Positions 1 through 64,000 of a stretch of DNA of 64,000 nucleotides are shown piece after piece; position 1 is the first letter of the stretch, and each line of letters starts with the position of its first letter. Made by a program: the position numbers and the translations under genes. Origin of the DNA: Mobula hypostoma (Eukaryota); the NCBI RefSeq assembly GCF_963921235.1, contig NC_086097.1, positions 62,374,001 to 62,438,000 of the forward strand, given 5' to 3'. The notes below the pieces were generated by a model. That model worked only from the letters and a program-made list of their open reading frames with translations. It was not told where the DNA came from and did not search any database.

Positions 1-470
1 ATTCCTCATCCACACATTCACCTGCCAAATCATTCTATTCTTAATCTCACTGCTGCTTTTCACTGGCAGCAATCCAGAGATTACTACCCTGGAGCTCCTG
101 CTTTTCAGCTTTATACCTAACTCCCTACATTATCTCTGCAGTACCTCTTCTCATTTCCTACCTATGTCATTGGTATCAAAATGTACCACTGCTCTGGCTG
201 CTCACCTCCCTTTTAAAAGCTGTGACCCTGATCCAAGACATTCCTGCCCTGGCATCTGGGAGGCAACATATGTTCCAGGTGCCTCTTTCACATTTGCAGA
301 ATCTGTTTTCTGTTCTTCTAATAATGAAATTTCCAACCACTACTGCATTACTCCTTCCCCCCACCCCCCACCACCCCTCCCTTCTGGGCCAGACAGCCAG
401 ACTCAGTGCCAGAGACCTCCCCTCTGCAGCTTCTTCCTGGTAGGTTGTTCCCCCAACAGTATCCAATGAC
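1..470 (-). mobile_element. CR1 LINE ORF1 remnant (SGNH/GDSL esterase-like domain), decayed
   Basis: ORF 176..466(-) contains NAVVVGNFIIRRTENRFC...ICCLPDAR, matching the CR1 ORF1 motif VVGDSIVRGTDRRFC...VCCLPGAR seen more intact at 32720-32825. Confidence 0.75.
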
Positions 471-489
471 TCCCAACTAGAAAAGGCTC

Positions 490-2036
490 CCAGATAAGAC
501 CCTGGGGCCTGATGGAATATTCCCCAGGCTGCTCCAGGAGGCGAGGGAAGAGATTGCTGAGCCTCTGGCTAGGGTCTTTATGTACTCGTTGTCTACGGGA
601 ATGGTACTGGAGGATTGCAGGGAGGCGAATGTTGTCCCCTTGTTCAAAAAAGGTAGTAGGGATAGTCCGGGTAATTATAGACCAGTGAGCCTTACGTCTG
701 TAGTGGGAAAGCTGTTGGAAAAGATTCTTAGAGATAGGATCTATGGGCATTTAGAGAATCATGGTCTGATCAGGGACAGTTAGCATGGCTTTGTGAAGGG
801 CAGATCGTGTCTAACAAGCCTGATAGAGTTCTTTGAGGAGCTGACTAGGCATATAGATGAGGGTAGTGCAGTGGATGTGATCTACATGGATTTTAATAAG
901 GCACTTGACAAGGTTCCACACGGTAGGCTTATTCAGAAAGTCAGAAGGCATGGGATCCAGGGAAGTTTGGCCAGGTGGATTCAGAATTGGCTTGCCTGCA
1001 GAAGGCAGAGTGTGGTGGTGGAGGGAGTACATTCGGATTGGAGAGTTGTAGCTAGTGGTGTCCCACAAGGATCAGTTCTGTGACCTCTACTTTTCGTGAT
1101 TTTTATTAATGTCCTGGATGTGGGGGTAGAACAGTGGGTTGACAAGTTTGCAGACAACACAAAGGTTGGTGGTGTAGATAGTGTAGAGGATTGTCGAAGA
1201 TTCCAGAGAGACATTGATAGGATGAAGAAGTGGGCTGAGAAGTGGCAGATGGCGTTCAACCCGAAGAAGTGTGAGGTGGTACACTTTGGAAGGACAAACT
1301 CCGAGGCAGAGTACAAAGTAAATGGCAGGATACTTGGTAGTGTTGAGGAGCTGAGGTATCTGTGGCTGCATGTCCACAGATCCCTGAAAGTTGCCTCACA
1401 GGTAGATAGGGTAGTTAAGAAAGCTTGTGGGGTGTTATCTTTCATAAATTGAGGGATAGAGTCTAAGAGTGGCGAGGTAATGATGCAGCTCTATAAAACT
1501 CTGGTTAGCCCACACTTGGAGTACTGTGTCCAGTTCTGGTCACCTCACTATAGGAAGGATGTGGAAGCATTGGAAAGGGTACGGGGGAGATTTACCAGGA
1601 TGCTGTCTGGTTTAGGGAGTATGGATTATAATTAGAGATTAAGGGAGCTAGGGCTTTACTCTTTGGAGAGAAGGAGGATGAGAGGAGATATGATAGAGGT
1701 ATACAAGATAGTAAGAGGAATAGACAGAGTGGATAGCCAGCGCCTCTTCCCCAGGGCACCACTGCTCAAAACAAGAAAACATGGCTTTAAGGTAAGGGGT
1801 GGGAAGTTCAAGGGGGATATTAGAGGAAGGTTTTTTACTCAGAGAGTGGTTGGTGAGTGGAATGCACTGCCTGAGTCAGTGGTGGAGGCAGATACACTAG
1901 TGAAATTTAAGAGACTGCTAGACAGGTATATGGAGGAATTTAAGGTGGTTATATGGGAGACAGGGTTTGAGGGTTGGAACAACATTGTGGACCAAAGGGC
2001 CTGTACTGTGCTGTACTATTCTATGTTCTATGTTCT
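490..2036 (+). mobile_element. 5'-truncated CR1 LINE, ORF2 reverse transcriptase pseudogene with 3' tail
   Basis: Motifs PGNYRPVSLTSVVGK, YMDFNKALDKVPH, GVPQGSVL and KFADNTK, broken by stops and frameshifts. Ends in (TTCTATG)n at ~2019-2036. Confidence 0.95.
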
Positions 2037-2254
2037 GTTCTTACTCTTTGTTTGCCAGTCAGCCAATCTCTAAGCTGGTATCTTTCCTGTGATTCCATGA
2101 GCTTGTTTAGCATCCTCATGTGTGGCAATTTGTCAAAGGCTTTCTGAAAATCTCAGTAAACAGCATCCATTGACTCTAATGTTTTTAATCCTGCCTGACC
2201 ACAGTTGAAGGAGTTATTTGCGGTCAGATCATCCAGTGACTTCTCACTAGATAC

Positions 2255-2580
2255 CACTAAAAAGGCTACAGAAACAGCTCAGTGCATCACAGGAAAAGCC
2301 AGCTCCATCATTGAGTGTATTTATCTGGAGCATCGCTGCAAGAAAGCAGAATCCATCATCAGGGACCACCACCATTCAGGCCATATTCCCTTCTTGCTGT
2401 TACCATTGGGTAAGAAGTTCAGGAGCCTGAAGTCCACACCACCAGGTTCAAAAATAGTATTACCCTTCAACCATCAAACTTCTAATCTGGCATGAATAAC
2501 TTCACTCACCTCAACTCTAAACTGATTCTACAACATATAAATTCAATTTCAAGGTCTCTACAACTCCTGTTCTCAGTATT
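2255..2580 (+). mobile_element. Rex1/Babar-type LINE 3' fragment
   Basis: TAQCITG...IYLEHRCKKAESIIRDHHHSGH..FLLLPLGKKFRSLK matches the C-terminus of the Rex/Babar copies at 52160-52400 and 56100-56400. Confidence 0.7.
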
Positions 2581-2710
2581 CTATAAGATCTTGGCTGATC
2601 TGACCATGGACTTGTCTCCACCTACATACTTCTTCCCCATAACCCTTAATTCCCCTACTAGGCAAAAATCTACCCAACCTTGTCTTAAATATATTTACTG
2701 AGGTAGCCTC

Positions 2711-3727
2711 TGTAACAATCTGTTATATTGACTCGTGTATGTCTAGGGGAAATCCCGCCCAGCACCTGCTTCAACACTCCTCTCAGGGTCAGTCGCAGCC
2801 CGAATCAATCCCAAACGTCAATCATCAGCCAGCACACCTAGTAAATTTTAACAAATACACTTCATAGATATTACTAATTCTATGACATTAATATGAATTT
2901 GATACAGAGAGGAAAGTAATGAAAAAAAATGCGCCAACACTTATCAAAGTCCAAGTTCTTCGCGCGCTACCATTGGAGCTCAATCGATTCCGAACGACCA
3001 CCCGGATCCTGTCGACTCACGGCTCGGGACCACCCAGTGTGATCGACCGGAGCCTCTCCGCACGTCCGCTGTCCTCCCCGTCTCTCCTCCGACTCCCCGC
3101 CAAAAACCCCGTCCACCATCCTCCCCTTCTCTCCTCCGACTCCCCATCTCTCCTCCGACTCCTCCCAAAAACCCCGTCCACGGTCCTCTTCGTCTCTCCT
3201 CCAACTCCCCGTCTCTCCACCGACGCCCCCCAAAAACCCCGTCCACCGTCCTCCCCGTCTCTTCTCCGACTCCCCGCCAAAACCTCGTCCACTGTCCTCC
3301 CCGTCTCTCCTCCGACTCCCCGCCAAAACCCCGTCCACCGTCCTCCCCGTCTCTCCTCCGACTCCCCGCCAAAAGCCCCCGCACGTCTGCCGTCCTCCCC
3401 GTCTCTCCTCTGACTCCCCCCAAAAACCCCGTCCACCGTCCTCCTCGTCTCTCCTCCAACTCCCCCCAAAAACCCCGTCCACCATCCTCCCCGTCTCTCC
3501 TCCAACTCCCCGCCAAAACTCAATCCACAGTCGTATCATACAGCACGGTATCCGAAAACAAAACGATACATAACCACCCATTGGCTAATCGAACGCTGCT
3601 ATCTCACTTCAAAGTAATACAAACTGCTAGCGCAAACTCTCTTCAGTGTTTAACACAACAAAGCCGCATTCCCCAGATTAACATAAAGTCGCCATTTTAA
3701 CTCTAACAAAAAGAAAGACCCCGTACA
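2711..3727 (-). repeat. 3' LTR of the PNMA-like Gypsy element (1017 bp)
   Basis: Direct repeat of 6717-9025 outside the minisatellite, with TG...CA ends; preceded on the minus strand by the PPT. Confidence 0.95.
3062..3515. repeat. C/T-rich minisatellite inside the 3' LTR (core ~20-bp unit CCCCGTCTCTCCTCCGACTC)
   Basis: Visible tandem units interspersed with CCAAAAACCCCGTCCACCGTCCT. Confidence 0.9.
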
Positions 3728-3740
3728 CTCTCCCCCCACC
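3728..3740 (-). promoter_or_regulatory. Polypurine tract
   Basis: Minus strand reads GGTGGGGGGAGAG immediately before TGTACGG, the start of the 3' LTR. Confidence 0.85.
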
Positions 3741-3869
3741 ACAAAAAGTCATGCCCTCATGACGTTACCATAGTTCACCAGTGCTCTTTGTAAAACACAA
3801 AACCCAACCCAAGTGCATAAAGCAGTGACATAACTTTCCAGGGCAGTAGAGATCACACCCTGCTGTCCC

Positions 3870-4410
3870 AGCACTATATAAGTTAGTCTTTCCGGGGGAT
3901 GCCTACTCCTTTGAGTCCTCTGGACTTCCTCTGCTGACTCTCCCTGTTCAGACACCCCAGGTGACCCTCCACCCCCCCGGCCTATCTGACGAACCTTCCC
4001 CGTCACCGGGACCCCTGTGCCCCTGTGAACCCTCTGGCTCGGGTTCTGGCTCCACCCTCTCCTCTCCCAATTCCGGCTGTACTACACCCTCCCTCGGTTC
4101 CCCTAACTCAGTGATGGAAGGGCCAGGAGTCTCTTCTCCTGGCACTGAGGAATCAGCGAACGGAAGCAGGTACCACACGTCCGAATCATCATCTTCCGAT
4201 GACGTATCCCTTCTCGAGGTGGGGACCGGCCCCATCTCCTTCGCAGCAGGCTCTTCCCTCACCCCGCACCCTCGCAGAGTCCTCGTACTAGGCATAAACT
4301 CCCATTCGGGCTCTGGGTCCATCTTCACCTCTCGACCCAGAGGCAACAGGTGGTTCCGATGGAGTACCTTGACAGGCCCCTGCCCGTCCTCAGGTCTCAC
4401 CCGGTAAACC
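3870..4410 (-). pseudogene. pol: Gypsy integrase C-terminal remnant and acidic pol tail
   Basis: PVYRVRPEDGQGPVKVLHRNHLLPL, then an acidic low-complexity tail and a terminal QRTQRSRHPPERLTY motif typical of Gypsy pol ends. Confidence 0.8.
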
Positions 4411-4511
4411 GGGGAATCTGGGGGTCCCCATCACTAATGCCGCCTCCCCTGGCCGTATCACCTTAGGCCTGGCCTGAGTGCACCACACCGTCCCTCGTTT
4501 GCACTCAGGAT

Positions 4512-5060
4512 CTAGCCCCTGGGGTCACTCACTCCTTTGTACACCGCTCGGAACACGGGGTGTACTGAGAGGGTCTTCAGAAAGTTCTCCCCCGCCGCCT
4601 TCTTATAGGCTCCCAAGAGCCGTCGCGCCAGAGGGGAGTTAGTCCCCACTAGCAGGGCAGCACCACTGGTCTCCACCGGGTCCAGACAGACCAACACCAG
4701 CGTCTCAAAGGCTTCCGACACTCCCACATCTCCCTCTGAAAATTCCAATCTCACTGACAAGTATCCATCGTACGGGTAATCACCATCACTTATGCCCCAA
4801 ATCTCCAATGCGTTAAACGGAGTTACTGGCAAATGCTTCAGATATTTGTTGTAGAACAACCGGTACAGTAAGGTAACCTGCAATCCAGTGTCAAGGATGG
4901 CTTTCACAAAGATTCCCTCTATCCGTAGGGACACGCTGGAACGGGGTCCCACCAATCCATCAGGAATTTGGGCTTGTTCTTTCTGGGGTTCCATAGTGGG
5001 TTTCTGGGAACGTGTTCCTCCCAAGACTCCAGTCCGTTCCCTCACTGAGCCTCTCCTAAG
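4512..5060 (-). pseudogene. pol: Retropepsin-type aspartic protease, in the -1 frame relative to gag
   Basis: VSLRIEGIFVKAILDTGLQVTLL contains the catalytic DTG; downstream ALLVGTN. Ends at a TAG at 4512 shortly before the pol deletion. Confidence 0.9.
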
Positions 5061-5066
5061 TTTCCC
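5006..5066 (-). promoter_or_regulatory. Programmed -1 ribosomal frameshift signal (G GGA AAC plus predicted H-type pseudoknot)
   Basis: Slippery heptamer at 5066-5060 is in gag phase, followed by a 6-nt spacer. Stem 1 GAGGCUCAG/CUGGAGUCUU, stem 2 GGGAACG/CGUUCCC. A -1 slip enters the protease ORF. Confidence 0.8.
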
Positions 5067-6645
5067 GACACCTCTCCCTTCTTGGTGTCCCGGGGGCCCT
5101 CCCCCCTCGGAGCATCTCGTCTCTCACAATCCCTCGGCAAGTGGCCAGCTTCCCCACAGCGGTAGCACGCCCCCAGCCACTCACATTCCCGGCAGAAATG
5201 CCCCTCTCTCCCAGAGTTATAGCACCTACTACCCACCGCCTCTCTCCTCCCGATACGGCCCCCCGGGGACCCCTTGGATTTCTCTGATCTCACCCCGGCT
5301 ACCACCTCCTGAACCGCTGAAGACCGTCCCCAGGGGTCCGAGCCCCCTGGTCGGCCCGAAGCACTCTCCTCGGCCTGTACCTCTCGGATCAGCTGTCCGA
5401 ATGATGGAGGGGGGTTCCACTTAAATGACTGCCGTACACTCCAAGCCACCCTGTCATCCTCCCGGGAACCGCTACATATCTGGCTCATCCTTAACTCTGC
5501 CACTTCATCCGCCCTCACTACCCCTCGTCGCCGCAGCCCCGTAAGCTTCCCTTCCAGCCTGAAAGCATAGTCTGAGAGCTTTTCCCCTCTTCTCTGCCGA
5601 TCCGTTGAAACTCTGCTACATGTTGCAAGGGATCTCCTGACAGTCCAAACACTTCCTCCAAAGCGTCCAAACACTCCGATAGGGAAGCTGAAGGGCATTC
5701 CGCTCTCAAATCACGGACCACACGGGACGCCCCGCCCCTTAAGCTTTCCACCAATCGCTGTCTCTTTTCCTCATCCAAAACTGGCCACACCTCTAACAAC
5801 TGGGGAAGCCTTTTAGGACCGAGATTAGGAAAAACTTCTTCACACAGAGAGTGGTGAATCTGTGGAATTCTCTGCCACAGCAAACTGTTGAGGCCAGTTC
5901 ATTGGCTATGTTTAAGAGGGAGTTAGATATGGCCCTTGTGGCTACAGGGGTCAGGGGGTATGGAGGGAAGGCTGGGGCGGGGTTCTGAGTTGGATGATCA
6001 GCCATGATCATAATAAATGGCGGTGCAGGCTCGAAGGGCCGAATGGCCTACTCCTGCACCTATTTTCTATGTTTCTATGTTTCTATGTAACTGGGATGTA
6101 TCCTCAACCCAGGTCTCATATTCATCCTCCCCTTCCGGGGTGGGCCTGGCTCCCGAGAAAATTCTCAGCTTCGGACGGGGCCCCTCAACCCTTCTCGCCA
6201 GGGAGGTAATGGCAGCTGCTAACTCAGAGGTCTCAGCCCTAACTGGGGGACGGGGCCTGGCCAAGCCTTCCCACTCCACACCTCCAGCCCTGGCTACTGG
6301 CACCTTCCCTGGGGCCTCATCTAGCTCCTCCTCCGACACCTCCTCACTTTCGTCCTCCGGGAGGGTGTGGAGACCCCACGGCCCTGCCTCCCCCTGGACA
6401 TGGACTGTCGCTGGTAGTTCCAAAGTAATGACGTCGACACTCGTCCGCACCAACATCCAGCTGGACTCCAGTTCTTTCCCACACCTTCTAGCTATAAGTT
6501 CTACCTGCCCGATACCTTTAATCAGACTCAACCCTCGCACCAGTATATCTGCCGGAATGCGATAATCGACCCCACTTAACACGCACGCATGATTCACCGG
6601 TACCTCTACCAATTCACACCAATTTACAATCTTATCTCGATCCAT
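5042..6645 (-). pseudogene. gag: PNMA (paraneoplastic Ma)-like Gag with two zinc knuckles, interrupted by a CR1 insertion and one frameshift
   Basis: ATG at 6645: MDRDKIVNWC...; KLRIFSGARPTPEGEDEYETWVEDTSQL/LEVWPVLDEEKRQRLVESLRGGA; QRRGEKLSDYAFRLE; CYNSGREGHFCREC (degenerate) and CYRCGEAGHLPRDC. Frameshift near 5600. Confidence 0.9.
5805..6088 (+). mobile_element. Young CR1 3' end (284 bp) inserted in gag
   Basis: About 4 mismatches to 43500-43783. (TTTCTATG)n tail. Duplicated AACTGGG at 5798-5804 and 6089-6095. Confidence 0.95.
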
Positions 6646-6694
6646 CTTCACACCACTTAATGCGACGACTATTACAGCTTTACCGAAAATCCAA

Positions 6695-6714
6695 ATCCAG
6701 GACAGTAGCCCCCA
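6695..6714 (-). promoter_or_regulatory. Primer-binding site, tRNA-Pro-like
   Basis: Minus strand reads TGGGGGCTACTGTCCTGGAT 2 nt after the 5' LTR, against the canonical tRNA-Pro PBS TGGGGGCTCGTCCGGGAT. Confidence 0.7.
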
Positions 6715-6716
6715 CC

Positions 6717-9025
6717 TGTAACGTTCCGTTATATTGGCTCGTATATGTCTAGGGGAAATCCTGCCCAGCACCTGTCTCAACACTCCCCACAGGGTCAGTC
6801 GCCACCCGAATCAATCCCAAACATCAATCATCAGCCAGCGCACCCAGTAAATTTTAACAAGTACACTTTACAGATGTTACTAATTCTATGACAGTAATAT
6901 AAATTTGATGCAGAAAGGAAAGTAATGGAAAAAAACGGCGTCAACACTTATCAAAGTCCAAGTTCTTCGTGCGCTACCGTTGGAGCTCAATCGATTCCTG
7001 ATGACCACCCGGATCCTGTTGACTCACGGCTCAGGACCACCCAGAGCGATCGACCGGAGCCTCTCCGCACGTCCGCCATCCTCCTCGTCTCTCCTCCGAC
7101 TCGCCCCCAAAAACCCCCGTCCGCCATCCTCCTCATCTCTCCTCCGACTCCCCGTCAAAACCCCATCCACCGTCCTCCTCGTCTCTCCTCCGACTCCCCA
7201 CCAAAACCACGTCCACTGTCCTCCTCGTTTCTCCTCCAACTCCCCGTCTCTCCTCCGACTCCCCGTCTCTCCACCGTCCTCCTCGTCTCTCCTCCAGCTC
7301 CCTGTCTCTCCTCCGACCTCCTCGTCTCTCCTCCGACTCCCCGTCTCTCCTCCGACTCCCCGTCTCTCCACCGTCCTCCCCGTCTCTCCTCCAACTCTCC
7401 ATCTCTCCTCCTACTCCCCGTCTCTCCACCATCCCCCTTGTCTCTCCTCCGACTCCCCGACTCTCCTCCGACTCCCTGTCTCTCTTCCGACTCCCTGTAT
7501 CTCCACCGTCCTCCTCGTCTCTCCTCTGACTCCTCGTCTCTCCTCTGACTCCCCATCTCTCCTCCGACTCCCCCCCAAAAACCCTATCTACCGTCTTCCT
7601 CGTCTCTCCTCCAACTCCCCGTCTCTCCTCCGACTCCCTGTCTCTCCTCCGACTCCTCGTCTCTCCTCCAACTCCCCGTCTCTCCTCCGACTCCCTGTCT
7701 CTCCTCCGACTCCCCGTCTCTCCTCCGACTCCCCGTCTCTCCACCGTCCTCCTCGTCTCTCCTCCAGCTCCCTGTCTCTCCTCCGACCTCCTCGTCTCTC
7801 CTCCGACTCCCCGTCTCTCCTCCGACTCCCCGTCTCTCCACCGTCCTCCCCGTCTCTCCTCCAACTCTCCATCTCTCCTCCTACTCCCCGTCTCTCCACC
7901 ATCCCCCTTGTCTCTCCTCCGACTCCCCGACTCTCCTCCGACTCCCTGTCTCTCTTCCGACTCCCTGTATCTCCACCGTCCTCCTCGTCTCTCCTCTGAC
8001 TCCTCGTCTCTCCTCTGACTCCCCATCTCTCCTCCGACTCCCCCCCAAAAACCCTATCTACCGTCTTCCTCGTCTCTCCTCCAACTCCCCGTCTCTCCTC
8101 CGACTCCCTGTCTCTCCTCCGACTCCTCGTCTCTCCTCCAACTCCCCATCTCTCCTCCGACTCCCCCCCAAAAACCCCGTCCACCGTCCTCCTCGTCTCT
8201 CCTCCGACTCCCCGTCTCTCCTCCTACTCCCCGTGTCTCCACTGTCCTCCTCGTCTCTCCTCTGACTCCCCGTCTCTCCACCGTCCTCCTCGTCTCTCCT
8301 CTGACTCCCCGTCTCTCCTCCGACTCCCTGACTCTCCTCCGACTCTCTGTCTCTCCTCCGACTCCCTGTATCTCCACCGTCCTCCTCGTCTCTCCTCTGA
8401 CTCCTCGTCTCTCCTCTGACTCCCCATCTCTCCTCCGACTCCCCCCCAAAAACCCCGTCCACCGTCCTCGTCTCTCCTTCGACTCCCCGTCTCTCCACCG
8501 TCCTCCTCGTCTCTCCTCCGACTCCCCCCCAAAAACCCCATCCACCGTCCTCCTCGTCTCTCCTCCGACTCCCTGTCTCTCCCCCAACTCCCTGTCTCTC
8601 CTCCGACTCCTCGTCTCTCCTCCAACTCCCCATCTCTCCTCCGACTCCCCCCCAAAAACCCTGTCCACCGTCCTCCTCGTCTCTCCTCCAACTCCCCGTC
8701 TCTCCACCATCCTCCTCGTCTCTCCTCCGACTCCCCGTCTCTCCTCCAACTCCGTCTCTCCTCTGACTCCCTGTCTTTCCACCATCCTCCCTGTCTCTCC
8801 TCCGACTCCCACAGTCAATCCACAGTCATATCATACGGCATGGTATCCGTAAACAAAACGATACATAACCACCCATTGGCTAATAGAACGCTGCTATCTC
8901 ACTTTAAAGTAAAACAAACTGCTAGCACAAAATCTCTTCAACGTTTAACACAACAAAGCCGCATTCCCCAGATTAACCTAACAAAGTCGCCATTTTAACT
9001 CTAACAAAAAGAAAGACCCCGTACA
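6717..9025 (-). repeat. 5' LTR of the PNMA-like Gypsy element (2309 bp, expanded)
   Basis: Same unique flanks as 2711-3727; the extra length lies in the minisatellite. Confidence 0.95.
7068..8810. repeat. Expanded C/T-rich minisatellite (~1.75 kb) with a 470-bp higher-order duplication
   Basis: Tandem ~20-bp units; identical blocks are offset by 470 bp (for example 7552 and 8022). Confidence 0.92.
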
Positions 9026-9419
9026 CCTCCACTGCTTCATTGGGCAGAGAACTCCACAGATTCACTACTCTCTGGGAAAAGCAGTTCCTCCTCATCTCTG
9101 TCTTAAATCTACTCCCCCGAATATTGAGGTTATGTCCCTTAGTTCTAGTCTCACTTACCAGTGGAAATGACTTTCCTGCCTCAATCTTATCTATCTCTTT
9201 CATAATTTTACATCTTTCTATAAAATCTCCTCTCATTCTTCTGAATTCCAGTGAGTACAGTCCCAGGTGACTCAATCTCTCCTCATAATCTAACCCCCTC
9301 TAACCCCCTGTATGTATGTGTCTGTGTATGTATGTAGTGTGTGTGTGTCCCAAAGTAGCATATTGTGACATATATGTATGTACTTTTATAATAAATTTAT
9401 TTTGAATTTGATTTTCTCA

Positions 9420-10030
9420 CATCTGATTTTAGCTTTTCCATCTCAAACTGCAGTGTGAATTCTATCATATTATGATCTCTGTTCCCTAAGGGTTCCTTTA
9501 CCTTATGTTCCCCAATCCAGTCTGGATCATTACTCAACACCCACTTTAGAATTGCCTTTTTTCTCTAGGGGGCTTGACCATGAACTGCTCTAAAAGGACG
9601 TCTCATAGAAACTCAACAAGTTTCTTCTGTTAGAATCCAGAGCAAACCTGGTTTTCCCTATCTGAATGTATATTAATATCCCCCATGACGATCATAATAT
9701 TACTGTTTTTTATGTTTTTTTCTATCTCCCATTTTAATTTTTACCTCACATGCTGGCTGCTGCATGGAGCTGTATTTAGCTTCCATCAGGTTTTTTTTTA
9801 ACCTTGCAGTTTTTGAACTTCCCCTACAAGGATTCAACACCTTCTGATCCTATGTTACCTGTGTCCAAGAATGTAATTTCATTCTTTACCAACAAAACTG
9901 TCCCATCACCCTCTTCCTATCTGCATGTTATTTTGATACGATGTGTATCACTAGATATTAAGCTCCTAACCATGATGCCCACATCGTCATATCTCCCAAT
10001 GTCTAACTGCGCTACAAGGTCATTTTCATG
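9420..10030 (-). mobile_element. CR1 ORF2 endonuclease-domain remnant
   Basis: Minus strand encodes NDLVAQLDIGRYDDVGIM and EPLGNRDHNMIEF (SDH motif), decayed. Confidence 0.7.
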
Positions 10031-11227
10031 ATGTCCCGCACTCCTCTGAGTGTATGTATTAAATGTGTCCAGTTTCTGTGCGGTTGTAGTTATTGCAGTA
10101 AATAGAATATATCTGCTCTCCATCTCTGGATGGCTTACAATTAGCAATGAGCCTTAGAGAAGTTAAAATACAAGAAGGAGGAAAGGAGGAAATGCTTTTG
10201 CAATTTTAAAAGCATCATTATCTCGGGGATTCTGTGAAAATTCTTCGGTAGCAATGAAAATACAATAGAAAGTAGGCTTTGAAAATTCAACCTCCCAGCC
10301 CAGGCCCTGTAAGTCATTTTATGCAGGACTCTGGGGCCAGATCAAAGAATGAGAGACAAATGTATTCGTTTGCTGGAGAGTAGAGCTAGTTCTCAAAGTG
10401 GATTGGATTGGTCTTTAAAGTTAAATTAAGGCAAGAAAGACACTGCAAGTCTTCAGTTAATAGAACAGGCTCAGAATAAAAGTTCCAACACACAAGTCGG
10501 GCTGGAATAGTGAAGTTTGTCATTGTCAGTAAAGCTTTAACAATGATTCATGATGGACAAAAAGAAATGGTGATTCAAATTCAAACAAACTTCATTGAGA
10601 GCTTAGAGATGGGAAACAAGTGTATGAGTCATTCACACCTTCAGTGGAGAAGATGGAGATGCTGTTCAAGGTAAATTACATTCTTGAGGTGGAAGTTAGT
10701 ACTAAAATGGTATTCATACTGAATGCTGCAGCGAAGGTTGGAAAGAAAGCAATACCTCCAACTCTCCAACTGAAATTGACTCCTAAGTGGGTCACCCACT
10801 CATTGAATCAGTAGCTCCGCAGGAAGCTAAAGAAATTTCACAAGCAGAGTTATTTGAAGGGTTGGAAGAAAACTTCAACAACAACCATTTGGGACAGCAC
10901 ACTTAAAGCCAGCACATGCATTCACAAGCTGGGCACGACTATACCAGATTTCACTGAAATGATTAAAGTCCAACAAAAATATTCCAAACTTCCGGGTTTC
11001 TTGTTTCTGTTTTGACTTTGGACCATATGCTCAGAGATAAACTTGTTTTTTCTAAAGAATGAAAGGATCTAATTGATGTTGTTAGGCATAAAAAAGCCTT
11101 ATATTTGATTTAGCATGAAGAGTTGTGGCTTTCATGGAAATAGTACCTATGAGTACCAATTATTTCGATCTTGTGCCAGCCAGAGATATAATGGCAGTCA
11201 AGTATCCATGAACCAGTTCCAAAGACA

Positions 11228-11380
11228 ATAACAGCAGAAAATTTTTGGAACACACTCAGCAAGTCAGGCAACATCACTGAAAAAGAAAGAGAATTAACAT
11301 TTGCGGTCCAAGACTCTTTGCCAGATCTATTGAGTGTTTCAAGCCTTTTCCATTTGTATTTCATGTTTCCATCATCTGCA
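11228..11380. mobile_element. Short decayed element derived from a Penelope terminus
   Basis: ggaacacactcagcaagtcaggcaacatc...; similar to 23745-23909 and to the reverse complement of 14960-15050. Confidence 0.55.
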
Positions 11381-11533
11381 TTTTTTTAATCCCGAAGTTT
11401 TACTTTAGAAATAAAGACAGCCGCATGTGACCCATCTGCTTTTCTCAAAGTGATCCGACTACAAATGTGGAAGTTTGCATGATGATCATATCAGAGAAAA
11501 GGATACATAGCAGTAGCTTTTAAAATGAAACAT

Positions 11534-12099
11534 AAGACCATAAGACCATAAGACAAAGGAGCAGAAGTAGGTCATTCAGCCCATCGAGTCTGCTCTGCCA
11601 TTTTATCATGAGCTGATCCATGTTCTCCTATTTAGTCCCACATCCCTGCCTTCTCACCATAACCTTTGATGCCCTGGCTACTCAGATACCTATCAATCTC
11701 TGCCTTAAATACACCCAATGACTTGGCCTCCACTGCTGCCCGTGGCAACAAATTCCATAGATTCACCACCCTCTGACTAAAAAAATTTCTTCACATTCTG
11801 TTCTGAAAGGGCGCCCTTCAATCCTTAAATCATGCCCTCTCGTACTAGACTCCCCCATCATGGGAAACAACTTTGCCACATCCACTCTGTCCATGCCTTT
11901 CAACATTCGAAATGTTTCTATGAGGTCTCCCCTCATTCTTCTAAACTCCAAGGAATACAGTCCAAGAGCGGACAAACATTCCTCATATGTTAACCCTCTC
12001 ATTCCCGGAATTATTCTAGTGAATCTTCTCTGTACCCTCTCCAATGTCAGCACATCCTTTCTTAAATAAGGAGACCAAAACTGCCCACAGTACTCCACA
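11534..12099 (-). mobile_element. CR1 3' fragment
   Basis: VEYCGQFWSPYLRKD...LGLYSLEFRRMRGDLIE; tail (ATAAGACC)n on +. TSD GAAACAT at 11527-11533 and 12100-12106. Confidence 0.92.
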
Positions 12100-13594
12100 G
12101 AAACATGGGACAACACAGCCGTTGAAAAACCTGAGGTGATTTATATTGGTTTTAAGGTAGCTGCTAATCGGATGAAGTCTGTTGAAGTCTGTGTTACCTT
12201 GGAAGGCAAGCATCCAGATTTTTTTTTTTCCCTTTCTATTATTCCATATTCTTTTCTGATCTGTGTGTTCTGATAAAACTATTACAGTAATTTTAAAAGG
12301 AACCTGAAATGGAGGTGGACTGATGAACAACAAAAATCATTTAATGCAGGGAGTGGAAAATTTCTGTGGTACTTTGATACCACGATAACCGTAAAACTAG
12401 CAAATGACAATGCTAGTCACTGAGGCAGAAACGGCACATAGAAGTTGTTTACGGCTTTATACAAAAGGGAGGAAATCATGCACAAATTAACAAAGAAATC
12501 TGCATAATCATTTTCATTGTGAAGAAATTGCACCAGTTCCTACTGGGAAAACCTCTCATTCTAATAACCAGCATAAAACGCTATTGCCAATCTTGGCTTC
12601 TGAAAAAGCATTTCCAACAATGTCAATTTACGGGGATTCAGAGATGTGCAGTTTTCTACTACAATATAATTATACTATTGAATGGTGTTTATCAATTCAA
12701 TATGTAATAGCTGATGCCTTGTCTAGATTACTGCATGAAACATCAGATATTGGTAGTGAAAATTCAATTTTCACACTGCAGGCTGCAGATAAAAATCTCC
12801 CAATAACTGCCATTGAGATTGCTTAGGTACTCAATAGGATGTAGCGCTGAAACATCTCTGTGAACAGTTTGAGCAAGCCTGGGCAAATGTCTAAATGAAA
12901 CATTATAGCCATTGCAAGGTTGAGTTATCAATTGAATAAGGATACTGTACTTGAAATGCAGATATCAAGTAGTCATTCCAAATATTCTGGAGTAAGGGAC
13001 GGCAGATGAGCTACACGTCAAAGACATTAGAATCACTAATATGATGGCCATTACCAGGAGTTTTACTTATTGACACAACATTATTAAAGCACTGATACAA
13101 AGTTGCATCCTTTATACAGCTTACCCTCTGGCAATGCTGGAAGAACCGAGCTCAACCATTCCAAGCTGTCTGTGTTAACCACTCCAAACGTTCTTGTGAT
13201 CCTTGCCAAACAATCAGTTGAAGTCTAACATGTAAGGAATGTGCTGTTGAAAAGTTGAGATGGATCATTATAATGCATGGAAAACTGGCAAAGTTACCGT
13301 CCAACCATGGTTCACAGTTTAGTTCACATTTATGTCACTGATTTATTCCACATAATTTTTCCAAATATTTACCAATTTTTAGATTTGTTTTACTTCAAGA
13401 ATTAATTTAAACTAACATACACTTCTCTATTACAACAAATGGGATCAGGTAAATTGGTTGAAAGCATGAAACATTTATTAATTTACATCTGGAATAAAGA
13501 GGTAACATTTAAAAAAGATTGACAAAGTCTGATCCTTGGATCCTCACACCTTTAGCCTCCCAGTGAGTACAACCAAGTTACTTTATTTTCTTGC

Positions 13595-15060
13595 TGAGCT
13601 TGTTGACTTCATTAACTTTGCCTCCAACTTTCACCCTGTCCTCAAATTTACCTGGTCCATTTCTGACATCTTTTTTGATCTTTCTGTCTCTATCTCTGGA
13701 GACAGTTTATCTACTGATGTCTACGATAAGCTTATGGACGGACTGTCTGGAGTATTCCTGGAGTATCTGGAGTATTCCTCTTCCCACCCTATCTCATGCA
13801 AAAATGCCATCCCCTTTTCTCAATTCCTCCGTTTCCACCACATCTGCTCTCAGGATGAGGCTTTTCATTCCAGGACGAAGGAGATGTCTTCTTTTTTTAA
13901 AGAAAGGGGCTTTCCTTCCTCCACCATCAGCTCTGCTCTCAAATGCATCTCCCCCATTTCACGCACATATGCTCTCACCCCTTCCTCCCGCCACCCCACT
14001 AGGAATAGGGTTCCCCTTGTCCTCACCTACCACCCCACCAGCCTCCGGGTCCAACATATAATTCTCCATAACTTCCGCCACCTCCAACGGGATCCCACTG
14101 CCAAACACATCTTTCCCCTCCCCCTTATTTCTGCTTTCTGCAGGGATCGCGCCCTAACGCAACTCCCTTGTCCATGCATCCCCCTTCATCCCTTCCCACT
14201 GATCTCCCTCCTGGCACTTATCCTTGCAAGCGGAACAACTGCTACACATGTCCTTACACTTCCTCCCTCACCACCATTCAGGGCCCCAGACAGTCCTCCC
14301 AGGTGAGGCGACACTTCACCTGTGAGTCGGCTGGGGTGATATACTGCGTCCGGTGCTCCCGGTGCGGGCTTCTATATATTGGCAAGACCCGATGCAGACT
14401 GGGAGATCGTTTCACTGAACACCTACGCTCTGTCTGCCAGAGAAAGCAGGATCTCCCAGTGGCCACACATTTTAATTCCATGTTCCATTCCCATTCTGAT
14501 ATGTCCACCCATGGCCTCCCCTACTGTCAGGATGAAGCCACACTCAGGTTGGAGGAACAGCACCTTATATTCCATCTGGGTAGCCTCCAACCTGATGGCA
14601 TGAATATTGACTTCTCTAACTTCCGCTAATGCCCCACCTCCCCTTCTACCCCATCCCTTATTTATTTATTGATTCCCCCCTTTCTTTCTCTCTCTTTTTT
14701 CTCCCTCTGTCCCTCTCACTATATCTTCTTCTGATGCCCCCCTCCCCCTTTCCTTCTCCCTAGGCCTCCCGTCCCATGATCCTCTCCCTTCTCCAGCCTT
14801 GTATCCCTTTTGCCAATCAACTTTCTAGCTCTTAGTTTCATCCCTCTGCCTCCTGTCTTCTCCTATCAGTTTGGATCTCCCACTCCCCCTCCCACTTTCA
14901 AATCTCTTACTACCTCTTCTTTCAGTTAGTCCTGACGAAGGGTCTCGGCCCAAAACATCGACTGTCCCTCTTCCTATAGATGCTGCCTGGCCTGCTGCAT
15001 TCCACCAGCATTTTGTGTGTTTTGCTTGTATTTCCAGCATCTGCAGATTTCCCCGTGTAT
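13595..15060 (+). mobile_element. Penelope-like element, 5'-truncated: RT C-terminus, GIY-YIG endonuclease and terminal repeat
   Basis: FASNFHPVLKFT..., YSSSHP..CKNAIPFSQFLR and TCESAGVIYCVRCSRCGLLYIGKTRCRLGDRFTEH (GIY-YIG), with frameshifts. 14-bp TSD CTTTATTTTCTTGC at 13581-13594 and 15066-15079. Confidence 0.93.
14928..14963 (+). ncRNA. Degenerate minimal hammerhead ribozyme in the Penelope terminal repeat
   Basis: AGTC-CTGACGA-A-GGG(TCTCGG)CCC-AAAA-C-ATC-GACT. Core GAAA and GUC read AAAA and AUC, both at former CpG sites. Confidence 0.7.
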
Positions 15061-15219
15061 GAGTTCTTTATTTTCTTGCCTGTTCTATTGACAGCAGAAT
15101 TTTTTTACTCCTGATAGCACTTGCTTGGTCTCTACCTCTAACTCAATATTTCTATATGTTTATTTTCTCTATTATCCATCTCTATATTTCTCAATGATTT
15201 CTTAAACTACCACTGATGA

Positions 15220-16988
15220 AGTATAGGACCAATCAAGTGTGACAGTGGAAAAGTGTGTATGGATCTGGAGCAAATAGCGGAGGTGCAATGAATACTTCAC
15301 TTCAGCATTCACTGTGGAAAAGGATCTTGGTGATTGTAGGGATGACTTGCAGTGGGCTGAAAAGCTTGAGCATGTAGATATTAAGGAAGAGGATGTGCTG
15401 GAGCTTTTGGAAAGCATCAAGTTGGTTAAGTCACCGGGACTAGACGGGATGTACCCCAGACCACCGTGGGAAGGGAGGGAGGAGATTGCTGAGCCTCTGG
15501 CAATGATCTTTGTGTAATCAATGAGGATGGGAGAAGTTCCAGAGGATTGGAGGGTTGCGGATGTTATTCCCTTATTCAAGAAAGGGAACACGGTTAGCCC
15601 AGGAAATTATAGGCCAGCGAGTCTTACTTCGGTGGTTGGTAAGTTGTTGAAGAAGATCCTGAGGGGCAGGATTTATGAATATTTGGAGAAGCATAATATG
15701 ATTAGGAATGGTCAGCATGGCTTTGTCAAGGGTAGGTCATGCCTTACGAGCCTGATTAAATTTTTTCACGATGTGACTAAACACATTGATGAGGGTAGAG
15801 CAGTGGATGTAGTGTATATGGATTTTAACAAGGCATTTGATAATGTACCCCATGCAAGGCTTATTGAGAAAGTAAGGAGGCATGGGATCCAAGGGGACAT
15901 TGCTTTGTGGATCCAGAATTGCCCACAAAAGGCAAAGAGTGGTTGTAAATGGGTCATATTCTGCATGAAGGCCAGTGACCTGTGGTGTGCCTCAGGGATC
16001 TGTTCTGGGACGCCGACTCTTTGTGATTTTTATAAATGGCCTGGATGAGGAAATGGAGGGATGGGTTAGTAAATTTGCTGATGATACAAAGGTTGGAGGT
16101 GTTGCGGACAATGTGGAGGGCTGTCAGAAGTTACAGCGGGACATTGATAGGATGCAAAACTGGGCTGAGAAGAGGCAGATGGAATTCAACCCAGATGTGT
16201 GAGATGGTTCATTTTGGTCGGTCAAATATGATGGCAGAATATGGTATTAATGGTAAGACTCTTTGCAGTGCGGAGGATCAGAGGGATCTTGGGGTCCAAG
16301 TCCATAGAACACTCAAAGCTGCTACACACGTTGACTCTGTGATTAAGAAGGCATATGGTGCATTGCTCATCATCAATCGTGGGTTTGAGTTTAAGAGCAG
16401 AGAGGTAATGGTGCAGCTATATAGGACCCTGGTCAGACCCCACTTGGAGTACTGTGCTCATTTCTGATCACCTCACTACAGGAAGGACGTGGAAACCATA
16501 GAAAGGGTGTAGAGGAGATTTACAAGGATGTTGCTTGGATTGGGGAGCATGCCTTATGAGAATAGGTTGAGTGAACGTGGCCTTTTCTCCTTGGAGCGGT
16601 GGAGGATGAGAGGTAACCTGATAGAGGTGTACAAGATTATGAGAGGCATTGATCGTGTGGATAGTCAGAGGCTTTTCCCCAGGACTGAAATGGCTAGCAC
16701 AAGAGGACGTAGTTTTAAGATGCTTGGAAGTAGGTACAGAGGAGATGTCAGGGGTAATTTTTTTACACAGTGAGTGATGAGTGTGTGGAATGGGCTGCCA
16801 GCGGCAGTGGTGGAGGCAGAAACGACAAGGTCTTTTAAGAGCTCTCTGGATGACTACATGGAGCTTAGAAAGATAGAGGGCCACGGGTAAAGCCTAGGTA
16901 GTTCTAAGGCAGGGGTACATTCGGCACAGCTTTGTGGGCTGAAGGGCCTGTATTGTGCTTTAGGTTTTCTATGTTTCTATGTTTCTAT
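15220..16988 (+). mobile_element. 5'-truncated CR1 LINE, ORF2 RT pseudogene
   Basis: KSPGLDG, PGNYRPASLTS, GVPQGSVLG and KFADDTK with multiple stops; (TTTCTATG)n tail at ~16966-16988. Confidence 0.95.
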
Positions 16989-18497
16989 GGTCATTTCAAT
17001 CATATATTTTACATTGTATTAGTTGCTCTGCTTCTTCTTTTGCTGATTAAACTATTCCTCATCACACTTCTTTGTTCCATTTAAGACTGAGGTAATCTAC
17101 AACTGGAATCTACATGAATTATCTGGTCACCTATTAGATATTCTGTTTGTTTCCATGGCATTGTCCTTTGAAAGTTTCAACCTCTCCTTTTTCTTGTTCC
17201 CTAATAAACTTGATTCAAATTGTATAAGTCATCAGTATGTTCCTGTTAAACACTATATTTGTTTTATATCAAACTATTTGTCTACTACCAAAATTAACAA
17301 GGCAATCTAAATTACTACCTTGACCATCACAATTTGCAAGTATTAAATATTATTCTGCTTCAGCACATTTGTTGCAATTAATATCTTTTGACTAACTGAC
17401 CTCGCTTGTTTGTTTTCAGATCTTACAGAATGTTAATAAAGGTCAGACTTGCCTCAATAACCTTTACACCCCTGTTCCATCACAATAATGATATTAAACC
17501 ACATCAAGAAAATTTTAAACCATACATATGCGTTTAAGACATTTCCCTGCCTGTCTGGACTACCGCTTATGGCTCTGTGTAATCCTACAACCAGAAAGAA
17601 GGCAGAAAGATCCATGCAAATTTTGAAAGCTTTAAAGAAAAACAGGCATTCTGAAGTTTACTCCTTCACAATGAATCATCCATTGACTAACTTCTTGCTT
17701 CAATATACTTCGGCTACACTTTCTACTATTGGTTTTACTCTGACAGAGCTGCTAAGACATGCTTTTCTTCATATGTGACTGAGTTTGGTACAAACTTAAT
17801 TTAGAAGGAGAATAAGGAGGCAAGAATTGAAGCAAAAGACAATATTTTGACTGAGTAAGGCAGTAAGAGTCCCCAGATCAGGAAATACGTGCAAAAGTCA
17901 TCAATGGGACCTTAGTGAAATAAAATAAAATCTGTATTTCAAAAAAATACTAATCTGTACCAGAAATACCACAAAGCACATCAAACCATTTTAGCAGTGC
18001 ACATGTAGATACTGAAAAAATGTCTGAGAATAATTCTATTCCTGGAAACAACATAGATTCAGGAATCACAGAGTAAAGGTGAGTGAAGCCAATTAGCGAA
18101 AACCCTAGATGGGATAGAGTTCTTCAAATACGTTCAGGAAAGTTACCTTAATCAGTCCGTAGAAGTCCCAAGGAGAGAGTGTGCGATACTTGATGTTCTA
18201 TTAGGGAATGAGACAGAGCAAGTGACAGAAGTTTGTGTAGGGAACACTTTGTATCTAGTGATCATAATGCCATTAGTTTCAAAGTAAATATGGAAAAAAG
18301 ATAAGTCTGGTCTGTGGGCTGTCATTGTAATCTGAAGGAAGGACAATTCTGATGGTATCAGAAAGGATCTGGCAAGTGTGGATTAGGACAGGCTGTCTTC
18401 TGGAAAAGCTGTATCTGGTAAATGGGAGGCCTTCAAAAATGAAATTTTGAGAGTACAAAGCTTGTATGTGCCTGTCAGAATAAAATGTAAAAATAAC

Positions 18498-21400
18498 TGT
18501 AATGTATGGATCTAGTTCTTTCAGAGCAAAGACTCCCCTTACCACTACTTATGGACTGATAACTTACCTATGTGCATTGATCTATTGTCTATGCATGCAC
18601 ATTAATCTGTTCTCTCTCTCTCTCTCTCTGCAACATGAATACACGAGTTAACCTCATCTCTCTGTGTGTGCCTTTATTTATTTGATATGTAGTTGTACAG
18701 ACACAACAAATTGGCGACAAGTACGGACCTGAATATCAGAGGTTATCAGCAATGGCACCCACAGTTACAGGATGACAGAATTTGGAGGAAGGATGAGAGA
18801 CAGTGAGAGGAAAGTTAATCAGTATGGAAAAAACTGTCACAGATGCTAACAAAGGGATGCAAGCGTGAGGAACTGCATAGTACAAAGTGAAGATACACAA
18901 CTAACAAAGCTAAAGTGAAAATAATGTGACAATAGCATTAGTCAGAAAAGTTGATGAATTTGATAGTGCTAATGTAGGTCAAGAGGGTTGAACTGTATTG
19001 TAATGCAAATGACATGGATGAGGAAAAGAAAAACCCCACACCTCTTAAATTAACACTCCACACTTCTTAACTTAATGGGTGCTAAAATGTATAGGTTTTT
19101 GTGCAACATATTAACTCCTGAAAAGGCAGCAAGCAAAATGTTCAACAAAATTGTTACAACTTTACAAAATCAATTGAGCCCTAAACTGCTGATAACAGCT
19201 GAGAGATTTAGATTTCACAAATGGAGCTAGTCAAAAGGTGAAAGCATTTCTGAATACATGCAGAACTATGCAAACTTTCCCAATACTCTGACTTTGGAGA
19301 TGCTAAAACCTACACAGGTGAAAAGAGTCCCACAAAGGCAAACTGAAAGTGAATGTGATGTATGGTGGCAAAACACAGCAGTTAGAGCTTTATGTGTTCA
19401 AAAGTGGAAGGACAGCACTTTTTGGATGTGAATGGTTGAGAAAATCCAACTAGACTAACACACAATCAAAGCTTCCAATGTGTCATCAACAGGCAACTGC
19501 AGCCGAGATGGTAGCACTAATCAGAGACCAAAACAGCTGCTTAATGTTAACAAGAAGGTGTTTGAGTAGGGTATTGGTAAACTCAAAGGCATGAAGGCCA
19601 GAATTGAACTGGATGAAGCAGCAACACTAAGATTTCATAACACATGTCCAGTGTCTTATGCACTACATCTAAAAGTGGATGCTGAACTTCAGAGTTCGGA
19701 GGTGTCTGGCATTCTCTTCAGGGTTGAGTGGAGTGATTGAGCCATGCCCATTGTCCTGGTGGTCAAGAAAGGGAAGGCTTGCGCTATTCGCATATGGGGG
19801 GATTTGAAAGTGAGCATCAACCCTGTGCTGTGTACTGTGCAGTATTCCCTGCCATGAACAGAAGACACTTTGGCATTTTTGGCAGGTGAGGAGAGGTTTT
19901 CAAAGATTGCCTTGTCACTAGCCTATCTGTAAATGGAAATTGAGAAGTCAAGCAGGAAGTTCCTCACAATCAACATTCACAAGGGACTGCTCCAGTATAA
20001 TCGTCTCATCTTTGGCGTCACATCAACTCCAGTAATTTAGCAGATAGCAATGGACCAAGTGCTCCAAGGTATACCAGGAACACAATGTTACCTTGATGAA
20101 TTCATCGTGACTAGCAAGAATGATGAAGAGCACCTCTGGAATCTTAGTAAGTGTTTCCTAGGCTGAGTGAGTATGGTCTGCATGCAAAGAGAGAGAAATG
20201 TGAGTGTTTCAAGAATGAAATCTCATATTGTGGACATGTCATGGACAAGTATGGCTTGCGTAAGTCACAAGAGAAGACTGAAAGAGTGCTACAGGCACCC
20301 AAACTGGAAGATGTGTCACAACTCAGGTCATACTTGGGACTTGTGATCTACTACCACAGGTTTCTCCCAAAGATTGCTACAGTAGTGCATCCATTGAATC
20401 CACTGTTACAGGTAGGAGCAAAGTGGGAATGGTCAGAAATATGTGAAAGAGCATTCAAGGAAACGAAAAGACTAATGACATCAGATGAACTGCTCAGATG
20501 TATGGCTCTATTTCTTTTAGAGCGCAATGGCTCCCATTAGCACTACATATAGTTTGTTGTCCACATATGTGTATTGATCTCTCTCTCTCCCTCTCTCTCT
20601 CTCTTTCTCTCTCGCTGCAATGTAAGTACACCAATTAAAGCCATCTCCTGTGAGCATGCATTTATTTAGTTGATCTGTAGTTGCACAGACACAACACCTT
20701 TATGATCCATCTTTGCCTTTCAGACTGGCATGCAACGCATCCCCTTATGGTATTGGTGCCATATTGTCACGCACTATGAAAGATGGATCTGAATGTCTGA
20801 TTGTGTTTGTTTCAAGATCACTGATGTGTGCAGAATGCAACTACACAGAAAGAGGCCCTTAGTCTAGCATGGGGAATAAAGAAGTTCCACCACTGCCTTT
20901 TGGACAAAAGTTTACTCTAGTGACAGACCACCAGATCCTAGTGTCCATTTTCAATCCCAGGAAGGGAATCCCAGTGATGACTGCTATCCGGTTGCAATGT
21001 TGGGCACTTTTCCTAGGAGCTCACTCTTATGACATAGAGTTCAAGGGTTCCAAACAACACGGCAATGCTGTCATCACTTCCACAGTTGGCAACTGAAAAA
21101 AAAATGTCTTCATGCTGTGACCCAACAGAGGTGTTTCACAAAGCATTGATGGACCAGGTGCCACTGCCAAATTCTGAAATACAAAGAGAAACAAGGAATG
21201 ACCTAACATTGTCAAAAGTCCATGACATCACCATGTAAGGATGGCTAACTCATGGGAACCTCATGTTTCCAGAGTTCTCAGTGAGATGAGACCAACTGTC
21301 AATGCCTCAAAGGATGCTGATGTGTGGCTCCTGTGTCATTGTTCCCTCTAAACTGCGCAACAGAGTGTTAGAGAATCTGCACGAAGGACACCTGGGTACA

Positions 21401-22837
21401 GTCAAGATGAAGAGTCTCACCCAGGGCTAAATCTGATGACTGGAAATAGATAGACAGATTGAAGATTTGGCCAAAAGCTGTTTGGGATGCTGCAAAGTTC
21501 AAAATGCACCACCACAGGCACCGTTACACCCATGGGAGTGGCCATCTTCACCATGGCAAAGAGTGCATATTGACGTTGCTAGGCCAGTTATGGACTCCAT
21601 GTTTCTGATTGCTGTGGATGCTCATTCAAAGAGACTGGAGAAGGTCATGGCAATGATGTCAATCACATTAGAAAAGACTGTTTCCATTCTGAGGACTATC
21701 TTCTCCAGAAATGGCTTGCCTGAACAAATTGTGAGTGAAAACAGACCACAATATACGTCAGAAGAGGTTAAACGATTCATTAAAAAAAATAGCATCAAAC
21801 ATTTCAAGTCTGCTGCTCATCGCACAGCGACGAAGGGGTTAGCTGTAAAGTATGTCCAAACTTTCAAGGTCTGTTAAAGTTATGGACAAAGAGGATATTT
21901 CTCTACAACACAAGGTGGACAGCTTCCTTCTTGTGTTTCAGAATTCTGTTCACACGACAACAAATCAAACACCAGCAATGCTGTTCATGTGCAGGAATCC
22001 TAGATTTCGCATAGACCCTCTGAAACCAGATCTATGGACGGAAGTGTAGAATAAACAGTCAACCAGTTGTCAAGTGAATCAACAAGGAGCTTTGAGATTG
22101 GACAGGAAGTCCTAGTGCGTGATTACTGAGAAGACAAGTGGACACCCAGTGGGATAGCTACAAGAACTGGACCACTGACGTACACAGTGGACATTGGAGA
22201 TCATACATGGAGATGTCACATGGTCCAGATACTGGATGCTCAGCTGAGGGATGCACATGAGTCGACTGTATCCATCAACACAGACAAATTACAGCCACTG
22301 GAATTACCTCTGAGTGATGATCATGTCACTAAACAGCAACATGACACCTGCAACAGAGAAAGTTGTCTTTGACAGGACACCGGCCAAACCTGATGCCACT
22401 CCACAGGTCCAGAGGAGCTATCCTGAAAGACATAGGGCACCACCTAAAAACCTGAATCTTTAGTATAGTGAAGTTAGCTATGGACTGTTACTGTAAAAGC
22501 ATGTTTGAATGTGGTTTGTTAGAGGGAAGTTAAATGTTTTGTTACATATATAGTTTTATATTATATTAATCTAAAGGGGGAGGAAATTTAATGTATGAAT
22601 CTATTTCATTTGGAGCAATGCCTCCCCTTAGCACTACTTATGGATTGATAACTTACCTATGTGTGTTCATCTGTTTTCTTTCTCTACCCCTGAACCCCTC
22701 TCCCCCTCTTTCCCTCTGTCCCTCTCTCCTTCTCCTCTCTCTTTCTCCCTCTCCCTCTCCCTTTCCTTCTCCCTCCCCCTCCTCCCTCCCTTGTGCATAC
22801 CTTTATTTAATTAATATGTAGTTGTACGGGCACAACA
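18498..22837 (+). mobile_element. Ty3/Gypsy (Mag-like) LTR retrotransposon, decayed gag-pol
   Basis: LTRs at 18498-18708 and 22587-22837. 5-bp TSD ATAAC at 18493-18497 and 22838-22842. PBS TGGCGAC at 18712; PPT AAAGGGGGAGGAAA before 22587. Gag ITAERFRFH, RT YLDE, RNase H ACNASPYGIGAIL, integrase PWEWPSSPWQRVHID. Confidence 0.93.
20497..20696 (+). repeat. Related LTR nested in pol of the Mag-like element
   Basis: gatgtatggctctatttc...(CT)n...tgtagttgcacagacacaaca resembles both flanking LTRs; it interrupts TSDELL/YDPSLP. Confidence 0.85.
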
Positions 22838-23744
22838 ATAACAAGTGTAGGGTACCTTGGTTTTCAAGAGATATTGAGGCTCTGGTTAAGGGAAAAAAGG
22901 AGGTGCATAGCAGGTACAGGCAAGTAGTAACAAATGTGGAGTTTATGGAGTATAAGAGATGCAAGAGAACATTTAGGAAATTAGGAAGACATGAGGTTGC
23001 CACAGCAGACGGGGGAAGGAGAATCCTAAGGGATTCCAAGGACATGTTAAGAACAAAAAGATAGCAAGGGACAAAAGTGGTCCCCTGGAAGATCAGAATG
23101 GTAATTCATTCATAGAACCAAAAGAAATTGGGAGATCTTAAATGGATTTTTTGAATCTGTATTTACTCAGGAGACAGACACACACTGTATACAGAAGTGG
23201 ACCCTTTACAGATTACAGAGGAGGAAGAGTTTGCTATCTTGAGGCAAAGTAGAGTAAATTAATCCTCAGGGCTTACAAGGTAATCCATTGGATCCTGTGG
23301 GAGACATGTGCAGAAATTGCAGGAGCCCTAACAGAGATCTTAAAATCATCCTTAATGGCAGGTGGGGTGCAAGAGCACCGGAGGATAGCTTATATTGTTC
23401 TGCAGTTTAAGAAAGAATCTAAAGTAAACCAAGAAATTAGAAGCCAGTGAGACTAACATCAGTAGTGGGAAAGTTATTGGTATTCTAAAGGACCAGATAT
23501 ATTGGTATTTGGATAGATATAGTCTGGTTAGGGATATTCAGCATTGCTTTGTGCATATCAGGTCGTGTCTAACCAATTTTATTGAGTTTTCAAGGAAGTT
23601 ACCAGGAAAGTTGATGAAGGCAACACAGTATATGTTGTCTACGTGGACTTTAGCAAGGCATTTGACAAGGTCCCGCATGGGAGGTTGGTCAAGAAGCTTC
23701 AGTCGCTCAGCATTTAGGAGGAAGTAGTAAATTGGATTAGACAA

Positions 23745-23909
23745 CACACACAAATGCTGGAGGAACTCAACAGGCCAGGCAGGATCTATGGAAAAGAGTA
23801 CAGTCGACATTTTGTGCCAAGACCCTTCAGCAGTCCTGTTCTGCTGAGTTCCTCCAGCATTTGTGTGTGCTGCTTAGATTTCCAGCATCTGCAGGTTTTC
23901 TCTTGTTTG
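23745..23909. mobile_element. Short fold-back element derived from Penelope terminal repeats
   Basis: 29-bp inverted arms at 23745-23773 and 23841-23869. 16-bp TSD AAATTG(G/C)ATTAGACAA at 23729-23744 and 23910-23925. Matches 14930-15055. Confidence 0.85.
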
Positions 23910-24934
23910 AAATTGCATTAGACAATAGCTTTGTGGGAGAAGCCAGAGAGTGGTAGTAAACGGGCGCCTCTCTGACTGGAGGCCAGCGACTAGTGGAGTG
24001 CCACAGGGATTGGTACTGGGTCTGTCATTGTTTATTATCTCTATCGAGGATCTGGGTGATAATGTGGTTAACTGGATCAGCAAATATGTGAACAACACCA
24101 AGATTGAGGATGTAGTGGACAGCGAAATAGATTATCAAAGCTTGCAGCAAGATCTGCACTATTTGGAAAAATGGGCTGGAAAATGGCAGATGGAACTTAA
24201 TGCAGACAAGTACAAGGTGTTGCACTTTGATAGGACCAACCAGGGTAAGTCTTACACAATGAATGGTAGAGCACTGAGGAGTGCGGTAGAACAAAGGGAT
24301 TTGGGAGTATAGGTTCATAATTCATTGAAAATGGCATTCATAAATCAAAGTATAGAATACAGGAAATTGCTTAAGATATTGGTGAAGCTCAGTTGGAGCA
24401 TTGTGTGCAACTTTGGTCACATACCTACAAGAAAAATGTAAATAAGGTTGAAAGATTACAGAGAAAATTTACAAGGATGTTGCTGGAACTGGAGAACTTG
24501 AGTTACAAATAAAGATTGAATAGGTTAGGACTTTATTCCTTGGAGCGTATAAGATTGAACGGAGATAGAGGCATACAAAATTATGAGAGGTATAGATAGG
24601 GTAAATGCAAGCAGACATTTTCCACTGAGGATGGGTGAGACTACAACTAGTGGTCCTGGGTTAAGGCTGGAAGGTGAAATGTTTAAGGGGAACATGAAGA
24701 GAAACTTCTTCACTCAGAGCGTTACGAGAGTGTGTAATGAGCTGCCAGTGCATGTGGTGCATGCAAGCTCGGCTTCAACATTTAAGAGATGTTTGAATAG
24801 GTACATGGATAGTAGAGCTATGGCCTGGTGCAGGTCGATGGGAGTTATTAGTGCAAATGTTTAGGCATGGACCAGACTGGCCGAAGGTTGTTTCTGTGCT
24901 GTACTTTTCTATGACTCAATGTGATATAGTTGCA

Positions 24935-25228
24935 GAGTTAGACCATATGTCCCATTGAGTCTGTTCCACTATTCCTTTATGCTGATTTATTATCCCCCTC
25001 AGCACCATTCTCCTGCCTTCCCCTTGTAACCTTTGATACCCTTACTAATCAAAATCACATCAACCTCTGCTTTAAATATACCCAATGACTTGTGGCAATG
25101 AATTCCATCCATTCATGACCCGCTGGCTAAAAAAGTTCCTCATCATCTCCGTTCTAAATGGACATCCCTCTATTCTGAGGCTGTACCCTCTGGTCCTAGA
25201 CCCCTCTACTACAGGAAACATCCACTCT
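24935..25228 (-). mobile_element. CR1 3' end fragment
   Basis: Similar to 11560-11890 (reverse complement of SRTRG.SLRIEG.PFRTE and the 3' UTR). Confidence 0.8.
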
Positions 25229-25544
25229 TAAGTTAGAAAGCTACAAGTTCCTATAACACAGAATGAGTAAACAACCAGAGACCAACACAGGTTTGAGGAG
25301 ATCAATGCAATTAGTAAATCAGTTCACATGCAGAATCTGTAATGATTGTGTACCATGATGATAAGTAGCTACCTTGGCTTCTTCAAAGAAGGAAAGCAGA
25401 CTTGTGTTCTTGCTTGTAGTTCATTAAATATGTCAAGTGGTCAAGTGGTAGTTTGATATCAGATGCACACATACATGTGATGGAATCACCCTGAAGCGAG
25501 AGAGTTTCTGCCACTCGAGCCAGCAAAAGTTCCTGTCTTCTACT

Positions 25545-27863
25545 GATATTCCTGTTAGGGAATGAGATAGGGCAGGTGATGGAGTTATGTATTGGGGAGC
25601 ACTTTGGGTCCAGTGGTCACAATTCCATTAGATTCAATATAATTATAGAGAAGGATATGACGGGATCCAGGGTTGAGATTTTTGTTTGGAGAAAGGCTAA
25701 CATTGAGGAGATTCAAAAGGATTTAGAAGGAGTGGATTGGGACAATTTGTTTTATGGATAGGATGTAATAGAGAAATGGAGGTCATTTAAAGGTGAAATT
25801 TTGAGGGTACAGGATCTTTCTGTTCCTGTTAGGTTGAAAGGAAAGGTTAAAAGTTTGAGAGAGCCATGGTTTTCAAGGGATATAGGAAACTTGGTTCGGA
25901 AAAAGAGAGGGATCTACAATAAATGTAGGCAGCTTGGAGTTAATGAGGAGCTTGGGGAATATAAAGAATGTAAAAAAAATCTTAAGAAAGAAATTAGAAA
26001 AACTAAAAGAATGTACGAGGCTGCTTTAGCAAGTAAGGTGAAAATAAATCCAAAGGGTTTCTACAGATATTAATAACAAAAGGATAGTGAGGATAAAATT
26101 GGTCCCTTAGAGAATCAGAGTGGATGGCTATGTGCGGAGCCAAAAGAGATGGGGGAGATTTTGAACAATTTCTTTTCTTTGGGATTCACTAAGGAGAAGG
26201 ATATTGAATTGTGTAAGGTACAGGAAACAAGAAGGGTAGTTATGGAAAGTATGACGATTAAAGAAGAGGAAGTACTGGCACTTTTAAGGAATATAAGTGG
26301 ACAAGATATTCCCTAGGACCTTGAGGGAAGTTAGTGTGGAAATAGCAGGGGCTCTGACAGAAATATTTCAAATGTCATTAGAAACGGGGATGGTGTCAGA
26401 GGATTGGCGTATTGCTCATGTGGTTCCATTGTTTAAAAAGGGTTCTAAGAGTAAACCTAGCAATTATCGGCCTGTGAGTTTGACATCAGTGGTGGGTAAG
26501 TTGATGGAAAGTATTCTTAGAAATGGTATGTATAATTATCTGGATAGACAGGGTCTGATTAGGAACAGTCAACATGGATTTGTGCCTGGAAGGACATGTT
26601 GGACAAATCTTATTGAATTTTTTGGTGAGGTTACTAGGAAAGTTGACGAGGGTAAAGCGGTGGATGTTGTCTATATGGACTTCAGTAAGGCCTTTGACAA
26701 GGTTCCACATGGAAGGTTAGTTAGGAAGGTTCAATCATTAGGCATTAATATTGAAGTAGTAAAATAGATTCAGCAGTGGCTGGATGGGAGACGCCAGAGA
26801 GTAGTGGTGGATAACTGTGTGTCAGATTGGAGGACGGCGCGTAGTGGTGTGCCTCAGGGATCTGTACTGGGTCCAATGTTGTTTGTCATATATATTAATG
26901 ATCTGGATGATGGGGTGGTAAATTGGATTAGTAAGTATGCAGATGATACTAAGATAGGAGGCGTTGTGGATAATGAAGTAGGTTTTCAAAGCTTGCAGAG
27001 AGATTTAGGCGAGTTAGAAGAGTGGGCTGAAAGATGGCAGATGGAGTTTAATGCTGGAAAATGTGAGGTGCTACATTTTGATAGGACTAATCAAAATAGC
27101 ACATACATGGAAAATGGTAGGGCATTGAAGAATGCTGTAGAACAGAGGGATCTAGGAATAATGGTGCATAGTTCCCTGAAGGTGGAAAGTCATGTGGATA
27201 GGGTGGTGAAGAAAGCTTTTGGTATGTTGGCCTTTATTAATCAGAGCATTGAGTATAGGAGTTAGGATGTAATGTTGAAATTGTATAAGGCATTGGTAAA
27301 GCCAAATTTGGAATATTGTATACAGTTCTGGTCACCGAATTGTAGGAAAGATGTCAATAAAATTGAGAGAATACAGAGGAGATTCACTAAAATATTGCCT
27401 GGGTTTCATCTCCTAAGTTACAGAGAATGATTGAACAAGTTAGGTTTTTATTCTTTGGAGCGTAGAAGGTTGAGAAGGGGCTTGATAGAGGTGTTTAAAA
27501 TTATGAGGGGGATTTATAGAGTTGACGTGGATAGACTTTTTCCATTGAGAATGGGGGAGATTCAAACAAGAGGACATGAGTTGAGAGTTAAAGGGCAAAA
27601 GTTTAGGGGTAACATGAGGGGGAACTTCTTTACTCAAGGAGTGGTAGCTGTGTGGAACGAACTTCCAGCAGAAGTGGTTGAAGCAGATTCGATGTTGTCG
27701 TTTAAAGTTAAATTGGATAGATATATGGACAGGAAAGGAATGGAGGGTTATGGGCTGAGTGCAGGTCGGTGGGACTCGGTGAGAGTAAGAGTTCGGCATG
27801 GACTAGAAGGGCCAAGATGGCCTGTTTCCATGCTGTAATTGTTATATGGTTATATGGTTATAT
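25545..27863 (+). mobile_element. CR1 LINE ORF2 (end of endonuclease through RT) pseudogene
   Basis: GEHFGSSGHNSIRF, PSNYRPVSLTS, YMDFSKAFDKVPH and KYADDTK; tail (GTTATATG)n at 27841-27863. Confidence 0.95.
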
Positions 27864-28059
27864 TTCAGCATCCAGAACTTACCAGAGACATAGCAGTATT
27901 CAAGCTCCACTTGAGATTACCTAGTTATCAATGAATCCACAGGTTCTTTGATCTTCAGGAAAGCTGCCTTTGAAAGTAGGGCGAGAACAGAATAGAATAC
28001 ACAGGACTCTTGTTTACTTCATCATCTAAAAATCTGTCCGTCTCTTCTTCAGATACTCA

Positions 28060-28929
28060 GGCAATGTCCACACTAGACCGGATAATTTTGACAATGCTGG
28101 TTTCAGGTAAAAACGACAGGCATCCGCACTAGACGTTTTTAAAAATACCTCTGTCCACATTAAAATGGATATTTGGGCGAATCTCCTCCTACTGGGCATG
28201 CGCAGGACACAGAAAACAAGTGAAGAGCAAACGGTATACATGGTGTGCGTTTGCCCAGTTACAGACTAGAAAAACTTAAAAGGAAATTGCCAAACGAAAG
28301 ACTTGGTGCGCGTTTGTCCAGAAACATTTGCTACAGCCGTAGTCTCTTCACCAATGAAAAGCACGACAGCTACAACTAAATGCAATAAGGCTTGTTACTG
28401 GACAAAAGTGAAATTTGCTGTTACCTCATTTGTTTGCCTTTACTTTTGCCATGGACGTGTATCATTTTGCTGTATTTAACGTGCAATAAAACGAGTTACT
28501 GGGAAAAGTGACAATTGCAGCTATTGAATGTTTGCACAAGCAATACATTAATAAAGCACCTTGTTAAATGTATAAGACATGTCTGCATCAGCGTTATCTT
28601 GTATTTCCATACAATGTTACATAAGGCTGTTACATATCTATTGTCAGATATCGTTGTGGTGTTGGAGGTTGCGTTCAAGAAAACAATGAAATGCCGTGCT
28701 GCTGCCACCATTTGTTCCAGCACGTCATGACAGCGGTTTTAAAAATAGCCGGTTACCCCGTACACACTACACCGGATATTAGGCATTTTCAGATTTATTC
28801 ACTCTGGAGAGCATTTCTGAAAATCTCCCTTTTCAGGGGAGGAAAACACCGTTTCAGAGTGGACAGAGGGTCAAAACGAAGAGAAGAAGCTTCGGTTACG
28901 GATTTATCCGGTCTAGTGTAGACGTAGCC
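28060..28929. mobile_element. Non-autonomous PIF/Harbinger-type DNA transposon (MITE)
   Basis: ~26-bp TIRs GGCAATGTCCACACTAGACCGGATAA and GGCTACGTCTACACTAGACCGGATAA (reverse complement). 3-bp TSD TCA at 28057-28059 and 28930-28932. No transposase. Confidence 0.85.
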
Positions 28930-30164
28930 TCAGTGACTGAGGCACTGTGACCTCTTACATAATGAATTCCAAGGATTTCTGGTCAAATTTCTCACCTAAC
29001 ATTGGGAAAGAGTATCAGTAATGAGATGTTAATTTCTGCACCTGAGATTTAAGGAGAATTCAAGTAAAATAAGTGATGAATTGGCTCCGTTAATTCTGAA
29101 CACAAATGAAGTATACAACAGTGATTAACTTTCCAAGCAGTTTGCTTATGGACAGATAGGATGAGTGAGCAGAATGAGGTTTCTCTGGCAAGTGGTAGAA
29201 GACTTGTTTTCTTGATTTGAAAACTTTGTTAGTGAACCTCACAGTGTTCCTTACTATGCCAATTGAAATTTATTCAAATTGAACTTTGTCTAATTATATG
29301 TATATTTATCCTTGACTGCTCCATTTCCGTTTTTGATATTGATCTCGATATTAAGGTCTTTATTTTCAAAATAGTCACCAATGAAATATAATTTACTTTG
29401 ATTTCTGGAATTTGATATACTTAATCAACAAAATCCACTTTTACACATATCCACTTTGTTTAATATCTTTTGTAACGCCGACAATGAAAGTCATCGTTAT
29501 TACTATAATTTGCTTGCCAATTTATTTCTTTATTTATTTCCTATTACTTGGTGGCCTATATTATGTATCCAGTAGTAAAGTGGATATTCTACTTTTCCTC
29601 TATTGAATTAGAAATTGATTACACTTTTGATAACTTTATTCAATCCTTCATTTCTATTGCCAGTTGACACTCCTGAGCAATAGATTGATATCAAGTCTGC
29701 ATCTTCCAGAATGTTATTTCCTTGTGTTTCTACAAGGAGATTCCAAAGCTAAATGTTATCTTGTTTACAATTTATTTGTTTTATTTTAAATAAATACTCT
29801 GTTCAATCACAGAGTTTGTCCCCCACCAATTCTTTACACAGTATGTCTGAGGACTTGAAAAAACAAATCATTTTTATAAATATAAAGATGCACTTAAAGT
29901 GTTGAAGTCTTTGCCAGCTGGCATTATTTAAAATCACCTACAGTACATTGCCTGAAGCTACTGTGCTCCTTCTAAGGAGAGGTATGAACATTGTGGTTGG
30001 TGCAGCTGATGGCAAGAGTCCAGCTATAGAGTCTGCACTGGGAATTATAGGATGGTGGAAAGTGAGAAAAGGAAGCTGGTGTTTCATTGTTCCCAGATGC
30101 TGCACTGAAATATTTCATGAAGCTACATGTAAGTTATTTTTAATGTGTATAACAACATGTTGAA

Positions 30165-30270
30165 AAATGCAAAATAAAAATGGAAAATTCTGGAAATATT
30201 CAGCAGGTCACATCATATCTGCAGGAACAGAAACAGAGTTAATGCTTCAAGTCAAAGACCCTTCATCAGT
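30165..30270 (-). mobile_element. Penelope terminal-repeat remnant with decayed hammerhead core
   Basis: Minus strand CTGATGAAGGGTCTTTGACTTGAAGC...; similar to 14930-15040. Confidence 0.6.
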
Positions 30271-30879
30271 CCTTCAAGGAAAGACACTGATTTATTAATT
30301 CAGTGTATTATCTTTCTAAGGTTATTTTATGACCCATTTTTACTACTGTTTTTCTAATTCTAGGTGCTTTACTTGAGTTTTGAGCTCTCCATCAGTGTCT
30401 GAGATACTCCCTTATACACTGCATTGTAGAAAAAAGCTGGAGAAAATTGTGATGGAAGGACATAATTATAAAAGAGGAGCAAGGCCGAAATCCTAACAAC
30501 TAGCTTGTCAAAGAAAAATATCACTTATAATCCAAAAGGATAGATATAACAAACCTTTATTTGAAAATAATACATACATTCAGGAGGCTCCACCACTGAG
30601 AATTTCTCTAAAGACTAAATACATTAAGTTTTTAAATCAAAAACAGTGATCATTGATCAGGTATTTGTGTGACTATTTCCTACTAGTGGTCTTTTCACTT
30701 GGTCCATCCAATTCTCCCGCATGGAGGTCTGGGATTGAAGATCGTCATTCATGTCTAATGGTACCAAGCCCTTCATTTCTATGTGCATCATGACCATGTT
30801 AAACAGCCTATCCAGCCATTCACACCAGAGTGTATAGAAAAGAGCAAAATCCTTCCAATGGTGCAAAAGGATCTTGTGC

Positions 30880-30975
30880 TTTCCCTGATGAAGATGGCAG
30901 AGTTTGACATCTAAACATCAGTTATAATCAATACCTGCACCCAGCTGGAAACCCGAGAAGAGTTCATTTGTCCTT
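30880..30975 (+). mobile_element. Terminal remnant of a second Penelope-like family with decayed hammerhead core
   Basis: CTGATGA-A-GATG(GCAGAGTTTGA)CATC-TAAA-CATC followed by ...GGAAACCCGAGAAGAGTTCATT. Confidence 0.5.
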
Positions 30976-32412
30976 ACAAAGGTGCTTAAGTACAAGCTAT
31001 AGAAATCAGATGAAGGAATGTACGTTAGTGTTTATGGTTTTGTTTCTAGCGCCTCTCCTGCTGAGGTTTATATGTGACCATATGTCCTGCATTAAGAAAA
31101 CCCTTCTGTATTTTAGCCTGGTTGGAGATATACCAAGTGGATTTAAAACACAGAATATCAGTGGGCACATGTATGTGAACTTACTGGCCATGGCGAAAAT
31201 ATATTTAGGAGTAAAACCAGTTTGAATTTAAGAATAAACTGCTGTATTGGTTTTAAATAGAATCAAACTAGCAACTTAAATTTCAGGTGCAATCAAATAT
31301 CTGGCATTTTGCCATATCCAGGCCAACCCAAAGCCTCAGCAGAGACCAAGATTTATAACTCCACTGGGCAATTAATATATAAGGATAATAAAACTAAATG
31401 AAAAACATGAATTAAAAATGTAGCATTTGTAGAGAAGATATATAAGTTCATTGCTTCTATCCAAGCTGGGAATTCAATATCAGGCACTATGTCAAGTGAA
31501 TGCCCAGTTATTATAGGGATATTAATGTACTTTCACATATTAGTTGTGACATGTCTTTATTTGCACCAGATGAAGTAAATTAAGTTTAATCATTACAACC
31601 ACCAATACCAATTAAAAACTTCAAACTGTACTTTGTTCCTTTCTCCAACACGTTCATAGTATTTTATTTTCACCCTTAAGTTGCCTTCCATGCACATTTA
31701 AAAAGAACCTGAAAATATTGAAAACACTTAGCAGTGAGGTAACACATGTGATAAAGGGAATAGAGAAAACACGTCAGCAAGTTAACACTGTTTCTCTTGT
31801 AGCCTGTGTAGTGTAAATGTGGTTCAGTGGCAGCAGTTCATCTGAGTCCACAGGCTTGAGTTTCAAGCTCAACTCCTTATAACAAATATATAATTCGCAC
31901 TGACAATTCAGTATGAAATGCGAAAACACTATAGTTGGAGTACCATCTTTCATGGAAGATTTATTGCAAGACCTCTGTTGGCTGAACTATGTTCCGATGT
32001 ATCTGGTAAACACTATGAAAACAAATCAAATCTTATTAAAACAGAAGCTAAATAAAAGGATTACAAGTTTCTTTTTTTTCAAGCCCGAGAAGAGTTTATT
32101 GATTCCAAGTTTGCTTTGAGGAGACTTCACCTTGTCAGAAGACCCATTTATGCATGCAAATGATGTTTCACCATACTTCTGGCAAAGTTATAACAGCAGA
32201 GAAAACAAAGTCTGAGGAACCCCTCAATCATAATATTCATTTAAATAATCCATTGATATATTTATTGTAAATTTGATCAACAAGGCTAAAGATTGAACTT
32301 TCTGTCATTTTCCCTTCTCCCACCCTCCCTTCTGCACACTCTGTTTCCCATCACGCACTCCTCTTCTTCTCCTTCTCCTTATCCTTTTTCCTCACTGTCC
32401 CTTTTCCTATCC

Positions 32413-32825
32413 CTTGTTAGGGATCTGGAGCTGCAGCTTGATGACCTACTGCTTATCAGGGAAAGTGAAGAGGTGATAGACGGGAGCTACAAGGAGGTAG
32501 TCATCCCTAGGCTACAGGGGTCAGAAATCTGGGTCACTGTCAAGAGAGGGAAGGGAAATGCCCGGATAGTGGAGAGCACACCTGTGGCTATCCCCCTCAG
32601 CAACAAATATCTTATTCTGGATGCTGTTGAGGGGGATGACCTGACAGGGAACACCCACGGTGACCGGGTCTCTGGCATTGAGCCTGGCGCTGTTGTGCAG
32701 GAGAGAAGGAGGGAGAAGAGAAATGCGGTAGTCGTAGGGGATTCCATAGTCAGGGGAACAGACAGGAGATTCTGTGAGCCTGACAGAGATACCCGCATGG
32801 TGTGTTGCCTCCCAGGTGCCAGGGC
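32413..32825 (+). mobile_element. CR1 ORF1 fragment (coiled coil and start of esterase domain)
   Basis: VRDLELQLDDL...WVTVKRGK...IPLSNKY...NAVVVGDSIVRGTDRRFCEPDRDTRMVCCLPGAR. Confidence 0.9.
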
Positions 32826-32954
32826 ATATAAGGCATTTGTTCCTCGTACTGAATCAAATAAACACATCATATCTGTGTGCCTTTGACAGCCATGTTGTTT
32901 CTTCCGCAAGAAGATGGTGCCAGAGGTTTTGGTGGAGCTGAGCAACTTAGTTGT

Positions 32955-34480
32955 AGATTCAGAGAAGTACAGCACAGAAAAAGGCCCTTTGCCCATCTAA
33001 TCTATACAGAAACAATTTAAACTGCTTACTCCCATCGACCTGCACTGGGACTATAGCCCTCCATAACCTTACTATGCATGTACCTATCCAAAATGATCTT
33101 AAACATTGAAATAGAACTCACCTGCACCACTTCTGCTGGCAGCTCATTCCGCACCCTCACCACCCACTGAGTAAATAAGTTTCCCCTTATGTTTCCCTTA
33201 AACTTCTCATCTTTCACACTTAAGCCATGACCTCTGGTTATAGTCCCTCACAACCTCAGTGGAAGAAGCCTGCTTCTATTTACTTATACCCCTCATAACT
33301 TTGTATTCCTCTCTCAAATCTCCTCTCAATCTTTTACGTTCCAAGGAAAAAAGTCCTAACCTAGTTAATCTTTCCTTATAACTCAGGTCCTTCAGATCTG
33401 GAACATCTTTGTAAATTTTCTCTGCACTCTTTCAACTTTATTTACATCTTTCCTGTAGGTAAGTGATCAAATCCACACACAATACTCCTGATTAGGCTTC
33501 ACCAATGTCTTAACTAACTTAAATTTAACATCCCATCTTCTGTGTTCAATACATTGATTTATGAAGGCCAATGTGCCAAAAGCTTTCTTTACAATCCTAA
33601 CTACCTGTGATGCCACTTTCAATGAATGATGGACCTATATTCCCAGATTCCTTTATTCTACCGCACTCCTCAGTGCCCTACCCTTCACGACATAAGACCT
33701 ACCCTGGATGTTCCTACCGAAGTGGAAAACCTCGCATTTGTCTGCATTCAATTCCATCTGCCATTTATTAGCATTTTTCCAACTGATGCAGATCCCTCTG
33801 CGAGTAATGATAGCCTTCCTCGCTGTCCACTACACACCCATTCTTGGTGTCATCCACGTATTTGCTGATCCAGTTCACCACATTATCATCCAGATTGTTG
33901 ATATAGATGACAAATAGCAAAGGACCCAGCCCCGATCTCTGTGGCACACCACTAGTCAAAGGCCTCCAGTCAGAAAGGTAACTCCCTATGACCACTGTGG
34001 GCTTTGTGGGCTTCTCCCATAAAGCCAATGTCTAATCCAGTTTACTACCTCACCCTGAATACCAAGCAACTGAACCTTCTTGACCAACCTCCCATGTGGA
34101 ATCTTGCCAAATGCCTTGGTAAAATCCATGTAGATGACTTTCACTGCCTTGCCTTCATCCACTTTCCTGGTATTTTCCTGAAAAACCTCTATAAGATTAA
34201 TTAGACATAACTTACCATGCACAAAGTCATGCTGACTGTCCTTAATCAGTCCATGTCTATCCAAATAGTTATATATTCAGTCCATTTCCCACAAATCATG
34301 TCAGCCTCACCAGTTTATAGTTTTCTGGTTTCTGTTTAGAGCCTTTTTTAAACAGAAGAACAACATTGACTATTCTCCAGTCCTCTGTACCTCTCCTGTC
34401 ACTAAGCATGTTTTGAATATCTCTGAAACTTCTGCACTTGCATTCTGTGGGGTCCAAGGGAACACCTTGTTATGCCATGG
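32955..34480 (-). mobile_element. 5'-truncated CR1 LINE, RT pseudogene
   Basis: YMDFTKAFGKIPHG, GVPQRSGLGPLLF, KYVDDTK and FTQWVVRVRNELP on the minus strand. Confidence 0.92.
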
Positions 34481-34534
34481 GTTCATTTGAAAAGCTGTTT
34501 AAATCTTCTGTACTCATAACTTTTTTTTTCTTTT

Positions 34535-35290
34535 CAAGGAGGCTGGGGTCCAGGTTGGAATTCATGATTTACAGCTGCACTCAAACTACATTCTTCACAG
34601 TCGGTGGGCTCTCACTCTTCAGAACTCGCCGAGTGGACTGAGTTTTGGGATCTCCAGGAGCAACTTGGAAAATGTACGTTTTTAGGGTGCGGCCCTGAAG
34701 ACGAACCGATTCCTCGTCAATGTCGCTGACCAAAGCATCGTGGGCAATCGAAACACCAAGACAGTGGGTGTGGCTGCCAGGAGCTTTTGCACCCGATCAA
34801 TCTCACCTCTCTTTCAACAGTGGGAGAGGGTCTGCTGATTCTCAAGTCAGGGGAACCTGAATAAGCGACACTGCAGACTACATCAGAACAGCAAGCTGGA
34901 GGCCTCCCCTGTCACTGTAGCAGGAGTGATAACTCTTTCTCCCTCGTTAGTGAGAGAGAGGGCCTGTTGAGATGTCGAAGTTTAGGATGGACAGTAGTTT
35001 TTGATGAAAGATAGATCATAGTTTCTGAGGGCTTGCTATTGCTTGCATGGTGGGTGGAGTGGGGGGACCTGATGCTTTTTGCTGAAGCAAGCGGGGGGAG
35101 GCGGAGGGGGAGGGTTGGTGCTTTGCTGGTGCTTGTGCGTGGGGAGTGGAAGGGGTCTTTGAGGTTCTAATGTTTTTCTGTCATTCATTCTTTGTTATTA
35201 TTCTCTCCGTTTCATGGATGTCTGCAAAGAGTAAGGATTTTAGCTTGTATACTGTATAGATTCTCTGACATTAAATTGAACCATTGAATG
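34535..35290 (+). mobile_element. Unclassified non-coding retroposon 3' region
   Basis: GC-rich body ending attaaattgaaccattgaa; its layout resembles 58230-58735. Confidence 0.45.
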
Positions 35291-37001
35291 CACAGCACAG
35301 CCTATCTTAGGGATCAGTCATAAATTGGCTTCATTTCCTACCTTATGGAGCTATTCTATCAGGCACTATTTTCACACATCTAATTATTTTCTCTGATAAA
35401 ATTGTAGCTTTTGTAAATGCACATTTTTTCAGATATCTACTCAGTCGTTCTCGTATTTAAATTTCTAATGCCATTCCCTTTGGCATCATCTGCAAGGGTG
35501 TTTCGAATGTGGGTGTTTTATGTACATGGTCTGCAGCTCCTATATTGATCTTTTACAATATCAGTTCAAGTTATCCCTACTCAGCTGAAGATAACTTGTA
35601 AATTTGGCCTTGGCGAGGTCATGCAATGTTCATGAGCTGTCCTGGACAGTCAAGCAGACTGACAGATGCTGTATGGTCTGTAGTTACAGGGGTCAGATTT
35701 CATTGCGCGGAATCACTTCATTGTTTTGATAATTGGCCAGGTACAGAGACAACTTTGATCGTTCCAGATGCTCCGTTTTCCTTCTACCCAGGCAGCAAGT
35801 CAGCATGCACATGATGGAGATGGCTCCCAGTGTTTTTGTGAGGAAGCTCCAGTGAGATTAAAGGGATTTTTCCTGCAATGCTGTGATCATGTACATGCTG
35901 ACTGGCATTCTTTGTTTCCTGTTTCCTTTCTTCTTATGGTTAGAGTGGGAGGCTCAAGAGGTTGTGTTGAGAAGAGGTGAAGGCCAGTGAGTGTCCTTTT
36001 TTTCTCTTTCTTTGTTTATTAGTCCATAGCTAGTGCTGTGAGAATGAGTCCAGATTTAGAGAGATGTATTTTGTGTGAGATGAAGGAGCTCGGAGTTCTC
36101 CAGTCTCCCTCAAAACTACATCTGCACAATGTGTACCAAGCTGCAGCTCCTTACAGACCAAGTTCAGGAACTGGAGCTGCAGCTCAATACAGGAGGCTGC
36201 AGGAGTATGAGGAAGTGATAGATAGGAGCTACAGGGAGGGAGTCATCCCTAAGTTTCAGGAGGCAGGTAGCTAGGTGACTGTCAGGAAAGACTAAGAGAA
36301 TAGGAAAGCAGTCCAGAGTACCCCTGTAACCATTTCCCGCAATAATAAATTTACCACTTTGGATACTGTTGAGGGGGGGGGGGGGGTTGACCTACTGGGT
36401 CTCTGACACTGAGTGTTTATTCTGTGCCTTAGAAGGTAACAGGGGAGAAGATAGGGGATTCCATAGTTAAAGGAGCAGGCAGGAGATTCTGTGGACATGA
36501 AGGAGACACCAGGATTGTATTTATAATGCTATGGATCTGTTCTGAGACATTCCTGCTTATCAGTACTGATAACATAGACAGGCAAAAGGGCTGAGATCCT
36601 GACAAGAGAACATAGGGGGTCAGGGAGAAAGCTGAAAAGCAGGGTAGGAATGACTGGATTGCTGCCTAAGCCATGCGCCAGTGAGGGTATGAATAGGATG
36701 ATCTAGCAGATGACTTGGGACAGGGAGCAGCATTTCAGATTTCTGGATCATTAGGATATCTTCTGGGAAAAGGACAGTTTACAGCTGAACTCAAGGGGCA
36801 CCAATATCCTTGTGAGCAGGTTTACCAGAGCTGTTGGGGAGAGCTCAAACTAATTTGGCAGGAGAATGGGAACTAGAGTGATGGTGCTGAGGGTGGGGCA
36901 GTTGGTATACAACTAGATGCAGTGTGTAGTGAGACTGAGGAACAACAGGCAGATTACAGGGAAAAAATAGCAGTAAGTGGGATGAGTTGAAGTGTAACAT
37001 T

Positions 37002-37725
37002 CAAAGTTCAAAGTAAAATTATTATCAATGTACATATATGTCACTAAATACTACAATGATACTCATTTTGTTGTGAACATTCACAGTCAGTACAAGAAAC
37101 ACAATAGGATCAATGAAGGACCACACTCAGCAAAGATAAAACAAACTGTGGAAATACAAAAAGAAAGAAAAAAGAAATAATATTAGCAATAATAATAATA
37201 ATAATAATAAATAAAAAATAAATATTGAGAACATGAGAAGAAGAATCCTTGAAAGTGAGTCATGCATTTTGGGAACAGTTCGGTGATGGGGTGAGTGAAA
37301 TTAAGTGAAGTTATCCCCTTTGGTTCAAGAGCCTGATAATTGAGGGGTAATAACTGTTCTTGAATCTTGTGGTATGTGTCCTGAGACTCCTGCATCTCCT
37401 TCCTAATGGCAGCAGTAAGAATAGAGAATGATCTGGATGGTAGGGTCCCTGATGAGGGATTCTGCTTTCCTGCAACAGTGTTTCATGTACAGTAGATGTG
37501 CTCAATGGTGGGTAGGGTTTTATCTGTGATGAACTGGGCTGCATCCAGTACATTTTGCTGACTTCTCCATTCAAGGCCATTGGTGTTTCCATCCCAGGCT
37601 GTGATGCAGCCAGTCAATATACTATCCATCGCACATCTGTAGAAATTTTTCAAAGATTTAGATGTCGTGCTGAATCTCTGCACACTTCTGAGAGGTTCAG
37701 TCGAGGTACTGCCATGCTTTCTTCT
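37002..37725 (-). mobile_element. Rex1/Babar-type LINE 3' fragment
   Basis: KNFYRCAMDSILTGCITAW..., LLPLGRRCRSLRTHTTRFKNSYYPSIIRLLN; short-repeat tail at 37002-37015. Confidence 0.85.
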
Positions 37726-37734
37726 AATTTCTAA

Positions 37735-38150
37735 ATGGACATTGAACCCATGAACGTGACCTCACTTTTTAAAATATATTATCTCTGTTTTGCACTATTT
37801 TTAATATAAACATTTAATATACATATACAGTAAGTATGTATGTATGTACAGTATAGTTGTAGTATACACCTTCTGGTGCAACTTGAGTACGTCTGATGAA
37901 CCCAAGACCATAAGGTGTTTCGAGTCTTTAATCATCAGACAACCTCGACCGGTATACATATACAGTAAGTATATATGGTATATATTAGATATACAGTAAG
38001 TATATAATAAACTTACTGTAATTGATTCACTTCTTTATTTTTTCTTTCTATATTATCATATACTGTATTGTACTGCTGCTACTAAGTTAACAAATTTCAC
38101 AACACATGCTAGTGAAAATAAACCTGATTCTGATCTTGATTCTTATTCTA
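37735..38150 (+). mobile_element. LINE-type 3' UTR and tail (probably Rex/Babar or L2 group)
   Basis: Ends aataaacctgattctgatcttgattcttattct, a degenerate (GATTCT)n tail. Confidence 0.6.
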
Positions 38151-38208
38151 ATGACACTTACATTGAAAAGGGTGATGCAAACAGGACTGAAGTTATTATA
38201 ATTGAATG

Positions 38209-38836
38209 TGAAACACCCTGGTTTCCTTAGCTGCATAAGTCTAGGGAGGACAGTCTCAAGTCCTACCGAACTCGTGAGATTGAGACTGTGTGGATGCTGC
38301 GTAATTTGTAATTTGATACCCAATTACAAATTAGTGCCACAAAATAACAGTGCACACTGCATACAATTAAAGGAATTATATTTATGAATCTTAACTTAAC
38401 TAAAGGGTTAGTAAAGAATAACAAAAAGTAAAGGGTCCATTCTAATCAAAATGTCAAATGTGCACGAGTCGGAGCTCACCTTGAACTTCTCCATCACTCA
38501 CACACTAGGCCCTCAGTCAGTGTGAATGCCCACACCACCTTCTGACCGTTGCTCGGAATCCATCTCGAACAAACGGGTCTCCCACCGGATCGTATGCTAC
38601 TACAGGCTCTCCCCAGCATCTTCTCTCTTCATCTTCCCCCAGACAAAAGCCCAAGACCAACTTTATTGTCCCACACGAAGAAAACCCCCCCACTAATTGG
38701 ATGGCACACATTCCACATTATCCCTTATCTTCAACAATAACCCAAATAAGCTGAAAACAGAACAGACTGCTCTTACGGAACTATCAAAATGAAATACGTA
38801 CAGCATAACAGTAAAAATATGAACCAGGGTATTACA
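38209..38836. mobile_element. Solo LTR (Gypsy-like, 628 bp)
   Basis: TGAAACACCCTGGTT...AACCAGGGTATTACA inverted termini; 4-bp TSD AATG at 38205-38208 and 38837-38840; splits the start of the CR1 endonuclease. Confidence 0.85.
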
Positions 38837-39878
38837 AATGCATGCAGTATATGAAATAAGATAGATGATCTAGTTGCACAGTTAGAATTTAGCCTCCACT
38901 GAGTCATGGCTGATAAAAGATCTTGGCTGGGAGCTTAACATCCAAGGATACACATTGTATCGAAAGAACAGACAGGTAAGCAGAGGGTGTGGAGTGTCAC
39001 TGTTGATAAAAAATGAAAACAAATCCTCAGAAAGACACAACCATGGGAAATCAAGGCCAGCATAAAAGCAAAAGAGAGGACATATAATATAGCAAAAATT
39101 AGTGGTAGGTTAGAGGATTGGGAAGCTTTTACAAACCACCTAAATTCTGTAAGGAGAGAAACAATGAAATATGAAGATAAGTTAGCCAATAATATAAAAG
39201 AGGATACTAAAAGTTTTTCCAGATATACAAAGAATAAAACAGAGGTGAGAGTTAATATCAGACTGCTGGAAATTGATGCTGCAGAGGTAGTAATGAGGGA
39301 CAAAGAAATAGAGGATGAACCTAATATGTATTTTGCATCAGTCTTCACTGTGGAAGACAGTAACAGAATGCTAGAAATTTGAGAGTGTCAGGAAGCAGAA
39401 TTGAGTTTAGTTGCTAATACTGAGGAGAAGGTTCTTGGGGAACTGAAAATTCTCAAGGCAGATAAGTCTACGGAACCAGATGAACTATACCCCAGGGTAC
39501 CTGAAGTGATTGTGGAGACACTAGTAGTGGTTTTTCAATAATCACTAGAGATTGGAATGCTACTGGAAAACTGGAAAATTGCATATGGCACTCCACTCTT
39601 TAAGAAGGAAGGGAGACAGAAAAAAGGAAAATATCTGTCAGTTAGCCTGACCTTAGTGGTTAGGATGAAATTGGAGTCAATTACTAAGGGTGATATTTCA
39701 AGGTATTTAGAGGCACATGATGAAACTTGACCAAAGTCAGCATAGTTTCCTTAAGGGAAAAACTTGCCTGACAAATCTGTTGGAATTCTTTGAGGAAATA
39801 CTAAGCAAGATAGACAAAAGAGCATCAGTGAATGTTGTCTACTTAGATTTTTAAAAGGCTTTTAACAAGATGCTACTG

Positions 39879-41007
39879 AGAGAAACATAGAAACATAGAA
39901 AATAGGTGCAGGAGTAGGCCATTCGGCCCTTCAAGCCTGCACCACCATTTATTATGATCATGGCTGATCATCCAACTCAGAACCCTGTACCAGCCTTCCC
40001 TCCATACCCCCTGATCCCCGTAGCCACAAGGGCCATATCTAACTCCCTCTTAAATATAGCCAATGAACTGGCCTCCACTGTTTCCTGTGACAGAGAATTC
40101 CACAGATTCACCACTCTCTGTGTGAAGAGGTTTTTCCTAATCTCAGTCCTAAAAGGCTTCCCCTTTATCCTCAAACTGTGACCCCTTGTTCTGGACTTCC
40201 CCAACATCAGGAACAATCTTTCTGCATCTAGCCAGTCCAATCCCTTTAGGATTTTATGCGTTTCAATCAGATCCCCCCTCAATCTTGTAAATTCCAACGA
40301 GTACAAGCCTAGTTCATCCAGTCTTTCTTCATATGAAAGTCCTGCCATCCCAGGAATCAATCTGGTGAACCTTCTTTGTATTCCCTCTATGGCAAGGATG
40401 TCTTTCCTCAGATTAGGGGACCAAAACTGCACACAATACTCCAGGTGTGGTCTCACCAAGGCCTTATACAACTGCAGTAGTACCTCCCTGCTCTTGTACT
40501 CGAATCCTCTCGCTATAAATGCCAGCATACCATTTGCCTTTTTCACCGCCTGCTGTACCTGCATGCCCACTTTCAATGACTGGTGTATAATGACACCCAG
40601 GTCTCGTTGCACCTCCCCTTTTCTTAATCGGCCACCATTCAGATAATAATCTGTTTTCCTGTTTTTGCCACCAAAGTTGATAACTTCATACTTATCCACA
40701 TTAAATTGCATCTGCCATGAATTTGCCCACTCACCCAACCTATCCAAGTCACCCTGCATCCTCTTAGCATCCTCCTCACAGCTAACACTGCCACCCAGCT
40801 TCGTGTCATCCGCAAACTTGGAGATGCTGCATTTAATTCCGTCATCCAAGCCATTAATATATATTGTAAACAACTGGGGTCCCAGCACTGAGCCTTGCGG
40901 TACCCCACTAGTCACTGCCTGCCATTCTGAAAAGGTCCCGTTTATTCCCACTCTTTGCTTCCTGTCTGCTAACCAATTCTCTATCCACATCAATACCTTA
41001 CCCCCAA
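39879..41007 (-). mobile_element. Young CR1, 5'-truncated, open frame from mid-RT to stop
   Basis: Uninterrupted IGGKVLMWIENW...KFADDTK...GIRGYGGKAGTGF*; tail (AGAAACAT)n on +. TACTG is duplicated at 39874-39878 and 41008-41012. Confidence 0.96.
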
Positions 41008-42075
41008 TACTGCTTAACAAGTTAAGAGCCCACGGTATTAAAGGAAAGATACTAGCATGACAGAAGATTGGCTGACTGGCAGGAGGCAAAATGTGGGAAT
41101 AAAGAGAGTCTTTTCTGGTTAAGCTGTTGGTGACTAGTGGTGTTCCGCAGGGTCCAGTTTTGGGTCCACTTCATTTTACGTTATATGTCAATGGTTTAGA
41201 TGATGGAATTAATGACTTTGTGGCCAAGTCTGTGGAGGAAACAAAGATAGTTGGGGAGGAAAGTAGTGTCATATTGGCAAGGATTCTGCAAAAGGACTTA
41301 GACAGATTAGGATAATGGAAAAGAAGTGGCAGATTGAATATAACGTATGATTTTACACGTTGGTTGGAGGAATAAAGGCATTGACTATTTTCTAAATCGG
41401 AAGAAAATGCAAACATACGAGGTACAAAGGGGCTTAGGAGTCCTTGTGCTGTATTCCTGCAAGGTTCTCTAAAGGTTAATTTGCGCTAAGTTGGTGGTGA
41501 GGATGGCAGATGCAACGTTAGCATTCATTTCAAGAGGAATGCTGAGGCTTGATCAGGCAGTTTTAGGCCCCTATTCTAGGAAAAGATGTGCTAGCTTTGC
41601 AGATAGTCCAGAGGAAATTCACAAGAATGATTCTGGGAACAAAGTGTATGAGGAGTATTTGATGGCTCTAGGCATGTATTCACTGGTTTTTAGAAGAATG
41701 AGGGGGGATCTCATTGAAACCATTCAAATATTAAAAAGCCTGGATAGAGTGGATATGGTGAGGATGTTTCCTATAGTGGGAGCATCTAGGACAAGAGGGC
41801 ACCACCTCAGAATCAACTGCCATCCATTTAGAACAGAGAGGAGGAGCAATTTCTTTAGCCTGTGGGTAGTGATCCTATAGAATTCTTTGGCACAGATGGC
41901 TGTGGAAGCTGAATCATTGGGTGTATTTAATGAAGAGGTCGGTTGGTTCCTGATTAGCATGGGCATCAAAGATTATGGGGAGAATGCAGGAGAATGGGGT
42001 TAACAGGGATAATAAATCAGACATGATGGAATGGCAGAGCTGACTCAATGGGCTGAATAACCTAATTCTTATCCT

Positions 42076-43683
42076 ATGTTTTATGGTCATATGGTTGAAA
42101 GGTTCAGAGGGTCCAGTGAGATGGAGGAACTGAGTGAAATACATGTTAGTAGGGAAGTGGTGTTAGGTAAATTGAAGGGTTTGAAGGCAGATAAATCCCC
42201 AGGGCCAGATGGTCTGCATCCTAGAGTGCTTAAGGAAGTAGCCCAAGAAATAGTGGATGCATTAGTGATAATTTTTCAAAACTCATCAGATTCTGGACTA
42301 GTTCCTGAGGATTGGAGGGTGGCTAATGTAACCCCAATTTTTAAAAAAGGAGGGAGAGAGAAACCGGGGAATTATAGACCGGTTAGCCTAACGTCGGTGG
42401 TGGGGAAACTGCTGGAGTCAGTTATCAAGGATGTGATAACAGCACATTTGGAAAGCGAAGAAATGATCGGACAAAGTCAGCATGGATTTGTGAAAGGAAA
42501 ATCATGTCTGACGAATCTCATAGAATTTTTTGAGGATGTAACTAGTAGAGTGGATAGGGGAGAACCAGTGGATGTGGTATATTTGGATTTTCAAAAGGCT
42601 TTTGACAAGGTCCCACATAGGAGATTAGTGTGCAAACTTAAAGCACACGGTATTGGGGGTAAGGTATTGGTGTGGGTGGAGAATTGGTTAGCAGACAGGA
42701 AGCAAAGAGTGGGAATAAACGGGACCTTTTCAGAATGGCAGGCGGTGACTAGTGGGGTACCGCAAGGCTCAGTGCTGGGACCCCAGTTGTTTACAATATA
42801 TATTAATGACTTGGATGAGGGAATTAAATGCAGCATCTCCAAGTTTGCGGATGACACGAAGCTTGGCGGCAGTGTTAGCTGTGAGGAGGATGCTAAGAGG
42901 ATGCAGGGTGACTTGGATAATTTGGGTGAGTGGGCAAACTCATGGCAGATGCAATTTAATGTGGATAAATGTGAAGTTATCCACTTTGGTGGCAAAAATA
43001 GGAAAACAGATTATTATCTGAATGGTGGCCGATTAGGAAAAGGGGAGGTGCAACGAGACCTGGGTGTCATTATACACCAGTCATTGAAAGTGGGCATGCA
43101 GGTACAGCAGGCGGTGAAAAAGGAGAATGGTATGCTGGCATTTATAGCGAGAGGATTCGAGTACAGGAGCAGGGAGGTACTACTGCAGTTGTACAAGGCC
43201 TTGGTGAGACCACACCTGGAGTATTGTGTGCAGTTTTGGTCCCCTAATCTGAGGAAAGACATCTTTGCCATAGAGGGAGTACAAAGAAGGTTCACTAGAT
43301 TGATTCCTGGGATGGCAGGACTTTCATATGAAGAAAGACTGGATGAACTGGGCTTGTACTCGTTGGAATTTAGAAGATTGAGGGGGGATCTGATTGAAAC
43401 GTATAAGATCCTAAAGGGATTGGACAGGCTAGATGCAGGAAGATTGTTCCCGATGTTGGGGAAGTCCAGAACGAGGGGTCACAGTTTGAGGATAGAGGGG
43501 AAGCCTTTTAGGACCGAGATTAGGAAAAACTTCTTCACACAGAGAGTGGTGAATCTGTGGAATTCTCTGCCACAGCAAACTGTTGAGGCCAGTTCATTGG
43601 CTATGTTTAAGAGGGAGTTAGATATGGCCCTTGTGGCTACAGGGGTTAGGGGGTATGGAAGGAAGGCTGGGGCGGGGTTCTGA
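42076..43683 (+). CDS. Open reading frame of a young 5'-truncated CR1 ORF2: intact RT domain, no endonuclease
   Basis: 535-aa frame with no stop: KSPGPDG, PGNYRPVSLTS, YLDFQKAFDKVPH, GVPQGSVLGP, KFADDTK. The first few codons come from the tail of the older CR1, so expression is doubtful. Confidence 0.85.
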   Translation: MFYGHMVERFRGSSEMEELSEIHVSREVVLGKLKGLKADKSPGPDGLHPRVLKEVAQEIVDALVIIFQNSSDSGLVPEDWRVANVTPIFKKGGREKPGNYRPVSLTSVVGKLLESVIKDVITAHLESEEMIGQSQHGFVKGKSCLTNLIEFFEDVTSRVDRGEPVDVVYLDFQKAFDKVPHRRLVCKLKAHGIGGKVLVWVENWLADRKQRVGINGTFSEWQAVTSGVPQGSVLGPQLFTIYINDLDEGIKCSISKFADDTKLGGSVSCEEDAKRMQGDLDNLGEWANSWQMQFNVDKCEVIHFGGKNRKTDYYLNGGRLGKGEVQRDLGVIIHQSLKVGMQVQQAVKKENGMLAFIARGFEYRSREVLLQLYKALVRPHLEYCVQFWSPNLRKDIFAIEGVQRRFTRLIPGMAGLSYEERLDELGLYSLEFRRLRGDLIETYKILKGLDRLDAGRLFPMLGKSRTRGHSLRIEGKPFRTEIRKNFFTQRVVNLWNSLPQQTVEASSLAMFKRELDMALVATGVRGYGRKAGAGF

Positions 43684-43785
43684 GTTGGATGATCAGCCAT
43701 GATCATAATAAATGGTGGTGCAGGCTCGAAGGGCTGAATGGCCTACTCCTGCACCTATTTTCTATGTTTCTATGTTTCTATGTTT
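42096..43785 (+). mobile_element. Young CR1 LINE copy
   Basis: Intact RT frame, 3' UTR hairpin GGCTGAATGGCC and (TTTCTATG)n tail; near-identical to 39879-41007 and 5805-6088. Confidence 0.97.
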
Positions 43786-45399
43786 GCTGGCCACAGCTCT
43801 TTGACATCTGTGCAGCCAATGATGGCTCTGCAGTTGTCATTCAGCTGTTGATTCTTTTTATGCCCCCATAATGAGTAAGCATTCCTAGATTTGCAGCAGA
43901 CGTTGAACTTCTACCTTTGGCTAAGTAGCCCCTCTTTTGAAGTAGCAAGCTTCCAAGTTCGGGCATTGATCTTACTTTCAGGTCCTCTCGTTAGCGTATG
44001 CATGAGAGATCCAGGGTAATTCTGAGGTCAATTGCTTTTTTCTCTGAATTCAGAGAGATAGTTATCATTCTAATTAATGTTTAACTTTCTGCTTGCATGA
44101 CAGTTTGGAAAGTGGAAGAGGGTGCCTACGATTTGTTACTGTCTTGTTTAACACAATTGCAGGCATAGATGGCTGGCAGCTTGGTAATTGCTGCTAGTTC
44201 TCGATCTGCGTGATGACTCTCACAGACATTGAAATTACCGGGTTGTCAGTACAGATCAAGGTACTTTTTTTCTGGGATGGACTGGGTAGCATTGAGGGAA
44301 ATGTTAAGAACAAGGGTACCAAAACACTTCATTGGGCTTTTCTGTGGTATTGCATACTCCTCTATGCATGACATACAAGTGTTTGAATCAAGTGGATCAC
44401 TTGATCCTTCTTGATATCAAAAGCAAAGTGTGATCATTGATGGTGTCTTGTGCTGTTGAGAAATTGACATGCTTTACTTCAGTAATTAGGTTTCTTGCAA
44501 ATCCATCTTTGACATGCTAACACTGTTTTCAACATCAAACCGGACTTTGAATTGCCCAGCTGGGATCAAGTTGGTTCTGAGAAGAGTAGTGTTTCTACTG
44601 TGGGTGTGAGTTCATACAAGATGAAATCTTTGAAGCTTATGAAGGTAGCAAAGGAAGGAAATTGTTCACAAGAAAGGAAGTTGGCCAGAAGCTTTTGAGC
44701 TCCGACGGATCTTTACCCAGCTCAGGACTCGACTTTTCTCCAGATCAATCAGACGTCATGCTGACATTGAACAACCTCGGTAACCAATCCCTCACTAATG
44801 GCCTCAACATGTTTTTTCTGTTCGGTGCCTATGCCTTTGTCCATTTTCATTCCTCTCACATTTTATTTTCATTTCACTTCCGTGAAATGGTCATAAAATT
44901 GTTCTCTTTCTTATGTCCTTTTTGTCATCTTTTCTGCTATTCGCTTGTTTGTGGGGAGGGAGTGGCGTTACCGTCCTGAACCAGTTAGCTTTGTATTGTG
45001 CTGTTGCTTGACTTTCTGTGAGTTAATGTGTTTACCGTCATTTTCTGCCAAGACTCTTATAGCCATCCTCTGCTAGTCCAACTGCAAGATTTTTCTCCCT
45101 TTTAAAGAAAGATTAGATTCTTGCAGTCCAACGTAAGATGTCATGTATTGTTGTATACATTGGTCAGGTCTGGTGTTACTCTTGTAGGTAGTTTGTTCAG
45201 TAGCCCTAATGAATGAGTTTTCTGGCAGTGTATTTCACAATGTTTACCAACTGCTCTCCAGATTTCTGGATGAGCAATGTACAGTAATCACTGCTCTGTC
45301 AAGGCAAGCTGAGAACTTCTGCCAATTTGAGGTCTCAGACAGCAGCAGAAAGTTATCTTTTTTCTGTTAAAGCAAAAGCGATTTGACCTCCCTCTCGCA

Positions 45400-45630
45400 T
45401 GGCTGCATAGCAGTTAGCACAATGTTTTACATTGCCAGCAATTAGGATTCAATTCCTGGCACTGTCTGTATGGAGTTTGTACATTCTCGCAAGGGGGCTG
45501 ACCACATGGGTTTCCTCTGGATGATTTGGTTTCCTCTCACATACAAAATGTACAGGTTAGGGCTAGTAAATTGTGGGCATGCTATGTTGGTGCTGGAAGC
45601 ACGTGGGACACTTGCAGGTTTCCCCCGGCA
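45400..45630 (+). mobile_element. tRNA-derived V-SINE-like element
   Basis: Decayed A/B boxes, then ggagtttgtacattctc...gggtttcctctggatgatttggtttcctctcaca, resembling the V-SINE core. Confidence 0.7.
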
Positions 45631-48254
45631 CATCAGCTTTATTTGTCACATGTACATTGAAACATCAAAACATAAATGAGATGCGTCGTTTGAGCCTACA
45701 ACCATTTTATGCCAAGATTCTTATAGCCTTCTTCTGCCAGTCCAACTGCAAATTTCTTACTGGTTAGGGCCCTGTCAACAGTGGTATACTAGTTTGGAGA
45801 ACCTCTAGTGATGACTTGCAGGTATTACACTAAAGCAAACTTTGGAGTAAGTATATTTGGAGTACTGTAACTTCATTGTAAATTTCTTGTTTCGGGGAAT
45901 TTTTTACAAATGCACGCCAGAGGCAAGTATTTTATGGACTTGCAGATGAAAGCTGGATTCAGTTATACATAATTGAAAACTTCTGAGTTTGGACCCTGCA
46001 CTCTATTACAATTAATATGTTAGTATTGGAGCGGAACCTCTGCCCGCCCAAGAGCCTCACCAATAACCCCCTGAAGTTTTCTCCCAGTTAATTATCGTAG
46101 TTTCTTGTGATGAATTGTTCCAGCCGCGAAGAAACTGATGCCTCCTGTTGTCATTTCATAGATGGCTAAAAATTGGAGGATTCAAATTTCCATTTCAATG
46201 CATTAAATTTTTATCCACAGCAGGCTTTGAATTCACATGTAACAGCCAATCTCTGCTGTAAATATACTAGTGTTCCTTCCCAAGCATATCAAGTATTATC
46301 AAACTCTACTGCTCCAGATATTTAGTGTTGATTCTTCCACAAGAGTGGAATTTCTAGCTTGTCCCTTTCAATATTTTCTAAATGATATTCTTTTCTTCTA
46401 ATACATAAGGCTACTAACACAAAACAATACTTGAAATAGAATCATATTGTTTCTTTTAAGAGACATGAGGAATTCAGTGAGCCACTATAAGCATGTCCAG
46501 CTGACTCATTCAGTTTGCCATAAATGATGAAATGAACCAGGGTTCTCTCTCAGGCCTCAAACAGTGCAATTGCACAAATCCCACATCACAGACCTTAAAA
46601 TTCTATTCTCAATAAACCTAAGGACTCACTTGAATTTCTTTGAAGGTCAGAATCAAGGTGAAAAATCAGGCAATTTCTCTAGAAATCCAACATGGATTTT
46701 TTGAGGAATTATTTTGCTTTCTCCTCATCTTCTAATGATACTGCACCACATTTGTGGTGCATTAGGTAGTAGCTCAACCGAACAGCCTCTCTTCCTGAGT
46801 AATTCCACGGGCTTTACTTTGGTGGGTGTTTCTCCACTGTGGGTATTTACCACAATGTACCTTCAATGTGGAAGGGTCCCTTTCATTCCTTCCCCAAATA
46901 GTGATTGACTACGGGCAGCAGCTCTTCTGTTTTGCATGTCAGTTGAGGCATCTCTAATGTAACCCTTCCACACTTGGCACCAGTACGGATGGAAGCTGCA
47001 ACTGTGTGCTGAATGACCTGCATTTGACATTTTTCAGTGATTTGCAATGATTAGCCCACAACATTTCTTTCATTAAAGTGCATCAGAAAGTGAGAGGGGT
47101 AGCACGAAAAAGAGGAGCAGGCAAATAATCAAATCAAAAGAGGAAAGTTCAGGTAGAGAGGGGAGGGTTAAATAAAAAAACATTACGTTTAGGTATGTTG
47201 TAGAAAACAGATACCTAAAAGTCGACAAGAATTGAAAACTGCCGGTTCGTTGTTTACATTAACTGCACAACAACTTGCTCTCTGATCCAATGAATCCATT
47301 GTTTATTGGATATTTGTAATAAGGCCAACACAATGATTTTATGTTTTGCAGCAAATAAAAGGCGTATTTTCTTCAAAGTGCACTTAGCTGTTCCTCTGCC
47401 CAGCGTTAGTGAAATGTACTGAAATTTGAGCCAGGATGTTCATTTGAAATCACTAGATTTAGTGTAAAACTCTATTTCTCTAATACAAATTGATTCAATT
47501 GATATGAACAAGAATTGGAATTTCATCCCCTTAAAGATAGACATAAGTACCTTAGTGAAGTTCAGTGAAGGACAACAAAGTCCTGACCAGATTGCAACCC
47601 TCTTTTCCCCTGCACCCTTCCTGAAAGCCAGCTGGATCTTGGAGTTACCTGATTCTTCAGCCTACTCCACAACTGCAGAACATGCTGAGCAAAAGCTTAT
47701 GTGCACAGGACACATGAAACAGCTGTTCTATTCTTTACAGACTCTTCTGTTATAATAGCTTGCAATATCAGGCATTTGCAAAACAACAACACCTGTGCAC
47801 TGTGCAGGTTTCCCAGGTCATGATCTATTTATGATCACTATGTAGTTTGTGGACATCACTCATTGTGTACAAGTTGTTTGTCCTCTTCCTTATGCCCCAT
47901 ATGTTAACACACAATCATTTGGAGGCTGGAAGGTTGTGAATAAAAATGAAATCCAGTTAATTCTTTCATACTGATGTGCTTTGCTCATACAAAATCTCGC
48001 TGAATGGGATCACAAGATATTTTTAATGTATAGGTTCACAGAATGTGAACATTACTAGCAATACCAGTACATACTGTCCATCCGGAATTGACTGTGAACA
48101 GATGAACCAATACATCCTAGGCACATGCTTACCCCAAGACTTACTATCCCCATTTTTCTACTTTCCTACAGCCTGTTTTCTTTCACATGCCCATTAATTT
48201 CCCGTTGATTCTTCCAACACTCACTAAAAGTAGGAGCAGTTTACTGTAACCAGG

Positions 48255-48432
48255 TAACCTATTGACCCCATGCCTTGGAGATGCGGGAGGAAGCAGGAGC
48301 ACTGGGAGGGAAGCCACACGGTAACAGGAATAACTAGCAAACGATATTCAGACAGCACTGAGGGTCAAAATTGAAGCTGGGTCATTGGCCCTTGTGAGGC
48401 AGCAGCACTAACTGCTGTGCCACAGTGCTGCT
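48255..48432 (-). mobile_element. tRNA-derived V-SINE-like element
   Basis: Minus strand gcactgtggcacagcagttagtgctgctgcctcaca... then gtggcttccctcccagtgctcctgcttcctcccgca. Confidence 0.65.
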
Positions 48433-49660
48433 GCATTTTACTGCACATTGGTAATTTAATAGTCAGCTAGGTGGTGTGTGGTCTGCTAGATGAAGGCAAA
48501 CACGGAATATCTAGATCCCCAAGAATTGTAGATTGATTTATTGCGCACAAGTGAACAATAATGTGTTGGATTAAACCTGGCAGCTGCTCCAAGCCTAGTC
48601 CACACTGGCCACTTCTCCGCACTGGTCCCATGACCACAAATAATCCTCCCTGGCAACTGAGTTGCAGGAGGGAAAATAAAGGTCCTGCCCTGACACCTTG
48701 ATGGCTCTCTGACAACACACACCTTCAAGGACCTTTCCTGGTGACCAGAAGCATTTGGAAATAGTAATGGAAATGTTTATAATTCTAAAAAAAATCCATT
48801 TAGAAATGTTTAAAAATAATATCTTTCATTTATCTTTTTTACTGAAGGTATAACTAAAATGAATGTAACTTATGGTGGCTGCTGTGTGACTGAGGCCCCA
48901 CAGGTATATCTGGCCCCTCACCTCAGGCTCGGTGAGTCCAGGATCATTGAGAGAGATCAGATGTTCAACACGTTAGGTGTCTCTGTGCTGCAGTACACAG
49001 TCATAAATGCCAAGAAGCTAGCCAACAATTCTCTAAGGATTTGTTGGCTCGCTACCAGTGTAGTTCAGACCACTAAAGTGACCAATGCAAGGTGCAGAAT
49101 TTTTCTTACTTTGGTTAATTTCTATACATGCATCCTGCAAAATAATAATCTTTGCATGTTGGCAAGTACTAAGATTTGACAGGACTTCAAGTAATAACTT
49201 TTATTCATTAAGACACTAAGATTAATATGACCTTTAGTTTTTATATAAATGGTGGAAGTACAGTATTAGGTAAACAGCATAGGTTACATACATCCAGACA
49301 AGTTACAGATCAGTGTGCTTTGTATGTAAAATGTGTCCTAATGCAATGCTGTGAGCTTCTATGTAATGCAGTTTTTATATTAAAAAAAATACAACGTTGT
49401 AAATAAAACACATGCTGGTTCATGGTAAGAACTAATCAGCATGGTTAGCTCAGATGAAAATATTTAGGGAGCTCAAAGTTTCAAATATTTTGTTTTTATT
49501 TATGCTTACTGCAGATGGACCGTCATTCCTCATTCCATAACAATCTTGTCCTTGAATCCAAAGAGCTCGGCTCCTGCAAATGTGTATGCGGAAGTTAATT
49601 TCTATAATCCAATGGAGAAGAACAATGCAGTGCAATTACATTTGAAACCATTTCTAATTA

Positions 49661-51253
49661 CAGGTTTCCCCTGCCATCCGAAGGTAGAGCATTCCTATGA
49701 AACGGTTCGTAAGCCAGAATGTCGTAAAGCGAAGAAGCAATTACCATTTATTTCTATGGGAAAATATTGTGAGCATTTGCAGACCCAAAAATAACCTACG
49801 AAATCATGCCAAATAACACATAAAACCTAAAATAACGGTAACATATAGTAAAAGCAGGAATGATATGATAAATACATAGCTTATATAAAGTAGAAATACT
49901 TCTCCACAATCATTGCCTGAACTGTCCTCCATAGCGAAAATCTCACGCAAGTGCCGTGGCAAAAACATGGCGCAAGCGCTCTCCAGTAACCTTTAAGCTA
50001 TGAAGCTGCCAAATCATACCAAATAATATGTAAAAATACACAGACGATATAAAGTAGAAATAATGTATGTACTGTGTAGTATCACTTACCGGAATTGGGA
50101 AAGCGCAGAGCACACTGATGATGGTGTGCTAGGCTGAGTCGTCGCAGATTGGGGTGGTGCAGTGGCCCCCACCCTCCAGGCAGTGACCCGATACATTGCC
50201 GCGAAGCATGCAATGGTACAGTGGTAGCCGGAAGGCACACAGCACATCTTTAAGAAAAGAGGCAAAATAAACATGCCAATTAATTAGGTGCCGCCCGGCA
50301 CGTAATTGTCGGCCCAGATCAGTGCCGATTGTCGATTGCATCGCCTCTGATCTGGGCCGACAATTACGTGTCAGGTGGCACCTAATTAATTAGCATGTTT
50401 ATTTCAGCTTTTTTCTTAAAGATGTGCTGTGTGTCTCCCAGCTACTGCTGCATTCTCCGCGAATCGGTATGTATCCGCGGGTTGAGGTGGTGAGACACTG
50501 GGGTGTCATCTCATCATCTGTTTCCATTAGAGCAAGCAGCTCATCTTCTCCTATGACTACCCCCCTCGATGTCCAAGGTAGAGGTTCGTCGTCTGCTGTT
50601 GCTGATGTGGAAGGCTCGCTTGACTGCTTAGCCTCGTGCATTTTTCTATCATACAGTTCTTTGCAAGGGCTCAAACTATCTTGCAAATATCCCCTAAACC
50701 GACGTACCCTTTCAAAATTAAAGTCGTACTTTATCATTACTCATTCGGTTTTGATTGTTATCCTTTCCTCTTCCAATTGCATCAGCTCCTCATCTATCAG
50801 TTCTTGGTCATGGGATGCCAAAATCTCTTCAACATTATCTTCGTCAGCTTCCACAAACCAAACTCACTTAGTCCTTACTTCGTTCACCACGATCAAAATG
50901 CTTAATTATTCCTAGTTTTGCGCTAAGTGTAACACCTTTACGAGCTCTTTCAGGCTTTTCCAATACCTTTGAACTCATCTTGCTAACAGCTGCTCACAGG
51001 CATGTGTTTAAGCAATGCCAGCGAGAATGTAGTTCTGAATCTGGGGGAGAGTGGCTTCTCGGGGAGCACGCTGCCTTTTATCGCATGCTGATTTTTTTTG
51101 CGCGCTGCCTTTTATCACGCGCTGATTTTTTTCGCGAGCTGCTTTTTCGTAACAGTGAAAACACCTTCTGTTAGCGAAAACAGGGTACTAATGTAGGTCT
51201 TTCGTAACAGTGAGGTTTCATAAAGCGAACGTTTGAAAAGCGGGGGACACCTG
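49661..51253 (-). mobile_element. Tigger/pogo-type (Tc1/mariner) DNA transposon, internally deleted
   Basis: Imperfect TIRs CAGGTTTCCCCTGC and CAGGTGTCCCCCGC (reverse complement) with TA TSDs. Minus-strand transposase N-terminus (RARKGVTLSAKLGIIKHFDRG) is joined to the C-terminus (EEILASHDQELIDEELMQLEEE...KYDFNFERV); no DDE core. Confidence 0.88.
50224..50445. repeat. Long palindrome (~100-bp arms, ~24-nt loop)
   Basis: Arms at 50224-50322 and 50347-50445 are near-perfect reverse complements. Confidence 0.92.
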
Positions 51254-51954
51254 TAGTTAAACTTACTGTTCTGCTCACTTAGGTAGAATTAATTAGAGAA
51301 CAGAAGCAAGGGGCCATCCAGTTTTTGAAATAAGCCCTATCATACTTGCATCTGCTCGTAAGGATTAAATAAATTGCCCTGGTATTCATGATAAGAATGA
51401 AAATGAGGCCCTAGGCTTCAAATGTTACTTTGAAGCACATTGGACCGCAAGATTGCAGAAGGCACCACTAAGCATGGTAATCTTGACGTAACTTTCTGTC
51501 TCACCCTAATCGTCGTCAAGCCTCAGGATACTGGTACAGCACTAAGAAGTTGAAGGATACTGAAAAGTATAACAGGAATACTTCCCTTCTGATTGTGTAT
51601 ACTGAAGTGCACAGAGAATATTGTAGTTGGGTAATTTCAGGTTTAGGTGAGATTTCAATGCTGTTAAAGTACCTTTTTACAGTCAAACAATCTTACTCAC
51701 CCTGAAAATTTAATTTTACAACACTGGAGTATCAATGATTCAAATTTTAATGGAGAATTAGGAAATTAACAAATAGGTTTCTTTTCCTCTGCCCTGTTCG
51801 TAAATCCCACCTTTCTTTACCAATGTATTTTTTTTCTGCACACACTATATCAAACATTCTAACCTGTGCTTTGTGCTTTAAGCTCTCCAGCAACAGCCTG
51901 AGGATGATGAGGCAGGAGGAGAAGCAAGAAATTCCTTGGTGTCCACATTTCCGA

Positions 51955-52600
51955 GGATCTCACCTGGTCCCTGAACTCCTCCATCCTGATCAAAAAGACA
52001 CAACAGCGCCTTTATTTCCTACGGAGAATGAAGAAAGCTCACCTCTGTCCCAGGATACTGACGGACTTTTACCACTGTACCATTGAGAGCATACTCACCA
52101 ACTGCATCTCAGTATGATATGGCAATTGTCCTGTATTGGACCGCAAAGCACTCTAGCCGGTGGTGAAAACTGCCCAGCGGATTATCGACACCCAATTGCC
52201 CACTATTGAGAACATCTACCATAAACACTGCCTGAGCAGGGCGACAAGCATTATCAGGGATGCATCTCACCCTAATCATGGACTTTTTACTCTCCTCCCA
52301 TCTGGTAGGTGCTACAGGAGCCTCCGCTCCCGCACCAGCAGGCACAGGAAGAGCTCCTTCCCTGAGGCTGTGAACCTGCTGAACCTCACATCACAGCGCT
52401 AAGCAGTATTGCATCCGTTTTGTACTGTCTCAGTACTTTTATATTTGTGTGCTGTAGAACTTTTTTAATTCGCAGTTATTTTGTAAGTAACACTATTCTT
52501 TGCATTTCTGGTCAGATGTTAAATGCATTTCATTGGCTTTGTATCTGTACTCAGCACAATGACAATAAAGTTGAATCTAATCTAATCTAAACTAATCTAA
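51955..52600 (+). mobile_element. Rex1/Babar-type LINE 3' fragment
   Basis: KKTQQRLYFLRRMKK...FYHCTIESILTNCI, LLPSGRCYRSLRSRT; tail aataaagttg(AATCT)n. Confidence 0.88.
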
Positions 52601-52871
52601 GTAGTTTTGCCAGAACCCCTTTAAAAAGCTCACCTTAAACCTTCTTGCTTTTGAAACCCTTAACTTGGGGATAAGAATCTCACTACCTCATCTTTCTATT
52701 CAGGAGTTTGATGGTATAGCTGCCGCTTTCTGTGCAGCAGATCTGTTAATTTTGTGTGAGGGAGGGGTTAGGCGGTTTGGGATTTGCGAGTTTTTGTTTC
52801 TTTTACTTTTGTGCGGGGGTGGGGTTGATGTCTTTTCTTCCAATGATTTTTTCAAGTTTTTTCTTTGTTTC

Positions 52872-53430
52872 CATAAGACCACAAGACCTTAAAATATAGG
52901 AGCAGGAATGGGCCATTTGGCCCATTGAATCTGCTTTGCCATTTCATCGTGGCTGATCCATTTTTCATCTTAGCCCCAATCTCTTGTCTTCTCCCCGTAT
53001 CCATTCATGCTCTGATCAATCAAGAAACTATCAACTTCTGCCTTAAATATACATGAAGACTTGACCTCCACAGCTGCCTTGGCAAAGAATTCCACAGATT
53101 CACCACTCTCCAGCTAAAGAAATTCCACTTCAGTTCCATTCTAAAAGGATGCCCCTCTGTTTTGAGGCAACGTCCCAGGTCTTTGACACTCCAACCATTG
53201 GAAACATCCTTTCCACAACCACTCAATCAGGGCCTTTCACCATTCGATATGTTTCAAATAGATCATGTCTCATTCTTCTATATTCCAGTGAATCGAGGCC
53301 CAGAGCCTTCAAACGCTCTTCATATAAAAAACTGTTTAATCCTGGAATAATTTTCTTGAATCTCTTTTAAGACCTCTTCAGTTCTAGCACATCCTTTCTG
53401 AGATAAGGGGCCTAAAATTGCACACAATAT
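52872..53430 (-). mobile_element. CR1 3' fragment
   Basis: EGHPFRMELKWNFFSWRVVNLWNSLP; tail cataagaccacaagacc on +. Confidence 0.85.
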
Positions 53431-54508
53431 AAATCTCAGAGTAGTATTTTGCATACATATTTTGATAATAAAATGAACCTTACAATTTAATTTGCTATTG
53501 TCAGAGCAGCTCTCAGCCTCCCTTGCTTCAGGGAAGCAGCGCCAGTTTATCCAGTCTCCCTAATCTGAACAACATCCTAATGAATCTCCTTTGTCCTTTC
53601 TCCTGCAGAGCCACAGTACAACAACCACAGCAGCTTACTTAAACACAGCAGATCACGGCCCAAGTTCAGCTTAACACTTTGAAGGAAGTTACTTGCTAAC
53701 AATAAGCCAGAAGCCAGCAGATGGATGAAGGTTACTTTGGTATTGAGCTGGGGGACATTTCTGAATTTCAGGAAGTGGCTGCCATTTCAAGAGGACAGCC
53801 TACCACTTAGCCCAGAATTTTCCACTGACTGAAGAGTTCTTTGGATTATGTGAGGCAGGATAATTTAAATCGTAAACCGAAGGGACTGAATTTCCCAGTT
53901 ATTGTTATGGAGAGACAGGGAACTGAGAGGTAAAATATCTAATCCACTTCTATTCCTTTCATTTGTTAATCCTTCCCAAACCTTAACTTCTATACTATGT
54001 AAAAAATCTTCCAATGAAAACAGATATCATATATCAGTAGTTCACACATGTGCAATGTTACTCTATCATGAGATTAAGAGATATGCCTTTTTAGATTAGA
54101 TGGAACTGATCACTTTTCATTAATATTTCTAAACAGTGCACTCTTCTTGATGAGAAAAGTGATCCAAACAGAGCAATAGTTAAAGCATCATCTTAAATTA
54201 CTGACCAGTGCACCAGCATATTTCATCAAAATACCAATACGTTCTGTATCATGAAACACCCTACATGTATATCATGCTATTTTTATAAGTTACAAAATCA
54301 TCAAGATTTATCTTGTTTGAATCGTCCATTGGGAATTTTGATACCCTTGGTTAGACCATTTGAGGACAATCTGCATAAAACATTCTAGTGGTAAAACCTA
54401 CAAAACCTTGAATCATGATGCTTCAGGATAGTTTAAAACCTTCTATAAGTTGTAATTGTCAACTGCTGCAAATTGCATAATGTGTAAAGTTAGTTTGTGC
54501 ATTAAGGG

Positions 54509-54806
54509 ACAGTGGCACGTGGCCAAGTGGTTAAGGCATTGGTCTAGTGATCTGAAGGTTGCTAGCTCGAGCCTCAGCTGAGGCAGCGTGTTGTGTCCTT
54601 GAGGAAGGCACTTAACCACACATTGCTCTGCGACGACACTGGTGCCAAGCTGTATTGGCCCTAGTGCCCTCCAACATCGGTGGCGTAGAGAAGGGAGACT
54701 TGCAGCATGGGCAACTGCCAGTCTTCCATACAACCTTGCCCAGGTCTGTGCCCGGGAGACATTCCAACGCACAAATCCATGGTCTCACGAGACTAACGGA
54801 TGCCTA
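54509..54806 (+). mobile_element. tRNA-derived SINE with CORE-like domain
   Basis: A box TGGCCAAGTGG, decayed B box, then GTCCTTGAGGAAGGCACTTAAC; flanked by duplicated TAAGGG(A)CAGTGG at 54503 and 54807. Confidence 0.75.
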
Positions 54807-55564
54807 TAAGGGCAGTGGTCAGGCAGTCATACAAAACTTGTAGTACCCCGTCTGTCCCATTACCTGAATTAAGCCCTCTGCTGCTCAAGCATAGATGTAG
54901 TGGAAGTTGGCAAGATATTTCACTGTAAGACACCTTCTGTTATCTCCCAAAACTTAACTTGGTGGGGAAAATCACTACAAGTGTGATAGATGAGAATTAT
55001 AACATTGATTTCAATGTCAATTATATCAATATTCTTTTACTAATTTGCCTTTCCCCCAATAAAAGTAATTTTAATATTTTGGAAATCTAAAATTCAGCTC
55101 CATTGATCGAAAAGAACAATGAAAGAGTCATCTGTTTATCAGCAAGAAGAATCTATACAATTCCAACAGAAATCAAGTATGGACATAGGAGTGGAAGTAG
55201 GCAAAAATTACCTACCAATGCAGCAACTCGGAGTTTTCAGATGTGCTATTTTACTACTGCCAAGAGCCTCTAATCTAACAGAAGATAAAATTTGACCTCG
55301 AGATCAACAAATAATGATCTGAATGGTTGCATCATCTGTTGTTAAAGCATATAAGACCAGAAAAATTACAAGTATAAACAGGCCATTCAGCCACAGAAGC
55401 TAGTTCTGTCATTCTATAGAATTATAGTTTATTCTGACTTTCCTCAAATTTATTTTCCTTCCTATTCTTGTAGCTTTTGATTCTATTTCAGATTAAAAAT
55501 CTACACCTATCTCAGTTTTGAACATATTTAAGAATTCAGTATTCACAGCTTTCTGGGATAAGAA

Positions 55565-57150
55565 TACAAGACCATAAGATACAGGAGAGGAACTAGGTCA
55601 TTTAGTCCATTGAGTCTGCTCCACCTTTTTATCATGGCTGATCTAAATTCCTGCCTTCTCTCCATATCCCTGCATGCCCCGATTAATCAAGAATCTATCA
55701 ACCTCTGCCTTAAATATCTAATGACTTGGCCTCCACAGCCATCTGTGGCAACAAATTCCACAGATTCATCATGCTCTGGCTGAAGAGATTCCTCCTCATC
55801 TCCATTTTAAAAGGACATCCCTCCATTCTTTATACTTTATACTTTATTGTCGCCAAACAATTGGTACTAGAATGTACAATCGTCACAGCGATATTTGATT
55901 CTGCGCTTCACACTCCCTGGATTACAAATATTAAAAATTAAAAATATTTAAAATAGTTAAAATTAGTAAATATTAAAAATTTAAATTATAAATCATAAAT
56001 AGAAAATAGAAAAATGGGAAGTAAGGCAGTGCAAAAAAACCGAGAGGCAGGTCTGGATATTTGGAGGGTACGGCCCAGATCCAGGTCAGGATCAGTTCAC
56101 AGTTTTATCACAGTTGGAAAGAAGCTGTTCCCAAATCTGGCCGTATGAGTCTTCAAGCTCCTGAATCTCCTCCCGGAGGGAAGAGGGACGAAAAGTCTGT
56201 TGGCTGGGTGCGTCGTGTCCTTGATTATCCTGGCAGCACTGCTCCGACAGCGTGCGGTGTAAAGTGAGTCCACGGATGGAAGATTGGTTTATGTGATGTG
56301 CTGTGCCGTGTTCACGCTCTTCTGCAGCTTCTTTCGGTCTTGGACAGGACAACTTCCATACCAGGTTGTGATACACCCTAGAAGAATGCTTTCTACGGTG
56401 CATCTATAAAAATTAATGAGGATTTTAGGGGACAGGCCAAATTTCTTTAGTTTTCTCAGGAAGTAAAGGCATTGGTGGGCCTTCTTGGCAGTGAACTCTG
56501 TTTGGTTGGACCAAGTCAGGTCATTCTGAGGCTGTATCATCTGGTCTTAGACTCCCCCACCACATGAAACATCCTTTCCACATGCAATCTATTGAAGTCT
56601 TTCAACATTTGATAGGTTTCAATGAGCTCACCCCTCATCCTTCTAAATTTCAGTGAACAGAGGCCCAGTGCCATCAAACGCTCATCATATGACAAGCCTT
56701 TCAATCTCAGAATCATATTTGTGAATCTCCTTTGAACCCTTTCCAATATCAGCACATCCTTTCTTAGATAAGAGGCCAAAAACTGCTTACAATACTCTAA
56801 GTGATCCCCTAAAATTACATCCTTGCTTTTATATTCTAGACCTGTCGAAATGAATGCTAACATCACATTTGCCTTCCTCACCTTCGACTCAACCTTCAAA
56901 TGAACCTCTGGGAATCCTGCGCAAGGACTCCCAAGTCCCTTTGCACCTCAGACTTTTCTATTTTCCCAACACTGTATTCCATCCTCAACTTCTTTGCCCA
57001 TTCACCTAAACTGTAGCCTCTGAGTCCTTTTGTGGTCTGTCCCCTTCCTGAAAATTACCTTCCCCTCCATCTACCTTAGTATCATCCACAGACTTGGCCA
57101 CAAAGCTATTAATTCTGTCATCCAAGTCATTGACATATAACATAAAAAGA
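55565..57150 (-). mobile_element. CR1 3' fragment split by a Rex/Babar insertion
   Basis: KANVMLAFISTGLEYKSKD...LKFRRMRGELIE; continuous across 55830-56527. Confidence 0.88.
55830..56521 (-). mobile_element. Rex1/Babar-type LINE 3' fragment
   Basis: NDLTWSNQTEFTAKKAHQCLYFLRKLKKFGLSPKILINFYRCTVESILLGCITTWYG; tail (TTATACT)n on +; TSD CATTCT at 55824-55829 and 56522-56527. Confidence 0.92.
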
Positions 57151-57569
57151 ATTTAAGAAAATATTTCATTAACCTTCCCAATTACCTACATGAAAATGTG
57201 TTTATCTGTTGAATCTTCCAGTCCAGATGGTGCTGGTGAACCTCTGTGACTTCTGGCTTGGGGCTAAAGAAACAAGGAAAGCAACTAAATACTTTGTTAA
57301 CCACACTTTTACTGGCAAACGATCATTGCAAACAATGGTCTGTAACTTCCTTTTGGACGTGGAGGCAATTCGTTGTGGCAGAACTGAGGTAAGGCAAGGT
57401 GACGGGTCTGTCACCAAGAGCAGGGAAGAGCTTGAAGGATCGAACTGAGGCTGCAGGGTCCAGGTGCCAGATGTGACTGAGCACGATCTGTGGATGGAGA
57501 TTTACAGGCTGAATCGAAATGGTGAAGTCCGGCATATCCAAGCAGCAGAACCTATTGTTCAGACAGTGA

Positions 57570-58226
57570 GCTCAAGAAGTCTAGAGTACAAGAGTGGGGA
57601 TATGATGCTGAGGCTTTATAAGACACAGCTGAGGCCTCACCTTGAATATTGTGAACAGTTTTGGGTTCCTCATCTAAGTAACAATGGGCTGGCTTTGGAA
57701 ATGCTTCAGAGTAGGTTCATAAAGATGATTCCGGGAATGAAAGGGTTGTCATATGAGGAATGAGGAATTTTTAATGGATCAGGGTCTGTGCTCGCTGGAA
57801 GTTAGAAGGATGAGGGGGAGATCTCATTGAAACCTTTTGAATGTTAAAAAACCGAGACAGAGTAGATGTTGCAAGTATGTTTCCCATGATGGAGGAGTCT
57901 AGGACAAGAGGGCATAGCCTCAGGATAGAGGGGCGTCCATTTAAAACAGAGATGCGAAGAAATTTCTTTAGCCAGAGGGTGTTGAATTTGTGGAATTTGT
58001 TACCACAGCGGGCTGTGGAGGCCAGGTCATTGAATGTATTTAAGGCAAAGCTTGATAGGTTCTTGATTGGACACGGCATCAAAGGTTGCAGGGAGAAGCT
58101 GGGGAATAGGCTGGGGAGTAGGCTGAGGAGAGGAAAAAAGGATCAGCCATAAATGAATGGTGGATCAGACTTTATTCGCCAAATAGCCCATTACTGCTCC
58201 TATGCTCCTATGTCTTATGGTCTTAA
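57570..58226 (+). mobile_element. CR1 3' fragment
   Basis: RPHLEYCEQFW...SRTRGHSLRIEGRPFKTEMRRNFFSQRV; tail ctatgtcttatggtctta. Confidence 0.9.
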
Positions 58227-58229
58227 GCA

Positions 58230-58735
58230 CTGGGCCAGATCAAAAAGGTCAGGATGTCAAGATAGGGGCTGGTTCAGATCACTGCTCGAAGCATCAGAAC
58301 CCAATGTTCAGATGGGGGTTTAAGCGCCAGACCGTGTTGCAAAGGTCAAGGTGTCGGAAAGGTCAGGGTTGGGGCTCGAGGCAAGGTACGGGCTGATTCA
58401 GAACGCTGCTCCATAACATTTGCTCGGCTCTGCACTGGACTATGGGACTCTCTTGCAACTTTGCTTCAGAAACACAATTTGCTGCTGTTACTGTTTACAT
58501 AATGCTTTCTTGTCATTGCACATTTAGTGTCTGACAATCTTTTTTATGAGTTATTTTATTCCTTTTTTTATGGACATGATACGTTTTTTAAATTCCCTGC
58601 ACATTAGGTGTTAAACAGTCTTCTTTCATATATATGGGGTTTGCTTTGGGTTTCTTTGTTTCATGTAAGGAGCTGAATCTCAAGGTTGTATAATGTATAC
58701 ATACTTTGTTAATAAATGTACATTGAACTTTCAAT
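58230..58735 (+). mobile_element. Unclassified retroposon 3' region
   Basis: Ends aatctcaaggttgtataatgtatacatactttgttaataaatgtacattgaacttt; similar ends occur at ~35230-35290 and ~53430-53485. Confidence 0.45.
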
Positions 58736-58849
58736 GTGTTTTGGTGTTGTGCCTATATCAACTGCCTGACACACTTTACACAGCATGAAATAATGGAACC
58801 ACTATCACTGGTTATTTCACTATTCATAGCTCTTTTTCAGAATTTTTAG

Positions 58850-59530
58850 ATTATGGTTTAGATTATGAGGACACTCAGTCCTCGTTTACTGTCATTTAGA
58901 AATGCATGCATTAAAAATGATACAATGTTCCTCCAGTATGATATCACAGAAACACAAGACAGACCAAAACTAAAACTGACAAAAACCATATAATTATAAC
59001 ACATAGTTACAACAGTGCAAAGCAATCCTGTAATTTGATAAGAGCAGACCATGGGCATGGTAAAAAAAAAGTCTCGACGTCCTGATAACCCCAACATCTC
59101 ACACAGACGGTAGAAGGGAGAAACTCTCCCTGCCATGGGCTTCCAGCGCCGCAAACTTGTCGATGCAGCATCCTGGAAGCACCCGACCACAATCTGACTC
59201 TGAGTCCGTCCAAAAACTTCATGCCTCCAACCAGCCCTCCGACACCGAGCACTGAACACCATCTCTGCCGAGGGCTTCGACCCCGGCCCCAGCCGCCAAG
59301 CAACAGGCAAAGCCAAGGATTCAGGGCCTTCCCCTCTGGAGATTCTGGATCGCACAATAGCAGCGGCAGCAAAACAGATATTTCAGAAGTTTCACCAGAT
59401 GTTCCTCCGTGCTCTCACATCTGCCTCCATCAAATCAGAATTGTGCACTGCATCCTACTTGATAGATAACAGATATTCATCACCGAAGAGGCCGCGCGTG
59501 CTGCATCGCGTCGCCATCTTCTCCTCCTCC
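58850..59530 (-). mobile_element. Non-autonomous, CpG-rich retroposon starting AAGATGGCG
   Basis: Minus strand starts ggaggagaagatggcgacgcg and ends ...cctcataatctaaaccataatctaa (short-repeat tail); no recognisable coding motifs. Confidence 0.55.
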
Positions 59531-61753
59531 CATCAGAGTTCCCAACAGAGCTACATTTTGTGACTTTCTTCCTCCTTGTACTGACATGAAACCACTCACA
59601 ACCCAAGGCTTAGTCATGTAGAGACAGATGTGTACATATCTAACAAGTCACTGCTTGTCATGCAGCTGTTCTGTGCTTTCTTTTGGGAGACATTTTTACA
59701 GTCTGACACTTTTTCCAGTGATCAGAGTTGGCAGCTGTGAACTTTTTGAACAGCTCCTGATGGGAACCACAAGGGTCCTTCATTAGATCATTGTTTGGCA
59801 TGCAAGCTGCCATAGCATTGTTTCTTATGTACTTCTATCCATTTCTATGGTCTTGCTAGAGAATTTAATTGGGTGTTAGCAAACTATTACTCATTTGTAA
59901 CAGTCCAAAAGTAGGTGATAATCAGTGTCCAGGCACATACCTCCCATGGTGTTGTCAAATAAAACTAACTTCCTTGTCACAATTTTGGATTAAACTAGCA
60001 TATGCACCAAGTGGAGCCACTTGGTGGAAAATGACTCCTCTGCATTAAGATATTTCACTGAAAATTAGTCACAACTTGCAAGATTCATGCATTTAAGCAC
60101 ACACATACCAAACCCAGGTCAAAGTTATAATTAATTCTAAATAACCATGGTTCAAGTGCATTGAGAAATAAATGGTACAGTATCTATTAATCATAAAAGC
60201 AGCAATACTTTAGGAAAATTTTCTGTCATAAATCTTGTCTTCCTTTTAACTGATCTTTTAATTTAATCGCCGAGCCCCCAAGGTAATGTGAAAATGTCAT
60301 AAACAAGACAAAGCTTGAACTGCTCAGAAGGAGGCATAAGAAAAATGAAAAGTGTGGTTCTCTGCAGTTAAATAATTGACTTCCATGACCTTGAAGAATC
60401 TGATCTGCCCGTTTTATACAGAGAATAATATCTGAGGGATTGCTATACTGCTGTTGGATTACATAACCTTTCGATCTGAAATAACCTTCTTGAGAAATGA
60501 ATGGTACTTCAACAATACTATAAAGGTGATCAACTAAATAATGCAATACAATTCTCTTTTAAATGTAGTTTAAAGCTATTTTGAGGAGGATATAGTAGAA
60601 CAAGGATATGAGACTTGAAACACTAGTGGAAATAAAACATGAAGTGACAGGGACAAAATATGAAATAAGTTCTTCTTAATGATGAACAGCTTGTCGGAAA
60701 ATCTGCTTTTGGAAATCACCTCATCTTCATAGAGTAACACCAGCATGAGTTAAAGTTAATCAACGTAGCAATGGTAAAATCACCCCTTTGTGGAGCTAGA
60801 GAGCCTCGATGTGCCTTAGCACCTCTAATGGAACTAGCACATCTGTGGAAGCACAATTTTGCATACCTCTGAATGTCCTTACCCAGTGTTCCCATTATGC
60901 ATTTGACCATATCTTCCCTGGCCTCATAGGTCCTCCCATCAGAATGCAAAGAAAACAATTGTTTATAACAAGCTGGTGTTCAGGCTTACATTGTTTGTGC
61001 TGTTTTTATTGGTACTGCTGAATATAGCAATATTTTTACAGTACAACCACAGAAGTAACTTCAGAAAAAGAACAAAAAATACTCAAAAGCACTCAGTGTT
61101 CATGGCATCAGCAATGGAGAAATAAATGCATTTCAGGAGGTAATTGAAGGTGGTTGAACATGAAAATAATCAGAACAAATAAAATATGTGAAGAGCATCA
61201 GAAAGAATAGCACAAAGTGGGGATTATCACAAACACTGAGAAGTTAAAGGAGTAGGGCAATGGCTTCAGATTTATCAGCAGTGTTCCAGGGGATCCAGCC
61301 CATCAGGTAATACAAACTCTCAGCATCTAGTAAAGCTCTGCTTCAGTATTTGAGTCCTATCCCACACACTGAGAATATTGCCTGTGTGACTTGGATTGAG
61401 TGCTATTCATCATTTGAGATAATATGCCAGTCCTGTGGTGTCATCAATCTCAGACAGTGGACATAGAAGGTTTATCCAGAATAGAACTGTACATACTTAA
61501 TTCTGTGTCATATTTAGCATGTAGCTTTCTGATAAAATTCATTGACATAGCACATGTAAATGTTGTGCTGCACATTATAATTTCCGGCCAACTAATAGAT
61601 CAGTAAGAATAATGTTGCTTCAGATGGCTATTCATTGATTTCTGCCTTCTACCTTCTATTTTTTATCTTAATTATTTAATCAATTCTCATACAGATTTCC
61701 TATTGTCCATTAAATAAAGCATGGCTCCAACAAACACTGGTTTAATGAAAATA

Positions 61754-62798
61754 TAATGGATTCTGTTAATTAGGACCCATTAGGACCAGTATATTTGGGC
61801 CTAATAAGCTGAAGTTTAAATAGTTAAAAAGATATAAAAAGCCAAATTACCATTTAACTGAATAACAGATGATGTATTTAAATGAAATACAGAACAAATT
61901 AGAATACTGCAACTACTACTAAAGTACTATAAAACTGTATATTAATTCCTAATGGTTATTGACAGAGGATTTCATCCAGTTTATGTTGCCATGTTCTTTT
62001 GATTGACTGTAAATGAACAAAATCTGTACAGATGCCTAGTGCAGGTAACAGACTGACTGCCTTCATACAATGCTATTGACTATTGCATCTTCCAAATCTT
62101 TATTTTCATTGTAACATTCAGGATGATTGCCAATACCTGCAAATTCGCTGGATTTCCTAACTTGTAGTGAAATCATTTCATTTTCACTCCCAGACATTTC
62201 TGTCATCTCCAAGTCTTAATGCTTGAAACCACAGTGAGCAAAACAGTTCTGAATTGTCATACTGTTTCTTTTTTGCCTACAAAGTTCTCTTCCTTTTGAA
62301 CAGAAACACAAACAGCTGACTCTATTTAAAAACTTTCTGTTCTGAGAATCGTCGTACACGTGCATGGAACTGATGATAATTAAAAATAGTTCAGCATCAG
62401 TCTCCTGTTCCAATTAAGCAGCATAGTTTCCCAAATAAACAAAGGGAAACCCAGCTATTTTCTTGATTAGTTTTCATTCACTAGATTTCTCCCAGTTAAG
62501 CAGCTGCTCTGATTTTCTGATGGCCCAGATAACCTAATACACTAATGTTACCAGACAGTGCACTCTTAACAGAGTGAGAGCGGGAGTTTGTAGGACGGGA
62601 GACAATATGGTGAAGTGGGGTGTAAAGACCAGCGAATCCTGTGAGTATAGCGAAAGGGTGCAGAACATTGAACACGTTCTGCGCAACTGCCCACTCTCAC
62701 CTGATTTAGTTAACACTGACCTGCTCAACATCAACCAAGCAACACTAGAGTGACTGGCTCTCTGGTGTGACAAGCTATGATGATGACCTAATCTACTG
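61754..62798. mobile_element. Old non-autonomous Tigger-like DNA transposon
   Basis: Left end TA/taatggattctgttaattagg; right end, after removing the Vingi insert, cccagataacctaatctactg/TA. The TIRs are decayed. Confidence 0.6.
62539..62785 (+). mobile_element. Vingi/Ingi-like non-LTR retrotransposon 3' fragment
   Basis: TLNRVRAGVCRTGDNMVKWG....CEYSERVQNIEHVLRNCP (decayed CCHC finger); (TGA)n tail; 7-bp TSD ACCTAAT at 62532-62538 and 62786-62792. Confidence 0.75.
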
Positions 62799-64000
62799 TA
62801 TGTGCATCTGCTCCAGTTTTCAAAATTCTTGAGTGTGTCCAAACATCTATTATGTCTACTGCAGAGAATCTATTTGTAAGATCTCTACCTACAAACTATC
62901 AATTTTTCCTGACTTACCTTCATTTTCAATGCAGATGCAGAGAAGAGCAAAATCCAGCAATTAGTTTATCAAACAATAAGGAATAATGTATTAAAAGTGG
63001 CAAAGTATTGAAATTAAGTGTTCTATTTTCAAGTATCTTGTCAGTACCTTTGGAAATAACTTGGGTTGCAAACATGTCAATCCTGTTCTTCATGTTTTTA
63101 CTTATTTGATCCATAAAATCTGTAAAATCTGCATTTGTTTATACAAACTAAGATGACGAATAGGGAGATCAGTTGTATTCAGTCTGATATTCTTGATATC
63201 TATTGATTCAATCAACTATTTTAATTGGAAGGTTCATGGGGAAAAATAGCAAGCACGTCACCTCTTTCTCACTTGTTTTCTTTATTTTGAAGAGATCATA
63301 CATCATCATTTGAAATGCAAAATGTTACTTCAAAATCACAACCCCTGTCCAGTAGACTGAAAAGAAAGTTATCTTGACAAGCCCATATCAGTAACACAGT
63401 CAATTAATCCAGTTTAACTGGTCACAGATGACAGATTTAATTGGTTGCCACATGGGGAAAAGGAGTGTTGTTATCACAGTGTAGCCGTGACCTGAAAACA
63501 GATGAAGATTGAATCATGTTTCTAAGGGAGAAAATCCAACCGGCAACCAAGACCATGACTGTGTGCTATTGTTGTAGGTGCAAACTGTAGTTTGTTTTTA
63601 TTTCATCTATTCCGATTTCACCAGATTGGAATCTGTATGGAAGTGAGAATATATGCTTCAAGCAAATCAATGCTTCAGGAACCATGTTGCTAGGACAGTC
63701 GAAAAACTAATTCGTTCTTTTGTCTCATTCTATTCATATTAATACAGGTTAAATGTCTGGTGTCTGGTATCAAATAAAACTGATATCCTGATATTTAATT
63801 TACTTATAATGAACCTGATTCATGGTTTATTACTTAGGTTGTACAAACTAATGAGCTTTTTATCCATCTGTTATCTGAAGGCTAACAGAACACAAGAGGT
63901 CCCCAGTGAGCTAATTATGGTAACAAAAATATCTGATTCTAAATATTGTGCTTTAAGTTCACCTTTCACTTTATAGGAAGACAGCATTTATTTATAATGG

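Follow-up and report, generated by a model that had tools for sequence, protein, structure and literature searches.

A decayed Gypsy element with a PNMA-type Gag, a predicted -1 slip site and an internal pol deletion in the ray Mobula hypostoma

Fish, amphibians and reptiles are known to carry Gypsy elements with a PNMA-type Gag, whose autonomous representatives include Barthez (PMC3670739) and the RBD-CA-NC metaviruses (PMC11011659). The mammalian PNMA family (PNMA2, PNMA3, PNMA5, MOAP1) is homologous in Gag to the element described here; its members are fixed, selected mammalian genes with nothing protease-like after the slip site. An identical heptamer, GGGAAAC, has been reported for PEG10, PNMA3, PNMA5 and Rtl3 (PMC11299033). 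PEG10 and RTL3 have the order Gag, GGGAAAC slip site and protease and are conserved by purifying selection, and they originated from sushi/chromovirus Gypsy elements, not from the PNMA lineage. Among non-autonomous elements, TR-GAG (PMC4350172) was selected as protease-lacking and present in at least two copies, and Bik-2 (PMC12067270) is a zebrafish endogenous retrovirus with 393 insertions, including copies with an intact Gag. In a literature survey that placed most subscription papers and Repbase outside its scope, no non-autonomous Gypsy family of cartilaginous fish with gag plus protease was found.

The element lies on the minus strand at 2711-9025 of the 64-kb window, which is the whole stretch of Mobula hypostoma DNA that was analysed. 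Its closest counterparts are autonomous Gypsy elements, represented by P0001 (Hypanus sabinus LOC132390922) and by P0041 and P0052 (both Mobula birostris), with which it shares the Gag domains, the point of crossover from gag to pol, a protease at 77-81% identity and an integrase tail at 62-82%. Unlike these relatives, it has no reverse transcriptase (RT), RNase H or integrase core, and it carries three frameshifts and a CR1 insertion. Like TR-GAG and Bik-2 it has kept LTRs, primer site and purine tract and lost the replication enzymes, but in contrast to TR-GAG it has kept a protease, and in contrast to Bik-2 no intact copy was seen. PNMA3 and PNMA5 share its GGGAAAC slip site, and PEG10 and RTL3 share its layout; unlike the PNMA genes, it lies in a cartilaginous fish as a decayed insertion flanked by LTRs. 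We consider it, with a probability of about 0.6, an unremarkable, decayed copy from a ray family of PNMA-Gag (Barthez-type) Gypsy elements that is abundant and autonomous, with a junction that is unique or present in few copies. The lineage name Barthez is a provisional one taken from the Gag, the RT being deleted. As it stands the copy is of little consequence, internally deleted LTR elements being commonplace.

The ends of the element agree with the description given in the sequence-only reading, which had reported two LTRs, a target-site duplication and a polypurine tract. The 3' LTR (2711-3727, minus strand, 1017 bp) contains a short minisatellite block at approximately 3058-3519. The 5' LTR (6717-9025, minus strand, 2309 bp) owes its greater length to an expanded minisatellite of 19-bp units at 7070-8810, with a 470-bp higher-order repeat. 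As in other Metaviridae, both LTRs have TG...CA termini, and comparison of the flanks showed a 4-bp duplication, CCTC, adjoining each outer end (2707-2710 and 9026-9029). In the LTR alignment the pair was mismatched at 47 of 561 columns (8.4%). A polypurine tract (3728-3740, minus strand, 12 purines in 13 positions) adjoins the 3' LTR, and a putative primer-binding site (6695-6716, minus strand), assigned by its position directly after the 5' LTR, presumably resembles a proline-tRNA site. Rfam and tRNA scans of the whole window gave no matches. Self-priming draws no support from a perfect complement, the longest one to the primer site within the LTR being 8 nt, although a predicted fold brings part of U5 into pairing with the primer region.

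The host site is a CR1-type relic, and the two flanks of the element are the halves of one such relic. The right flank could be aligned with four other copies of the relic from its first base onward, and the left 76 nt matched the sequence upstream of these four copies at 49-55 positions (300 random sites gave a 95th percentile of 32 and a maximum of 53). An assembly artefact is hardly credible, as the target duplication and the contiguous host flanks speak against it.

The Gag, read from an ATG at 6645, is distributed over three parts on the minus strand: an N-terminal part with a PNMA-type N-terminal domain (6089-6645), a middle part with the PNMA capsid domain (5597-5801), ending at a frameshift near 5597, and a C-terminal part (5042-5596) with the end of the capsid domain and two zinc knuckles (5126-5224). 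The Pfam family PNMA (PF14893) matched two pieces, with E=7.9e-17 for the middle part and E=3.4e-07 for the other. PNMA2 was the best solved-structure match of both Gag pieces searched; the middle part matched it with E=5.4e-09, and the N-terminal part matched full-length PNMA2 over residues 7-183 with E=9.3e-05. The N-terminal part is also 79% identical to P0029; atlas matches to the Gag, with scores of 0.75-0.78, serve as leads only. These homologies bear out the earlier assignment of a PNMA-type Gag and identify the predicted protein as a genuine homologue of the mammalian PNMA family. The zinc knuckles claimed alongside it held for the second, the only one matched by Pfam zf-CCHC, but the first is degenerate and lacks one zinc ligand.

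A few codons upstream of the gag stop lies the heptamer G GGA AAC (5060-5066, minus strand), in X XXY YYZ phase with gag. Two hairpins were predicted within 80 nt after it (-18.4 kcal/mol, a value without shuffle control). The frame that follows (4524-5059, minus strand) is -1 relative to gag, has no in-frame stop and contains DTG at 4884-4892. Judged by site and phase, a canonical -1 slip site thus joins gag to the predicted protease, and the frameshifted DTG protease of the sequence-only reading was recovered. A Pfam search of this frame found no family, and comparison with solved structures gave only matches with E>=0.26; the protease assignment draws on the DTG motif, the position and the relatives. 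Identity is 77% to P0001 and 81% to P0041, and in a protease tree of 47 rows it groups with P0041 (support 98/89). Full-length relatives in rays and teleosts carry the same Gag and protease.

Behind the protease, a pol spacer (4402-4518, minus strand) is 90-92% identical to P0041 and P0001. Homology to pol ends at 4402 and homology to the integrase tail begins at 4412-4421. The C-terminal region of integrase (3972-4413, minus strand) is 82% identical to P0052 and 62-63% to P0053 and P0054; a second frame (3752-3975, minus strand) continues as the distal integrase/Pol tail, with 76-85% identity to P0052. In P0001 and P0052 the order is protease, RT, RNase H and integrase, of which the element keeps the first and the last in order. 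Missing are about 1046 codons (the median of 19 full-length Pol records) or about 3.1 kb, comprising RT, RNase H and the zinc finger and core of integrase. The jump of pol near 4410 to the integrase tail had been noticed earlier and is real, but the repeat, described then as CCGG, is a direct repeat of 12 nt (4402-4413, minus strand) carried at both breakpoints by full-length relatives. Pol is joined out of frame there, and the frame of the spacer ends a few codons beyond the junction.

Such a pair of repeats is expected 0.8 times per 4.5-kb pol, and an identity of 12 nt has a chance of about 1e-6 at a random break, which counts for a repeat-guided deletion. Deletion between direct repeats through template switching is documented for retroviral RTs (PMC3187697), and short identity at the junction is likewise a feature of template-switch chimeras (PMC5131818). 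The following course would account for the copy. The parent element would make Gag and, to judge from site and phase, Gag-Pol via a -1 slip at GGGAAAC. A repeat of 12 nt, present by chance just downstream of the protease and again within the integrase tail, would then have led to the loss of about 3.1 kb, most probably by a template slip of RT during the replication round from which this copy came, with enzymes supplied by an intact element. Microhomology-guided repair after insertion may have produced the same joint and would here look identical to a template slip. The product, retaining both LTRs, the primer site and the purine tract, would have inserted into the CR1 relic and later decayed without selection: it would have gathered substitutions and three frameshifts, received a CR1 insertion and seen the minisatellite grow in one LTR.

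The decay itself is plain. A young CR1 3'-end fragment (5802-6088, plus strand) interrupts gag between copies of a 7-bp duplication (5798-5804 and 6089-6095) and is 98.6% identical to 43497-43783 and 95.1% identical to 39881-40163 of the same window. An RT was identified in the CR1 matching the inserted fragment. Besides the frameshift in gag near 5597 there is one near 4520, just past the protease, and one near 3975, in the integrase tail, neither of which the sequence-only reading had noticed; intact gag and pol, as expected of an autonomous element, are absent. At least 14 amino-acid changes fall on sites nearly invariant in the family, and of the near-private changes that were classed in Gag and protease, all 14 are amino-acid replacements; this count has a bias towards constrained sites and does not represent a dN/dS. 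The copy is long dead, because its LTRs have diverged by 8.4% and it carries three frameshifts and the CR1 insertion; its distance from high-depth contigs of the family is also roughly the one to be predicted from the age of its LTRs. Its death had been deduced previously from the frameshift near 5600 and the CR1 insertion, both of which we found.

In favour of a one-off deletion, 31 of the 202 proteins compared contained both protease and integrase tail, and all 31 also had RT in between. Peptides spanning the junction matched none of the 202 proteins. Both tests are weak, since protein collections would hide an out-of-frame junction. P0054, with a PNMA Gag and late pol but no RT, was rejected as a carrier of the junction together with P0029 and P0038; all three are gene models whose breaks differ and which may be splicing predictions. 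Seven other internal deletions were found in the family, each in one contig of one sequencing run. An exact 27-nt junction pattern had no match in metagenome contigs, and protease relatives were absent from metagenome and viral contigs; these collections are without relatives of the family, and the blanks are uninformative.

The main competitor, clearly less probable than a decayed one-off copy but to be taken seriously, is a passive non-autonomous subfamily, founded by a single deletion, whose short RNA was spread by the proteins of the intact family with gag and protease unselected. All cis parts for mobilisation have been kept, and deleted or chimeric LTR elements can undergo further rounds (PMC5131818). 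Coverage of the family is deep in each of the four sequencing runs, although depth is not copy number, and at a break at 4379, which recurs in three of the four, this integrase tail is attached to other sequence. Against this, none of the 32 pieces listed, out of 3913 run pieces, bridges the junction, in a list of joints that would pass over pieces simply matching it, and the longest run-X18 piece there (425 nt, depth 55.8) continues unbroken into full-length integrase. Contigs cross the protease-side breakpoint into full-length pol in three of four runs, and the integrase-side breakpoint likewise in three of four. Four run-X18 pieces differ from the copy by 4.0-5.1%, in line with half the LTR divergence, which suggests that there is little room for a long separate lineage of deleted elements. 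Three further run-X18 pieces are 6.5-8.7% off, two of them significantly above the half-LTR figure, and these count against the decayed one-off copy. The best word share of the locus with any run was 0.33; therefore no run clearly contains the very same locus. None of the runs listed for it is on record as RNA, although X7 may be an RNA run. Large subfamilies are the likelier source of a copy met at random, a consideration that runs against a one-off. For the subfamily question, the junction is a clean 12-nt marker.

It is unlikely that the subfamily was a selected one, without pol but with its own capsid and a short Gag-protease made by the -1 slip, favouring the packaging of its own RNA. The slip site is intact and phased, and with the pol frame ending within a few codons of the junction, translation would yield a compact Gag-protease. 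Against an expectation of 2.6 stops, the 603 codons of Gag and protease contain none (P=0.07), which counts against unselected decay, and Gag-keeping non-autonomous families are known in zebrafish (Bik-2) and plants (TR-GAG). However, no intact copy was seen, the frameshifts lie within gag and just behind the protease, and sites invariant in the family have changed. A particle capable of reverse transcription must contain helper Gag-Pol, including its protease; a protease of its own would be dispensable, since helper Gag-Pol brings one. One run-X1 record seems, by depth arithmetic, to share four of the protease changes, consistent with a dead orthologous locus or with a master copy not under selection. 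The proposal that capsid and protease were kept under selection is thus not borne out: both are those of the autonomous parent, the break fell at a chance 12-nt repeat, and at least 14 nearly invariant sites have changed. Equally doubtful is the wider claim of a multi-copy PNMA-type Gypsy subfamily in rays that lacks pol and whose Gag, -1 slip and protease were under purifying selection during spread. If such a subfamily were found, an element would be seen to maintain the reduced layout by itself before any host benefit. Vertebrates would then have a living model, in rays, for the gag-plus-protease state frozen by mammals in PEG10/RTL3-like genes, and the recurrent survival of the integrase tail would indicate a packaging signal.

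A nascent host capsid-protease gene, or a stage towards PNMA, raised as a possibility in the sequence-only reading, or towards PEG10, is very improbable. The PNMA2 homology over the N-terminal and capsid domains is real and the heptamer is common to PNMA3, PNMA5 and PEG10, but a frameshift and the CR1 insertion break up Gag, the co-option of PNMA has been placed in therian mammals (PMC3670739, PMC8321522, PMC11011659), PEG10 falls under chromovirus and PNMA under Barthez (PMC3670739), PNMA3 and PNMA5 have no recognisable domain beyond the slip, and in fish, amphibians and reptiles there are metaviruses of the same Gag architecture that remain active. Neither of the published marks of co-option, conserved synteny and selection, speaks for it here, and an uninterrupted frame kept by purifying selection is absent. 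The likeness of the element to PEG10 and RTL3 reflects where the deletion fell. In the ray family the GGGAAAC slip, as retained in PNMA3 and PNMA5, is followed by a real protease; the slip signal of these two genes would fit inheritance from a metaviral ancestor.

The element runs on the minus strand from 2711 to 9025, with the 5' LTR at 6717-9025 and the 3' LTR at 2711-3727 (both minus strand). Both LTRs have TG...CA ends and CCTC is duplicated on either side of the element, in line with the LTRs and target-site duplication of the sequence-only reading. The purine tract of that reading adjoins the 3' LTR, and its primer site, a candidate recognised by position only, lies directly after the 5' LTR. 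The host sequence broken by the element is an old CR1-type relic, the two halves of which are contiguous. The right flank aligned with four other relic copies starting at the first base, and the left flank (76 nt) was identical to the sequence upstream of these copies at 49, 50, 50 and 55 positions; at 300 random sites, the 95th percentile was 32 matching positions and the maximum 53. Without the minisatellite, the LTRs differed at 47 of 561 columns (8.4%), 17 of which were CpG-context transitions, indicating an old insertion. The LTRs are unequal in length because of a C-rich minisatellite of 19- and 46-bp units, present at 7070-8810 and 3058-3519, which reaches about 1.7 kb after growth in the 5' LTR. 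There it shows a 470-bp higher-order repeat with adjacent copies up to 99% alike, and must thus have expanded long after insertion.

The gag gene starts at 6645 (minus strand) and is interrupted by a frameshift near 5597 (minus strand) and by a CR1 3' fragment at 5802-6088 with a 7-bp duplication, confirming that this copy is dead. The fragment shares 98.6% identity with 43497-43783, the end of a CR1, and is therefore much younger than the element. Young CR1 LINE copies are present at 42061-43783 and 39881-41170, with a 540-codon RT frame (PF00078, E=1.6e-34). The natural pieces of Gag were scanned one by one, and two matched the Pfam PNMA profile (E=7.9e-17 and 3.4e-07). Among solved structures, PNMA2 was the top match of the middle piece (E=5.4e-09) and the sole match of the N-terminal piece (E=9.3e-05). 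Judged by these matches, the Gag is of the PNMA type, as had been proposed, with the N-terminal domain included. This domain is described both for PNMA genes and for metaviruses that are still active in fish, amphibians and reptiles (PMC11011659). A close ray relative, gene model P0029, aligned to PNMA2 over residues 7-333 (E=2.2e-24). The zinc knuckles reported earlier stand in part; the second matches zf-CCHC (Pfam), but the first lacks one ligand.

A GGGAAAC slip site at 5066-5060 (minus strand), in X XXY YYZ phase with gag, opens the protease frame, and the DTG motif of the protease is found at 4884-4892 (minus strand), in agreement with the frameshifted protease described before. The identical heptamer is given for PEG10, PNMA3, PNMA5 and Rtl3 (PMC11299033). 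In the database model of P0001 (Hypanus sabinus LOC132390922), an autonomous relative which also encodes RT, RNase H and integrase, the Gag-to-Pol crossover is at the same point, so the slip signal is a feature of the parent family. Downstream of the slip site, an uncontrolled prediction gave two hairpins. The protease was 81% identical to that of P0041 (Mobula birostris) and 77% to that of P0001, and paired with P0041 (support 98/89) in a tree of 47 rows, from which 8 of the 54 proteins were left out owing to short or no overlap. Judged by these homologues, a ray is the most likely host.

A second frameshift near 4520 (minus strand) had previously been missed. Past this point pol runs for about 39 codons to 4402, followed by the C-terminal integrase tail; a third frameshift lies near 3975 (minus strand). 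The two break motifs are a median of 1046 residues apart in 19 full-length Pol records, showing that about 3.1 kb was lost. Four of 24 listed sequencing runs (X1, X5, X7 and X18) were compared with 3730-5790 at 85% likeness. Contigs in X1, X5 and X18 matched the window to 4401-4402 and then continued into ordinary pol, and contigs in X1, X7 and X18 matched up to 4412-4413, beyond which ordinary integrase was found. Since contigs of both kinds contain 4402-4413, this is a 12-nt direct repeat at both breakpoints of full-length elements (11 nt in X7). The jump to the integrase tail near 4410 was correctly noted, but the CCGG at which it was placed is this 12-nt repeat. Junction identity of this length is expected about once in a million for a random break, and such a repeat pair 0.8 times in a pol of equal size; the repeat explains the location of the break.

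RT template switching between the 12-nt direct repeats may have deleted the 3.1 kb of pol; alternatively, the deletion could result from repair after insertion, and the scar would look identical. RT template switching deletes sequence between direct repeats in retroviruses, where the examples are much longer repeats (PMC3187697), and short-identity switches are described for animal LTR elements (PMC5131818). As the break is repeat-guided, the same junction could arise repeatedly, and equal breakpoints alone are no proof of a subfamily.

The indirect results lean towards a one-off or low-copy deletion. Seven other internal deletions each occurred in a single contig of a single run. Both protease and integrase tail were present in 31 of 202 proteins, all 31 with RT in between, and junction peptides of this copy were found in none of the 202, although the out-of-frame join makes this a weak test. 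A pol-deleted form that spread passively to many sites is possible but rather unlikely. This copy retains every cis element, and loose ends at 4379 in three of the four runs (X5, X7 and X18) indicate another junction into the same tail. However, none of the 32 listed of 3913 pieces bridged the junction (the table holds joints, and records simply matching the junction are absent from it), and at this point the longest piece from X18, of 425 nt and depth 55.8, passed unbroken into full-length integrase. Four X18 pieces differed from this copy by 4.0-5.1%, where half the LTR divergence predicts 4.2%; three others differed by 6.5-8.7%, two significantly above that half. At the 4379 ends, other sequence is joined to the integrase tail 23-34 nt from the junction of this copy. 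These joints may stem from a further derivative family or from a subfamily that has diverged, and the repeated retention of the tail could mark a cis signal. In X18 (organism C) a different internal deletion of 1538 nt (4104-5643) had a depth of 25.8, near that of neighbouring family contigs, and is therefore possibly a multi-copy derivative there.

Relatives' records had an intact reading frame at both of these breaks: those from X1, X5 and X7 for the gag break, and those from X5, X7 and X18 (none listed for X1) for the one near 4520. From 40 of 291 rows, 22 in-frame, near-fixed-looking variants were classed, with 1 below the cut-off; near-fixed row 3787 was left out. In these 40 listed rows, 5 of 7 classed variants in the tail and the spacer (pol after the protease) altered the amino acid, as did 14 of 14 in gag and protease, in a classing that is biased, near-invariant sites being constrained ones, and is not dN/dS. 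The classed variants show decay at conserved sites. By depth arithmetic, an X1 record with a depth of about 7 appears to share the letters of this copy at 4577, 4598, 4606 and 4627. The record would then be either orthologous to this locus or a sister copy, with unselected protease changes in both cases. A helper particle has to provide Gag-Pol, including protease, so the retained protease needs no selective explanation. A Gag-protease subfamily maintained by selection, for which the lack of stops in 603 gag and protease codons (2.6 expected, P=0.07) could be cited, is improbable in view of this sufficient explanation and of the uniformly amino acid-changing variants in that biased set.

PMC3670739 (Table 1) groups PNMA genes with the Barthez lineage but PEG10 with chromoviruses, and places the PNMA progenitor in the therian ancestor. 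A mammalian origin is likewise given in PMC8321522, where synteny and selection are the criteria for co-option, and in PMC11011659 no functional domain was found beyond the PNMA3/PNMA5 slip. Unlike this copy, none of the mammalian PNMA genes has the layout of PNMA Gag plus protease. The ray insertion is therefore at most an analogue, and the suggested step toward PNMA-like domestication is unsupported. Non-autonomous families retaining Gag are known as TR-GAG in plants (PMC4350172) and Bik-2 in zebrafish (PMC12067270); no report of one in cartilaginous fish was found in the literature, with Repbase and most subscription papers outside the scope.

Pieces of the retrotransposon family are carried by the ray gene models P0037, P0029, P0038 and P0054, among the names of which are 'aggrecan core protein-like', 'paraneoplastic antigen Ma3-like' and 'modulator of apoptosis 1-like'. 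Genes so named are not to be mistaken for PNMA orthologues. A second Gypsy-like element, unrelated to the first, has left a relic at 20151-21874, of which 20151-20495 matched the RT/RNase H of P0001 at 32% and 21440-21874 matched an integrase core. Frames at 13533-14626 with a weak GIY-YIG match (E=0.002, under the Pfam cut-off) are suggestive of a Penelope-like relic.

What the first reader, a model, noticed from the sequence alone, without database searches (positions are those of the whole stretch)
5006..5066. Intact -1 ribosomal frameshift cassette: G GGA AAC plus H-type pseudoknot
Seen on the minus strand: gag reads ...TCG GGA AAC TTA, placing the X XXY YYZ heptamer in phase. After a 6-nt spacer (UUAGGA), GAGGCUCAG can pair with CUGGAGUCUU, and loop GGGAACG is perfectly complementary to downstream CGUUCCC. 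The gag UGA lies in loop 1, and the -1 frame (LRRGSVRERTG...) is open into the protease. Established: PEG10 and PNMA3 use GGGAAAC plus a pseudoknot. Inference: this represents the ancestral transposon form of that recoding signal.
Basis: partly seen in the sequence, partly recalled or inferred. Interest (0 to 1): 0.7.

Follow-up and report, generated by a model that had tools for sequence, protein, structure and literature searches.

The report
Frameshift signal in dead fish retrotransposon
A broken jumping gene, probably in a ray, still carries the textbook 'slip back one base' signal between its coat and enzyme genes; fish relatives keep the same signal, and it sits where the mammalian gene PNMA3 has its own, so it is a real but expected feature.

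Summary
The anatomy is exactly as reported: in-phase G GGA AAC, 6-nt spacer, 9-bp stem 1 (one bulge, two G•U), gag UGA as loop 1, perfect 7-bp stem 2, -1 frame open into the protease; 1 of 3000 shuffles matches it. It is the gag-pol junction of a PNMA-type (Barthez/Gypsy12-like) Ty3/Gypsy LTR element, probably of a ray. An open-framed teleost-type relative has the same layout with compensatory stem-1 changes, and 94 of 109 related Gags end Gly-Asn + 5 residues + stop. The signal is real for the family. This copy is dead: a CR1 insertion and a frame change break gag upstream, RT/RNase H/integrase are deleted, and stem 1 is weakened. 'Ancestral' is half right. Macaque PNMA3 has its Gly-Asn 19 residues after the zinc knuckle (here 20), which fits shared descent of the slip site. 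But PNMA3 groups with a turtle element, not this clade, and has no stop at that place. PEG10 is a separate lineage. Frameshifting was not measured. New member of a known kind.

The parts
5060..5066 (-). Slippery heptamer G GGA AAC, in phase with gag
   Evidence: identical in L001; no variant row shown (40 rows hidden)
5054..5059 (-). 6-nt spacer
   Evidence: same length, 2 of 6 identical in L001
5045..5053 (-). Stem 1, 5' arm (9 nt)
5042..5044 (-). Loop 1 = gag stop codon UGA
   Evidence: UAG at the same place in L001
5035..5041 (-). Stem 2, 5' arm (7 nt)
   Evidence: 7 of 7 identical in L001
5023..5032 (-). Stem 1, 3' arm (10 nt, one bulged G), preceded by 2-nt loop 2 at 5034-5033
5013..5022 (-). 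Loop 3 (10 nt; 13 nt in L001)
5006..5012 (-). Stem 2, 3' arm (7 nt)
   Evidence: kept in loose ends of 3 of 4 runs
6717..9025 (-). 5' LTR (2309 nt, TG...CA, with a long internal tandem array)
5042..6645 (-). gag pseudogene (PNMA capsid, two CCHC knuckles), broken by a CR1 insertion and a frame change near 5580-5600
5802..6088 (+). 3' piece of a CR1-like LINE inserted in gag; 99% identical to 43497-43783; brings the first stop of the gag frame (6069)
4512..5066 (-). Start of pol in the -1 frame: linker and aspartic protease, ending at a frame change near 4520-4535
3752..4521 (-). pol remnant with deletion junction near 4400-4420 (RT, RNase H and integrase absent), then the pol C-terminal tail
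2711..3727 (-). 3' LTR (1017 nt), preceded by a polypurine tract at 3737-3728
9026..9029 (-). 4-bp target-site duplication (other copy 2710-2707); the flanks are consecutive parts of an older CR1-like LINE

Best explanation
The cassette is the programmed -1 ribosomal frameshift signal of a PNMA-type (Barthez/Gypsy12-like) Ty3/Gypsy LTR retrotransposon family. In working members, ribosomes reading gag reach G GGA AAC while an H-type pseudoknot 6 nt downstream blocks the mRNA entrance. Most unwind it and stop five codons later at the stop in loop 1, giving Gag. A minority slip back one base on the Gly and Asn tRNAs and read Leu-Arg-Arg-Gly... into protease-RT-RNase H-integrase, giving Gag-Pol. 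Shown: sequence anatomy, frame relation, conservation of site and stop position, pairing-preserving changes. Inferred: that the pseudoknot forms and that slippage occurs. This genomic copy is a fossil: the signal is a decaying remnant of the family's mechanism, not a maintained host feature.
For: Gag and Pol are in 0/-1 frames with the heptamer in phase. L001 has open gag (469 aa) and open pol (1521 aa, -1 frame) and the same heptamer, 6-nt spacer, 9-bp bulged stem 1 (9 of 9 WC), stop in a 3-nt loop 1, 2-nt loop 2 and 6-bp stem 2. Its stem-1 pair 2 is G-C against A-U here, and pair 4 is A-U against G•U. Swapping arms between the two elements drops pairing to 7 of 9 and 8 of 9. 94 of 109 Gags with an intact C-terminus end G-N-x-x-x-x-x-stop, against at most 3 G-N at any other offset (10 of 119 set aside). 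In 16 Pol-frame peptides that span the cassette, all 17 stem-1 pairs fixed by amino acids alone are valid, and the outer stem-2 pair is G-C in 3 and U-A in 4. In contigs of 4 runs no variant row is shown in the heptamer or the stem-2 arms, and two listed stem-1 variants would turn G•U into G-C or A-U if the partner is unchanged. Dead copy: first stop after 192 codons, inside the CR1 insert; frame changes in gag and pol; about 1040 residues of Pol missing; LTR divergence K2P 0.07-0.11; stem-1 hairpin -6.9 against -14.2 kcal/mol in L001.
Against: No frameshift assay, no probing, no pseudoknot-aware folding. Only two full cassettes were seen as DNA (window, L001). The inner six stem-2 pairs are identical in both, which protein constraint could also explain; the outer stem-2 pair is unpaired in 9 of 16 peptides and in L001. 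The 16 peptides were picked by a pattern that contains the stem-2 codons, and 3 are piranha near-copies. A common U-to-C variant at 5048 (14-68% of depth) has no partner change among the 40 rows shown (40 hidden), and variants are not linked. The loose end of run X5 does not keep the stem-2 3' arm (agreement 0.68). In this copy a local hairpin between loop 3 and the stem-2 3' arm competes with stem 2. The cassette is no more conserved than the protease at DNA level (42 of 61 against 207 of 300).
Confidence: 0.9

Rival explanations
1. The heptamer is a real slip site, but the stimulator is the stem-1 hairpin alone; stem 2 is conserved only because it encodes Glu-Arg and Arg-Ser of Pol.
For: Inner stem-2 pairs show no two-sided change in DNA; stem 1 forms with high probability in nested folds of both elements; the outer pair is broken in 9 of 16 peptides.
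Against: The 3-4 residues of loop 3 vary freely while the codons of both arms stay; the residue changes in the arms (Arg to Trp in 2, Glu to Gly in 1) are compatible with G•U pairs; the outer pair swaps G-C/U-A; diverged contigs in 3 of 4 runs keep the 3' arm while loop 3 changes.
Confidence: 0.07
2. Gag-Pol is made by another route (splicing around the stop, read-through, or an internal start), and the pseudoknot is chance in a G-rich stretch.
For: Database gene models join gag and pol into one protein (P0001, P0003-P0005); the nested fold is no better than shuffles.
Against: Read-through cannot change frame. The gene models are predictions that use the -1-frame peptide G-K-L, which is the heptamer itself. 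Chance is 1 of 3000, and the layout recurs in L001 with different letters.
Confidence: 0.02
3. This copy is a domesticated PNMA3/PEG10-like host gene that keeps the frameshift under selection.
For: The cassette and the protease frame are open; databases name ray relatives 'paraneoplastic antigen Ma-like'.
Against: Both LTRs and a target-site duplication are present; gag is interrupted; the protease active-site motif differs at one position from that of all 29 of 33 listed relatives that have the region; hundreds of related contig pieces lie in single runs; stem 1 is weakened.
Confidence: 0.01

Closest known systems
PNMA3/PNMA5 (Ma3/Ma5) -1 frameshift signal of placental mammals
   Same: Same heptamer followed by an H-type pseudoknot (PMC11299033, PMC5009743 passages). 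Homologous Gag (Pfam PNMA; PNMA2 structures E 2e-24 to 4e-25 for a close ray relative). Gly-Asn 19 residues after the knuckle in macaque PNMA3, 20 here.
   Different: PNMA3 gag runs 15 residues past Gly-Asn, not 5; no Pol follows; PNMA3 groups with a turtle element, not this clade. Stem and loop lengths of the PNMA3 pseudoknot could not be compared (table is an image; supplements gave no sequence).
Barthez / Gypsy12_DR-related Metaviridae (RBD-CA-NC Gag) of fish, amphibians and reptiles
   Same: PNMA-type Gag with CCHC knuckle; PR-RT-RNase H-IN order in the close relative P0001; named as PNMA progenitors in PMC3406341, PMC3670739 and PMC11011659.
   Different: Clade name assigned from the Gag family, not from an RT tree with named reference elements. 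The passages read do not describe a frameshift signal for these elements.
PEG10/Edr -1 frameshift signal
   Same: Same heptamer, H-type pseudoknot, gag stop in loop 1, protease in the -1 frame (PMC13622457 passages).
   Different: Separate domestication from a sushi/chromovirus-type lineage; no chain named PEG10 among the 49 PDB sequences matched. Likeness of mechanism; descent not shown.
Retroviral gag-pro/gag-pol GGGAAAC pseudoknots (SRV-1, MPMV, JSRV, HERV-K10, FIV, visna)
   Same: Same heptamer, 6-7 nt spacer in most, H-type pseudoknot (PMC3835772 table passages).
   Different: Mostly shorter stem 1 (6-7 bp), 1-2 nt loop 1 and no interhelical loop; unrelated Gag. Shows that the heptamer recurs independently.

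Membership tests
-1 programmed ribosomal frameshift signal (heptamer + pseudoknot) | X XXY YYZ heptamer in phase with the upstream ORF | tested here: met
-1 programmed ribosomal frameshift signal (heptamer + pseudoknot) | Stimulator 5-9 nt downstream | tested here: met
   6-nt spacer in window and L001; ranges
-1 programmed ribosomal frameshift signal (heptamer + pseudoknot) | Open -1 frame encoding a homologous downstream protein | tested here: met
   protease frame 5123-4512; whole Pol open in L001
-1 programmed ribosomal frameshift signal (heptamer + pseudoknot) | Stem 1 supported by compensatory change | tested here: met
   two DNA sequences plus amino-acid-fixed pairs; one unresolved variant at 5048
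-1 programmed ribosomal frameshift signal (heptamer + pseudoknot) | Stem 2 supported by compensatory change | tested here: inconclusive
   outer pair G-C 3, U-A 4, unpaired 9 of 16; inner pairs identical or compatible
-1 programmed ribosomal frameshift signal (heptamer + pseudoknot) | Measured frameshifting that depends on site and structure | not testable with these tools
   needs a reporter assay
PNMA-type (Barthez/Gypsy12-like) Ty3/Gypsy element | LTRs with TG...CA, target-site duplication, polypurine tract | tested here: met
PNMA-type (Barthez/Gypsy12-like) Ty3/Gypsy element | PNMA capsid plus CCHC knuckle | tested here: met
   PF14893 above cut-off in two gag pieces, PF00098
PNMA-type (Barthez/Gypsy12-like) Ty3/Gypsy element | N-terminal PNMA_N (RRM-like) domain | tested here: inconclusive
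   no Pfam hit for the window's N-terminus; 26.6 bits against cut-off 27 for the L001 Gag; precomputed hit in relative P0157
PNMA-type (Barthez/Gypsy12-like) Ty3/Gypsy element | PR-RT-RNase H-IN order and RT placement in the Barthez clade | tested here: inconclusive
   deleted in this copy; order met in P0001; no RT tree with named references was built
Autonomous (working) element | Open gag up to the slip site and complete pol | tested here: not met
Direct progenitor lineage of PNMA3 | PNMA3 nested in or sister to this clade | tested here: not met
   p-AU 0.002; sister rows are a turtle element and one unnamed row; quick trees, PNMA3 on a long branch
Direct progenitor lineage of PNMA3 | Same pseudoknot anatomy as PNMA3 | not testable with these tools
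   no PNMA3 nucleotide sequence was obtained; stop position differs
PEG10/sushi lineage | Gag of the sushi/chromovirus type | tested here: not met
   Gag is PNMA-type; separate lineages

The most novel reading that the evidence does not exclude
The G GGA AAC slip site about 20 codons after the zinc knuckle is the ancestral state of the whole PNMA-type Metaviridae clade (rays, teleosts, a frog, a turtle, echinoderms), and mammalian PNMA3/PNMA5 inherited it at that position. Within the clade the recoding strategy then switched: a ray/teleost group keeps a conserved, apparently undescribed pseudoknot with the gag stop as loop 1, one group moved to a Leu-Asn site with the stop at or just after it (U UUA AAC inferred), and another fused gag and pol in frame. 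The ray/teleost cassette would then be a living proxy against which to ask what PNMA3 kept after losing Pol.
Probability: 0.55. Interest if true: 0.45.

Novelty: new member of a known kind. Interest (0 to 1): 0.3.

Why it matters
[quoted passage not shown] Its modest value: it defines the cassette of a large fish clade with covariation support, none of 9 literature searches listed a description of it, and it ties the PNMA3 slip site by position to mobile relatives. The role of frameshifting in PNMA3/5 is called unclear in PMC11011659; natural relatives with a real Pol downstream give a comparison set. It also suggests why databases mis-model these elements as single 'paraneoplastic antigen' genes.

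Tried and rejected
No whole genome is held for the window, so copies could not be counted or aligned. Locus searches with the single protease found nothing in metagenome or viral contigs (0 of 259 and 0 of 14 candidate stretches); with the alignment 0 of 66 viral, 0 of 51 prokaryote and 1 of 41 metagenome stretches. A cassette pattern gave 32 viral-contig matches; none encodes a related Gag or protease, so they were rejected as chance. Rfam: 4 matches, all far below gathering score. Protein atlas: best 0.89, zinc knuckle only, uninformative. Sequencing runs: no RNA holder listed, no evidence either way; only 4 DNA contig sets of the 24 runs listed were laid. The two other top-scoring heptamers (61820, 62432) lie in AT-rich sequence with no Gag or Pol match. 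Two papers asked for were not held; the primary PNMA3 paper and the 2003 survey were seen only as cited, 67 passages. Supplements of PMC11299033 and PMC11011659 (the latter cut when stored) gave no heptamer match; bioRxiv supplements were not seen; alignments there could bear on the PNMA3 comparison. No covariance model was built: two DNA cassettes are too few. Earlier-findings look-ups: two empty, one with two partial hits.

Full report
Observation. Stem 2 is 7 of 7 Watson-Crick. Stem 1 has 9 pairs, one bulged G and two G•U. The -1 frame is open from 5123 to 4512. One of 3000 dinucleotide shuffles reached S1>=9 with S2>=7 (thresholds chosen after the fact). Three of 509 heptamers in the window reached the same score in a looser scan. 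A nested fold alone is unremarkable (z -0.03).

Context. The cassette is the gag-pol junction of an LTR retrotransposon running from 9025 to 2711: two LTRs with TG...CA ends, a polypurine tract and a 4-bp target-site duplication inside an older CR1-like LINE. Gag carries the Pfam PNMA capsid and a CCHC knuckle. The closest proteins are from Mobula and Hypanus (74-79% identity), so the host is probably a ray (inference; no genome is held). A close ray relative's Gag hits PNMA2 structures at E 2e-24 to 4e-25 and MOAP1 at 8e-4; no chain named PEG10 was among 49 matches. PNMA genes are traced to Gypsy12_DR/Barthez elements and PEG10 to sushi/chromoviruses (PMC3406341 and PMC3670739, passages; PMC11011659, passages, section 8 part 1 and sections 9-10).

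This copy is dead. A young CR1 piece (5802-6088, 99% identical to 43497-43783) sits in gag and brings a stop after 192 codons; a frame change follows near 5580-5600. Ribosomes starting at the gag AUG cannot reach the slip site in frame. Pol changes frame near 4520-4535 and jumps from about residue 211 to 1255 of a full-length relative, so RT, RNase H and integrase are gone. The protease active-site motif differs at one position from that of the 29 of 33 relatives that have the region. The unique parts of the LTRs differ by K2P 0.069 and 0.112 (212 and 364 aligned bases). The stem-1 hairpin scores -6.9 kcal/mol against -14.2 in L001, and its first pair is G•U where 96-100% of laid depth in 4 of 4 runs has the base that gives G-C.

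Conservation in DNA. One relative was obtained as DNA, L001 (1 of 41 candidate stretches; protease 62% identical). It has an open 469-aa gag and an open 1521-aa pol in the -1 frame. Its cassette has the same heptamer, a 6-nt spacer, a 9-bp all-Watson-Crick stem 1 with one bulge, UAG as loop 1, a 2-nt loop 2, a 13-nt loop 3 and a 6-bp stem 2. Pair 2 changes on both sides and pair 4 on one; pairs 5-6 differ with a shifted bulge, so they are not strict column covariation. Swapped arms pair 7 of 9 and 8 of 9 instead of 9 of 9. Identity is 42 of 61 in the cassette, 23 of 60 just upstream, 26 of 44 downstream and 207 of 300 in the protease. Contigs of four runs (514, 470, 19 and 32 pieces; 4 of 24 runs listed) show variant rows inside the cassette only at 5022, 5023, 5042, 5048, 5050 and 5056; none in the heptamer or stem-2 arms, but 40 rows were hidden and variants are unlinked. 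The 5050 variant (13-28% of depth) would make G•U into A-U. The 5048 variant (14-68%) has no partner change among rows shown, which is unresolved. The 5042 variant (7-49%) removes the UGA. Loose ends in 3 of 4 runs keep the stem-2 3' arm beside a changed loop 3; the fourth does not (agreement 0.68). Loose ends in two runs (agreement 0.64) suggest a subfamily with a G_GA-type first triplet, a variant listed as tolerated in PMC5009743 (passage).

Conservation in proteins. Of 119 Gag homologues of L001, 109 have a knuckle near the C-terminus; 94 of these end Gly-Asn + 5 residues + stop, and no other offset has more than 3. Of 34 Pol-frame records, 16 span the cassette (14 start downstream or are spliced models, 4 lack the protease motif; selection used a pattern containing the stem-2 codons). 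All 17 stem-1 pairs fixed by amino acids alone are valid. The outer stem-2 pair is G-C in 3, U-A in 4 and unpaired in 9; pair 6 is U•G in 2. Three of the four U-A rows are piranha near-copies. Loop-3 residues vary freely.

Mechanism. Established for this signal type (PMC5009743, PMC11299033, PMC3835772, passages): tandem slippage on the heptamer, stimulated by a structure 5-9 nt downstream. Applied here by inference: most ribosomes stop in loop 1 and give Gag; a minority give Gag-Pol through G-N-L-R-R-G. Reported rates for PEG10 and PNMA3 are 8.5-11% in one study and about 20% for Ma3 in another. Nothing was measured here.

Ancestry. A profile search returned 150 representatives, 91 with a knuckle and a tail of 8-89 residues (47 had no knuckle, 11 long tails, 1 truncated). 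Gly-Asn lies 17-24 residues after the knuckle in 31 of 91; 24 of 91 stop five residues after it; 35 of 91 have Leu-Asn near the end instead (24 exactly at the end). One row is macaque PNMA3: Gly-Asn at 19 residues (window 20), then 15 residues to the stop. That this Gly-Asn is the PNMA3 slip site is inferred from its place and the published heptamer, not from DNA. In a quick tree of 98 rows (rows without a knuckle, with short N-termini and three odd rows left out; labels by pattern, a few loose; midpoint root for drawing only) Gly-Asn types are spread widely, and the Leu-Asn group (36 rows) and the in-frame group (14 rows) are each compact. PNMA3 joins a turtle element (support 87, 99 in a hand-picked 32-row tree). 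Holding PNMA3 with the 11 ray/teleost rows is rejected (p-AU 0.002), with the caveats that the group was named after the first tree and PNMA3 has a long branch. So the slip site is plausibly homologous, while this pseudoknot with its loop-1 stop is a cousin form. PEG10 also has its stop in loop 1 (PMC13622457, figure legend), but it is another lineage, and the heptamer recurs in eight retroviruses in the table passages read.

Novelty. Nine literature searches (listings and abstract starts) listed no description of this cassette in fish elements; the library lacks most subscription papers, and the primary PNMA3 paper and the 2003 retrotransposon survey were seen only as cited. Rfam has no match. 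The mechanism is textbook. Verdict: real, family-conserved, non-functional in this copy, new member of a known kind; interest 0.3.

Noticed in passing
window 19675-20964 (+), with repeats at 18495-18590 / 22584-22679 and 18663-18709 / 20651-20697 / 22792-22838: A second, more distant and degraded Gypsy pol fragment (RT/RNase H, about 30-34% identical to P0023/P0002), between repeats that may be old LTRs.
   Followed up: no
window 2967-3584 and 7024-8830: Both LTRs hold a tandem array of 19-20 and 46-nt units whose length differs greatly, making the 5' LTR 2309 nt and the 3' LTR 1017 nt.
   Followed up: partly
window 39881-41010 and 42650-43779: Two 1130-nt CR1-like copies, 96% complementary, in inverted orientation; same young subfamily as the piece inserted in gag.
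   Followed up: no
window 6716-6695 (-): Primer-binding-site-like stretch right after the 5' LTR; resembles a tRNA-Pro site (recalled, not tested) but looks interrupted.
   Followed up: no
window 50219-50450: Inverted repeat with 111-nt arms, 86% complementary, 10 nt apart; possible hairpin or small DNA element.
   Followed up: no
proteins P0079, P0082, P0118, P0119, P0128; window 5042: The loop-1 stop is not obligatory: two Gags read five residues further, three stop right after Gly-Asn-Phe, and a variant removing the UGA is seen in contigs.
   Followed up: partly
proteins P0001, P0003, P0004, P0005, P0027, P0030: Database gene models fuse gag and pol into single proteins, several named paraneoplastic antigen Ma-like; probably mis-modelled frameshift junctions (inference).
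   Followed up: partly
proteins P0162-P0301: PNMA-type Gags show three junction types that cluster on the tree: Gly-Asn, Leu-Asn with an immediate stop, and in-frame gag-pol.
   Followed up: partly
L001 1-7446: A teleost-type element with open gag and pol lies in the metagenome collection, probably host DNA.
   Followed up: no
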